DNA of 63,727 nt, filler included, from Folioceros fuciformis (Eukaryota), in assembly GCA_049999805.1 (NCBI GenBank). It is 16 parts of 16 records of this genome, joined end to end, with 100 filler letters (N's around TTAATTAATTAA, not from the genome) between each part and the next. Parts side by side here need not be neighbours in the genome. Positions count along the whole stretch, not along the records: positions 5,347 to 15,701 come from JBNGIO010003676.1; 15 more parts are not named here. One strand, 5' to 3'. The translations under genes were made by a program, and so were the position numbers. Every line of letters begins with the position of its first letter. Within the stretch, counting starts at the first letter, position 1. The notes beneath the pieces are model-generated. The model was not told where the DNA came from, searched no databases, and saw nothing but the letters and a program-made list of their open reading frames with translations. Shown one piece after another: positions 1 to 63,727 of the stretch.

Positions 1-1437
1 CTGCTGGAGTGGAGGGAGAGCTTCTCCTTCCCTTATTCCCTGAGTTGGTTGACTGCATTTTTAATCTGGAGTTGAAGAGAGTGTGAGTTGAGAAGGAGAA
101 GGAGTGTGTGAGAGAAGAGAGTGTGTGAAGAAGAATAAGTGTTGGAGAATGCATGAGAAGAGTGAGTAAGAAGAGGAGGAGAAGGAGGCTGAGGAGCTTG
201 AGTGAGTTGAGAAGAAGAGAGTGAGGATTGATTTTTGTCTGTAGCTGAGAAGAGGGGGACGAATCCACCGCTGCTGGAGTGGAGGGAGATTTCCTCCTTC
301 CCTTATTCCCTGAACCATCAGCTGCGTGNNNNNNNNNNNNNNNNNNNNNNNNNNNNNNNNNNNNNNNNNNNNNNNNNNNNNNNNNNNNNNNNNNNNNNNN
401 NNNNNNNNNNNNNNNNNNNNNNNNNNNNAAGGCTACTGATGTTGCTGTAAGATTGCTGGAGACATTGTTGAAGAGCTGGAGAAAACGGCTGAGAAGATTG
501 CAGGAGAATGGAGGAGGAATGCTGAAGATTGGATGCGAAATCTGGAGAGTTGCTGCGAGATTTCGAAGTGTTTGTGAGCGGCTATGGAAGCCTATGGAAA
601 CCCATGAGAGATTGTGAGGGATTGTGAGGAGTTGTGAAGGATTTGTTGGAGATTGGTGGGCATTGCTGAAGATTGAAGCCCTTGGGGGCAGGCCTGTGAG
701 AATAATTGTGATCCAGAGCTCTTATGTGTGTTTGGTATGTGTGTGGAGTGTTGCATGAGTGAGTGGGGAGGTGTGGCTTATTCGCAAGGCTTTGTTCCCC
801 AAGGATTAGCCCTTGCATGTGTGAGGAGCATGGAATAACCCAGCTCTGTGAGTCTGGAAGGTCTAGGACAGAAACCCGTGGCGGCGCCTGTGCCGGAAAT
901 AATTAGTTAGGGTTTGGGGTGGGACCCACCATGGAGGTAGCCGAAGCGGCTATCGGTAGTTGAAAGACCACGGAGGTAGCCGAAGCGGCTACCGGTAGTT
1001 GAAAGACCACGGAGGTAGCCAAAGCGGCTACCGGTAGTTGAAAGACCACGAAGGTAGCCGAAGCGGCTACCGGTAGTTGAAAGACCACGGAGGTAGCCGA
1101 AGCGGCTACCGGTAGTTGAAAGACCACGGTAGTAGTCCATTGGGGAATGGAGGGTAGCCCAGTGGGCAACCAAGAGTAGTCCAAGGGGGAGGTAGTCCCT
1201 GGAGCGACCGGGTGGTAGGGGAGTCGCCTAGTGGAAGAAGTAAGGGGGCTTGGTAAGGTCCGAGCACTGGACATGTGTGTGTGGGTCAGTCAAGCTTTAG
1301 GTGTTAGCTGACTTTAGAAGCTAACCTGTGTAGTTTAACACAAATCATTCCCTTGGGATCGAATCCCAGAGCTACAACGACATAGAGGGCTTGTGTGGAC
1401 CTCGCGGTACCCCCGGGTACCATATTTTTCCCCCACA
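1..1437 (+). mobile_element. Large LTR, family A (3' portion, ends ...TTTTTCCCCCACA)
   Basis: Non-coding and ends in CA. The terminal ~95 nt recur inverted at 2510-2604, diverged at ~19336-19437, and inverted with the longer body at 30707-32100. Internal subrepeat GGGGGACGAATCC...CCCTTATTCCCT. Confidence 0.75.
928..1129 (+). repeat. 39-bp tandem repeat x5 with an internal hairpin
   Basis: Unit ACCACGGAGGTAGCCGAAGCGGCTACCGGTAGTTGAAAG starts at 928, 967, 1006, 1045 and 1084. Stem-loop GGTAGCCG-AAG-CGGCTACC. Confidence 0.95.
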
Positions 1438-2509
1438 TGACGTCAAGGCACCCTATCTAACATGCAAAGAAGATCAGCCATTGCGGATCTTGCCACATAG
1501 ATCTTGGCAACCTAGGGATCCACCACATCCCCCTAGTGGCAAGGAGATCAAGCCCAAGGTGCACTCTCACATTGGATCATTGTCCTAATCCGGCAGCTTG
1601 CACACAAGGGACACGGGGAATCACACCAAAAGGCTACCCCTCCTCAATAACAAACCTGGCCCCTTATGCTATCTTGGCCAAGAGCCCCCATCATTGCCTA
1701 ATAGGGTAAGCATCCCTCCCACACTCAGAAAGATCCCTCCACTCGCCAAAACCCTATCCCTAATTCCGACCTATTCCTAACCCTAACTCCGACCTAATCC
1801 TAACCTAGTTTCCTAACTACTTTGCCAAGGAATTCAATCAAAACTCAAACAAAAACAAACACTACCATTTTTCTAGGGGATCCATGCGTCATATGGACTC
1901 CACATACGTCCATAACAAGTTCTTTATCTTTGATCACAAACCCTCTTTCCTTGCATAAATATCTTCATTCCTCATCTGACAGTTGCCGTCTCTCTTCTCT
2001 TGCTTCTACCCCTTCATATTTTTTAGGCCTCTTACTCGTATCCCCATCAAGATTTGCATTCTCAACTTCTTCCTCCCTTTCTCCACCCAAAACACTCACC
2101 CTATGTGGGATCCTTCCTTCATCTTCCAATACACTACCTGAGGTGTGACTCCCCCCCAAACCCTTGACATTCTCTCCTTTCCCATTTATTCTTGGTCGTC
2201 CCACCTTCTCTTAAATCTTTTGTCTATCTTCCATCACCCTTTTCTCAATTCTTCCAACTTCTCTATCCTCAGTCCTAATCCCCGACCTTGGCAACACACA
2301 AGCTCGCCTTACACTCGCTCCTGTTACTCTAATACCCTTGGATATAGGTCTCCTCATGTTGAAAAGTTTAGCACCAGTTCAACAAAATTAACACACTAGA
2401 GTTTGATAACTTTTACAGCTAATCAACTTTTATACTTGTTTGTATCCAAACCAATACGGGAACAATGTAGAATATACTAGCTCAAAAATCGGGAGTCTTG
2501 TAGCATTCC

Positions 2510-2604
2510 TGTGGGGTTAAAATATGGTACCCCGGGGTACCGCGAGGTCCACACAAGCCCTCTATGTCGTTGTAGCTCTGGGATTCGATCCCAAGGGAAT
2601 GATT
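2510..2604 (-). mobile_element. LTR family A 3' end, inverted copy, truncated by scaffold end
   Basis: Near-exact reverse complement of ~1343-1437; starts TGTGGGG on the + strand. Confidence 0.8.
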
Positions 2605-2704
2605 NNNNNNNNNNNNNNNNNNNNNNNNNNNNNNNNNNNNNNNNNNNNTTAATTAATTAANNNNNNNNNNNNNNNNNNNNNNNNNNNNNNNNNNNNNNNN
2701 NNNN
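2605..2704. other. Artificial scaffold linker N44-TTAATTAATTAA-N44 (first of 15)
   Basis: The same 100-nt linker, with stops in all six frames, also starts at 5247, 15702, 18639, 22029, 25034, 27442, 29374, 35251, 45074, 46849, 53805, 56282, 58967 and 60949. Confidence 0.98.
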
Positions 2705-3712
2705 TCTCAGGATAGTCTAAGAGGTGGTAGATCCTTGTGGTGGTAGGGCCAGAAGCTCATTGGTGGCAGGTTGTGCTAGAAGTCTAAATAAGTGGCTGGT
2801 GACAGCCGGCTAGGCTATTAAGATAATATTTCTCAAGTTAGAGAGAGGTGAAGTCAGAGAGAGAGAGAGATAGGCTCCTATAAGATCAGGTGAGCCTGTA
2901 GGAGGAGGGAGTCATTCACTTTTGGGAGTCAGTCTATCTCTTTGTGAGCTCTTGGAGGTCCTCTCTTCATGAGCTCTTNNNNNNNNNNNNNNNNNNNNNN
3001 NNNNNNNNNNNNNNNNNNNNNNNNNNNNNNNNNNNNNNNNNNNNNNNNNNNNNNNNNNNNNNNNNNNNNNNNNNNNNNTCTGGTAGGATCACAAGGTGTA
3101 ATGACCAGGGTGTAGGGGCTTGCCCCTAGCTCTTGATTGTAAAGGGTGTGTCTTTCTCTCGACCTGTCCACTCTTGTTCCTTGCTTGGTCAAGTGCTGTA
3201 GGCCGGCCATGTCTCATGGCGTCTGGTAAGGTTGTGGGGAGGAGATACCCAAGAGGGGAGTGTGTTCCCTTCTTCCTTTCGTTTGGGGTTAGTCTAGTGA
3301 CTCGTGCCGGGTAGGAGGAGTCCGTAGGGAAGTATACAAGGTAGTGGTGTCGTTGCTGGTTGCTAGTAGTTGCTGGTGTTGGTGCTGGAGCGAGAGAGTG
3401 AGTGAAGTGAGTGAAGGAAGATGCAGATCTGAGAGGTTAGAGTCGTTGTAGTGACTGGAGTGAGTTTGTGGGCACCGAGAGAGGTGCAGCTGACCGCCGG
3501 ACAGCGAGGCCTGTCCTACGCCTGATTGGAGCTGGAGGGGAGCCCTCGAATCCATCATCGAGTTCATCAAGTCCGACCCTCCATCCACAGCAGCAAGGAA
3601 CCCCATCGCTCCTTCGTGGGAACGAAACCCAATGTCTCAACGACAGTGGGATAAGTGTGGCCACTAAAGGTGGAATCCGTCGGCAATCAGTGCCCGGGGT
3701 TTTGCCTCCACA
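2705..3712 (+). mobile_element. Large LTR, family B (3' portion, ends ...GGGGTTTTGCCTCCACA)
   Basis: Highly similar to 45174-46014 (+) and 63416-63727 (-). All three copies end at the same CCACA with different flanks. Confidence 0.8.
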
Positions 3713-5246
3713 TCTTCGCATGAAACACTAGATTTTTTGCCAGTTGGATAGCACTCTTGGTATCACAATGCAACACTGGCAGCTCAACCTTGATCCCTAA
3801 ATCTCCCATTAGACGAGCAAGCCACATGGCTTCCTTCCATGCCTCAATCGCTGCAACATACTCGGCCTTTGTGGTAGATAGCGTTATGCACGATTGCAAA
3901 CGCGATCGCCATGAGACTGCCCCTCCAGTGCACATGAAAACATAACCTGATGTGGACCTCCTTTTGTCCATATCCCCTGCATAATCAGCATCCGTATATC
4001 CCACGTTAAATAGATCTTCACCACCAAAACATAAGCACAAAGCTTTCGTACCATTTAAGTACGTCATAACTCCTTTCACTGCCTCCCAATGCTTCCTGCC
4101 AGTGTTTGACATAAACCTGCTAACCACTCCCACTCCAAAAGCAATGTCATGACATGTAGCAATCATCGCATACATCAAACTCCCTATTGCTCATGAGTAT
4201 GGAATTTTCTCCATTTCAGCTTTGTCCTCCGTAGAGCTTGGGCAATCCTTGCCCGATAGTTTCACATATGGAGGCAACGGAGTACTTAATACCTCCCCTT
4301 CTCCATATTGAAACGTTGAAGCACCTTGTTAATGTATTCAATCTGAGACAAGTACAGCAATCGCTTCTGTCTGTCTCGACGAATACGCATGCCAAGAATA
4401 TGGCTTGCGTCTCTCAAGTCTGTCATGTCAAAGTGACCATTCAACTTTGACTTCAACGCTGAAATCTCATCACTGTTAGTCCCAGCAATTAGTATATCAT
4501 CCACATAGAGGACCAGAATGAGCAAGCTTGCATCCTTAGCTTGCTTCGTATAGAGGTAATGATCCTCATCGCTACGCTTGTAGCCTTGAGAAAGCATAAA
4601 TGAGTGGAACTTGAAATACCACTCCCTGGGTGCTTGCTTCAAACCATAAAGGCTCTTCTTTAACCTGCACACTAGATTCTCTTTGCCCTTCTGAATGAAA
4701 CCCTCTGGTTGCTGCATGTATACCTCTTCCTGGAGATCACCATGTAGAAATGTTGACTTCACATCCATTTCAATAAGTTCCATGTCATGCCTCACAACGA
4801 GACCAAGAACATATCGCAAGGTGGTCATTTTGACAACTAGTGAGAAAATCTCATCAAAGTCAACAGCTTACTGTTGCTTAAAACCCTTAGCAACCAATCG
4901 TGCCTTGTACTTGGGTCTGCCATAATGGGGTATGTCCTTCATCTTATACACCCATTTGCATGGCAACGCCTTCTTGCCCGTAGGCAACTGAACCAACTCC
5001 CAAGTTTGGTTCTTGCGGAGCGAATTCATCTGCGACTGCATTGCCTTCTCCCACTTGTCCTTGTCAATCACTGACATGGTCTCTTGGTAACAAGAGGGCT
5101 CCCCACAATCCGTCAGCATGACATAATCAAGAGATGCAACATACCTGTCAGGAGGACGTGAGATCCTTCCTGACCTACGAACCAATGGCACCTGGACCGG
5201 AGCTGGTTGCACTCTCTCCTATTGTACAAGTGGAGGAACTTGTTCC
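3713..5246 (-). mobile_element. Ty1/Copia pol fragment (RT and RNase H), degenerate
   Basis: Motifs YKARLVAKGF, MDVKSTFLHG, LKKSLYGLKQAPR, LYVDD, GYTDADYAGD..RRSTSGY and EYVAA, broken by stops. RNase H is cut at VFHAK by LTR B. Confidence 0.95.
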
Positions 5247-5815
5247 NNNNNNNNNNNNNNNNNNNNNNNNNNNNNNNNNNNNNNNNNNNNTTAATTAATT
5301 AANNNNNNNNNNNNNNNNNNNNNNNNNNNNNNNNNNNNNNNNNNNNCAAGCAGCTATGTACAGCGTGAGCAGTACATGGCGAGCTCCAGACGTAAGGACT
5401 CGAGTCTCTGAGTCCGCTGGAACAAGGTGGGTGGTGGGTCCTATGTTGGGCTCGTCCAGGATACAACATGCATTAGGAACGTATTCCCCACGTCCCAAAC
5501 GAGCCACACTTGCTCATCAGCGTGCAGCGTTGCAGCGCCGGCAGCTCGTCGACAGGCAGCCGGATTTGAACCCTCATTGGGCAAATTTGTTGTGTACGTG
5601 CTGTACTACCGGAATTGGGCTTAAAATCTTTCCACGATTTGCATTGTCAGAGGTACTCAACGTTTCGCTGGGTTACGTCTTGCGTTATCAAAACCGGGAT
5701 CCCGCGGGGAAGGTAGTGCTGGTGCTGGCGTGGGTAACCTAACCTATTGAAGGGGCGAGTACGAAAGGAGGCGTGGTGGTTGTCTTGTCTCGGGTTGGGG
5801 CCAAGTTGCGTGGCG

Positions 5816-6262
5816 ATGGAAAGCAAAGAAGGGAATCCAGTTTTAGCGTCAGGAGGAGCAGGAGGGGAAGCGGCGTGCGGGCAGGTGTCTCAGAGGGTGT
5901 TGGAGGAGGCGGCAGGGTTTGCACTGCCTCTAAATTTCCATGGCAACCTCGTGACTGCAACCACGGACGAGCAGCTCACCGAGGTCCTGTCCAATGCCAT
6001 AACTCGCAAGCGGCCTGCCGTGGTGAACTATGGAGCGTCTTGGTGCCACGCCTGTAAACAAATGCTTCCGACTTTCTGCAACTTGAGCAACGAGCATCCG
6101 TCCTCTCTATTCGTCTATGCGGACATCGACAAGTGCGAGGCCACGACACAGGATGTGCGGTACACTCCAACGTTCAGTTTCTACAGGGACGGAGCCAAGG
6201 TGGACGAGTTCTATGGTGGGGGCGCTCAGAGGCTTCGAGACCGTGTATGGCTCCAGTTCTAG
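5816..6262 (+). CDS. Thioredoxin-like protein 3-3 type, WCHAC active site, single coding exon
   Basis: ATG 5816 to TAG 6262. LPLNFHGNL...AVVNYGASWCHAC...FVYADIDKC...RYTPTFSFYRDG...RLRDRVWL matches the plant thioredoxin-like 3-3 pattern. Confidence 0.88.
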   Translation: MESKEGNPVLASGGAGGEAACGQVSQRVLEEAAGFALPLNFHGNLVTATTDEQLTEVLSNAITRKRPAVVNYGASWCHACKQMLPTFCNLSNEHPSSLFVYADIDKCEATTQDVRYTPTFSFYRDGAKVDEFYGGGAQRLRDRVWLQF

Positions 6263-6979
6263 AGGAATCTCAGCCCATTACGCTGCTCTCCCTCTTAGCA
6301 TTTCGGAATGCCCTGTCGTAGCCCCCGATGTGAGCTTCGGCAATGTACGTTTACTTGTGCAGACTCAAGACGGGGTTTTGTCTCCACTGTCGTCCGTCTC
6401 CTTCATCGTCGTCGATCATTGGGTTTTGTCGAGGCGGAATTTGGAGACGAGAAAGCTAGTTGGTGCACATACAGTTCTGTCCTGAGTGCGGAAATGCTCG
6501 TGGGTCTCAAGGCCAGGGGACCTGTGATTGGGTACACCAATTCAACGGAGACACCCGATTAGGCGGTGAAAACCCGACGAAAAGGTTACACGATACCAAT
6601 ACAATTGCCTGGAATTGCGTGAGACGATAGGTGGTGAATCCTCATCTTACTAAGAATTGTATCGCGTCCCGCACCTCTTTCAGTTGAGGTAAAATCTCAG
6701 CTACAAAAAAACAGAAAGATACCTACTGTGGTGGCAGGTACCTACTGCCACGCGTACTGATCACAAATAACGCCAGTCTTCTTCACCGGAAAGGAACATA
6801 AAACTGAAACATGCTTTCGCAACCCCACATCCAGGGCCTTCAATGACATTCCAGTCCGTCTCCATGCGCCCAACAGGAGCCGGAAGAGAACTGTGAGTGA
6901 GGGCACCAGCAAAAAGAGGCACATGCTAAAAGTCACTGGAACACCCGTTGTCCAAGCATGGACATGTCACTTTGACCGC

Positions 6980-9900
6980 CTAGTCATCAAAGGTTGTCTT
7001 CTTGCCTGGGAAGAGGAGCAAGGTTCTGTCAGAGACGGTCGAAAGGGCTAGCCGACACAACAACTTGCAACACGGAGGCAGAAACTCAGACAACAGACCT
7101 GTGCCTGCTGCAGCAAGATTTACTCTGGCCCTAGGAGNNNNNNNNNNNNNNNNNNNNNNNNNNNNNNNNNNNNNNNNNNNNNNNNNNNNNNNNNNNNNNN
7201 NNNNNNNNNNNNNNNNNNNNNNNNNNNNNNNNNNNNNCCACCTCCACGACCCCCTCCACGACCACCTCCACGGCCGCCTCGTCCTGCAAGCCCAGATATC
7301 GTTTAAACAAACCTCTTGCGCGACGAGACAATAACATTGCACCGTGCGGCCGTTCCAGACAACATACCGCCATCACCACCGCCGAATCCCCCCCGTCCAC
7401 CTCTACCACCGCCTCTTCCTCCACCGCGACCACCTCGGTCCCCACCACTCCCTCCAGCTGGTGCTTGCCCAGCCTCATTTACCACTAACGTTCTACCATT
7501 GAGATCACTTCCGTCATACTCCAATGCCTTGGAAAGTCCATCCTTACTGTCGAACTCAATGTAGGCAAACCTGTAACACGGACAGGGAAACTAGGGTTTC
7601 CATGACCCAGCACTTCGTCCAAATTAAGGCAAATCAATTGATTCTTAGAACTTAAACCAGTAAAGCGAAGTTTAGTACCCCTTTATAGTTCCAGACTCCC
7701 TGTCCGTAGGAATACGGACCGTCACAACATCCCCACATTCACTGAAATGCTCTGTTAATGCATTTCGTATCTGCGATACACGGGGCAAAGCAGCAATCAA
7801 ATAACCGACAATTACTGACAGCCAGTAATCAGTCAAATAAAAATGACTGGCCGCCATAACTTTAGGTAAGTGAAAATAGCACTCACCAAGCCTTCATCTT
7901 GGAACTTGTCAAACCCTTTGACAAAGATGGTTTTGTCGGACCCAGGTCTGGGAGTCCCTGGTGTTCCACTGCAAGTGAAGAAAACTTCCATCAACCAAAA
8001 ATGCTAAGCACATGACCTGCGCTACACATGCAAGCTGATAGTGGTCAGGACAGGACAGGGCGAACAAAACCTACTAACTCACCCGAAGCCCCCAGTTCTT
8101 GGGGTAGTCCGATCACGCTCCTTTGCTAAATCTACCATGATACTCCTACCGGACAAACTTTCCCCGTTTTTCTTGAGAGCCTGCAGCAGGATAATTCAAG
8201 CAAATTCAAAAAGACTATTAGGTTCCCACTAATTGAAGTTCAGAAAGACTATTAGGTTCCCACTAATTGAAGAACCATCTGCTCCAGGACCGTATAATTC
8301 TTGTATAACACCCTATCAAACCAATATAAAAAAAAGGTACAAAGGAGCTACCTTCTCTGCCCCAACTCTGGTCTCAAACTCAATGTGACCAAATCCTCTG
8401 GATTGCCCGTTGTCATTCTGAGCGAGTCTTACATCTGAGATCTCTCCACAGTCCTTGAAAAATTCGTAACTGGTATGAACAAAGCACAAGTCACACTCGC
8501 GTTCATACAATGACTGGGAAATAAACTGCACATGTTATCCTTGGAAACTTCACCATTCACTAAAACTGTGGTGAGAAACGTACAGGGTGTCAGAATCCAC
8601 GGCCCAAGCCAAATTCTTCACAAAGATAGTCTTGCTCCCGTCTGTGTCATCCGCTCCTTTGACCGGGGTCTTAGGCTGTGAAATGAATTAGCATAATTAT
8701 CGCAACTTCAAGATATCCCACATAAGATCACAAAAAATGAAACTGTCCAAGACTCACCTCGACTTTCTGCTTTTTACTCTTGGGTTCGTCCGCCTGCTCA
8801 TTTTCCTCCTCGCTTTCTTCCTCTTCGCTTTCTTCATCCTCGCTTCCATTCTCACTTCCCTTTTTCGCTGCAGATTTTCCATTTTGCACTTTTGATTTTG
8901 CAGGATTTGCTGCAAGTTTGCCTGCAGGTTTTGGAGTTTCCTCTGCATCACTATCTTCCTCATCACTCTCCTCATCATCTTCACTGGACTCAGCTTCAAC
9001 AGTCTTAGCCGGTGGTGTTGCCCGCTTCTTGGCCGCAGCTGGTGTTGATGGCTCCTTAGCTGCAGAAGGCTGGCAAGGGCAAAAGAGAACCAGTTATACA
9101 CTTGGATTAGATTTACGACGCAAACGATCTTGAGAGGAATATCGTGACAAGGAAATCTACCTCTTCTTCGCTATCATCACTATCATCCTCGTCGCTATCA
9201 ACATTGGGGGCTGTCTTTGCTGCTGGCACAGGAGTTTCCTCATCACTGCTTTCATCACTCTCATCCTCATCAGCCACCTTAGTGGTTGCAACTTGCTTCT
9301 CTACGGCCTTCTTGGGCTGCACGTAGACATACAACTACTGACCCACTCAGGAGGGGAGGCAGACACTTGCAAGATCATACAGCAAAGAAAAGAAGACAAC
9401 CCACCTCGTCATCATCACTGTCGTCACTGTCGTCCTCGTCACTGTCATCAACCTCTCCCTTAGGTTTAGCAGCTGCACTAGCTGCTACTGGATTGGGCTT
9501 CGCAGGTACATTTCCAGCAGGCTTCTTGGGCTGGAAAACACAACACCGCTCCGTCACACCCAGATGTCAAAACCAAGGCAGGAAGGTCAGCAGTAAATTT
9601 TTGCTCACATACAGCTTCATCCTCAGAGTCTTCCTCCTCAGATTCATCATCAGATTCCTCCATGGGAACAGGCTTGGTAGCAGGCTGCAAACAGCCCAGG
9701 CATGAAACTCAGTAATGTGCTTGGCTCAGCACGCTGCAACGCTATGCAAACAAAATATCCACACCTCGTCATCGGAATCACTTTCGTCATCACTTTCTTC
9801 ATTGGCCGCAGCTTTCCCATTATCTGCTGGTGCCATTTCCTGCATCCCAAGCCAAACCCTGATCAACCTCCCAAGCAACGATCAACAAATTCACCGGCCG

Positions 9901-11337
9901 GCAGTACAACATCATACTCAAACTCAAACCTCGTCAGAAGACTCATCGCTGCTCTCCTCTTCTACCACAGGTTTCTTCACGACGGAACCCTTTTTCACTG
10001 GTTTGGCAGCTGGAATTTCCTGAATTCAGAAACCAGCAAAGCTTTCTCGAGTTATGACACAAACCGTGAACGAACACTTTGAAACAAAAAACATAACAAC
10101 CACTACCTCATCAGAAGACTCATCACTGCTCTCTTCCTCTGCCACAGGTTTTTTCACGACGGAACCCTTCTTGACCACTGTCTGGTCCTTCTTCACCGGT
10201 TTGGCGGCTGGAGTTTCCTGAATTTAGAAACCAGCAAAGCTTTCTCGAGTCACTACCAGCACAGCAACTTCGAAACAAAAACCCAACAACCACTACCACG
10301 TCGGAAGAATCATCACTGCTCTCGTTTACAACAGGTTCTATCACAACAAATACCTTCTTGACGGCTGTCGAGCCGTTCTTCACTGGTTTGGCAGCTGGAA
10401 TCTCCTGGATATAGAAACCAGCAAGCTTTCTCAAGTTATGACAACCAACGGTGGACAGCGACTTTATAACAAAACCCAACAGCAACCGACTACCTCATCA
10501 TCCGAAGAGTCATCACTGCTCTCCTCTTCTACCACAGGTTTCTTCACGGCAGAACCCTTCTTGACCCCAGTCAGGGTGGTCTTCACAGCCTTGGCAACTG
10601 GTGTTTCCTGAATTGAAGGTAGACGCGGAGGTTTCTCAAGTTAAGACCACAAATTGAGCACGCCCACTTTGAAACAACATCCCAACAACTGCCCTTACCT
10701 CATCAGAAGAGTCGTCATCACTAGACTCTTCCACAGGAGGTTTCTTTGGAGGAGGCGCCTTCTTAGAGGACTTGGATTCCTGTCGAAAGCACAGAACATT
10801 CGCTCCTCAGTCCTCTATCACGCGTGAAGTATCACACCAGCTGGTCGCACAGGCGAACCCTACAAACAAGACTACCACCTTCTCAGCCTTCGCCGGCACC
10901 GCCTTGGCAGGGGCCGCCTTCACCTTCTCCGCCTTCCCGCCATCACCTGAAAAGCCCCAAAGTCAATGAGCCATCGTTCACCACAGAGACAAACAGAACC
11001 ACAAACATGCGCAATTTCACACGGCGAGTGCCCTGAGTGATTCCCAGACATGCGACTCCGAAATCACCTGCCTCGTAATCCTTCCAGTTCAGCTCAGATA
11101 CTCTACAGGCCCGCCCTAGACTACCAAACCTACAGCCATGCACCTGTGCTCGCTGCTAGAAACCGGAAGCGTCGACATACGCTTACACCCCAGCCTAAAC
11201 CCCAGCATAAACCCCAGACACAAACTCTGGCCCTTGCGAGCAGAATCGAGCAGTTGATACATACTCTTCGCTGGAGTGACCTTGGCTGGAGTGACCTTGG
11301 CAACGGCCTCCGTATCATTGCGTCCGCGCTTGGCCAT
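6980..11337 (-). CDS. NUC-L1: Nucleolin (acidic/basic N-terminal repeats, two RRMs, RGG tail), about 20 exons
   Basis: ATG 11337. GT-AG exons with consistent phases: 11337-11265, 10946-10879, 10779-10699, 10607-10494, 10404-10297, 10217-10107, 10019-9930 and onward. RRM1 TIFVKNL/RGFGHIEF, RRM2 TIFVKGFD/KGFAYIEF. The GRGG tail spans an N gap and the protein ends GKKTTFDD* (TAG 6980-6982). Confidence 0.93.
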
Positions 11338-11421
11338 GGTGAATGCGCGGCTGGCTTCTGAAAGGCAGATGGGCACGCCGTGTATTCCACAGAGTCGTGA
11401 AAGGTTCTCGTGTACCAGTTC

Positions 11422-11468
11422 AGCCCATATAGGACTTGGTGGACTTACAAAACCCTAAGATCTTAGGG
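11422..11468. promoter_or_regulatory. Site II motif and telo-box upstream of nucleolin
   Basis: AGCCCA at 11422 and AAACCCTAA at 11450-11458, overlapping the palindrome CCCTAAGATCTTAGGG (11453-11468). This motif pair is typical of plant ribosome-biogenesis gene promoters. Confidence 0.6.
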
Positions 11469-11961
11469 CTGCTCGGTGTTCGACGGCGTTACCGTAATAA
11501 ACTTTTCTGTGACAGAATCTCCAAAGGGAGAGATAATACTGTAGGCGGCAAATATCAAGCGTACAGTAGCTGGCCATGCCAGGTACTTCTTGTGAAGGTA
11601 CATGCGACGTTTTCGCGGTCAGACCACTGTAGTGTGAATTGGGGCCCAACTCGGGCTGTCAATGCGGTCGACATTCGTGTTGGAGGAGACGCATTGCCTG
11701 CGCCTCATAACCAGAGCCTCTCACGAATCACCATACAGTCCTTGCGAATGCCGGTACTCTGCCACTCACGTGCTTGATTCAAAACGACCCAGGGAGGTCC
11801 AGAAGTGTCTGCGTCGGTCAGATGACTGACGTCGTCGTCGTCGGAGTTTGTGCGGGGCTCGAAGGCCCAAGCAGCATTTCGAGCTACACCTGTGAGCAGT
11901 CCGTTGGAGAGACGTGGCTCGGAGGAGACTGATCTTCAAGCTGTCCTGTCGCCAAGGTCTT

Positions 11962-14268
11962 TCAAGCGGCGTCTCCACATGAGCACATTCCATCCCTGAA
12001 ATGGTGCACGCGGTGAGCGTCCCGGACAATAAGCTCCCTCTTCTCGGCCTGCGAGAGTACCTTGGCGACGCTGTGGCAGGTGCTGCACATACGTAGAGAT
12101 TTGGTGACCAGCAGAGTGGAGCCTGCAGGAGTGTTCAGTAGGCCGAAAGATAAGGCCAGTCTCTCCGCGTGCCCGCACATGTTGTCGTCGTTTCCATTAC
12201 CGGCCGGGACGGCAGGGAATCCATGTACGTTGGTGACAGGAGGAGACAGTTCCTCGTCTCCTACAGTAAACTGATGCATCTTCTGATTCACTTCGATGAA
12301 GGCCTTGGCGGGCTTTTTACGTACACCTGAAGCTATCCTCAACCTGTCGACGTCCCAAGCGTCCTCCAATCTGCCGGCAGTTGCGTATAGACTTGACATG
12401 AGGACGTAGGCTGAGCCATGTTGAGGTTCTAGCTGCAGAAGACGGTCGAAGCACAGGCGTCCTCGCCCAACATCACCGTGGAGATTGCAGGCAGTCAGCA
12501 GGGACCTCCATCCCACGCAGTCGTTACCGAAGGGAAGGGTTTGCAACATCTGTTCAGGCTCGTCCATGTGGCCCGACCGCCCGAGCAAATCAACCATGCA
12601 GTTGTAGTGCTCCACAGTTGGTGCGATGCCATACCCTTCGACCATCATTTTGAAATACTCTTGCCCTTGGCTTACCAGCCCCATGTGACTGCATGCAGTG
12701 AGCAGAGACAAGAATGTGCAGTCATCGGGCTGTACTCCCTGTACCTTCATTTCCTCGAAGCAGTCCATGGCCAGTTCACAGTTGTTGTGCTGGCCATATC
12801 CGTTAATAAGAGAATTCCATGTGACTACGTTCCTCAAAATCAACCCGTCAAAAACGCGTTGAGCGTCCTCCAGGCTCCCGCATTTGGCATACATGTCCAC
12901 CAGAGCGCTCCCTATCTTTGGATCTTGTTCGAGTCCCCTGTCCAGAATTTCAGAATGTATCTGCCTGCCTGCTTGCAGAGCGCCGATGCTCCCACAGACT
13001 TTCAGAGTATTGATGAAAGTTACCCTGTCAGGCTTTGTTCCCTCTCGTTGCATACTTTCGTACAGATCAAAAGCTTCCGGGCCAGACCCATGCAGGGCAT
13101 AGCCACCTATCATGGCACTCCAGGTCACAATGTCTCTTGCGGGCAAACCGTCAAAGACACTGCGAGCATCATCTAAGCACCCACACTTGAGGTACATATT
13201 CACCACAGCGTTCCAAACAAATAAGTCTGATACACCGACGGTCTCCCGAATCTGAGCGTGAATTTGCTTTCCCTTGTCCACAGCCCCGGTCATTCCACAT
13301 GCTTGCAAAACAGCCACAAGGGTGTACTTGTCAGACATCACAACTTCTTGCTGCATCCTTTCATAGAGGTCAAGGGCGTCCTGACCAAGCTCATGGTGAG
13401 TATATGCTTGAATCATCACATTCCACGAGACTACGTCTTTGTGTGACAATGCTTCAAACACTGTACGCGCATCCACCAGGCTCTCACACTTGGCATACAT
13501 ATCCACTAGGGTGTTGCCAACACTTACCACACCTTGAAGCCCTTGTTTCTGAATGTCGGCATGAATTTGCCGGCCCTTCTGGATGTCGCCTCTCATAGCA
13601 CATGCTTTCAATAAAGCCTTGAAAGTAGCGTAGTCAGCAGAAACCCTGTCATCCTGCTGCATCAACTCGTGAAGGTCCAGGGCTTCTTGAGCGAGCCCAT
13701 TTTGGACGTACCCAGAGATAATGGCATTCCACGTCACCACATTTCGGGTTATCAAGCCGTCAAAGACTGCCCGAGCATCCCTCACGCTCTTGCACTTGCA
13801 GTACATGTCTACAAGGGAGGCTCCAACACAAACGTTCGACTCGAGTGCACTGTATACAATATCAGCATGCACCAGTCTGCCAGAACTTATATCTCCAAGA
13901 CAGGCGCAAGCTTTCAGGACTGCCACAAATATATAGCTGTTTGGTTTCACCCTTGACATTCGGAGCTGCTGGTACAATTCAATAGCCTCCAGAGCCTGTC
14001 CCTGCTCTCCATGTGCGGAGATGATTGAAGCCCAAACGTGTTCATCCGGAGCAGGCAGTTTGCTGAAGACTTGTTTGGCTTCAAGCAAGTTTCCATGCGA
14101 AGCATACATGCGGATAATGTGACTGGCCAGGAAAGCATTGGACTCAAACTTGCGTTTAGCCACAAGAGCATGTATTCGCCTGCCAACAACCAAATCTTTA
14201 TTTGCGATGCATCCCTTGAGGACACGATACAACATGTCTCTTGAAACAAAACGTCCTTGCCGGTCCAT
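11962..14268 (-). CDS. PLS-class PPR protein with E1/E2 and a DYW:KP-type deaminase domain (candidate organellar U-to-C editing factor)
   Basis: Intronless ORF open to 14349, first in-frame ATG at 14268. Repeated VDMYAKC..L.DA..VF/VVTWN..I.GY motifs, then PTVEHYNCMVDLLGRSG. C-terminus KKPAKAFIEV...HAERLAL...LRMCSTCH...RDAHRVHHF..G.CSCGDAA. Confidence 0.93.
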   Translation of the reverse strand: MDRQGRFVSRDMLYRVLKGCIANKDLVVGRRIHALVAKRKFESNAFLASHIIRMYASHGNLLEAKQVFSKLPAPDEHVWASIISAHGEQGQALEAIELYQQLRMSRVKPNSYIFVAVLKACACLGDISSGRLVHADIVYSALESNVCVGASLVDMYCKCKSVRDARAVFDGLITRNVVTWNAIISGYVQNGLAQEALDLHELMQQDDRVSADYATFKALLKACAMRGDIQKGRQIHADIQKQGLQGVVSVGNTLVDMYAKCESLVDARTVFEALSHKDVVSWNVMIQAYTHHELGQDALDLYERMQQEVVMSDKYTLVAVLQACGMTGAVDKGKQIHAQIRETVGVSDLFVWNAVVNMYLKCGCLDDARSVFDGLPARDIVTWSAMIGGYALHGSGPEAFDLYESMQREGTKPDRVTFINTLKVCGSIGALQAGRQIHSEILDRGLEQDPKIGSALVDMYAKCGSLEDAQRVFDGLILRNVVTWNSLINGYGQHNNCELAMDCFEEMKVQGVQPDDCTFLSLLTACSHMGLVSQGQEYFKMMVEGYGIAPTVEHYNCMVDLLGRSGHMDEPEQMLQTLPFGNDCVGWRSLLTACNLHGDVGRGRLCFDRLLQLEPQHGSAYVLMSSLYATAGRLEDAWDVDRLRIASGVRKKPAKAFIEVNQKMHQFTVGDEELSPPVTNVHGFPAVPAGNGNDDNMCGHAERLALSFGLLNTPAGSTLLVTKSLRMCSTCHSVAKVLSQAEKRELIVRDAHRVHHFRDGMCSCGDAA

Positions 14269-14292
14269 ACTGGCCAGCTCCCTCGAGGCCTG

Positions 14293-14546
14293 ATCGAAGA
14301 GTCCATCGTCACACAATTGACTCCAGCTGTCCTGGCTACATTTCAACACCGCATTCGATCAACAACGGAACATTGCTCCCCACTGATAAAAAAAAACCCT
14401 AGTGCAACTACCATGCCTCTCTCATCGAACAGTCCATCATCACATGATTGATTCCAGCTCTCCTGGCTGCATCCCAACCCCGCATTCGATCAACAACAAC
14501 AAGTTCCTCTCCACTGATAGACGAAACCTAATGCAACTATCGTGCC
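14293..14546. repeat. Diverged ~131-bp tandem duplication at the 5' end of the PPR gene
   Basis: ATCGAAGAGTCCATCGTCACAC...CCGCATTCGATCAACAAC...TGCAACTA from 14293 is repeated as ATCGAACAGTCCATCATCACAT... from 14424. Confidence 0.85.
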
Positions 14547-15474
14547 TGCTGCAAAGGAATAAACTTCACCTGTCAAGCTTATGACACACAGCTCCGTCCC
14601 TGCCCCTAGGCACACCTCCATCCGCGAATGCCTCACTCCTTCCTCTCTTCCACAACACGTCCTCACTATCTGGGCCTGACTGCCATTACCATTCAGCTAT
14701 CAGTTTCAATCTTCCAATCACGCATCTCCAGAAAAACACACTCTCATGACCCAGCCTCTACCTGCTTCATCCTGGATTCGGCCAGAAACTGCCTCCATAA
14801 TCCCTCGGCTGCACTCTGCTCATCTGCGGCACACCTGAAAACATAAAAACCTTCAAAGCCATATAACAGGCGAGTCACAAAAAGACAACAAAATAGGACA
14901 CCAGGCCTCACCCTGACTGCCGTGCTCCGCCGTGCTGTCCAGGCTGTACAGCCGCCTGGACCACTCCAACGCGGGGATATGAGGCCCAGCCTTGCTCCAA
15001 ACGAGCCCGCCGACAGCCCCGGACCTCCTCATAGCATCTTCAGCTCCCTCCAAGCATTGCTGCAACCAGCACTCACCTCACAACCTCCAGGAGACCTAGC
15101 AACACCAGGATTCATGCACCACCGGCGGCCTCGCAGGGCTTCCATCCATGCCCACTCTCCACCCTGTCCCTGCCTCGCTTCAAATTGCACCAACTCCTCC
15201 TCGACTGCCGCACTCCGTGTCACCGGTGCCTCCACTTCACATGGTTCTTCATCGTCTTTCGGAATTCAGAAAATTGCTATATTGTGTAGACTCTTTAGTA
15301 AGGAAACATTAGTCAATATAAAACCTCGAGGCGAAAGGACGGAACCGAGAGTCGTCTCAGTTTTTCTTTGGAGGGCTCCCAGACCAAGGGTGCGTCATCC
15401 GGAACGAGTTCGACTTCAGTCATCAGGCTTGCGGGTCCAGAGCTGCGCTCCGTGTGGTGACCCAAACTCTGCAA

Positions 15475-15687
15475 ATGACCAGAGGAAATCAGAGGGACCG
15501 CGACCGAGAGCGGGCGGCCGCGAGGACGGGCTCCGGGAAGGGAGCTAAGACGAAGGATGACGGGCTCACGCCGGAGCAGCGCAGGGAGCGGGACGCGAAG
15601 GCCTTGCAAGAAAAGCAGGCCAAGAAGGCGGCTAGCGGGGCTCCTGCCGGAGCACCATCGGGGACCAAGCCTGCTGCCAAGAAATGA
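15475..15687 (+). CDS. SERF: Small EDRK-rich factor (SERF/4F5 family), 70 aa
   Basis: MTRGNQRDRDRERA...DDGLTPEQRRERDAKALQEK is the family signature. ATG 15475, TGA 15687. Confidence 0.93.
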   Translation: MTRGNQRDRDRERAAARTGSGKGAKTKDDGLTPEQRRERDAKALQEKQAKKAASGAPAGAPSGTKPAAKK

Positions 15688-17139
15688 GAGCCACACCTAG
15701 TNNNNNNNNNNNNNNNNNNNNNNNNNNNNNNNNNNNNNNNNNNNNTTAATTAATTAANNNNNNNNNNNNNNNNNNNNNNNNNNNNNNNNNNNNNNNNNNN
15801 NTGAAGGTTGGTTCAATGAGAGCTAATATTATTCAATATTATTAATGAGAGTAGAACTTATTACTATTTTTATATTATTTAATCTACACATGGGTTTCAT
15901 CATATGTTGCAGGTGGAGGTAGTAGATTTAGTGATAGAAGATGGTACAGAGAAAGTGAGTTCATCTTACTTGAGAGAGCAAGTTGCCAAAGACACGGTTG
16001 AGTTATCCACTTGAATTGAAGCATTTAAGTTCAAGTGGAGCATTTAAGTTCCCAGTGTGGATGAGTCAATCATAGTTTTATCTATTACGAGGTCAAAGTA
16101 ACTGTTGAGAGACTCAATACAAGTCAGTCAATCATAGTTTTATCTATTACGAGGTCAAAGTAAATGTTGAGAGACTCAATACAAGTGGGTTGCGAGTCCC
16201 AGGGTACAGTTCTTTCATTTTCCTAGTCAACCTATATCAAAATGGGTACAATCCTTTTATTCTTCAAAGGCATGATAGTTTCCTTAAAATTGGAATGAAA
16301 TTGGATAGAACAATTTTGTTCATTGGCAAAGACTAGAGTTAGGATTTATAGNNNNNNNNNNNNNNNNNNNNNNNNNNNNNNNNNNNNNNNNNNNNNNNNN
16401 NNNNNNNNNNNNNNNNNNNNNNNNNNNNNNNNNNNNNNNNNNNNNNNNNNNTTGAATCATATAACTGACGTGGATCAAAAAAACAATGAAGTAAGCGAAT
16501 CCACTATGCGAGACTAATCTCCTCTAAACCATTTGGAAGGAGAATGCATATGAAGTAAGCGAATCTCGTATGCAAGACTAATCTCTTCTAAACCATTTGG
16601 AAGGAGAATGCATATGTGACAAGATAGCAAGCTAAACCCTTGATATTGAAGGCTTGCCACAACGAAAGATTTGCTTCTAACCTTCATAGTGCTTGAACTA
16701 ACATACGCATCTAGTAACATCTCAAAGTTATTTTTCTCAAGAAACATTCTCTAAACCAAAAACCCTGTAGAACCTTGCAGCTAGGCATTATGTGTGGGGA
16801 TCAAATGGCTGGGTTTCCAATTTGATGTGACGTTTTGAGATCAAATGACCAAAGTCTTTTGGTATAGATTGTTCAATTATTAGACTTTTGCAAGGGATCC
16901 TCACGCAAATGCTAACACGAGAGGGAGGTGGCCAAAAACCCTAAATTATTTTTGTTGCAATTTTATGCAGGTTTGTTGCATTGCTTGTCACAACTCTATA
17001 ACACAATGAATTGTGTTTTTGTTATCTCTTACACAAACATGTGGTGTTGTTGAAGATGCATATGGAGAAGCAAGCAACAGAAAGGGAAAAGGTAGTGAGA
17101 CATCGATTGTTTTAAAGAACAACCAAATAAGTATTTTGG

Positions 17140-17450
17140 CATTGTAATTGATGGCATGGATTAGAAAAAAATAGAGTTGCTCACTACTAGCGTCTATCAA
17201 GAACTATGGAGTGATTTAATCTCATTAGCTGTCATATGGTAGGATTGTTGGTATTCAATTACCTAGTTTGCACTCAAGTGTATATGAGCTTCCCAAACAT
17301 TGCAAACGACCCAAATGAAAATGGGGCTATCATTCATCATGTCATCAACAACTGCGAGCCTTTGCCATCAACAAATAGCACAAGCCTTTACGACATGTGT
17401 TGCCACACAAAATGAAAACCAATAGCTTTCCTTATAACTAGCATGTCGTT
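17140..17450 (+). pseudogene. Degenerate transposase-like remnant (DGMDQ/DUF7869-like)
   Basis: Translation across stops and shifts: IVIDGMD*KK...HMVGLLVF...FPNIANDPN..AIIHHVI...PLPST. AT-rich and decayed. Confidence 0.4.
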
Positions 17451-18738
17451 AGTCTAAATGGACTATCCCACGTTGCTTTGGTCCCACCACCCTTAATGCT
17501 ATTAGCCTATTAAACTATTTCAAGTCAACAGGTCCTATCTGATCTCTTGGATTTGGTGGGTAGGTGTCTCCTACCTCTTCAACACGCGGCCGTTTGGGTG
17601 TTGGGTTGCTACTAGTCTGACCTTCCGCTTCAACTATCTACTTGTTAGATCCATCCTATCCCTCCAAGAGAGAGGGGGTGTCACCTCCTTGCAGGGGTAC
17701 CTCCCAATTCGAGACAAACTCCTTGTCATCATCATGTGGGCACTCAAAGTCCCCCTCCTTGGGCTTCAAGTTTTCCAACATGTCTTTGTCATCATCGCAG
17801 GGCCCTAAGACCCTTCTCTCCATGAGCCTAGTCATTTCCTGCGAGAACTTAGTGATCTTCCTGTAGAGATGGTGTGGAGACCACATGGTAGATAGGCCTC
17901 TTAGAAAATGGGTGGTATTTACTTTTTTTTGGAGTTTTGATCGAATTCCTTGAAGAGGTAATTAGGAAACCATGTTAGATAAGGCTAGATTAAAGAGGAT
18001 GATCAGGAGATAGTGGTGGTGCAGTTTAGAAAGTTAACAATTGTCTAGCTAACTCGTGGCCGTGGAAAATGTGAAGTAGGGGGTAGGGTGTGCCTGTGGA
18101 GAGGGACGCCGGCGTGTGTGGAGCCCTAAGTCCGGCGTGTGAGGGCAAGTTGTGGCCTCGGGAGCGTGCGAAAGGGGTTGGGCATAGACATGGTTAGTGG
18201 TGTGCGGGGTCGCAAACAGCTGAGAAGGGGGGCATGTGAACCTCCAAAGTTTGGGGTAGTAGTTTGTTTTGGTTGAAAAAGGGTTAATAGTGGTATGGTT
18301 TGGTTTTCTTTTTCAACTTATTTTCCCTAATTTTCCTTGATTTTCTGGTCATTTTTCCTATTTTTCTTTGTGCTAATTGGGTTAATTGACCAGGAAATAG
18401 TGGGTTTGGTTGTAAGAGTGGGTATAGGTTTGGTCCCAGAGCTGGGAAGGATTAGGTTCGGTACCATGCCATAGGGTTGGGTGATTAGTTTAATATTAAT
18501 TAAAGATATATAATATTAAATGATTAAACAATAATAAAATAATATAAAATAATATAATAATGATTTGGACACAGGAAGGGGTATCTGGGTGTGTCAGTGT
18601 CAGGGGTCAGGGTCTGACGATAGGCTGGCTGATTGCTTNNNNNNNNNNNNNNNNNNNNNNNNNNNNNNNNNNNNNNNNNNNNTTAATTAATTAANNNNNN
18701 NNNNNNNNNNNNNNNNNNNNNNNNNNNNNNNNNNNNNN

Positions 18739-19437
18739 TGCGACGGATCTCGATCGTTAGGAGGCATAAGCCGGAAAAGTAAGTCGTGGGATAAGTAGGA
18801 AGAGGAGGTAGAGAGAGAAAAGTGGTGTGGATCAGGGGGAAGAAGAGAGAGTGTGTGTGGATCCCATCGGGGTAGCCGATCGGGCGACCGTCGCCAAGGG
18901 GGCGATAGAAGTAGTCGAGAACAGTAGTAGCCGTCGGGGCGACAAAGTAGCCAGGTGGTAACAAGGTGGCTGGGTCTGTGGTAGTAGTAACCGTGCGAGC
19001 CTGACCTGGTGTGAACCTCCAAAGTTTGGGGTAGTAGTTTGTTTTGGTTNNNNNNNNNNNNNNNNNNNNNNNNNNNNNNNNNNNNNNNNNNNNNNNNNNN
19101 NNNNNNNNNNNNNNNNNNNNNNNNNNNNNNNNNNNNNNNNNNNNNNNNNGAAGAAGAGAGAGGGTGTGTGGACCCCACCGGGGCAGCCGGTTGGGCGACG
19201 GAAGTAGTCGAGAACAGTGGTAGCCGTCAGGGTGACAGTAGCCAGGTGGTAGCAAGGTGGCCGGGTATGTGGTAGTAGTAACCGTGCGAGCCTAACCTGG
19301 GGTAGTAGCTGACTTTGTGAGACAACATGCGTTATTTAACACAAATCATTCCCTTGGGATCGAATCCCAGTGCTATAACGACAAAGAGGGTTTGTGTGGA
19401 CCTCGCAGCACCCCCGGGTGCAATATTTTCCCCGGCA
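18739..19437 (+). mobile_element. LTR related to family A (3' portion)
   Basis: Shares TTAACACAAATCATTCCCTTGGGATCGAATCCCAG...TGTGTGGACCTCGC and ends TTTTCCCCGGCA. Contains an internal duplication either side of the N gap. Confidence 0.7.
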
Positions 19438-21258
19438 GGAGGCGAAGGAAAAATAAAGAGTTGGTGAAGGCGGGCTCAAGTCGAAAACATCAATCCAAGA
19501 GCAAGAAGTCGGGGAAGGCCAAGCCGGAGTCTGCAAGCGCGTGACGAGGGGCGGAGCAAGCAAGGAAGGAGGTGGAATTGGCAGCCAAAAGGGTCGAGCA
19601 GCAAGGAACTAAATGGAGGAGATGTTGGCTAAACTGGAGAAGCTGCAGTTCAATGCTGTGAAGGATCAGGAGAGGCGGAGGGCCGCGATGGGAGGAAGAG
19701 CCAACCTCGTTTGCTCGACTTGTGGGCAACAAGGTCACTCAAGGGCAAGTTGCCCGCAGGTGAAGGTGTAGATTGTGGAGTATGAGGAGGAGGGGGAGGA
19801 AGCATATCTGGAGGACACCCATTAAATTCAGGAGGTAACGCCTATGGTGGGGTACCCAAAGACGTCCTATCCCCCACACTTGCGCAACAACGCACCTATG
19901 GGAATGATGGGCCAAGCTGCCAAGAATCCAGGACAGCTAACGACGATTCAGTGTTACAACTGCCGAGGCATAGGCCATTTTGCGAGTAGTTGTCCTTCGG
20001 CGACGCAACAGGGGAACGACGACTACGAGAGGTTGTGCACCGACTGCGAGCAGATGGGTCACGTTGCTGGGAGCGTCCTTTGTACAACACCGAAGAAACA
20101 TGTGAGGATCGCTGCCACCCCAGCAACTGTGATTCAGTCTGCTGGACCAAGTGCTCCACCGACAGCGCAAGTGGCAGTCGTGCTCATGGATGTATGGGAG
20201 GACGCAGAGGCTCACATGCTAAGAGAACTGGAGGGCTTGGGCAACCTAGACGAGAGGTATTATGAGGAAACACCCGCCATGGCTGTCCAAACCTGGGGTA
20301 GAGCCAAAGCCACTAAGGTGACCGATGAGTCGGAGCAGGAGAAGCGAGGAGGAAGAGGGCGACCTGTCTCCTCCAGTTCAATGAACACATCGATAGACTT
20401 AGCGACCTCCGTAAGCGGTGGAGAAAAGGAGACACCATCACCAGTGGAGCAGGAGGAAGCGTCGAAAGACCCAACGGAGGCAGAAATAGGAGATGGGGTG
20501 GCCTCTGATTCGGCGACGCGTGCTGAGGGAGAACGACAGTCCATGGATGAACCAGTCCCAGGGGCGGAAGCAGCAGGAGGAACCTCACGTCTGGATAGAT
20601 TGAGAGTGCTGGGTTTTCCTCCAGACGTTTGGCAAGAGGTAGCCGAAATGATCCAGGAGGAGTTGGACCAATCTCCTGAGCGTTCGGCGACGGCCGGTGA
20701 AGGGCGACCCAACTCAGCGATTGTAGGGAACCAGGAAGGGCCTGGGAAGACGGATGGACGACCTACAGCAGAAGCTGAGAAGGGGAGGATGCGAGTGCTT
20801 GACTTGGCAAAAGCCATCATGGACCAAAGGGATACCTAAGGAGTGGGGAGAACACATGATCGAGTTGGAGCCGGGAGCAATACCAGTCAGGATTCCTTAG
20901 TACAAGCTGAATTCGAAGTACTCAATGAAGGTGAAGGAGTAGCTAGAATTGTACCTCAGGGTGGACATCATTTATCCTATTGTCACCTTGGAGTGGGTAG
21001 CGTCGATAGTCGTGGTACCTAAGAAGCAACTAGGCAAGATCAGAGTGTGCCAAGATTGGAGGAGGCTGAACAAGGTGACCCAGAAGGACCATTTCCACTA
21101 CCATTCATCGACAACATTTTGGACTTAGTCGCAGGGCGGATGATGTACTCTTTCCTGGACGGATACTCAAGATACAACTAGCTGCATCTTCGAGAAAGTG
21201 ACTGGCCGCTGACCGCATTCACCACCAACTGGGGAACGTGTGCTTACAAGCGCAGTGC
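19438..21258 (+). mobile_element. Ty3/Gypsy gag with zinc knuckles plus RT N-terminus; protease deleted; degenerate
   Basis: CYNCRGIGHFASSC and CTDCEQMGH, homologous to 59383-60948. From ~20845: EHMIELEPG...IVVVPKK..GKIRVCQDWRRLNKVT.KDHF...YSFLDGYS with stops. Confidence 0.9.
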
Positions 21259-22028
21259 TTTTTTTTTTCGCGAAGAAAATAATTCTGATTATGAGTGGAA
21301 GACTCCTCCCACTTACAATACAATGGGAACCCCCTGCTAACGAATGGACATATATCGAGCACCAAAAGAGAGGGGGGAGGACTAGCCTTAAGACCAAAGC
21401 TCAAGGCAAGGCACACAAAGATGCTCCCCTACACTATGGTACCCGCCGCCTGCCTAAAACACTGATACACACCCTTCAAAGTCTCTCAAAGACCCTAAAG
21501 ACTCACCTTCCCCAGGGGCACGAGTGATTCCAACCCGTATCTTTCCCAAGCGAAAGGAAGCCGGCCATCCTCTAGTCTTTCCGCTTAAATTGCTTCCGGC
21601 TTGATTGCTCCAAGGCTTCTGCTGCAATCAATAAATGCTCCCATATGCGCCATAACAGAGCTTTCACTGAAGCTAACTCCTGTCCTCCATAAACCACCAT
21701 GGACCAATTGACCCAGAGATAGAAAAGACAAGAGGACCACAGTAAGCCCCACCATTGGGTCTTCAGGAGAGGTTTGCCCGAGGCTACGTGCAGCCCAAAT
21801 AAGGCTGATTGACTTGTGATCTTGAGGTAAGCTCCAGGAAAAATCAGTCGAAGCCATCTGTTCACCTCCCCCCAGATCTCTTGGGCAAAACAGCAGTGAA
21901 ACAACATGTGTTGACTCTTGTTCGGGGCACCATCGGTGCACAATCGACACACGTCTTCCCCCGTTGCAGGAAGAAGCCCATCCCAACGATCTGCATTAGA
22001 CAAACATGCTTGAAAGAAACACCAAACT
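21259..22028 (-). mobile_element. L1-type LINE 3' end (zf-RVT, 3' UTR, poly-A)
   Basis: CRLC...SQHMLFHCCFAQEIW...FYLW zinc-finger region. The T10 tract at 21259-21268 is the minus-strand poly-A and interrupts the Gypsy RT. Confidence 0.8.
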
Positions 22029-22128
22029 NNNNNNNNNNNNNNNNNNNNNNNNNNNNNNNNNNNNNNNNNNNNTTAATTAATTAANNNNNNNNNNNNNNNN
22101 NNNNNNNNNNNNNNNNNNNNNNNNNNNN

Positions 22129-24868
22129 GAGTGCTTGGAGACATAGAGGAACGTAATCTCTCACCAGTTTGCATGAGAGTGTCGACAGGTTTGCAATGCT
22201 GCATCTGATATTTATCTAGCATGTCTACTACATATCTTTCTTGATGAAGACTGATGCTATTGGTGTTAATGATAACTTGTACACCGAGGATGAATTTGAG
22301 GACGCCATTGTCAGTCATCAGAAACTCCTTGCTGAGTTCACTTTTGATCAAGCTAAGAAAACTAAGATCGTTGCAACAAAGAACAAGGTCATCAACGTAG
22401 AGACCCAAGATAAGGTGAAAATTACCTTGTCTTCTTATGAAGACACTTGAATCTGCATGGGATTTGACGAAGCCCTTACTAAGCAAATGGAGTTGAAATC
22501 TTTCTTACCAGCCACGAGGTGACTGTTTTAAACCGTATAGGGTCTTGTGGAGTTTACATACTTTGTGGGCTTCCTCAGGTTTAACATAGCCCTCCGGTTG
22601 TTGTAAATAAATTTCCTCTCGAAGAACACCGTTCAGAAAAGCTGTTTGCACATCCATTTGATGTACATGCAAGTTGTGCATGGCAGATAAAGCAAGCATG
22701 ACCCGCAAGGAGGTAAGCTTGACCACTAGATTGAAGGTGCTTTCCTTTTGATAATCTAAGCCATCCTTTTGAGTAAAACCCCGTGCAACGAGTCTAGCTT
22801 TGTACTTGGAAAGACTTCCATCAACATTATACTTCCTCCTTAGTACCCATTTATTGGTCACAATGCTTCTGCCGGGAGGAGGGTCTACGAGGGTCCAAGT
22901 TTCATTAGCAATGAGAGAGTTGAACTCTCGATCCATGGAAGCTCGCCACTCAGTGCCTTCGTCACCATTAAGTGCTTCTCGTACGGCACGAGGGTCACTG
23001 ATGATAGAGACGGAATTAGCTAAAAGTCCTTTGAAGTACTCTAGGTCATCAAAACGTGTACCTGGTACTCCTTTATTTGTTCTTGTCGAACGTCGTAATC
23101 GTGGACCATGTAGCTCTGCAGGTGCAAGGGTTAGTAACACTTCTTCAGGAGCTTGTGCAGCTAAATCTGATCCTTCTAATCCTTCTCCCCCCAATAGCTG
23201 CAAAGGTCTGCCAGGAATTGGACGACGAGCCATCTGAGGAGAAGATAACACATGATAGGGCNNNNNNNNNNNNNNNNNNNNNNNNNNNNNNNNNNNNNNN
23301 NNNNNNNNNNNNNNNNNNNNNNNNNNNNNNNNNNNNNNNNNNNNNNNNNNNNNNNNNNNNNCGCCCAAGGTGGGGTGGACCCTATAGGTGGTGTCGTCGG
23401 AGGAGTAACGACAGCAAGTGTAGGGAGGGGTGGAATATGGGGTGCGGGAGGTACATAGGCAGCACCATCATGGAGAAACGTCTCCATAGAGGCCTGTGAA
23501 TCAGGGGCTGGATTATCTTGCGGAGCGGCGAAGTCTGTCAAGAGAGGCAGCTCATTAAAAATGACATTGCGGGCAAGAATGACCCGACGAGTCTGTCTGT
23601 TCAACAAGCGATAGCCTTTAACTCCATCAGATTCACCATAGCCAATGAAGGTCAGTGTGGTGGACCTGGGATCCAATTTCTTCTGTAATTCTGGTGGAAC
23701 ATGGGCATAGGCATCACAGCCAAAAATGCGAAAGTGGCTAACATTGGGCTTGCAGCCTGTCCATACTTCATACAGAGTCTTGCCATGAACAGTGGAAGTG
23801 CTGCAACGGTTTTGCACGTAACAGGCTGTAGTAGCAGCATCTGCCCATAGATAATTTGGAAGATGGGCTGTGGCCAAGGAGCTGTGGACAACATCCATAA
23901 AGGACCGATTTCGGCGCTCCGCCTTGCCCAACTGCTGATGTGCATAGGGCACTATCTTCTGATGTTGAATGCCATGAGCCAACAAGTGAGCTTCAAAGGC
24001 AAGGGAAGATAGTTCCTTAGCATTGTCTGACCGAAAAATCTTAATGCCCTGACCAGTCTGATTTTTAGTTAAAGCCTGAAAGGTTTTAAAATTGAAGAAT
24101 GCCTCTGACTTGTGAGTACGGAAGTAGAGGGTGGTAAAGTGACTGCAGTCATCGAGAATGACAAAGATGTATAATTTTTCTGCAAGGGAAGGAGTCTACA
24201 TGGGACCACATAAGTCGGCATGAACAACCTCAAGTACATTAGAGGTGTGTGAAGCGGACCTAGGATAGGGTTGGCTATGTTGCTTACCAGTAAGGCAACC
24301 AAGGTAGAAGGGCAAGTCAGACAGTGGATGTAAGGGTTAGAGCATTAGTTGTTGTGGCTAAGCTGGAAGTTGTGGACACAAAAGGTCTCCACGATGGGGG
24401 CAGGGAGCGAAGCAAGTACATTACTTGCGTATTTTTATCCACTGCCAAGCGTGATGAGAGGGCCTCATCGAGGGCTTGTTCCCATGTTGAAAGGAAATTA
24501 ATAGCAGATTCCCCTTCCTTGAGCTTTAAAGCAACAAGTTTATCGTGCTGTAAGAGTTGAGTTGTTAAACTCACCTCTTGAAAACAGCCAGAGAGCTTAT
24601 CCCAAATAGCCTTAGAGGTAGTTAACCGTTTAACTTTGGCAATGTGGCGATCTCCTAAATGGAGAACAATTTCTGTTTGAGCAGATTCATGAGAGGTGAT
24701 CCAAGCAGCTTCATTAGCATGACCGGCAGCAAGTTTCAAGGAAGTTCCAAATACTATGGGCCAAAGGCCTAGTTTTTGGAGTAGCATACGAAGTTTAAAA
24801 GACCAAGTATGCCAATTAGAATCAGACAGTTTTTCGATATTATAAGAATGAGAATTAGAAGTTGCCAT
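22129..24868 (-). mobile_element. Ty1/Copia gag-integrase-RT, internally deleted and degenerate
   Basis: gag (IEKLSDSNWHTWSFKLR), integrase (VHADLCGP, AERRNRS, FRIFGCDAYAHVP..KLDPRS) and RT (KYKARLVARGF, MDVQTAFLNG, LYVDDL). Confidence 0.95.
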
Positions 24869-25133
24869 GATTTGTAAGAAAGAACTTCTAATAAATAAAG
24901 AAAGAATTGTTATCTTAGGAAAGAAAGTACTGTAAATTTCGAGATTAGATATTAAAGAAACATCTAGAGAAAAAGAACTTGCTAAGAAATAAAGAACCGT
25001 ATTTTCTATTCTTTTTCTGTTTGAGAAGATTGANNNNNNNNNNNNNNNNNNNNNNNNNNNNNNNNNNNNNNNNNNNNTTAATTAATTAANNNNNNNNNNN
25101 NNNNNNNNNNNNNNNNNNNNNNNNNNNNNNNNN

Positions 25134-26830
25134 TGCAATGCTCAGAGAGATATTTCGTGTTAGTCTCTAAAAAGTGTATACAAAGTGTGTCTTAAATAGT
25201 GTCACTGGGTGTCTCTTCCGAAGAGGCACATCCGTTCGTAATTATTAAATACTATTAATTACAGTCTACGGTAACTAGCTGGTCAGCAGGGTTACGGGCA
25301 GATTATCCATTTCGTAACACTCCCTCTTAAGCTGAACGTAACCTGACCAGTCATGGAGGCTATCTCCCATGGAGCACGACACTCCTCTTTGATGCGCTCC
25401 CTCTAAAGGCTAATAAGAGCCCGTACATGCCGTCTTGAGGCACGGCACTGAAGAGGCACAAGTCAGGATTTGTGGTCCTAACAAGGTAGCATGACCCCCT
25501 TAAAGCAAGCATCTTAAGATCGCCTTGCTTCAGCAACTAAGTCATGGAGACCAGGTTCTTGCTCATCTGTGGGACTAGGAGCATAGGCTCCAAGGTAAGC
25601 ATCGAACCGTCCTCGAGGGGAAATTCGCAAGTGCCTTGTCCCATGATTGGCAGGCTGGATCTACTCTGTTCGTCACCAAGTAAAACCCTTTCTTTAAGAG
25701 GACGAGTTTCCAACTTGGTGAATAGAGTACGATCATTGCATATGTGGGCGGTGGGTCCATTGTCCAAATACCACCCCGCATCCTGATGCAACTAGGTGTT
25801 GAGGCAAGCCGTAAGTATCTTTACAGTTCTTGTCTCCACTGTGCTGGCGTTCCTCTTAATTGCAATACTGGCCACCTGTCACAAGTCAACCTTCTACGGC
25901 TCTCTGGCCTCTTTCTTGCAGCACTCTCGTGCCCAATGGCTGGCAGCTCCGCACCAATTGCAGCTTCCAGCTCGGCGAGGAGGGGCAGAGGTTGAGTCAC
26001 CTTTAGGGGTGAAGTTCGCCTTGCCCTTCGAATTCCTCCCGGGCTTGAATCGGGTGGAAAGTGCCCTGTCTGCCTCGGGCTTGGACCCTCCTGCAAAACA
26101 TAAGCGACTCTGCTCCTACTGATACAGAGAACCAATGATGTCCTCCACTATTAGAGTGGGGGTGGTGCCCGGCNNNNNNNNNNNNNNNNNNNNNNNNNNN
26201 NNNNNNNNNNNNNNNNNNNNNNNNNNNNNNNNNNNNNNNNNNNNNNNNNNNNNNNNNNNNNNNNNNNNNNNNNGGTGGTGCCCGGCTTACCCTGAGTTGA
26301 TACCAACATCAGGCTAGTAACAATATTCTGGTAAGACGGTGGTAAGCTCATTAGTAGCTGTGCAGCGGCATCGGTCTCCGACATGGTTCAGCCAAGGGAG
26401 GCGAGTTGCCCTCGCAGCTGTCTGAACTTCAAGGTGTGAGCAGAGATCGTATCTGTCGCCTTCAACCTTAAGGAGTTGAATTCCTGCCTTATACTATACA
26501 AGGTTAGAACATTGGTAACATTGTAGGTGTTAGACAACTGGTCCCAGATGGCAGATGCATCTGAGAGAAATTCAACACTAGGCACAAGACTTGAATCCAG
26601 GCCGCTGATCAAGAGTGCCACAACTATCCCATTCAAATAGTCCCATCTCTCAACGACGGCGACTAGCGGGGGTGGAGTGGCAGAAGGGTCGGGCTTTGGA
26701 AGGGTGCCGTCGACGATCTTCTAAACGCCTTGGCCAATAAGGATCGACTTCATCCGAATGCGCCACACAGGGTAGTGTTGGCCGTTGAATCGGTCTTTCT
26801 CTCTAATGTGGTCGGAGTTGGAAGACTACA
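25134..26830 (-). mobile_element. Copia-derived gag-protease-only element with PPT and start of 3' LTR
   Basis: gag (EKDRFNGQHYPVWRIRM; LLMSLPPSY) and protease WYLDNGPTAHICND. About 200 nt later comes the PPT AAGAGGGAG, followed by TGTTACG at 25319. Confidence 0.75.
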
Positions 26831-28139
26831 TGCGGAAGCGTGTCTTCAATACAAAAGATAAATTCAGAATGATAAAAAAATACAAACAGTTGTCTTTTTA
26901 TAGGTTTCACCCCAAATGGTGTGACCTTTTGTTAGCCTAGCTAGCTAACCTAACTCTTAGGTCGATAAGCTAAGATAACCTATGGTTAAATAACTCTAGT
27001 GGACTGGTACTCCTTCCAACTCTCCCTCTCAGTCACGTAGAGGTTATGAGAGCTCTACTAGAGATCAGTGCTTAGCAAGTTTGTACTCTAGAGCTATCTA
27101 CTTTAGCTCGGCTGTTAAATCTTCCAGTCGCTGACACTGTTAAGAAGTCTGTCGATGGCGACAACCTCTATAGTAGCGCACCGGTCATGACCAGAGCAGA
27201 AGTAATACTCTAGGTACAGCTGCCCTTGCACTAGATGGAGCAAGAAGGAATATCATTACCACGTCTTCAAATTCTCTTGAGTTACATAACCACTACAATC
27301 TACAAGACCAAGTCCTTCCCTATGAAAACAGTGTCGAAACTTAGGAAGTGACTTTGTCAGAACATCAGCTACATTAAGGTCTGTAGACACATATTGAATC
27401 TTCACTAAACCTCGCTCAGCAGCATCCCTCACATAATGATGNNNNNNNNNNNNNNNNNNNNNNNNNNNNNNNNNNNNNNNNNNNNTTAATTAATTAANNN
27501 NNNNNNNNNNNNNNNNNNNNNNNNNNNNNNNNNNNNNNNNNCCCCCGACCTGTCCAGACGATGCTCAACTCGGACAACGACCATCTTGTCTCCTCCGCGC
27601 TGCTCTTTCTCCCCCCTTCCTTGGATCCCTCTTGTCGAACATTTGCTCTCACCCGAGTACTGCCCCTTCGCTGCCACAGCGGCATCTTCCCGACGAAGAT
27701 CTCTTTGAAGTCCGGGTGGTGACACTGTGGTAACACGTCGGCTGCGACCAATGACACGGCCGCATGCCGTCCCGTTGGTCCCACATCAGTAGCCATCCCG
27801 CAAACGACAAGACTCGGGGCCATCCCGCTGCCTGCTCCCGCACGGATGGACCAGGAGACCCAAGGAAGGAAGAAGTCTGGCGTTTGCCTCTCTCTCGTCA
27901 TCACAGGCTGCGCCATGGCCGTGACAAGCCACGGCCGGCGAGTGTGACGCCCAGACTGTGGCGACGTGGTCTTTCTTCCCTGCTTCCAACCAACTTTTAG
28001 AAGCCTTGACTTGTGCAACAAGCCGGCAAGGAAGCTTTGAGAAGTGTGCGAAATCCTCTCCTTCCCTTCCTTCCTCCTGTGCGTGCTCAGAGAGGCTCTG
28101 CGTTTTCAGGGACGGTTTGTCTTTGTGTTTCCGACCTTG

Positions 28140-28480
28140 TCAGCTGCATCCGCTTGCGTTTCCTTCTTCTTCTCCTTGCATCCGCTTATGTTTCCTACTT
28201 CTTCTCCTAGGATTCGCTTGTGTTTCCTGTTTTTTCTTCTCCTTGCATTTGCTTGTGTTCCCTCCTGCTTCTCTTTGCATCCGCTTGTGTTCGCTTCTTC
28301 GTCTCCTTGCATCCGCTTGTGTTCCCTTCTCCTTCACCTTGCACCAGCTTGTGTTCCCTTCTCTTCTCCTTGCGTCCGGTTGTATTGGTTTCTCTCTTTG
28401 CACCCGATTGTGTTCTCTTCTTCTTCTCCTTACACCCCGGATTGCTCTTCTTCTCTCTCTGCACCCGATTGTCTGCATCC
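28140..28480 (+). repeat. Degenerate ~30-bp pyrimidine-rich minisatellite, ~11 units
   Basis: Recurring TGCATCCGCTTGTGTT(C/T)n CTTCTCCT. Confidence 0.85.
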
Positions 28481-28630
28481 TGTGCAGCCGACCGTGTAGC
28501 GGCTCCTGAACAAGGAAGCTAGAACCTTTGTGCTTCACATCGACATCGTGCGTTGCAAGAAGAAAGAGGAGGCTGTGAAGCGATTCCTCCGAGGGGAGGC
28601 ATGGGGTGACTGATGGAAGGAGGTAGGAAG

Positions 28631-29373
28631 ATGGCGTGCACATGGCGGCCCCTGATTTTCCATCTCTGGGTCGTGATTCTGCTCCTGGNNNNNNNNNNNN
28701 NNNNNNNNNNNNNNNNNNNNNNNNNNNNNNNNNNNNNNNNNNNNNNNNNNNNNNNNNNNNNNNNNNNNNNNNNNNNNNNNNNNNNNNNGTGCAGGGCGTG
28801 GGGAGGGTGACCGAGCTTCGGCTCTTCGCCATGGGGCTGCAGGGAACGCTGGCACCCGAGGTCGGTAACCTGCAAAGCCTGGTGACGCTGAACGTGATGT
28901 GGAACAACATCTCGGGGAGCCTGCCTTCGTCCATCGGCAACCTGCAGTACCTGCAACTGCTGCTGGTGAGCGGGAACCGGATGACGGGCCGGCTGCCCCC
29001 GGAGCTGGGCCAGCTCAAGATGCTGGATAGGCTGCAGGTGGACGAGAACAACTTCACAGGCCCCATCCCGAACACCTTCACCCAGCTCCCCCGCGTGAAG
29101 CACCTCCATCTCAACAACAACTCGCTCTCAGGCTCCATCCCGGCGAATTTGGGCTTCCTCCCGCAAGTGCTCCACCTCCTGTTGGACAACAATCAGCTCA
29201 CGGGCGTCATACCCCCTGACCTGGCCAACAGCTCCACCCTCCACATCCTGCAGCTGGACAACAACCCCCTGGACGCCCAGCCCATCCCGGCCTCCTTCTT
29301 GGAACAGGGGAGACTCACCGCGCTCCTCAAGCTCAGCATGCGGCATTGCAATTTGATTGGAGTGCTGCCCCAG
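28631..29373 (+). CDS. LRR receptor-like kinase ectodomain (LRR-VIII-1/At1g06840-like), partial
   Basis: Signal-like MACTWRPLIFHLWVVILLL from ATG 28631, then an N gap. Plant LRRs follow with subfamily-typical MWNNISG, LDRLQVDEN, KHLHLNNNSLSG, HLLLDNN, ILQLDNN and LLKLSMRHC. Cut by the scaffold end. Confidence 0.85.
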
Positions 29374-30706
29374 NNNNNNNNNNNNNNNNNNNNNNNNNNN
29401 NNNNNNNNNNNNNNNNNTTAATTAATTAANNNNNNNNNNNNNNNNNNNNNNNNNNNNNNNNNNNNNNNNNNNNTAATTTTATTATATATATAATATTTAA
29501 AATAGCATGGATAATATAGATATGTAACTTATCCAATCACAATGCCATAAAAAAGCTTGGCGTATCCATATTAAAGATAAAATCATTAGAAATTATTGGA
29601 AACACTTTGTGTTATGGCAAGAGAGAGCAAGTGGTAGTGCGTCGGATATAGACTTGAATCAACTTAGTTTTAGACATGGAATGTTGACAATGATGATGAG
29701 TAACAGTAAGTCAACTAAGCAACACGTGAAGATTTGTTCAATAAAGATTACATAGAAATAGAAATGCTTCTTTGTTAAATAAGGGATTTGGGACTTGAAA
29801 CAACACGATTGACCCCTACTATGTCTTCACAAGAATTTGTTGATTAAGAAGTGACAAATGCATGTGCTATCTTTTCTATTCCAGATGCAAATGATACATG
29901 GGCTTCTATTCAACCTCCACCTGAAAATAAAGTTGTCGATGTTGAAAATTCTTCTACAGAATATTATCAAGAAAGGCCTATTTTAGGTTGAGCTCAAGTG
30001 GAAGATGCACTTGGGACTTAGGGTGATACTTATATTTTTGGAGCAACAACCAAATGACACTATATCTACAATTACGAATNNNNNNNNNNNNNNNNNNNNN
30101 NNNNNNNNNNNNNNNNNNNNNNNNNNNNNNNNNNNNNNNNNNNNNNNNNNNNNNNNNNNNNNNNNNNNNNNNNNNNNNNTTATAATATTTATTATATATA
30201 ATATATATTATAATTTAAATAAATTTAAATATTTTATTTTTGATAAATACTTGAATTCTCTAATTGTTACACCTCCCTAAATGTTACCCAATGCCCTACT
30301 CCTAACAGGTAACATTTAGGGAGGGTGGAATGTACATCTTGGAGACATGTGCCAGTTTGATCATCATTGTTATTGAAACACAAGTTCGAGTCGTTTGCGG
30401 GCCATTATCCATCGCCGACATCGATGCTAGAATCCTGGAGTGAGGGCAGTGTTGTGTTTGCCTTTTATTAGGTCTCATCGGGATCCAGTGGTTACGAATC
30501 CGCCCCCGCGCCTGGAGGTACCTGACTTGGCTTGGCACACACATCAATAACGATCTCTTGAAAGGAACTCCATTCTGAAAGTAGTGCCTCCGATCTGTGG
30601 GTTGAAAGGTAAGTGCAGGTGTGTCAAAACCCGGTTTTGACAAAATTGCCTCTTGACGACATATACTGTATGTGACATAGCTGCACTTCAGGTGCAGTTG
30701 TCAAAA

Positions 30707-32100
30707 TGTGGAGTTAAATGTTATGTCCGAGGATACTAAACCCTTTATGTCGTTGTAGCTATGGGATTCGATTTGTGCCAAGTAACCCTCTATGTCGTTG
30801 TAGCCATGGGATTTGATTTGTGCCAAGTAACCCTCTATGTCATTGTAGCCATGGGATTCGCTCCCAAGGGAATTGATTTGTGCCAAGTAACATAGATTTC
30901 TTCTACTACCGACTCTTCCCTAGGTCGGACCTTATCCACTATTGCCCTACTACCTACTTGCTCAATTACCACCTACCCGCTCAACTACCACTACCCCTAG
31001 TTAGCCTATCTACTGCGGATCCTACTCTATGACTCTGGTCCCGAACATTGGTCCCGCGACGGTGGTGGTCTCTACTACCGTGGTGGATCCTACCCAAAAC
31101 CCTAACTAATATTTTCCCGGCGCATTTGCTGTCGCGGGTTTCTGCCTAGAGGCTTCCAAACTCACAGATCTGGTCTTATTGGATGTTCCACACACATGCA
31201 AATGCTAATCCTTGGGGAACAAGACCCTACGGATCAGCCACACTCCCCCACACACAAATGCAACACTCTCCACACATGAAAACACACACCAGACCTCTGG
31301 TGTACACTTATTCCTCATAGGCCCCCTCCAAGTGTCTTCAATCACCCAGCCATGTCCACAAATCTCCCATGATTTCTCAGCAATCCTTCACAATACCTCA
31401 CAAGCTTCAGCAATCTTCCACAACCTTCCAGCCAACTCCCAACAGTTTTCTTTAGTCTTCAGCAATCGTAACAAGCTTCCAGGGTCCTTCTCAGTCTCTC
31501 AACTCACTCAGTCCTTCTCTTCTTCTTCTTCTTCTTCTCACACACTCACTTCAACACCAGATCCAAAACGCAGCCAATGGGTTAGGGAATAAGGGAAAGA
31601 GAAGTTCTCCTTCCACTCCGCGCAACGCGGATTCGTCCCCCTCTCTTCAACTACTGACCACAGTTAGTCTTCTCTTCACACACTCACTCTTCACTTGCTT
31701 CCTCACACTCACTTCAACGCCTTGTCTCCTCACACACTCTCTTCAGCACCTCGTCTTCTCACACACTCTCTTCAGCACCAGATTTGAAACGCAGCCAATG
31801 GGTCAAAGAATGAGGGAAGGAGAAGCTCCCCTTCCACTCCGCGCAGTTGGCGGATTCGTCTCCCTCACCTTCAACTGCGGACCACAGTCAGCCGCTTAAG
31901 GAATAAGGGAAAGAGAAGTTCTCCTTCCACCCACGCATTAGGCGGATTCGTCCCCCACACCACTCGCCATAGAACACAACTAGCGATTCAGGGAATAAGG
32001 GAAGGTGACCTTCCACTCAACAGGGAATTTGTTGATTTCGTCCCCCTCACCTTCAGCTGTGGAGCAAAAGCTCTTGACCGCCCCTTGGAGTGTTGCGCAC
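30707..32100 (-). mobile_element. LTR family A, diverged inverted copy (upper boundary approximate)
   Basis: Reverse-complement similarity to 1-1437 (GGATTCGTCCCC and GGGAATAAGGGAA subrepeats; CTCACAGATCTGG). Terminus TGTGGAGTTAAA at 30707. Contains a local ~42-bp triplication at ~30740-30890. Confidence 0.7.
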
Positions 32101-32363
32101 ACACTGCCCACCCAGACATCTGCAATCCAACTATGGACAACCCAGGGACCTCATTTGGGAAGAGTGTCCAACATTTGTTGATTAAAGAGGCATCAACAAG
32201 CCTCTTTGTACACACGCCAGGCGGGATCATAGCCGCCATTAAGTCTAGTCTCAAGCAATCAAGCGCTCATAATTACGAGCAACATCAAGTCCAAGAAAGC
32301 ATCTTCACCAGATCTTAACTAAATATTATTCTAAGATGCAATGAATTCTAGCCTATCCTATCA

Positions 32364-33170
32364 TCACGCTTGCCTCCTATCCGGCCTTTGGGTACCCCTT
32401 GCCCGGCCGCCAAATCCCCAAGCTCTCCTTCCTCTTCGCTGGTTAGGCAGATCCTCCCATAAAACCTCTACCTCACTCTCACTGCTGCCTGACTTCTCTT
32501 GTTGGGGCGTGGGTGGGGTCCGCCAAGGGGTCCTTCCCCCACCTTCCGATCGCCTGTTGCTAAGGACCATCATGGGTTCTTGCTCCACCCATACCTGCGC
32601 TTCTTCCTTCGAGAGTTCCTCCAAGACTGCCTCCGAATGACAAGGAGGCAGTCCCCATACCCGGAAGCAGTGGGAGAAGCATCCCCCACGAGTCCTTAGT
32701 TGCATGTAGTAAGTCCTTATCCCTTCTATTTCCACCCGCACATGGACAGTCAAGTTAAGTATACGGTCCCCATTCACATAGAGGCTAGGAACATAAGATT
32801 TCTCATCCAGATGCTATAATACAAGCTGCCTCCTGCGGCAGATGAGGTGCTTACCCCCTCCTCCCGTGGGTTACCCTGAACTTTCTGTCTTCTGCTCTCC
32901 AAGGGTACTGGGGAATCCTCTGCTCCTCTGGCTGCCGCTGTTCCCAGCCCCGTCCTCCTAGTGTGGATTGCCATCCCAACTCTCCCGGTTGGGGGTTCCA
33001 CAACTGTTATTGCTTCCTCTACCCTGGTGGGGCTATCCTCTACCAACATGGTCTCCCTCTAACCGGTCCTAGCGCGGGTTGCCATCCCAACTCTCCCGCT
33101 TGGGGGTCCTTATATAGGCTTCCTAGAACTTGTTCAAGTACCGAGGGTCAAGGGACAAGTAGCACTCCCT
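32364..33170 (-). mobile_element. Accessory ORF remnant adjoining LTR A
   Basis: EDSPVPLESRRQKVQGNPREEGVST is homologous to EDSQVPRESRGQAARGSPREEGVST at ~63340-63415. Confidence 0.55.
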
Positions 33171-34320
33171 GACTTGGTCCACAAACCAATTATTGGTCTC
33201 AACCCTACTCCTACCTCAAAACTTGGAGACCCAAGGAGGTCTTGAGTATAAATACCCGGCCTATTCCCAAAGCCGCTTTGGCACCCATCTTACCAAAAAT
33301 AAAAAAAACACCATGTCTCACACTTGGGCAGGGGATTTCTAAACATTTTTTCCAAACACAACACTTGTTGAAGACATCACGAATCCCTTGCTCCTTTACC
33401 ACTTGCATCTTGGGAATCTTGGGAATCCCCATGGCGCCACTGCCCTGGGTCGGACACTGTGCCGGCGTTGGTGTAGTTACCTTTAATCTGCTTTTTTTCC
33501 CGTCGTTCCGTGTTTGCGTTTGGTGATTCTGATCTGTGGGGATCGTGGGGGCCTGACTATTGCCTCTGGAGTGAATGGTGGGCAGTTTATGAGTTTGTTT
33601 CGGGCCAGTGACAGTGAGATAAGACAAGTATACAGTTTGTCGATTCCTTGTCTTTGGCTTGAGCTTTGGTGTCCTTTCTGGATAATGGCGTCGCTTTTCG
33701 GTGTGCTCGATCTCCACCGACCGTCAGGGAGAGAGCAGGAAAGCGAAGCACGAGGCAGAAAGGGAGAAAAGGAATTTTCTGCGAGAGGTATAGGCAACGC
33801 ACCACTCCCATGCCCCCAGCGGTGCTTCTGTGAACCAACGTGCCAGGAATTCGTACTGTACGTGGTCTACCGTATTCCCTAGACTCCAGCCATGACGGGA
33901 CAAGCCCGCGTCAAGCCAAAGACCTGATCAGATCACCAACGAAGTTCTGCTGTCAGCAATGGCAGGTGAGTGGATGCCCTCTTCAAGACCCCGACGAAGA
34001 AAGCACCTGGGCACTACGACTGATAAAGTAATCTAGCCTGACATGGAGAGAAGGAAAAGGTGGTCTCGACTATCTAGACTGCCAAAAGTGAAGCTTAATG
34101 CGCGGAGGAACATCCGCAATTCCGCTAGTAGCCGCAGCTCACCTCGTGAGCATGCACCTTGAGGGCTGGGTGTGGGAGACAACTGGCAGGCACACGGCAT
34201 TCCATGGGTACATGGGACTGACATTCTGTACAAAACGGCACAGAATGCTTGGGTAATAGGAAGATGTGTCTGACATTCTGTGCAAAGCAGCACAGAATGC
34301 TTCCACGGGCACAGAGGTCC

Positions 34321-34463
34321 TGTTAGAAACCCTAAGCCTAGTCCCTGCTAGACGCACCTAAGGTTTTTGCAACACGTCCAGACCAGATTAGAACATAGAG
34401 ATTTTAGACATTGAACAAAGATACGTAGAAAATTATGTAACACGTTGCCTAACACTCCCTCAC
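34321..34463 (-). mobile_element. Short 134-bp LTR (TGTTAG...CTAACA) with adjacent PPT
   Basis: 6-bp terminal inverted repeats at 34321 and 34449-34454. Minus-strand GTGAGGGAG lies immediately before the TG. Confidence 0.55.
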
Positions 34464-35676
34464 GTGCACGTTGGCAGAGTGCGTACCTCAGTTTTGTGCA
34501 GTCCGTTCTTCAACGTTTCCCAGAGACAGTACCCCAGTTTTGTCCGGTGGAGGGATTGGGATTCCTGCTCTAAAACTGCAGCCATGGAGATGTACGATCA
34601 CCTAGCCACTGGGTGCCGCTGCCCCCGCCACATCACCACTTGTCGATATCTGCGTTCTCAAGAAGGGGAGGGCGCTTGCTGCTCAGGCTGAGAAAAGTGG
34701 GCCGGATTTTTTTCTCCCCCGTAGTTCTTGGGGGAGAGGAAACCCGCAGCAAAGACTAATGAGCATTGCAGTGTAGCTCCGTGAAGAAATGCATCGAAAC
34801 CCTGAAACGCGGAGAAAGCGTTTCCACCACCTCCACAAGTGTCACTAAGCTCGTCCCTGGTTCACCACAGCATGGACACGGACTACGAAATTTGATCAAA
34901 CCAAGCTAGCTCTGCTTCACCAGCTTCACAGGAGCACACTATGGAGACCAAGGAATCGTTGCAGGAAGATGGAAACAGAGAGGGAGACAAACTTATCCAA
35001 GGCGACGAGCAGAGACGAGACTTGGAATTGGACAGGATCTCGGTTGACTGGTGGCTGTGGCTGCAGTGACGAAGTCGCCATGGTAATTCACGAGGAGGGT
35101 AGAGCCTGATCCTCTTCCAACAATTTCTGAGCCAGGGGCGAGAACGCCTTCCCCGCACCTCCACCCCCCTGCTCTTCCTTATCCTTATCCTAATCCTGGA
35201 TCCCCTCCCTTGATCTATATCGCAACAAAGCCTGGCCCCCGACCTGTCCANNNNNNNNNNNNNNNNNNNNNNNNNNNNNNNNNNNNNNNNNNNNTTAATT
35301 AATTAANNNNNNNNNNNNNNNNNNNNNNNNNNNNNNNNNNNNNNNNNNNNAGTCAGTGTGAAGCAAAACAAGGAGGACAGGAGCGCGAGGAATCTAGAAT
35401 GCCATTGGTTTGGATGAAAATCACCAACTTGAAGATGTCCGCGGTGCCTGAAGAAGAGGCCTGGATCTCCCCATGTACCAAGAAGCAGCAGGGCGAGAGG
35501 TGGGTCGAAGGCCCCAGGCTAGGGCCCCGGGAGAAGTGCACCTGAGCAGAATGTCTACAGCCCCAAGAGCATTGATTGAGAAGTGGGGATGTAGATACGT
35601 AGCAGATGCACAGAGACGGCCCCCATAAGCTCCGGATCCTTCGTCTTTCAGCCTGATGGATGGGCAGACGAGGAGA

Positions 35677-36846
35677 TCAGTCATAGGGTCCCGAGGGATT
35701 GAGTTGCTTGAGAAGCCCAGCGTATGTGAGGTAGAGGACACGGTCCTTAGCCCCAGTGCGGTGTCTGCGGTTATGCTTGCAGAAGTACTTGAGCTGGTCC
35801 AGAGTGCAGAGGCCCAGAGTCTGGGTGAGCAGCAGGAAGAGCCAGTTGATGTGGCGCTTGCGGCCATCGATAACAGGCTTGACGCAATCTGTCTGGTGGC
35901 ACATGGAGCAGTCCAGCAGGCGCGGCACCATCCAGATCTTGGGAGCCCTGTCGTGCATGGAACCCTTGTTGGCCAGAAAATATCTGCTGACCTGGACAAA
36001 ATTGCCCTACAGACAAAGACAATCCAAGCCCAAGCACCCGAGGCAAGCGCATGGATCAGTCCCAGACTTCCACAACCAGCCGCAAGGCTGCAAGCGTGCA
36101 AGGTGCCAGATTTTGTGGCTGGCTTAGAAGTCTAGCGTCACACACAGAGCGACAGGCCAGCACACATGTACAGTACTTGGACACGACACGGTAAGGCTTG
36201 CGCAGGCTTCCAAGTTTGCAGCTTGACCAACCTCGAGATCAACGGGCACCACCTGGAGGCCGTCGCAGCGCTTGCACATCACCTCTCCCTCAATTCTCTG
36301 AATCCCGGCCCCCGCCAGCACGTCCAGCGAGTGCACCACCGCCCGCCGACTAGTAGCCCACTCGAAGGGCGGTTTAATCTCGTCATCCTTGGGCCCAGAA
36401 GACTGCTCCGCCGACGTCTGTGACCTCCTGGAAGATCGACTGCCTCTCCCCTCCTGCTGCGCCACAAACACACAGACGCAAACGAACGGAGGCCACAACA
36501 ATCAGACTCAGACCCACCCACGGACACATAATCCTAGTCTCACCGTCCACCGCATCCTTCACAATTCACGTAATCACGTCCAAAATGACGTGAATCTCTC
36601 AGCCCCGTCGTTCATCGCCCACACTGCGGGGGACCCACAACTGGACGAATTCCAGCACACCTGATGCAAGCTTGAGTGCAAATGTGAGGCGGCAGGTGGG
36701 GAGCGGGAATTTGCCTGCGGGGACTCATCGGTGTAGCTGGCGGCGGCGGTGGAGGAGCCCGAAGAGGAGGCGCCCCAGCGCCGGGAACTGGAACCCGGCG
36801 GCGACAGCGTTAGCCGCAGCGCCTCCTCGTCCCCCGAATCCGACAT
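35677..36846 (-). CDS. DUF7086-type plant protein (At1g49330/At2g16190-like), at least 3 exons
   Basis: Exons ~36846-36661, 36456-36232 and 36006-35677 with GT-AG. Motifs PPFEWATSRRAVVHSL, GEVMCKRC, MHDRAP..W, INWLFLLL..LG.CTLDQLKYFCKH..HRTGAKDRVLYLTY. The 5' end may extend further. Confidence 0.85.
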
Positions 36847-39800
36847 GGCTTGCACCCGCTACTGCCTCACATTGCTCACTGCCCAGAGGGAGCGGAGCCA
36901 GCGCTACAGCTGCGCCCGCCACCCGGCCCACTTGCAGCCTCGCCCACCTTCGTGTAGCTCCCAGTACTGCTCCTGCTCCTTTACTACCTACACCGTCTCC
37001 TGGTCCTGGTCCTGGTCCTGCTCCTTTACCTCCTCCTCCTTCCGCTGTAGCTCCACTCGCTCCGCTTCCCTCTTGCCCCTTATGCTTCTGCTCCTGCTGC
37101 TGCTGCTTCCAAGGCTGCCAGTGCTGGCGCTGCCGCATCTCAGCTCATGCAAGAGGGAGGGGGCGCGCGGAGCCGCGGGAATGGACGACCGTCCAATTGC
37201 GGCGACGATCCGGTGGCCCGACGCTGCTGTTTCTGCTTCTGCTGCAGCTGCCTACCTCCCATGCCCGCCGCCGTAGCTGCCTCTGCTGCTCCTGCCGATG
37301 CTGCCAATTTGTGGTCGCATTGCATCGGCAGGGAGAGGAGCAGGCCGCATTGCCGTCAGAAGCAGACGAGACGCGCAGCCCGAGCCGGAGCCCCACCCCA
37401 ACCCCGACCCCAACCGAGGCCTTCACTCTGNNNNNNNNNNNNNNNNNNNNNNNNNNNNNNNNNNNNNNNNNNNNNNNNNNNNNNNNNNNNNNNNNNNNNN
37501 NNNNNNNNNNNNNNNNNNNNNNNNNNNNNNGCCCCAGCCCAAGCCCCAGCCCCAGCTCCAGCCTCAGCCCCAGCTCCTGCCCTGCCTCTGCCCCTGGCGC
37601 TGCCCCAGTCCCAGCCGGTGCCTTCCTCCAACCCGAGACCCGACCCGACCCAACCCGCCGGGCCCGGCCTCACTTTGGTGGTCCCATGTGTGTGTGAGCA
37701 AATCAAGGGCCTGGCCCAAGCTACTATATGCCTCCTTTTGCGTGGCTGCAAACTTGGCGTCCCATAAAGCCGCCATTTGCGGCCCCATCGATGCCTTTTT
37801 CTATATTATTCTACTCTTTTCATGGCTATCCCTCTTTTTCTGCTCCTCCATTCATTCATCTTCTGCTCCCTCCCTTCCTCGTGCGCTTAACCCCTCTCCT
37901 TAATCCAGACAAACCCTTTTCCCACCATCACTATTGATTATATGTACACCAATCCTTAGCAACAGGTCAGTCAATCTCTCCCACCTTCTTCCACCAGCAT
38001 CAATTTTCCACAAGTTTCATCAAGTTTTAAAAGGTGAATAAATTTCTAGCTAAGGATCATGGACTAGGGACAAATCTTAAGTACGTATGCATGCGCCGTC
38101 ATGAATTAGCAACAGGATAGGGAAGTTTTCTATTTATGCAACCAACCATCATCTGATTGACCTATCCTAACTGAAGTACGAACCAGTCAGAAGTCAGTCA
38201 ATCCTCCACACTGAAACTTGGAGAAGACACTCAAAGGAAAGGAAAGTTTTGAACAACAGAACATTCACTCTACATCCACCCACCGTCCCAGGGGATAAAT
38301 TTTTAAGTACATGAAAAGTCAAGAGTCAAGTCAGTCAATCCGGTTGAATAATGCACGTGCACATATAGTACTGGAGGAGGAGGAGTTGGAGCCGCAGCTG
38401 GAACTAGAACTGGTAAGCACTAGTGACGAGAAACACATTGGGCTTTCTTGTGTTTGAATAATAAAGTTGAATCTCGCACGTGCACAAACTTTGTTCTGCG
38501 TGTGGAACAGCATGGGAAGAGAAGAGAAGAGAAGAGAAGAGAAGGATTGGGCAAAGGAGGTGATAAACTCTAGCCATGAGGAGTGTCTGGTTCCGACCCT
38601 TGGCATGAACAATAAACTAGGACAAAAAAGTGGCGGCATCTGTGCAAGGAAGACGGAAAGGCATGGAGAGAAATGTATATCTGTCCTTGTCCTAGGCGTT
38701 AGGATTCATATTAGAACAGGCAGTACAAACAAAGATGAGGAGTGTTAGGTACATGGGTACAAACATAAACATTGTGAAAACGTAACAGGTTCTTGCTGAC
38801 ACATCCAACACTACTTTACAATATTCTTCTATGAAGGTTCCAAGAATCTTGGTCTGATGTACTTGGAAGGTACTGCCCGTGGTGGTAGAGAGACTATTAA
38901 TAGATTAGGTCAGTTTCTTAATCCTTGTTAAAGGGCTGCGCAGACCTTTTTAATGCTCCCTAAGGACAGTATTCTACATTAGGAGGAGACTGGTTCTTTT
39001 TGCACATGGGCTTTTCACCCATACTCAATGGTACAATAGGACTGCAAGACATGACGCGATGTTTCAGGCTTTGAGGTTATTGTACTTGTCCTCTTCTGAG
39101 CATTAAATGCCATGGAGTGTTTGGGGGAAAGGAGAGCACAGGAGAGGAGAGGAAGAGATACGGAAAAGTGCCCACATCTTGTGTATGTTTCTTGGGTTTA
39201 AAATAATAATAAAAATAGTACCACATATATGTGTCCACATGTACTGGATTCTTTGCCAGAACGATGGTGGCATGAATAAAAGAGGGAAATCGGATAAACA
39301 ATGCCCGTCCAGAGCAGGCTGGCTGCCTGGCTGGCTGGCTCCGACGCTGCAGGGTGTTCAACAGGCCTTTCATTAATAATCGATTTTGAATGAGAAGACC
39401 AATAATGGCATAAATCAAAGGGAGCGTGTCTTTTAGTAAAGGGAGGAGCTGGTGGGCTGGGCTACGAGGAGGGAAGGAAAAAGGTGAACAAGGGTGTGGG
39501 GAGGCGGGTTTAGTGGGCTGCCGGTTACCAGTTACCGGTTACCGGTTGGGGTTTGCGGCTTTATGCTTGCGTTGAGGAATGAAGGCGGGCGATGATGAGG
39601 TGCGGTCTCTGCAAAAGCCCGAGACCTGGGTGACTAAAGTACAGTGCGATGGCGGGGCTGGGGACACGGACTGCGCGAAACGGCTGGGTGCGAGCCCCGA
39701 GGGAACGCCACATGGTGCAGACTGGTAGCCTGTCACGCTTCGCCCCGGGCTTCTGGCTGGTAGGCCTTGCCTTATCCCGGGCCTCCCGACGTGGCGCGGC

Positions 39801-42040
39801 CGAAATGGGAGATGAAGCAATGGAATCGCCGCAGGGCAAGGCAGGGCACGGCAGGGCAGGGCAGGCCAGGCAGGCCAGGCAGGCCAGGCCAGGCCGGGCC
39901 AGTCCAGGCCAGGCAGCCTGCGCCCACGCCGTGCCTGAGCACCGTCGCCACTACTCTCCTCTGATGAAGAGAGCGCTCCTGCCGCTGCCTCCCGCTCTCT
40001 GTCACACAGGGCGGGCTCCACCTCCTGCTGCTCCGCCGGCGCCCTAGGCCTGCCGTCACAGCCCACAATTGCATTTCTTGGCATAAAGATAATAACGAGG
40101 GGGGCGGGGGATGGAGGGCTGGGGACGGGGGGCGGGAGGCGGGCCGTGGGGGTTCGAGGCAGTGGCACCGGCACCGGCACTGGCAGTGGAAGGGAGGCCA
40201 AGAGGAAATGGAGAAAGGAAAGGCGGGCGAGGGACAGGGGTTTAAACCAATTGACGCGAAGGAAGGATCGAAGGGAAGGGAAGGCCAAGGAGCGAGCAGT
40301 AGAGGGAAGACAGGCCCAGAGTGCGAACACAAACTGGACGAAAGGGAGAATGTTTGACCTGCCCGCAGCATGCAGCACGCAGACCGCAGCTGGCTTGGGC
40401 CTTTTGTCGTCGTGGTAGGTACCTTCCCTGGCCTTGTCCCGTAGCATCTCCACCTTTGTCGCGCCTTTCCAGATCAGCCACTACTTGTATGCCTGGTGGC
40501 GCTACCCCATGAACAGTGCCACTCGCACAGCACTTGCGCTGCTGCCCCACTGGAACTGCAGCCCGCACTGCAGCGTAGACTCGAGGTGGCGACTCGGTTG
40601 TAACTGGTGGCGACCTCCCTCTGGCTCCACCTGTGCCGTGTTGTGCTGCCTGGTATAGTGCAGGCCTCCGGGGTGTTTCTAGTTTGGGGCATATCCGGGT
40701 GTGGAACGGAGGTGCGTATAGCAGGTGGAGGTGCATAGCCGCACGCAACTTGTTCAACTTGTTGCGGCCGCATCCCGATGTACATCTCCTCCTACTCTTT
40801 CCGCCAGACAGCGGCCCGCCATGGCCTAGCATAGGCTAAAGCAAGGAGTAGGGATGCAGAGCGGATCAGATCTCCATCTCGCCTTTGATGACGCTGCGGC
40901 TGCCTACACGGCCTCGGCTGCATCATTGATCTGTGTTAACTATGTTGTTGCCAACCCCCGTGCCGCACAGTTTACAAGACTGATTGTTGTCAAACTGCAC
41001 GACAGCAGCGTCCGTCGGGGGCTGTGATGCGTGTGACAAAGCATGTGCGGCACTCGGCGACCTCCAGCTTCAGCTGCAAAATTCAGCTGCTCTCCCCGTC
41101 TTTGTAGGAGGCCGTCTCTTCTTTGCCTGCAGATATGCCAAATCGTGGCCACAGGCAGAGAAACCTGTTTGCCTGCTTCCTGTTGCCTGTTGGGGTTATA
41201 TTTGAGGGAATCTGAGCATTGCAGGAAATGGAAATCAAGGCGGCTTGGGAATCTCACCAATTTGTTTGCCCCGCAACAAAATAGGCCTGCGTGTGTCATC
41301 GTGCAGCGACCGATTCCCTGGACAAACATCTATCCGACAAGCTTTACTCTCCACAATCTTCACCAGCAACGTGTCTCTCAGTCTTTTTTATCATTCGCTC
41401 ATCATGGAGACGTCACACCTCTCCCTCAATCGTCGCGCTTCCTCTCAGTCCAACTCTCGAGGCACGCCATGGCACAGAGACACTCATGGCGCTCATTCCC
41501 CTCTCGCCTCGTGTGTCACGATGCTCAGTTGCATACAAGCTTCACACACAGAGACACACACCTCGCATACAGTGGACACGGACACCCTTCTCGATGTTGC
41601 ATCATACATCTTATTACGTAGGCCGCAAAAGTGCGGCAACACCTGGAGAAGACTGACTGTCCATGAGTTGTAGGAGTCTTTCCGAGGTCGCCGACGACCT
41701 CGGTGTGAAGAACCAGGTCAGTCCAGTCAAGTGCCTCCTAACAATGCCGTAAGAGCAAGGGCATCTGTTGCGGACCTGGCCGGACTACCAGTTGGAATAC
41801 CAGTTGGAAATGCAGAGAGGTCAGGGGCATCTGGTTCACCACCAACAGCCAATGGGCGTCCGACCGAAAGGCTACAAATACAGCGAATGAGATCTGCGAA
41901 CGACGCTTTCTCCTTCGCACACATCTGCCTGCTAAGCAGTTGACCCTGCCACAAGTTCGCTCCAGGGAGACCCCCCCCGCACGCTGATGCCAAAAAGTCC
42001 GCCACACTTGGACATGTTGAGACAGGCATTGTCTGCTTCT

Positions 42041-44429
42041 TTACGCAGTTGACTCTGCCCACAGTTCGCCCCATGGAGTACCGCAAGCTGAAGCGCACGT
42101 CCGCCAGCATTTGAAGATGTTCATCAAACCAATTTCCGTAGGGTTGGCAATGTAAGTCTGGCGACGGTGAAGGACCTTCACAAACTCCTCCGTGCTCAGA
42201 TTCCCATCATTATTAAGGTCGAATACATGATAGATGATGTCCACTAAAACATCAGACACCGGCACATTGCACACCTGCACATCGCTTCGAGTCAGCAAAC
42301 CACTGATGGAGCAAACAAGCGGAGATACCACTCCTACCACTGCTGGTACGGCCGTACCTGAGAAGAAGCGCGTTGGAAGTCTTTCTTGGTCAAGAGCCCA
42401 TGGCATTTACCAAAGCTATCTAAAGCCACTGACAATGTGGGTAGCTTCTTTCTCAGCTCCGCAAACTTTTGGAACTCCTGGAATTCCCACCGTACACCTT
42501 TCAGATTCAAAAACATACACACGATCCCAGTCTTCACCACCAACATTTGCATTTGGCAGTTCTCCTGACCAGATCCAAGTTTTCATAGCCAACAAGGGAA
42601 AACGTCTCTACCTCTGGAGTTACTCGCACATTCTCGAATCTTGGGTTGTATGCCATTGCATCAACACGGTCCAGAAATGTTTTCAACGAGGTCAAATCCG
42701 CTGATGCAACAAGTGAAAGGGCAAAATCACGGGCCGAAATGGTTCCTGTCTGCTTGAAGTCATAATGTGCGAACTCCAGACGGACGATCTGAAACAGAAA
42801 CTCAATGAGCTGATATCATACAGGTACTAAATTAGGCAAATGAGCAATTTCTGCACCACCAATATGGAGACTAAAGGAAGATCAACACTGCTCAAAACAC
42901 AACGATCCCCAGGCACAGGCAGACGAGGAAAACCAATGGCTTCAAACCTCATCATGCAGCTCCCTCAAGAACCCCTCAAAATCCTCATGTTTCAACCGAG
43001 CTGTCCCATCCGGTCCGAAGAACAACTCCACCAGGCCGCCATTTTCAACAGAGTCTGGCACCGCCAATCCTGTTCTACGACCATCACGTTGTGCAACACC
43101 TTGTCGGTGGCGGGACCGCATTACTCCCATAACCTTTTTGAACTCACTCCTCTCAATTGTACTGTAAAAAGCCCAGGATTCCTACTTGAGTTTCACAAAC
43201 TCCAAAGCCTTTCAAACTAAAGCAAATTGAGAGTTAGGTCATGTTGAAAGCTTCACCCGTTCCCATCTAGATCAAACATCTTGAATGCTGTCTTGAAATT
43301 TCTCTCTGGGATACTAAGCAATGTCACAAAGAATATATACCTGCAACCACAACCTCACACTGGTCAGTCGAATTGGACTAGACCATACATGCAACATTTC
43401 CTGCGAGTAGATCCTGTCTTCAGGTAGATTGAAGATAAAAACTCAGGTTGCGTAGGTCCCTATCACTCACTCTGGGAACGATATAAGACCGTCTCCATTC
43501 GTATCAAACAGCATAAAGAACGGGGAGGGCGGGCAAAAAAGTTCTCCAGGCGGCCTCTCACCACTGAGATGCCCTTCTCTTATATAAGTCGACTCTGATG
43601 GAGGAAACACCGGCACTACAGCTCTCATCAAATCACCAGGGGTCATGAAAAATGACTGCCCCTCGGCATTCTTGACAGAAGAGAAATACTCGAACACCTG
43701 GAGGACAAACACACCCGTGTCAGGAATCTTCGTCCAGAACCTCGTCTGGAACCAGACGAATACCACATTTGACATTAGAACCAGTATGTTCATGCAAGTT
43801 CCCCGAGCGCGAACCTTTCAGCGTGCACAGCAGAAGCAGTCCCCAAACAGCCATCTGCTCACTGTCCAAGGAAAGACGCGACTTGCAGTTGGCAAGAAAA
43901 TTTTACCTTTTCAGGAGGACTCAACATCCGCATCCTTTGCTCATAGTTGAAAAAGACACGCTTGCGATACGAGGCTGATGTCAAGAAAAAAATGAGCTCC
44001 ATTTCCGCACCATAGGATCTAAGCCAAAACGTCAGGGACAGGACGGAGACGGACAGGATTCAGAACGCACTAACAAGCAGGCTTACCACCAAGTATGAAC
44101 TTCGTCTTCTTCCCATCCAAGGGCACAGAGGCCGCCGAATCGCCTTCCCGCACTTCAATTTCCTGCGTTCCCTCGCTCCTGCTTTCCCTCACCAGCAACG
44201 ATCCAGCTCCTGTGGCCAGCAACGCAGCACTTCCTCCCAGCAACTTCCAATTCCTCGAAGATTCTTCTCCCTCCCCTGCCTTCTCCGGCCTCCGTGTCAC
44301 GGTACCAGCGGCATACATCCCAGACCCCGCTCCACTATCCAACTCCGCCGCAGAAGCGCTGGAAAGTCTTGATGAAGAAAACTGCGCACATCCAGAGGCA
44401 ATCCTCCTGGAAGCCGCTCGAAGGGCCAT
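42041..44429 (-). CDS. MICU: Mitochondrial calcium uptake protein (EF-hand), 8 exons
   Basis: Exons 44429-44087, 43974-43907, 43697-43471, ~43340-43257, ~43161-42948, ~42788-42612, ~42477-42358 and ~42273-42041. Transit-like MALRAASRR. Motifs [53 protein letters not shown] and [10 protein letters not shown]. Confidence 0.93.
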
Positions 44430-45173
44430 GATCCTTTTCCACCTCCTTCTCCCGTCTCCTCGCACAGAATGCGCCGATCCAAGCTAATTCCCAGCAAAGC
44501 TTTCCTGCAGCATCCAGGCCCAGCAAGTTGGAAATCGCTCACTGAAGCTCCAGCTTCGCCAATCCCTAACAGCACGCCGGGCCGTGGCAATCGCGCCCCT
44601 AACCCCAAGCGCTCACAGGCATGTGCACCCGGCGCATCCGGGGCACCTGCCGTGCGGGCAGCGCAGCAAGCACCTTTGCGAATGTGGCAGAAGCCGAAGA
44701 ATCAGCAACCTCAGCGCACGAGTAGGTAGTCCATTCGGCTGGAAGGAAGCAGCCCTGTTATCCAGGTAACTGATAAAAGCTAGATAAGTTTCCAGACTTC
44801 GAGTGCAGTATCTTCTATCAGCGGGCACGCAAATAAATGCACTAGTCCTCTGAGGTCGCGGTCTTGCATAGTATCTGTAATGTGACACTACCTACCTACA
44901 TATACTAACTATTAAGTAGCTTATTTGTATATTTAATTTACTTATTGTTTACCTGAACATTGACCGTGTTAGTTTATAAGGGTTGTCCCACCTTGTTATT
45001 AGGAATTTTATTTTTTTCTTGATAATATTTTTTTATTTTCATTTAAACTTTTTATATATTTTAAAATACCTAGNNNNNNNNNNNNNNNNNNNNNNNNNNN
45101 NNNNNNNNNNNNNNNNNTTAATTAATTAANNNNNNNNNNNNNNNNNNNNNNNNNNNNNNNNNNNNNNNNNNNN

Positions 45174-46014
45174 TCTTCACGAGCTCTTATGGTCTGTCCC
45201 TGCTTGGTCTAGGACCTGCAGTGTGTTGCCGGCTGTGCAACGTCTGGTAGGATCGCAAGCCGTGTGTTGCCGGCTGTGCAGTGTCTGGTAGGATTGCAGG
45301 CAGCGTGTTGCCGGCTGTACAGTGTTTGGTAGGATCACAAGGTGTAATGACCAGGGTGAAGGGGCTTGCCCCTAGCTCTTGATTGTAAAGGATGTGTCTT
45401 TCTCTCGACCTGTCCACTCTTGTTCCTTGCTTGGACAAGTGCTGGAGGCCGGCCATGTCTCATGGCATCTGGTAAGGTTGTGGGGAGGAGATATCCAAGA
45501 GGGGAGTGTGTTCCCTTCTTTCTTTTCTTTGGGGTTAGTCTAGTGACTCTTGCCGGGTAGGAGGAGTCAGTAGGGAAGTGTAGAAGGTAGTGGTGTCATT
45601 GTTAATTGCTGGTGTTGGTGTTGGAGTGAGAGAGTGAGCGAAGTGAGTGAGGGAAGTCGCAGATCTAAGAGGTTAGGGTCGTTGTAGTGACTGGAGTGAG
45701 TTTGTGGGCACCGAGAGAGGTGCAGCTGACCGCTGGACAGCGAGGACTGTCCTACGCCTGATCGGAGCTGGAGGGGAGCNNNNNNNNNNNNNNNNNNNNN
45801 NNNNNNNNNNNNNNNNNNNNNNNNNNNNNNNNNNNNNNNNNNNNNNNNNNNNNNNNNNNNNNNNNNNNNNNNNNNNNNNCCTCCATCCACAGCAGCAAGG
45901 AACCCCATCGCTCCTTCGTGGGAATGAAACCCAATGTCTCAACGATAGTGGGATAAGTGTGGCCACTAAAGGTGGAACCCGTTGGCAATCAATGCCCGGG
46001 GTTTTGCCTCCACA
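45174..46014 (+). mobile_element. LTR family B (3' portion)
   Basis: Matches 3079-3712, ends TTTTGCCTCCACA, and includes a ~41-bp x3 subrepeat at 45220-45335. Confidence 0.8.
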
Positions 46015-46848
46015 CATGTCCGGGTCAGTAGTCTTGGGTTTACCATTCCGCAGTCTCCCAGACCATGGATTCACCGTTGGTGATTCACCATTGGTCACAT
46101 CCTCACTCTTTGCTGGAGTACTCTTAACAGTACTCTCCCCTATGGGTGCGTCATAGGGTAGTGCAACTGAGTTGCTATACCAGGAGGCTAACTCATTAAA
46201 TACCACATCCATGTTTATCAGGATCTCATGTGTGGATGGCACATAACACTTATATGCCTTCCTATTTCGTGCATACCCCAAAAAAACACTCTTTACTACT
46301 TTAGGATCCATCTTCCTATGCTTCTCATCAGGTACATGCACATATGCAATGCACCCAAACACTTTCAAGTGCCTAATATTCGGCTTATAGCCGTACAGTC
46401 TCTCAATTGGTGTAGCATCATAAATTCCTACCGTAGGAGTTCGATTCAGTACATACACTATTGTCATCACTGCTTCTGCCCAATAATCATTAGGTAAGCA
46501 CTTTTTCATTCAGCATTACCCTTGCTGTTTCCATGACTACCCTGTTCTTCCTCTCTGCAACACCATTCTGCTGTGGTGTGTATCTGCAAGTCAGCTATCT
46601 TCGTATACCATGATCTGCAAGATACTTGTTAAACTCATTTGAGACATATTCTCCCCCTCCATCTGATCTTAGACAAGAGATAGAGCAGTTGAATTCATTT
46701 TCAGCATGCTTTTTGAAGTCCTTAAAAGACTCGAACACTTCATCCTTATGCTTCAGTATGTACAGCCACGTGTACCTGCTGAAATCATCAATGAAGGAGA
46801 CATAGTAGTGGGCTCCTCCAAACGATGCATTATGTGAAGGACCCCATA
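46015..46848 (-). mobile_element. Ty1/Copia integrase fragment
   Basis: FIDDFSRYTW, LRSDGGGEY, YTPQQNGVAERKNR, YWAEAV, LKVFGCIAYVHVP. Confidence 0.95.
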
Positions 46849-47216
46849 NNNNNNNNNNNNNNNNNNNNNNNNNNNNNNNNNNNNNNNNNNNNTTAATTAA
46901 TTAANNNNNNNNNNNNNNNNNNNNNNNNNNNNNNNNNNNNNNNNNNNNGAGATTGGGGAGGCCCGTACGGGAGCGGGAGGGGAGTCGGAGGACTGTAACA
47001 CCACGCTCTCGGGAACGGACTCGAGCGCGCACAGTGATGCGGTGCGGCAACGGCAGAGGCAGCGGCAGGGCTGGAGCTTGGCTGTGCACCGGGAGCGGGA
47101 GCAGCGCCAGGCTTGCGGCTCGCAATCCACCATAGCCACGGATGGGGATGGACATGGCGAAGGTGGAGCAGCAGGGGAGAAGGGGGGCGAGATTCGGGGA
47201 GAGGGATCATGGGAGA

Positions 47217-50200
47217 TGCAGTTGCAGACGGATGCAGACGCAGAGGCCGACGCAGGCGCAGACGCGGACGCAAACGCAGAGGCAGGCATGAGCNNNNNNN
47301 NNNNNNNNNNNNNNNNNNNNNNNNNNNNNNNNNNNNNNNNNNNNNNNNNNNNNNNNNNNNNNNNNNNNNNNNNNNNNNNNNNNNNNNNNNNNNGTGCAGC
47401 AGGGGCTGGCGCTCGGGTCCGGGTCCGGTTCCGGTTCCGCCACCGCGCCGGCCAAGGTGGTGCAGAGCGCCGTCAGCAGCTTCTCCACGGGGCTTGATCA
47501 GGGGCAGGCCGAGAGCTCCAGCACGCCCCGAAGGAGCAGCCGATCCAGTTCGCTGCACAAGGCAAGGGATCAGCCCGCTGCTTGCAAGCGCAAGAGGAAG
47601 TCCACAGGTACGTCCTGTTCGTTTCGGCTGCTGCTGTTGCTGCTGGCGTTGCCATGACGCAGCCTCCTAAACGCTGTCCTTGCTCTGTGTCTTGCGTGTG
47701 GTAGATCAGGAGCAGGCGTCGGCCAATTCCGTATCGGCCACGGGTCCCGCGGAGCTCACCGTGCTGGATCGGACTGGCAGCGGCAGCATGAACGACGGGC
47801 CGGGTGCGGAGGAGGTGGACAAGGAGTCCGGCACGGGCCAGGCTTGTGGGTTGTTGCAGCCGGCAGGAGAAGGAGACGAGCTGGTTGCAGCAGCCGCCGC
47901 CGCAGAAGTTGGAGTTGGAGGAGGTGGTGTGGATCCCAGCAATCCTAGCGCCGCCTCCAGGTATTCGACAGCGTCGCAGGATCTCAAGTGCAGGGAGACC
48001 ATCTTCGTCTCCTCGTCCAATTCCTCCAACCCGGTCACCGAGAATGTGGACGCGGAGGCCTGCAAATCCACCTCCGCCGTGGACGTGCTGCATCGTCGTA
48101 CGGACGCTCTTGCGTTCTGCAAGGATGATCTCGCTGCCGACGTCCAGGGATCATCGATGCTGCCGCAGCCTCAGGCGCGGGAGCACGGTAGTCAGATGCA
48201 CCAGGAGCAGCGTCAACAGCATCCCACGAGTTCCAAGAGTCAGGGCGATTGCGGGGCCTTCAACGACGCAGGGTGGAGGAGCTCGAGGTCCGATCATGAG
48301 GAGCAGGCGGGGAAGTTCCCCATCTTCGACACGGGTGCCGCAACCAAGAGGTTCAAGGCGGAGGTCAATGTCGCCAAGGGACTGTTTGCTTCCAGCGCCG
48401 CCAACATCGCTGTTCCTGAAGCCAAGACTGTGGAGCAAAGGAGCTCCAGCGCGTCATGGCTGCAGCTGGGCTTTGCTTCGTCGAATCCTGTGAGCAGGCA
48501 GCAGGAGGGAATGGAAGGAATGACGACGTCGATTAAACACGGTTTGGGCCAGCTCCAGGTTCTCACCATGCAGGACCAAGATCGCCTGGCTGGGGGTCCA
48601 GGGCTGGTTGGGCAGCAAGTGCAGGAGACTTCGCATTTCGGCAGACTCGGACCTGACCATGCTTCCGATCTGCAACAATCACAGCAGCAGCTTCCCTTTC
48701 CGACTGTGGCCACCGTTGGTGCTGTGAGCAGTGATGCTATCCAGATGCAGGCCAGGGACAGGCCTGGCATCATGGGAATGAGCCACTTCCATCGTCCCTC
48801 GCCCATGGGCAAGAATGTGACCAGCACCGGTACCTTTTCTGTGGCCGAGCACTCCGCATTCTCAGCTCCTGAAAATCGCCTGGCCCTCTCCACATCTGAG
48901 CATCACAAGGCCGTAGGCCACAAAGAGAATGGGTCGACTCTAGAGATGCGGAAGCCCGAGTTCCAGTCCGGGTATAGGATCTTCCTTGAGGAAAGCAATG
49001 CAGGAAAGGATGCCGAATTTGATGGGCACAGCGCTGGGTTCCGAACTAGTACTGCTGCTGATCACGGGCATGCTGTGGCTGCGCAGAGTCCCGCATCCTC
49101 GGTAGGGGGGGCGGTGAGCCTTGGGCTGTCCATGTTTTCTTACTCTGGAGGAACGATGGATGCTGCACAGGAGTCCAGGGCCAGGGACCACTACCAGCAT
49201 CTCTTCCTTGAAAGCAGGAGCAAGAGCAACGCTCTGCAGAAGTCGAACCAGATGCAGGGGGTGCATGTGCAGCCCAACACGCATCACATGGGTCAAACTA
49301 GGATGTTGGGTCCAGGCGTCGATCTAATTAAGGTCCCGAGAGCCACAGCCGCAGCTCCAGCAACGGGCTCAGGTCAGTCAAGGAGTTCCTGGCTACAGAA
49401 CGGGCCAAAATCGGCATCTAATCCAGCAGGGAGCTCCCCGACCGTGGGAGGAATGACATTGGACCAAGACCAGATCCAGACCCAGAATCAGAACCAGCAG
49501 CAGCAACAGCATGGTCTGATGAGGTTGCAAGGTCTAGATCTTGGGGAGCAGCAGAGAATGATCGATCATGCATCGATCATGCAAGCACGACCTGCAGCAG
49601 CAGCAGCAGCTGCTGCTGCTGCTGCAGGTGCTGCTCCGTCCCATGCGTGGCAGCTTGTGGCCATGCAGGGATCGCAGTTCGCAACTCCGGCAAATCTCAA
49701 TGCATACAGCAGCATGATCAGCCGGATCAACATCCCCGACCCGGTTGGTGTGGCTCAGAGCAGGAGCGGTAGCTGGGAGGAAGCATCGAGACACGCCAGG
49801 ATACCGATTCCTCAAGCGACTACACCGGATCATAGCTCCGTCATTCCTGATATCAGCAGCAGCCACCTACAAGCGCCCAAGGTGACTCCGAAACAGGATC
49901 AAGGAGCTGACAACTGGCAGATGATGATCAAGCGAGCTCAGTCCATGAACGTCGTCGCCCAGTTCCAGGCTCAACAGACGAGTATACATCATCAAGAGCC
50001 CTCTGCTGCTCGCAGTAACGGCACAAACGTGGCTGCCAGATCTCTCCCAGCTCCTCCAGCAGCAGCAGCAGCTCCGGCCTCTCTGACGACCATGCAGTTT
50101 CTGAGCAATTTGCAGGCCACTGAATCTTGGGCAGCGGTGCAACGGCCAGCTGCTCCGGGTTCTGTGCAGATTGCGAGCATGGCGTCTCCAAGTCCCTGCG

Positions 50201-51347
50201 TTTCTGCAGGATCTGCTCAGTTTCATGTTGCTCCCAGTCATGTGAACTTCGCAGGTCCCGGCGGCAGCGGGCCTTGGAGCTACAAATTCGTGCCCCACTC
50301 CGACTTCAACCATGCTGGGGCACATGTACATCATCCAGCTGCCTGGCATAATCAGTTCCAAGCTACTGTCCAGCAAGAGGGGCCCGATCAGCCCGCCAGT
50401 AGTAGTTTCCAGCATCCCAGAGCCTTGGCGAATCGGTCTGTTGCACAACGGCTAGCAGCTTCCACCCACGCTGCATCTGGTAAGCTTTCCAGTTCTGTGT
50501 GCTTCCAGATAGCTTGCCAAAAGCGGTTCTTCTTGTTGCAGGCCTCACATTCTGACTTGTGAATGCTCCTGCAGAGAGATCCAGTCTGGTGGCCAAAAAG
50601 CTTGCAGATCGGCTACGCCCTGCAGACCTCTGGTTTTTCCTTCGACCAGCTCACATGCAGTAAGTGCGAGTAACCAGTAACTTCACCTCGTTTCTGACAC
50701 TAGAACGATCCTTCGTACTGCTCCCACGCCAGTGCTTGAGTCTTACACCATCAGCAACTCTGATACAGGCTAGATCACCATCAGTCCGAAACTACCAAGG
50801 GGATCTACATGAGGATCAAGTAAGCCAGTTCGACATACCTCAGCTCCCTCTTGTGTGGTCATCAGCATGGTCTCACCTGCCGCTCATGACATGGACTTCG
50901 CAGGGATGGCAAGCTTCCGGTGTCCTATGTGAAGAGGTACCTTGTCAACAGGCTTGGGCTACAGAGTGAATCCGAGGTATGAGAGACTTTGACCTGAGCG
51001 GTGTTCACCCCAGACGTTACTGTCACCATTGGAAGCCCAGACCCTGCATTCATGGACCACACATCCACCTTCTCGGCCACACTTACAGAACCTGACATCA
51101 TGAAGTATGTGTGAACCAGGTCGAAATATCCTGCAAGGGACAGCCTATTGCATCCAACCTGCCACTACAACATGTGCGAGACACCGTCTGGTTTTCTCAA
51201 ACTGGCACGGCAGTAGACAACAGTACTTCCTCGGACAGAAGGGCAGCTGAGAGACCTGATAGCTTCAACGAACCGCTTGGGACGTCGTCTTCCAGTGACA
51301 TGCTCATGGTCCTTACGTACCATCGGCTCCATTTCTCACAGAGGTAG
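47217..51347 (+). CDS. LAX PANICLE 2-like protein (C-terminal RAWUL, no RING seen, very long low-complexity N-terminus)
   Basis: Exons ..-47607, 47705-50479, 50575-50659, 50769-50819, 50904-50976 and 51120-51347 with consistent phases. Motifs SWLQLG; LWFFL..; YMRIKDGKLPVSYVKRYLVNRLGLQSESEVEISCKGQ...LQHVRDTVW...MVLTYHR. The start is uncertain because of an N gap. Confidence 0.85.
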
Positions 51348-52236
51348 GCTCGTCGTGAGGTCAATTTTGGAAGTACTTAGAGATGTAGCCCATGTGTCCA
51401 ATCTCCGAAATTTCATGCTACATAGAGATTAGCAAGCTTTGAAAGCAATAATCAGGGAGATACCAGAGTATTAGGGTTTTGGGTGCCCATGTACATATCC
51501 AACTTTTCATGTCCAACAATGTAATTAATGTCTAATGGAGACATCATATTTTATCAGGGTGCCCTTTTGTTGAATGTTCCACAATCAATCTAAGCTAGGT
51601 ATGGCCAGAACGATCTTCCCAATGCTCTAGAGCTCCACTCTTCCCTCCGGAAGAAGAAGCTGAATATAATGTCCTATATTATACTATAATAATACTATAA
51701 TAAGGAGTGTTTTCATAAATAGATCCTATATGTTTCAATTAAAAAATATTTACTTCCAAACAGTATATACATATTACGGAGAATTTGATCTACATGTTGT
51801 TTGTTAGTTAATTTTGAGAGACATTGAGACAAAAAAGTGATCAAAAGTACATTGAGACAGCTTCGATCCTCTATATGAGAGCAATGTGGTGGAATGAGCG
51901 GTGCAGTGTCGAAATCGGGCGGGTGACAGGATCCTACGTTTGTTGTATGGAACACAAACAAGGGAACATCTAGCCAAACCAGTTGACATCCGTAAGCAAG
52001 AGCAGAGGAAAAATTGTTCGAGATTTGACAAATTTGGCAGAACATGCATAATTGTCCGAAGCTGTACGGGGTAGCGCTAATGAGGTTCAAGTATCATCTC
52101 ATGTCCCCCCAAGTAGAACTTCATCTATACCGGAAAGCTCAGGCTTGCAAAGCTACAGCCTACAATCCATCATTCACTCATTTCCAAGCACTGTCAAGTG
52201 GACAGACAAAGTGGCTGCTACTACGTAAATTTGTCT

Positions 52237-52657
52237 TCAGGTGCTCCATGCAACTTCAACAATGCGGGCTTCGAGCTTCTTCTTCTGCACCTTAGGCACT
52301 GTGACGGTGAGCACTCCATTCTCCACCTTGGCTGTCACCTCATCCAGCTTCACCTGATCGTTAGAGAGCGAGAACTTGCGCAAGAATTGGCCGTGCGAGC
52401 GCTCGACATGATGCCACTTGTCTGTATCCTTCACCTCCTCTTTGCTGCGCTCTCCGCTGATCTTCAAAACATTACCATCCTCAACTTCCACCTTCACTTC
52501 TTCTTTCTTCAGACCTGCAGGGCGAAGACTATCCCCGTGAGGACTCGTAACGACTCACAGCCTCACACCGAGCAGGAGTGCTCTCCGCGAACGCAGAACG
52601 TTCAAAGGGATCCCACAGGCTGTCGCTGCCCCAGCGAAAAGAAGGAAACAAGGCCAT
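52237..52657 (-). pseudogene. Cytosolic class I-like small heat shock protein, apparently internally deleted
   Basis: MALFPSF..SLWDPF from ATG 52657. [54 protein letters not shown] at 52514-52237. The DWKET..HVFKAD strand is missing and the two parts are out of frame unless a 52-nt intron is used. Confidence 0.7.
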
Positions 52658-52832
52658 AGATCTGTACTTGTTCAAGGAAACAAGATTGCTAAGACTCTAG
52701 AGCCCGGATTAGAACTTCTGTGCCGAGCCATTGCCGCACACTCGCATTTAATGGCCCGGGAGACATGCTCCAGAGCATTCCAGCTGAACACACTCTGGAC
52801 AATGATTTGGGTTAAATCGGATGAATGTAGAT

Positions 52833-52865
52833 AGAAACATTCGAAGCTTCCTTACATTCTGGAAT
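52833..52865. promoter_or_regulatory. Heat shock elements upstream of the sHSP
   Basis: TTCGAAgcTTC (GAAnnTTC at 52843-52850) and TTCtgGAA (52857-52864), ~190 nt upstream of the ATG. Confidence 0.65.
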
Positions 52866-53904
52866 CACTCTGCCGTGCTTTGGAATTGAAGAGATGACAA
52901 CACATGCCTTTTATCTTCTTATTAAATTGTATTACAGATTTCCGTGCGAAAACATTAGTATATTTTATATGGTTTTATAGTAACTTTACCATTATTGTGA
53001 TACACACAGCTCCATAAATATTGTATAATAAAATTATCTTAAATTTTTAATTCAAAAAGATCCTCGCGCTTTTATAACGGGCGGATCCGTATAACAGCTT
53101 TATTACAGGCGGCTTCGTGCACGACTGGTTAAAATAGCATTCAGCTTTTCGGATGGGCTTCTACAACAGAAAGCTGTGTACAAAGGATCTCTACAACAAA
53201 CACTTTAATACAGAGGGCATTTACAACAGGCAGATTAACATGTGACAGGCAATCTTGGGATGCCTTCTTTAACAGAAGCCTTACGAGCACTTCTTCACAT
53301 GAGGGTACGGGTTGTACAATACCCTATTCAATTCAAAGGTATCGGAATCTATTAATGATTTTTATCATTAATTATTTTAGTTATTTTACCTTAAATATTG
53401 AAGTAAGTGCTAATGAGTTTACAACATATTCACTTATCTTCATGGTGTAAGCTTTTTTATCATTCTTTCATTTCTCTGTGCCTTTCTTTTCCCCATTTTT
53501 GCCTTGCAATGGCATGAATCCTTCCTCTTGCCCTAGTTTGCCTACAGGGACCATGAGTGCCATTCTTTTCCCCATTTTCGCCTTGCAGCACCCATGACTC
53601 CTTTCTTTTGACCTAATCTGTCTTGTGGTGGCCATGACTCCCTTTCTTCTTCTAACTCCGTCTAGTAGTGGGCTTCACTCCCTTTCTTCTCCTCGACTTC
53701 GCCTAGTGGTGGCCATGGCTCCCTTCGTTTTCCACCACTCCACCCACCCAGTGGTGGCCATGGCTCCCTTCGTTTTCCACCACTCCACCCAGTGGTGGCC
53801 ATGANNNNNNNNNNNNNNNNNNNNNNNNNNNNNNNNNNNNNNNNNNNNTTAATTAATTAANNNNNNNNNNNNNNNNNNNNNNNNNNNNNNNNNNNNNNNN
53901 NNNN

Positions 53905-56095
53905 AACAGGTTCTTAGCCATGGACAGAACGTACAGTACGTCCTCCATTGTAAGAATGGATCCATCATGTAAGATAAATTTACATGAACCACTCCCCTAT
54001 ACAGATAGACTAGTTCTGTTGGTTTCATCACCTAACAGAACTCTTTTGTTGTTATACGCAGCGGTTTATCCATAAAATTGATTTTTATTTCTGCAGATAT
54101 GTGAAGTTGCCTCAGAGTCCAGATAACAAATATCCTCTAGGGGAAAAGTTCGGGCCAAGCATACTGTAAGGATCTTCACGGCTGATTTAGTGTCACCTTG
54201 ATTCTTCTGCTTGGCTGATACTGCTGCAACTGCCTTCTGTACACGCTGTGGCTCACCTGCCCTTTTTCTTCTGCAGTCTCTTGCCCAATGCCCCTCAATC
54301 CCACACCAATGGCAATTGCGAGGACGTTTTACAGATTGAGGGATTACAATTCTTTCATTCGTAGATTATAGAATTCATGTTTGAGAGCACATAGTGTAAG
54401 GACATTTTTAACCTGATACGTCTTTTCCAACTGATCCCATATCTCCGATGCTTGTGTCAAGAATTCTACTTCAAGGACCAGATCAAAATCTAGCCCGGCT
54501 ATGAGAAGAGCAATTGCAATATTATTCAGCTCATCCCATTCTGCTATCTTTTCAGCTATTGGAGCTGGTATTGCATTCGGGTTTGGTTTCTTTACTATAC
54601 CATCTACTATACTCTAGACATGTCTAGCGATTAAGGTGGCCCTCATGCGTATCCACCAGACAGGGTATTTTGTACCATTAAAGCGATCTTTTTCTTTAAG
54701 TTTTAAAGAATAGGTTGCTTTAGTTGGTATTGTGCTAGCCATACTAACAGACGCTATTGGGTTCAAGGACAGGGTTTGCAAACTATGTATAACTGAATCC
54801 AACGCATTGACCAAACTAGTGGTCATAAATAACTTAAGACGGGTAGTTACTAGAACTATGTATATGGCTACACAGGTAAGTAGGTTTTGTGGATCTAGTT
54901 CTGTAAGGTGATCTGCCAAGGGAAGATTCGAGAACAGTCAGGTAAGATTGATGTTCACAAGAGCTTCAATCTCATCTTTCTGGATTTGTTATCAAATTTC
55001 TCTCTTAAGGATTCAAACGTGTAAGGTAACTTAAAACAGGGTGTCGTTTCATAGAGAAACCCTAACTTCCTTACCATTTTGTGCAGGACAGCGAAAGGGA
55101 TTGGCTAGGTGGACCAATCAAAACAAAATCGACATAATAGATTGAAGAAACACAAAAACATTTGTGTCACTTCAGATCTGACTTGCCAAAGATGTTGTCG
55201 TTGCCTACATCGCCTGGTTTTGCTTGGACCGTCTGCATGGTTAGATCCTGTAATTGTGTTATAATATCGTTTAAATCACTTCGAATTTCGTGAGATTCAA
55301 CATGTATTAATTTCTCCACACAATTCTTGATATCTTGAATTTTGTTTTGAGTGATAGCAATTTGAGATATCAATTGTGATTGAAATTGTTGGATTTGTTT
55401 CATTTGCGAAAACAGCGCTGAAACTTGACTACCAGTTGTCCTCTGTTGTGTGTGAGGTGATTGGTAAATCCCTCCAGAATTAGAGAATCTATCATAGGTC
55501 TCCAATCTGTTATATTGCATATGGCTAGACGATGTTTTTTTGTTGCCATCGGGGTTTTCTTACCTCTTTTTTTATATAATTTTCATTTTTCTAGATGATA
55601 CAGAAAATCTCAATTGGATACAAAGGGTATTCTTTGTTTGTACTCCAGGTAGTCATTTCTATTTAAATGTACTGAAAAATATGGAGTCATCTTGTGACTA
55701 TGTTTCATTCAGTTTCTATCATCATGATGAATATTCATGANNNNNNNNNNNNNNNNNNNNNNNNNNNNNNNNNNNNNNNNNNNNNNNNNNNNNNNNNNNN
55801 NNNNNNNNNNNNNNNNNNNNNNNNNNNNNNNNNNNNNNNNGAATATTCATGACTACCCTGAGGCATTATTAAATTTTGCTGCTCTGATACCATGATAAAT
55901 TCTAATAATGCATTTATTTATTTGAATTGTATTGTTTGTAAAATAATCATTCTATTGTTTGATATATATATCTATATATGTTCCATCTGTGGTCATCCAT
56001 AATAACAAGTGCGTCTTGGCTTAAATACAATAACCTAGACAACGCACCTATTGACTTAACCCGGCGAGTTAGGGTTTATCCAAAACGCTCTCACA
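53905..56095 (-). mobile_element. Copia-type element 5' part: 203-bp LTR, PBS (tRNA-iMet), leader and degenerate gag
   Basis: LTR TGTGAG(56095)...TTATCA(55893) followed by TGGTATCAGAGC (55892-55881). gag EKDRFNGTKYPVWWIRM and knuckle CHWCGIEGHWARDC. Confidence 0.85.
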
Positions 56096-56281
56096 GATCA
56101 CCATGCAGAAATGCCGACTTCACATCCATCTGCACAAGTTCCATGTCGTTCCTCGCAACCAAAGAAGGAACGCATCGCAAGGTGGTCATTTTGACAACTG
56201 GTGAGAAAATCTCATCAAAGTCAATACCTTGCTGTTGCTTAAAACCCTTAGCAACCAATCATGCCTTGTACTTGGGTTTGC
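56096..56281 (-). mobile_element. Copia RT fragment hosting the element above
   Basis: Closely similar to ~4735-4920 ([33 protein letters not shown]), cut at the LTR. Confidence 0.9.
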
Positions 56282-57369
56282 NNNNNNNNNNNNNNNNNNN
56301 NNNNNNNNNNNNNNNNNNNNNNNNNTTAATTAATTAANNNNNNNNNNNNNNNNNNNNNNNNNNNNNNNNNNNNNNNNNNNNAGACAACATCAGCGCGGAC
56401 GAAACCAACGCGTGCGGAGAGATGGGCGACAAGCATGAGAAGGAAAACAAAGAAACCCGCAGGCTCACTATTCTGGCGCGAGCTTGGCTGAGCACTGATA
56501 TGGGGACGGGGATCTAGCGCTCGGAGGCACAAGGTCGCAAAGCCTTACAGGCCTAGAGCCTAGAGAATCAGACTGGGGCAGGCCTGCGAGAAGGAAAAAA
56601 ACCAGCCCTAGGCATCAGGTTGCCGGCAAGGCTGACGCGGGGCTGGAGAGGAGTAGTCCTGTGAAGGGACCAGACCGGCCGCGGGCGCTGACCGAGGGGA
56701 GTCGGCCGTAAGGGCGTCAAGGAAGCTCGGCCTGGTGCGAGCTGACGGACTTCAGACGAGAGGATGGAGTTAGGGCGGGCCTGCGAGAGCTCGGGTACGA
56801 AGAAGTCAAGGCGGGCTTAGCGAGACCCTCCGTGCGGGGCCAGGCCAGGCTGAGGGAGGAAGCTCAGCGAGGGCCAGAGAGAGAAGCCCGTCCGTGGGGT
56901 GGCCAGGCAGGAGCCCAGCCGGACCGCGAGGGAGGTAGGGGCGTGGGGAGAGCCAAGTTGGGAAGGCGAAGATGNNNNNNNNNNNNNNNNNNNNNNNNNN
57001 NNNNNNNNNNNNNNNNNNNNNNNNNNNNNNNNNNNNNNNNNNNNNNNNNNNNNNNNNNNNNNNNNNNNNNNNNNCCGCAAGGTTAGGCATGGCGATATGA
57101 GAACAAGAAGGCAAGTAGGTGGACATGGAAAGATTTGAAAGCTTGATGTTTCAGGAATTCAAGGACAAGATTAAGACCATATCAGAAAAGTTGAATTCAA
57201 AAAATGAGTCTATGTGTAGAGGAGGGAAGTGATGCGAGAAGGGGACTAAACCTGCATTTAGACAACTCAACCCTCAATCTCACCTAAGAGAGCTCCAAGG
57301 AGAAGAGTGACTATGACTCCTAGCTTGAGAATACAAGTGTAATCATCCCTAGATAGGAAAAAGTATTCC

Positions 57370-58350
57370 CTACATGCCTATGCAATAGAAGACAATGCTA
57401 AAAAATGCATCATGGCAAAAAGAGCACCCTCTAGCAAATCCCCTTGCCTTTTGATCGCTGAATAAAAATTGAGTCTCGTCAATGACCTAGCTGTGTTGGT
57501 AGTAGAGCTTGGATGGTGAGCCATAGAAGGAGCAAATGAAAGGAATTGGACCCCCGCACTTTTGACCTCCGAGAAGATGGCAACTTTGAAGATGATGTTG
57601 AAAGCATTCTCGATATCAACCTGCAAAGTCACCCATGTGAGCATGTGACTTGAGGGAGGCCTGGATGTCGAGGGTCACAAATTCATAGCCACCTGGGGTA
57701 GCAATTTCTAATTGGTGGAGTGCAAGATGCACTTGGAAGTGCTCTTGAACTTGAATTATGATACTTTGACCATAACAGCCGCTAGTGTAAAAAGCTTCAA
57801 AAAACCACTTGAAGAATTGTTAAAAAAAAAAAAAATATTGAAAATGGTCATAAACTATGCAAGACAAAGCCCCTGAAAAAGGGGGTAGTGTAGAAAGGAG
57901 AGTATGAAAAAAAACAATCTTATCCAAGCAAAAAGGCTTTGTACAATCGACAATGTGGTTGAGAAGATCTTCAATATAGTATTATGAGCTTTTGGGTAAA
58001 GGGCACATAGTACAGCAATGGTGTCATTTATTGTAAATGCTGCCAATTCCAAGCATAGTGCTCTAACAACCCGAGCATATTCACTATCCCTGCCTAGCAT
58101 GATACATTGCTTGAGGTACGCTTTAAATGAGTTCTAGCAAACCTTGTTGATCTTAGTTTACTCTATACGAGATTTTGTTGCTAGTAGATCCTCCTCCTGA
58201 ATAGCTTGTCAATCTCCAAACTGAAAATGGCGCAGTCGATAGGCCATCTTCCTATGACATGAAGTACTACCCTTAGAGCGCCGAAGGCACTACCTAGGGC
58301 ATCCTCAATCCTGGGTCTCGAGCAAGGTGATCCAAGGAAAGATGATAAGC
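57370..58350 (-). mobile_element. Degenerate non-LTR reverse transcriptase, CRE-like
   Basis: HQLEIATPGGYE, LQVDIENAFN and RQGDLLEGALFA resemble the Q.GV...GG.E / D..NAFN / QGDPLG..LF motifs. Confidence 0.55.
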
Positions 58351-58439
58351 AAGACGAATATTATCATGTAGGTACTTAGGGAGATGCTAAAAGAGGCGAG
58401 GACACACAAAACGAGCATGGAAAAGATGTTGATACTCTC

Positions 58440-58641
58440 CTATTTTCAAGAACATTTTGGCCTATTTCTTCCACCCTATAATAGGGCTATTTTCAAGGAC
58501 ATTTTGGCCTATTTCTTCCACCTTAACATAAGGCTATTTTTTAGGACATTTTGACCTATTTCTTCCACCCTAATATTTCTAGTTACTAATAGGGCAGGTT
58601 GTAATTGTAAGGAGGGTTTCTTCACCTTTGATGTTTTTTGG

Positions 58642-58688
<47 letters not shown>
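58440..58688. repeat. ~46-bp repeat x3 followed by an (ATT)15 microsatellite
   Basis: ACATTTTGGCCTATTTCTTCCACCC x3 (58440-58575); ATT run at 58642-58686. Confidence 0.9.
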
Positions 58689-59066
58689 CTTTCCATGACA
58701 TTCAACATCTTTGTTTATTGAAGCATATTGTTGGGGGAAGAAGTTAAAAATTAAACACAAATAGATGTAAATTATGGAATACCTATATGGATATACAGTT
58801 TGTCATTAGGTTTTTTTCTTTTTAACCATATATTTTATACCAATATTCCTCAGAATCTTCTACGTACATATGGATTTTAGGGCTCCCCATCACATCCCCA
58901 GCTGCCATGTGGTACGATGTGTTTCTTTTCTATCATTGTTACTTAAGTGGACCAATGGAGTTTCTGNNNNNNNNNNNNNNNNNNNNNNNNNNNNNNNNNN
59001 NNNNNNNNNNTTAATTAATTAANNNNNNNNNNNNNNNNNNNNNNNNNNNNNNNNNNNNNNNNNNNN

Positions 59067-59383
59067 AGCCTAGAATGTTGGACGGACCTTAGGGAAGCCT
59101 AGAATGTTGGACGTTACCTTAGGAAAGCCTAGAATGTTGGACGGACCTTAGGGAAGCCCAGAATGTTGGACGGACCTNNNNNNNNNNACGGACCTTAGGG
59201 AAGCCCAGAATGTTGGACGGACCTTAGGGAAGCCTAGAATGTTGGACGTACCTTAGGGAAGCCTAGAATGTTGGACGGACCTTAGGGAAGCCGAGAATGT
59301 TGGACGTTACCTTAGGGAAGCCTAGAATGTTGGACGGGACCTTAGGGAAGCCTAGAATGTTGGACGGACCTTAGGGAAGCCTA
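59067..59383. repeat. 29-30-bp tandem satellite, ~11 units, open at the scaffold end
   Basis: Unit AGCCTAGAATGTTGGACGGACCTTAGGGA with few variants. Confidence 0.95.
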
Positions 59384-60948
59384 CCGGCTGCATTCTAGAC
59401 ATATCAACTAACCTCAAAACTTTGGTTGTGTGCTCGATCTCCAATCCCAGTTTCTTGGCTGTATCCTCCGTCATAATATTCACCCCTGAACCTGTATCCA
59501 ACGGCACCCTCTTAATCACGCAGCCTGCAATTTCCACCTGCAGTTCAGCCGGTCCTTGGTCCACCATGGACACCATGTTGACCATAGGAGCCGACAACCT
59601 TGACCCTGATTTAGGTAGCCTCTTCCTCCTCTTGGGCTGGGCCTCCTGTAACACCTTCCGAACCTGCTGTCGATACTTAGGGTTATCCTTCAAGAGCTGG
59701 CCAAAGGTGACAGCAAATTGCTGGTCCATGATGGCTCCAGCCAAATCAAACGGCTTTTGGTCAGCTCCATCGGTCCCTTTTGTCACAGCTGCCACCTCCC
59801 TAGGTGGCAGACTTGCAGCCACGGGAGCTGACTCCCTGGCTGCCCTGTCCAGCTCCTCTTGGATCATGTCCAGCACTTCTCTCCTCACATCTAGAGGAAA
59901 TTCCAGGTTTTCCCCCCTTGCTGGACCTGCTCCAGCCTCTCCAGCCCCTGATTTTTCCTCTTTAGGGATCTGCCCTTCTTGGTCTCCCCCTTCTTGACCT
60001 GATTCCTCTCCATCCGGAATACTCTTCTCCTCCTCCTCCGATCCTGCAGCTGATTCTACTTCCTTCCCTTTCTTCTTGGCAGCCCGCTGCCTCCCTCTTC
60101 TCTTCCCACTGCGGGTACATACAGCCATGGCTGTATCCTCCCCATAGTAACCCTCCTTGGTGCTGTCCAGCCCCCTAAGAACCTTGGCCTCAGCCTCCTC
60201 CCAAACAGCCATGAGGGCATCTTCCACTTGCATGGCTGTTGCGGTCCCTTGAGGTGCTGCTTGCTGCACCCCCGTCACCGCCGGCTACGCTATTCTCACG
60301 CTCTTCCTAGGGTTCTGGCAAAGCACGCTGCCCGCCATGTGCCCCTGCTGTTTGCAGTCCTGGCACAACCTATCGAAATCCCCATTGGCCTGCCTAGTCG
60401 CTGATGGACAGCTGTTAGCATAGTGCCCAAATCCACGACAATTGTAGCACTGGACGACCCCCCCTGGTTGCCCAGCCACTCTTCCCACCTGGTTGTTGCG
60501 ACCACCCATGGCCATAGGGTTTCGCAGAATCGACGGGTGGGTGATCTTGGGGTACTGCTGACCTTGGGAAAATTCCTGGATTTGGTAGGAGTCCTCCACC
60601 GGCCACTCCTCCTCCTCCAAACCATAGGCCAGCAAGTGCACCTTGGCGCCTTGGCAATGGGTCTTGGTGTGGCCTTGCTCACCACAATTGGAACAAAATA
60701 AGTTAGCCCTGCCACTAGCTGCAGCCCTCCTCCTCTCATGCTCCTTAACAGCATGAAGGTGGAACTTCTCAAATTTGCTCAGCATTTCCTCCATCTTGGA
60801 TTCTTGCTGTTCCACCTTCTTGGTTGCAGCCTCAGCCTCTTTCTTAACCTGCTCCACTTCCCTCTTAGCATGGGCCACCTCTTGCTTGGCCTTGGTCAAA
60901 TCTTTGGCCTTCTTGGCCTCCCTCTTCTTCCTTGCCATCTCCTGCTCC
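59384..60948 (-). mobile_element. Ty3/Gypsy gag (three zinc knuckles) and aspartic protease
   Basis: CSNCGEQGHTKTHC, CYNCRGFGHYANSC and CQDCKQQGHMAGSVLC. Protease VPLDTGSGVNIM. One in-frame TAG at 60285. Confidence 0.9.
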
Positions 60949-62029
60949 NNNNNNNNNNNNNNNNNNNNNNNNNNNNNNNNNNNNNNNNNNNNTTAATTAA
61001 TTAANNNNNNNNNNNNNNNNNNNNNNNNNNNNNNNNNNNNNNNNNNNNCCACCTATGGTCATACCCGCCGGGACATCCTTAGTCACCAAGCCCTGCCCAA
61101 CTGACAGGCCCGAGGCCCTAACCTCTCGATCCAGCTAGGCACCTCACTACCTGGCTTCTTGATCCTACCAATCCACTAGCAGGCCAGCGACTACCTGGTT
61201 ATGACAGCTAGGCGGCCGTTGCCTAGATTCTACCCAGCCCGCATGCATCCGTCCCAGGCTCAAGGTTGTCGAGACTCCTCAGCGGTCCATCACCTTTCTT
61301 CTGCCTTTTGCCTGGACTTAGCTTGGCTGCTCTGCCTCTGTGGACTCCCAAGTCATCCAGCTTCGGCCAGCCCGACCGCTCCTGGTCATCGGGCTACTCG
61401 TCCAAACCCGGCCAACCAGCCAGGCCCCCAGCCTCCCTGGCCTGTTCTGAGCTCTAGCCTGGTCTATTGTCCAGCCTGGCTGGATCCACCAACCGGCCTA
61501 AAGCCTGGACCTGCAGGATTGCCTCCCATCAGCCCGGGTTGGACTGCTGGTTGGGTTCCAGCAACCCCGCCTAGCTGCCTACCTTGCCCCCTCCAGCGCT
61601 CCGNNNNNNNNNNNNNNNNNNNNNNNNNNNNNNNNNNNNNNNNNNNNNNNNNNNNNNNNNNNNNNNNNNNNNNNNNNNNNNNNNNNNNNNNNNNNNNNNN
61701 NNNACTGGATCTACCAACTAGCCTGGCCAGATCAACCAGTCGGTCTCCTATACCTTCTGCCTCGGCCGCGACTTCCCGGTCTCACCCAGGTCAAGTCAGC
61801 CGACCAATGTGGCTAGCTGAACAACTGGCCCATTCCTCATCCGACTACCCTCTAGCCTACTTACCCTTGGCCTAGGAACCAGAGCCCACCTCCTATCTAC
61901 CACACAACCTACCTACCCTATCGACTCACCATCACTCTAGCTACTATTCTAACCTAACCTTCCAACCTTTCCTCTACAACACTCACTCACAAATCCCAAA
62001 AAAAAGAAAACCTATCATTTCCCAGGGGT

Positions 62030-63415
62030 TTGTTCAGCATGTGGAGTCCATATATGCTAATCTCGTGTTTGAGCTGGAAGTGCTCGCCTCATTGCACATG
62101 TGGAGACCAATAAGGGATGTAGAGTGGAAGCCCGCTGAGCCAGTAGAAGCTGACTCTAGCAGCTGGGAGTTAGGCAATGTGAATAGCTCGGAGGAGGGGA
62201 CCCCCGCCAGGCAGAAGAGAAAGGCAGGGTTAGGGAAAAAGGCTCCTGCCAAGAGGAGACGGCCTAGTGGTTAGATTGTCAGAAAAGGAAGCGGGTCAGC
62301 GTCACAAGAAGTAGACCTGGAACGGGCTAAGGGGGAGCAGGGAGCTGTTCAAGAACCAGCAGACCAAGGGTTGGCAGAGCAGGAACCGAACGAAGAGGAA
62401 CTAGAAGCACCCCAGGAACAAATGCCAGCAATGGAAGTGGCCCCTCCTAAGGGAAGGGGTGAATTAGGGCATGCTCAGGAGGAGGAAGCCTTTCTAGAAT
62501 GGGAGGATGTTTTTAGGAAAATTCCTCAGGTGGATAGGTTGCAGGCAGGGGAGCTGGAGAAGATACAAGCACTGTTGGGGAGGCAGATAACCAAGAGGGG
62601 AATGGCTCCTGTGGAGTCGCAGGAGGTGGATCTGCCAGGACTAATCTCAGCCATGGTGCAGGCACAAGCAACGTGTTGGACCCGGTGGCTAGGTCATTGA
62701 CCTGGCTGAGCAGGTAGGCGGAGAAGGAGGCCGAGGCCCGAAGTGGGGAGGCAGAGGCAAGAGGAAAGGAGTTCAAAGCCTAGAGACAGCTGGCAAAGTC
62801 TGAAACGGCACGAGGGTTCCTGGAAGAACGGCGGGTCCTGAGCGAGGGCAAGGCACAAGCAAAAGAAAAGGCGCGCCAGGCCAAGGCAACATGAGTCGCT
62901 CCTAGCTCAGGTGAGGGTAGCGAATGAGACTAATTTGGAAATACAGCAGGAGGTGGCCAAGGCTCAAGAGCTGGAGATGGGTGCGATGGAACAAGCCCAG
63001 AAGCTAGCGGACAGGTACAAACGGGAGCGGGACGAGGCTAGAGAGCGAGTAAAAGGGAAGGGCAAGGCTGGGCGCAGTGGTCGGGCGACGACGCCGGTAG
63101 CCGGAAGGGCTACCGGTAGTCCAGTTCCAGAACCGGTAGCCGGAGGGGCTACCAGTAGTCTCGCGACGCTCGAGGTAGTTGAAGGGGCTACTGGTGGAGG
63201 AGGTACGGCACCGGTAGCTGAAGCCACGACCTCGGTAGCCAAAGCAATAAGGGCAGAGGCGCCTGTGCCCAGGAGTTCCAAGAGGGCAACTCACACCAGG
63301 CAGAATGAGCTGGGGGAAGCAGTAGCAGCTGGGGGAATGGAGGACTCTCAGGTACCCCGAGAGAGCAGGGGTCAAGCAGCTCGAGGTAGCCCAAGGGAGG
63401 AAGGGGTAAGCACCT
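62030..63415 (+). mobile_element. Degenerate accessory ORF (acidic/coiled-coil) of a probable Gypsy-type element
   Basis: Broken ORFs 62041-62274, 62371-62700 and 62911-63415. The end is homologous to ~32850-32930 and is cut by LTR B. Confidence 0.5.
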
Positions 63416-63727
63416 TGTGGAGGCAAAACCCCGGACACTGATTGCCGACGGGTCCCACCTTTAGTGGCCACACTTATCCCACTGTCGTTGAGACATTGGG
63501 TTTCGTTCCCACGAAGGAGCGATGGGGTTCCTTGCTGCTGTGGATGGAGGGTCGGACTTGATCGACTCGATGATGGATTCGAGGGCTCCCCTCCAGCTCC
63601 GATCAGGCGTAGGACAGGCCTCGCTGTCTGGCGGTCAGCTGCACCTCTCTCGGTGCCCACAAACTCACTCTAGTCACTACAACGACTCTAACCTCTCAGA
63701 TCTACGTCTTCCCTCACACACTTCACT
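63416..63727 (-). mobile_element. LTR family B 3' end, inverted
   Basis: TGTGGAGGCAAAACCCCGG... is the reverse complement of ~3400-3712. Confidence 0.85.

Follow-up and report, generated by a model that had tools for sequence, protein, structure and literature searches.

We know of no candidates for enzymatic U-to-C RNA editing other than DYW:KP domains; those that, to our knowledge, have been tested are all consensus designs of 132–136 aa. The class is defined by a KPAxA box that takes the place of the PG box at the start of the domain (PMC11845758, PMC9478123), and it has been catalogued as a subgroup among the PPR proteins of hornworts, lycophytes, and ferns (PMC13386178). DRH- and GRP-type ends are attributed to hornworts, and native proteins of this type were the basis of the designer domains KP1–KP3 (Ichinose et al. 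2022, PMC9478123). U-to-C editing by designer KP domains depends on HAE, CxxC, and Lys88 (PMC9478123, PMC11845758). Takenaka et al. propose that U-to-C editing may not need strong autoinhibition, and report that replacing the β-finger of OTP86 (residues 875–890) with GGG markedly reduced editing (PMC7611903).

We identified a DYW:KP-type gene on the minus strand of a 63,727-nt stretch of Folioceros fuciformis DNA (the window, meaning the whole stretch analyzed). Translation of 11962–14268 yields a 768-aa ORF from its first ATG – a PLS-class PPR protein with KP-type deaminase motifs within its C-terminal 118 residues. All motif strings quoted in a preliminary description of this DNA were found in place in the minus-strand translation: the box KKPAKAFIEV, in the position of the PG box (residues 651–660, nt 12289–12318); HAERLA (residues 700–705, nt 12154–12171); LLVTKSLRMCSTCH (residues 719–732, nt 12073–12114); RDAHRVHHF (residues 749–757, nt 11998–12024); and CSCGDAA, which joins a CxC zinc-2 motif to a variant terminal tripeptide (residues 762–768, nt 11965–11985) and is followed by the stop codon (11962–11964). 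The string VTKSLRMCSTCH is also present among the motifs of the domain, after HAERLA and before RDAHRVHHF. No further PPR or DYW gene was found in the window by tblastn.

The PPR array (12313–14331, minus strand) was delimited by motif assignment and Pfam. It opens with a degenerate P-like motif, continues with four L-S-P repeats, and closes with L-S-P2-L2-S2-E1-E2, with canonical motif lengths of 35–36/35/31; the P2-L2-S2-E1-E2 end precedes the deaminase-like domain, which is the arrangement of the DYW:KP subclass. The ORF matched Pfam DYW_deaminase (PF14432) far above chance (95.5 bits, E 1.6e-27, cut-off 24), and E_motif and several PPR families also exceeded their Pfam cut-offs. The PF14432 match covered only profile positions 19–91 of 93 – a first hint that the region preceding HxE is aberrant.

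The deaminase-like domain (11965–12318, minus strand; 118 aa from the KKPA box) had been proposed to be of the DYW:KP type, and both trees and profile scores bear this out, placing it within the HAE/KP lineage and not with DYW:PG. In the first tree its 95* clade has 24 rows (22 HAE and two HVE), and 37 HSE rows form a separate 99* clade. A second tree, built with the KP box, the gating segment, the middle residue of HxE, and the terminus masked, again placed it in a 95* clade, here of 17 HAE/HVE rows. The HMM scoring that the preliminary description had called for gave 153.6 bits for the KP clade versus 123.0 for PG (+30.6), with 134.5 bits against the HCE profile; the class labels in trees and HMMs alike were set from motifs and not from a curated reference set. 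The domain carries the HAE and CxxC signature of the KP subclass (HAERLA ... CSTCH), and shows KPA, HAE, and DAA instead of the PG box, HSE, and terminal DYW of canonical DYW:PG domains. Its relatives in the tree end in DRH, GRP, DHR, and DRP, the nearest being Logan contigs with DRH/GRP-type ends, and the sister HAE clade contains fern proteins from Ceratopteris and Adiantum. By descent, the domain is thus a DYW:KP deaminase-like domain from a clade of DRH- and GRP-ending forms described from hornworts, and a KP-type factor at this locus is expected biology for such a plant.

The terminal tripeptide DAA had been singled out as atypical, an impression that did not survive comparison with the clade. 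The 23 other clade rows show 16 different tripeptides – among them DRH, DHR, DHV, DHH, DDL, DKL, DDT, DRP, DSP, GRP, and VDH – mostly with D at position −3. DAA keeps this D; the two positions after it are free to vary across the clade. Judged against these rows, the DAA end is not special.

The domain keeps 12 of 12 invariant columns in a 46-sequence alignment, and the H, E, C, C, and H of the zinc signature all fall in such columns. HAE (12163–12171) supplies the catalytic Zn ligand His700 and, after the Ala typical of KP domains, Glu702, and CSTCH (12073–12087) forms the CxxCH zinc motif. Lys723 (12100–12102), within VTKSLRMC, corresponds to the invariant column K134 of alignment A1 and is the equivalent of Lys88 in the designer KP domains, which are 132–133 aa long (PMC11845758); it stands at domain position 73, that is, 88 minus 15 missing residues. 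Of the 42 positions outside the gating segment that are conserved in the clade, 37 are unchanged and the other five carry conservative substitutions (K>R, A>S, N>S, T>A, I>L). Five mismatches is a count at the high end for the clade, whose members show a leave-one-out median of 1 (range 0–10). As read from the alignment, the zinc/catalytic core is intact: His700, Glu702, Cys728, Cys731, His732, Lys723, and the HxxF...CxC zinc-2 motif are all in place. The AF2 model has a mean pLDDT of 86.8, with core residues above 90, and by fold it best matches the synthetic PPR-DYW 9kfx (E 1.6e-18), the OTP86 DYW domain (7o4e/7o4f), and DYW1 (7w86).

The native DRH/GRP-type DYW:KP proteins of hornworts are the closest systems. 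Like them, the protein described here has a PLS array ending in P2-L2-S2-E1-E2, the KPAxA box, HAE, TK(N/S)LRMCxxCH with the Lys88 equivalent, RDAHRVHHF, CSCG, and a non-DYW end, and it falls in the same starred clade in both trees. It differs from them in HAERLA in place of HAEKLA, in the DAA end, in the five conservative changes, and above all in length: 118 aa, whereas typical relatives have 133–134, so that 15–16 aa are missing and the domain falls short of a full length of about 132–136 aa that includes the gating insert. The spacing from KP box to HxE is 39 aa, the third shortest among 185 domains and the shortest among the 26 HAE domains (median 54 aa). What remains of the gating domain is a 25-aa Pro/Gly/Asn-rich linker (12178–12252, minus strand), delimited by spacing, AF2, and shuffles, that is predicted to be disordered (pLDDT about 48–55). 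Two tree neighbors, P0004 and P0010, have partly shortened domains of 126–127 aa. The protein is an ordinary family member apart from a gating insert reduced to a short floppy linker. Among the literature matches listed, judged by titles and abstract openings, we found no account of a KP domain that lacks the gating insert, though Supplementary Note 6 of PMC7611903 (on gating in KP proteins) and Supplementary Fig. S2 of PMC11845758 (on KP length classes) may already cover short-gating KP forms.

In the PDB, the top hits by structure and by sequence are DYW:PG factors – the OTP86 DYW domain (7O4E/7O4F) and 9KFX, a synthetic PPR-DYW with RNA. These share the deaminase fold, the zinc sites, and the active-site lysine, but have the PG box, HSE, DYW end, and a full gating domain (H837–G891 in OTP86) where ours is shrunken; the sequence alignment to 9kfx breaks at the gating domain, with 21 residues here versus 40. 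Arabidopsis DYW1 (7W86; fold match over 78 columns, rmsd 2.7), in which the N-terminal/gating part of the DYW domain is naturally incomplete, works in trans with a PPR protein of the E+ type (PMC7611903). It has neither a PPR array nor a PG box, whereas the protein here keeps its own PPR array and a KP box. The engineered OTP86 Δ875–890GGG has likewise been deprived of a large share of the gating insert (Takenaka et al. 2021, PMC7611903), but it is a PG-type mutant with markedly reduced editing, whereas here the loss is natural, affects a KP-type domain, and is larger, extending to the helix α-1 region.

Such an odd segment could be artefactual – the product of an intron left unspliced, of misassembly, or of a compensated frameshift within an otherwise normal gating domain – and the assembly is not error-free, since a single base (12558) differs from all three sequencing runs (X1–X3). 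A spliced contig of run X3 and DNA contigs of runs X1 and X2 are, however, collinear with the window across 11882–13860, with no indels there, which rules out an unspliced intron. Nor do the other two reading frames contain a gating-like peptide. We detected no similarity of the remnant to relatives' gating segments in any frame: when the three frames were scored against 22 KP gating segments, 177, 49, and 35 of 200 shuffles reached the observed score, so that no frame beat its shuffled controls. The frame translations and shuffle scores rule out a compensated frameshift, and we consider an artefact of any kind extremely improbable.

The gene is nuclear, transcribed, and spliced, and encodes an 830-aa PLS-class PPR protein. 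Three GT..AG introns lie at its 5′ end, and in run X3 a single contig of 3472 nt connects four exons, while the DNA runs X1 and X2 are contiguous across all three introns; X3 is labelled only ‘RNA?’, and we read it as RNA-derived because its contig has three GT..AG joints absent from the DNA runs. On the minus strand, untranslated exon 1 spans 14909–15249 as far as the spliced contig (X3 record 17) covers it; its outer limit is where the contig stops and not a mapped start of transcription, and its 3′ boundary carries an ambiguity of 3 nt. Intron 1 (14832–14908; GT..AG after an equally good 3-nt shift) is followed by exon 2 (14762–14831, first in-frame ATG at 14770), intron 2 (14680–14761, GT..AG), and exon 3 (14570–14679), which is coding and adds an N-terminal extension. 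Intron 3 (14336–14569; GT..AG, read as CT..AC on the plus strand) is defined by the joint 14335>14570, seen in X3 only. Exon 4 is coding over 11962–14335, stop codon included, and the X3 contig matches the genome collinearly through this exon and continues to at least 11400. The preliminary description had missed the introns and the transcription, the loss of the gating segment, and the want of an obvious presequence.

The 5′ end of the gene looks rearranged, with a duplicated segment within intron 3. Positions 14421–14526 are an 80% identical copy of 14290–14395 – a 106-nt two-copy repeat, of which the copy at 14290–14395 straddles the 3′ end of intron 3 and the 5′ end of exon 4 – and Tandem Repeats Finder reported no repeats in 14000–15700. 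In the spliced product, the first PPR-like motif is preceded by 41 residues, including acidic ones, in which inspection of the sequence revealed no obvious transit peptide.

A rearranged 5′ end and a presequence that is not evident are features that a decaying or catalytically dead paralog might show. Such a paralog would be transcribed and may bind RNA through its PPR array, but would no longer edit; it could be a pseudogene in the making, or a factor for site recognition or RNA binding only, possibly dependent on a different DYW protein in trans. The erased gating segment, with its 15–16 lost residues, fits this account, as do the reduced editing of the OTP86 β-finger deletion, the long terminal branch of the domain (0.58 versus a median of 0.32), and the very large PPR families of such plants, in which recent duplicates abound (PMC13386178). 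So do the ortholog searches: a full-length search put 7870 of 8000 scored candidates at E ≤ 1e-50, yet none exceeded 49% identity and no close ortholog was found among them; residues 650–712 gave 29 candidates and none at E ≤ 10 in a 5.8-billion collection, a weak test given the 63-aa query. Against decay, the 830 codons are free of stops and frameshifts, the gene is spliced and represented in an RNA-derived contig, and the AF2 core is confident. All catalytic and zinc residues are kept, with only five of 42 conserved core positions changed, and conservatively. This retention is unlike neutral decay lasting long enough to erase the gating segment, and a kept core beside an unrecognizable gating segment argues that the core is still under constraint. 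We regard a dead or decaying paralog as a possible but rather unlikely outcome.

The reading we prefer, with a probability of roughly 0.5, is that the gene belongs, as a divergent member, to a known class and probably still encodes an editing factor, un-gated or weakened. Counting against it are the short spacing, the long branch, the five mismatches, the absence of an evident presequence, the rearranged 5′ end, and the lack of a close ortholog (best identity 49%). Under this preferred reading, the PPR array would bind a single organellar RNA site, predicted by the P/S-motif code, with S2 set opposite −4, to read roughly G(−19), U(−15), U(−13), U(−12), U(−10), G(−9), A(−7), U(−6), and U(−4). 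The domain would convert the pyrimidine four nucleotides downstream of the bound site, most likely from U to C, by the mechanism demonstrated with designer KP domains, which depends on a lysine. Loss of the gating insert would leave catalysis either constitutively open or weakened, and the OTP86 β-finger result implies that it may cripple activity.

Should the enzyme be active, it might instead edit mainly from C to U, or in both directions, despite its KP ancestry. The designer KP6 has both activities, a few substitutions near the active site can reverse the direction of the reaction (PMC11845758), and the domain combines several clade-atypical substitutions with a lost segment adjoining the active site. 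However, it keeps HAE and the equivalent of Lys88, whose loss turns KP domains to C-to-U editing, and it lies deep inside the KP clade in the trees, so this alternative appears very unlikely.

That the domain is a natural minimal 118-aa DYW:KP domain, editing from U to C without any gating domain at all, is a stronger proposal, and we put it forward as a doubtful candidate. The locus is a natural experiment on whether gating has any bearing on the reverse reaction and on the minimum size of the module. An inactive domain would be an example of family decay in which the regulatory insert was lost before the core. If ungated U-to-C editing is true, the gating switch of C-to-U DYW domains would be dispensable for the reverse reaction, and the domain would represent a more compact, constitutively open U-to-C module.

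The 768-codon open frame that runs from the first ATG occupies 11962-14268 on the minus strand. Every motif string quoted in the preliminary description was located in the translated window, all on that strand: the KP box KKPAKAFIEV (12289-12318), HAERLA (12154-12171), LLVTKSLRMCSTCH (12073-12114), RDAHRVHHF (11998-12024) and CSCGDAA (11965-11985), which is followed by the stop codon (11962-11964). Pfam assigned multiple PPR families to the frame, an E motif to residues 597-659, and PF14432 DYW_deaminase to residues 694-766 (95.5 bits against a cut-off of 24 bits; E 1.6e-27; profile positions 19-91 of 93).

The nearest proteins in a collection of 5.8 billion were Logan contigs (51-53% identity over E1-E2-DYW, 44-49% over the full length). 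All have a K(K/M)(P/L)A box, HAE, TKNLRMC and RDAHRVH(H/R)F, with DHR, DRH, DHV, VDH, DDL, DRP, DKL, DHH, DDT or GRP at the C-terminus. An exhaustive HMMER search returned 1966 proteins at E <= 0.001, and 278 fetched proteins yielded 185 complete domains – 136 HSE, 26 HAE, 21 HCE and 2 HVE – after 93 without an HxE...CxxC match having a 66-72-residue tail were dropped. We built one tree of 89 rows (all 49 non-HSE domains and 40 HSE domains drawn at random, with 96 HSE rows left out) and another of 85 columns in which the KP box, gating segment, HxE middle residue and terminus were masked; both were 'quick' IQ-TREE runs on few columns, of which starred branches alone were relied on.

In the 89-row tree, the domain fell within a starred clade (SH-aLRT 95) of 22 HAE and 2 HVE rows and outside a starred clade (99) of 37 HSE rows, with HCE rows placed between the two. 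It belonged to a 17-row subclade (support 92) that contains DRH/GRP-type ends and is sister to a 7-row clade with two fern proteins. Masking left it in a starred 17-row HAE/HVE clade, 71% identical to one relative (P0005). Profile HMMs, whose class labels, like those of the trees, were assigned here from motifs, scored it at 153.6 bits for the KP clade, 134.5 for HCE and 123.0 for HSE...W. Its KP-over-PG margin (+30.6 bits, versus +38.8 to +69.8 for training members) is expected to be smaller because the domain is not a training member and lacks the gating columns. The proposed DYW:KP class thus stands even with the diagnostic columns hidden, and clustering with canonical DYW:PG domains was not seen. 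A DYW:KP subgroup has already been catalogued in the genomes of hornworts, lycophytes and ferns (PMC13386178, PMC9478123), so this assignment adds one more member to a known group.

The DAA terminus, earlier singled out as atypical, is absent from the other 184 extracted domains. The 23 other KP-clade rows carry 16 different end tripeptides, however, with D at -3 as the commonest feature, which DAA retains, and PMC11845758 describes the last three residues of KP proteins as diverse. The DAA end is no meaningful outlier.

Resemblance to relatives extends 5' of the first ATG as far as a stop codon, through a region without an in-frame ATG, so we suspected an intron. We compared window 11400-15700 with contigs of public runs that carry the same organism label, the DNA runs X1 and X2 and a run labelled only 'RNA?', X3; these contigs carry no information on transcript ends or expression levels. 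A single 3472-nt X3 contig was collinear from 11400 to 14335, joined 14335 to 14570, 14679 to 14762 and 14831 to 14909, and continued to 15249. The three skipped pieces are GT..AG on the gene strand, the first after a 3-nt shift that fits equally well. Because X1 and X2 contigs span these pieces uninterrupted, with none of the joints, the joined contig is most simply RNA-derived. The spliced frame starts at an ATG at 14770 and encodes 830 residues, with several acidic residues among the 41 that precede the first PPR-like motif.

Intron 3 holds, at 14421-14526, an 80% identical copy of 14290-14395, a 106-nt direct repeat. The latter segment straddles the boundary between intron 3 and exon 4, and the intronic copy, the upstream one of the pair, mimics the exon 4 start. 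The 5' end of the gene has therefore been rearranged. Translation reveals one more look-alike, weaker than these two, farther upstream. Rearrangement would fit a paralog that is non-catalytic or decaying, as would the lack of an evident presequence, a long branch in the 89-row tree (0.58 versus a median of 0.32) and the failure to find an ortholog in the 5.8-billion collection, given the full-length identities of 44-49%.

Several other features were observed in the window. At 12558, the window has G and contigs of all three runs have C, which on the gene strand puts Ala, family-typical in the S2 motif, in place of Pro571 of the 768-aa frame; the mismatch reflects a difference between strains or else a mistake in the assembly. 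One S-motif (12840-12983) shows a summed contig depth of ~600-1070 across X1-X3, against roughly 5-90 in other bins, and many loose contig ends – a peak that marks the organism's very large PPR paralog family. A multi-exon gene, read by eye, adjoins at ~9000-11340 (minus strand; start apparently about 11337), whose exons are short, repeated and Asp/Glu/Ser-rich, with small introns of a similar kind in between. Long open frames at 22505-25081, 45673-46509 and 59352-60284 (minus) and 19826-20839 (plus) have translations resembling LTR-retrotransposon gag, integrase and reverse-transcriptase parts, and one at 28627-29421 (plus) has putative leucine-rich-repeat motifs, as typical of plant receptor-like kinases. 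The 46 masked N stretches (2830 N) form a regular pattern of 100-N blocks and paired 44-N blocks; none lies within 9000-15700.

The domain departs from its class between the KP box and HxE, a stretch of 39 residues versus medians of 58 (185 domains) and 54 (26 HAE) – the third shortest overall and the shortest HAE form. From KKPA the domain measures 118 residues, versus 133-134 in typical clade members; two tree neighbours (P0004 and P0010) have 126-127. Where the gating domain would be, a Pro/Gly/Asn-rich remnant of 25 residues (12178-12252, minus strand) interrupts alignments to relatives and to a solved synthetic PPR-DYW. RNA-derived and DNA contigs are collinear across it without indels, ruling out an intron. 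No gating-like peptide is encoded in either of its alternative frames, and in comparison with 22 KP gating segments none of the three frames did better than shuffled controls, ruling out a recent compensated frameshift. The remnant is therefore a real segment, and an artefact is highly improbable.

According to PMC7611903, the OTP86 gating domain (H837-G891; helix alpha-1 plus a beta-finger) interrupts the deaminase fold and controls whether the catalytic zinc can be reached, and editing fell markedly when GGG took the place of residues 875-890. This last result also favours a non-catalytic or decaying paralog, a reading we consider possible but doubtful.

The rest of the domain is well kept. 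It retains each of the 12 columns that are invariant in an alignment of 46 sequences (H, E, A, K, C, C, H, S, R, D, H, C), along with 37 of 42 positions that, outside the gating segment, are at least 90% conserved among the 16 other subclade members; the other five are conservative changes (leave-one-out median for subclade members, 1 mismatch; range 0-10). Using the same alignment, AlphaFold2 modelled the 179-residue E1-E2-DYW piece with a mean pLDDT of 86.8 (138 residues at least 90) and the expected order of strand-strand, helix, strand, helix, strand-strand; low pLDDT (~48-55) was confined to the remnant. The best Foldseek matches were 9kfx (E 1.6e-18), 7o4f/7o4e and 7w86. Lys723 corresponds to Lys88 of designer KP domains, reported in PMC11845758 to be essential for U-to-C editing. 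It seems unlikely that the domain has changed over to C-to-U editing or works in both directions.

The PPR motifs are canonical in length and order. Under the published PPR code, the residues at the fifth and last positions of the P and S motifs, with S2 set opposite -4, predict G(-19), U(-15), U(-13), U(-12), U(-10), G(-9), A(-7), U(-6) and U(-4).

An erased gating segment beside a well-kept core, an intact 830-codon frame, a regular array and a spliced transcript favour a protein still under constraint. The near-loss of the gating domain is a variant of the KP-type domain, of which we found no description in literature listings, a search that left out supplements and the Gutmann 2020 and Gerke 2020 catalogues. 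We put at about one in two the probability that the gene encodes an organellar U-to-C-type editing factor that works without gating or at reduced efficiency.
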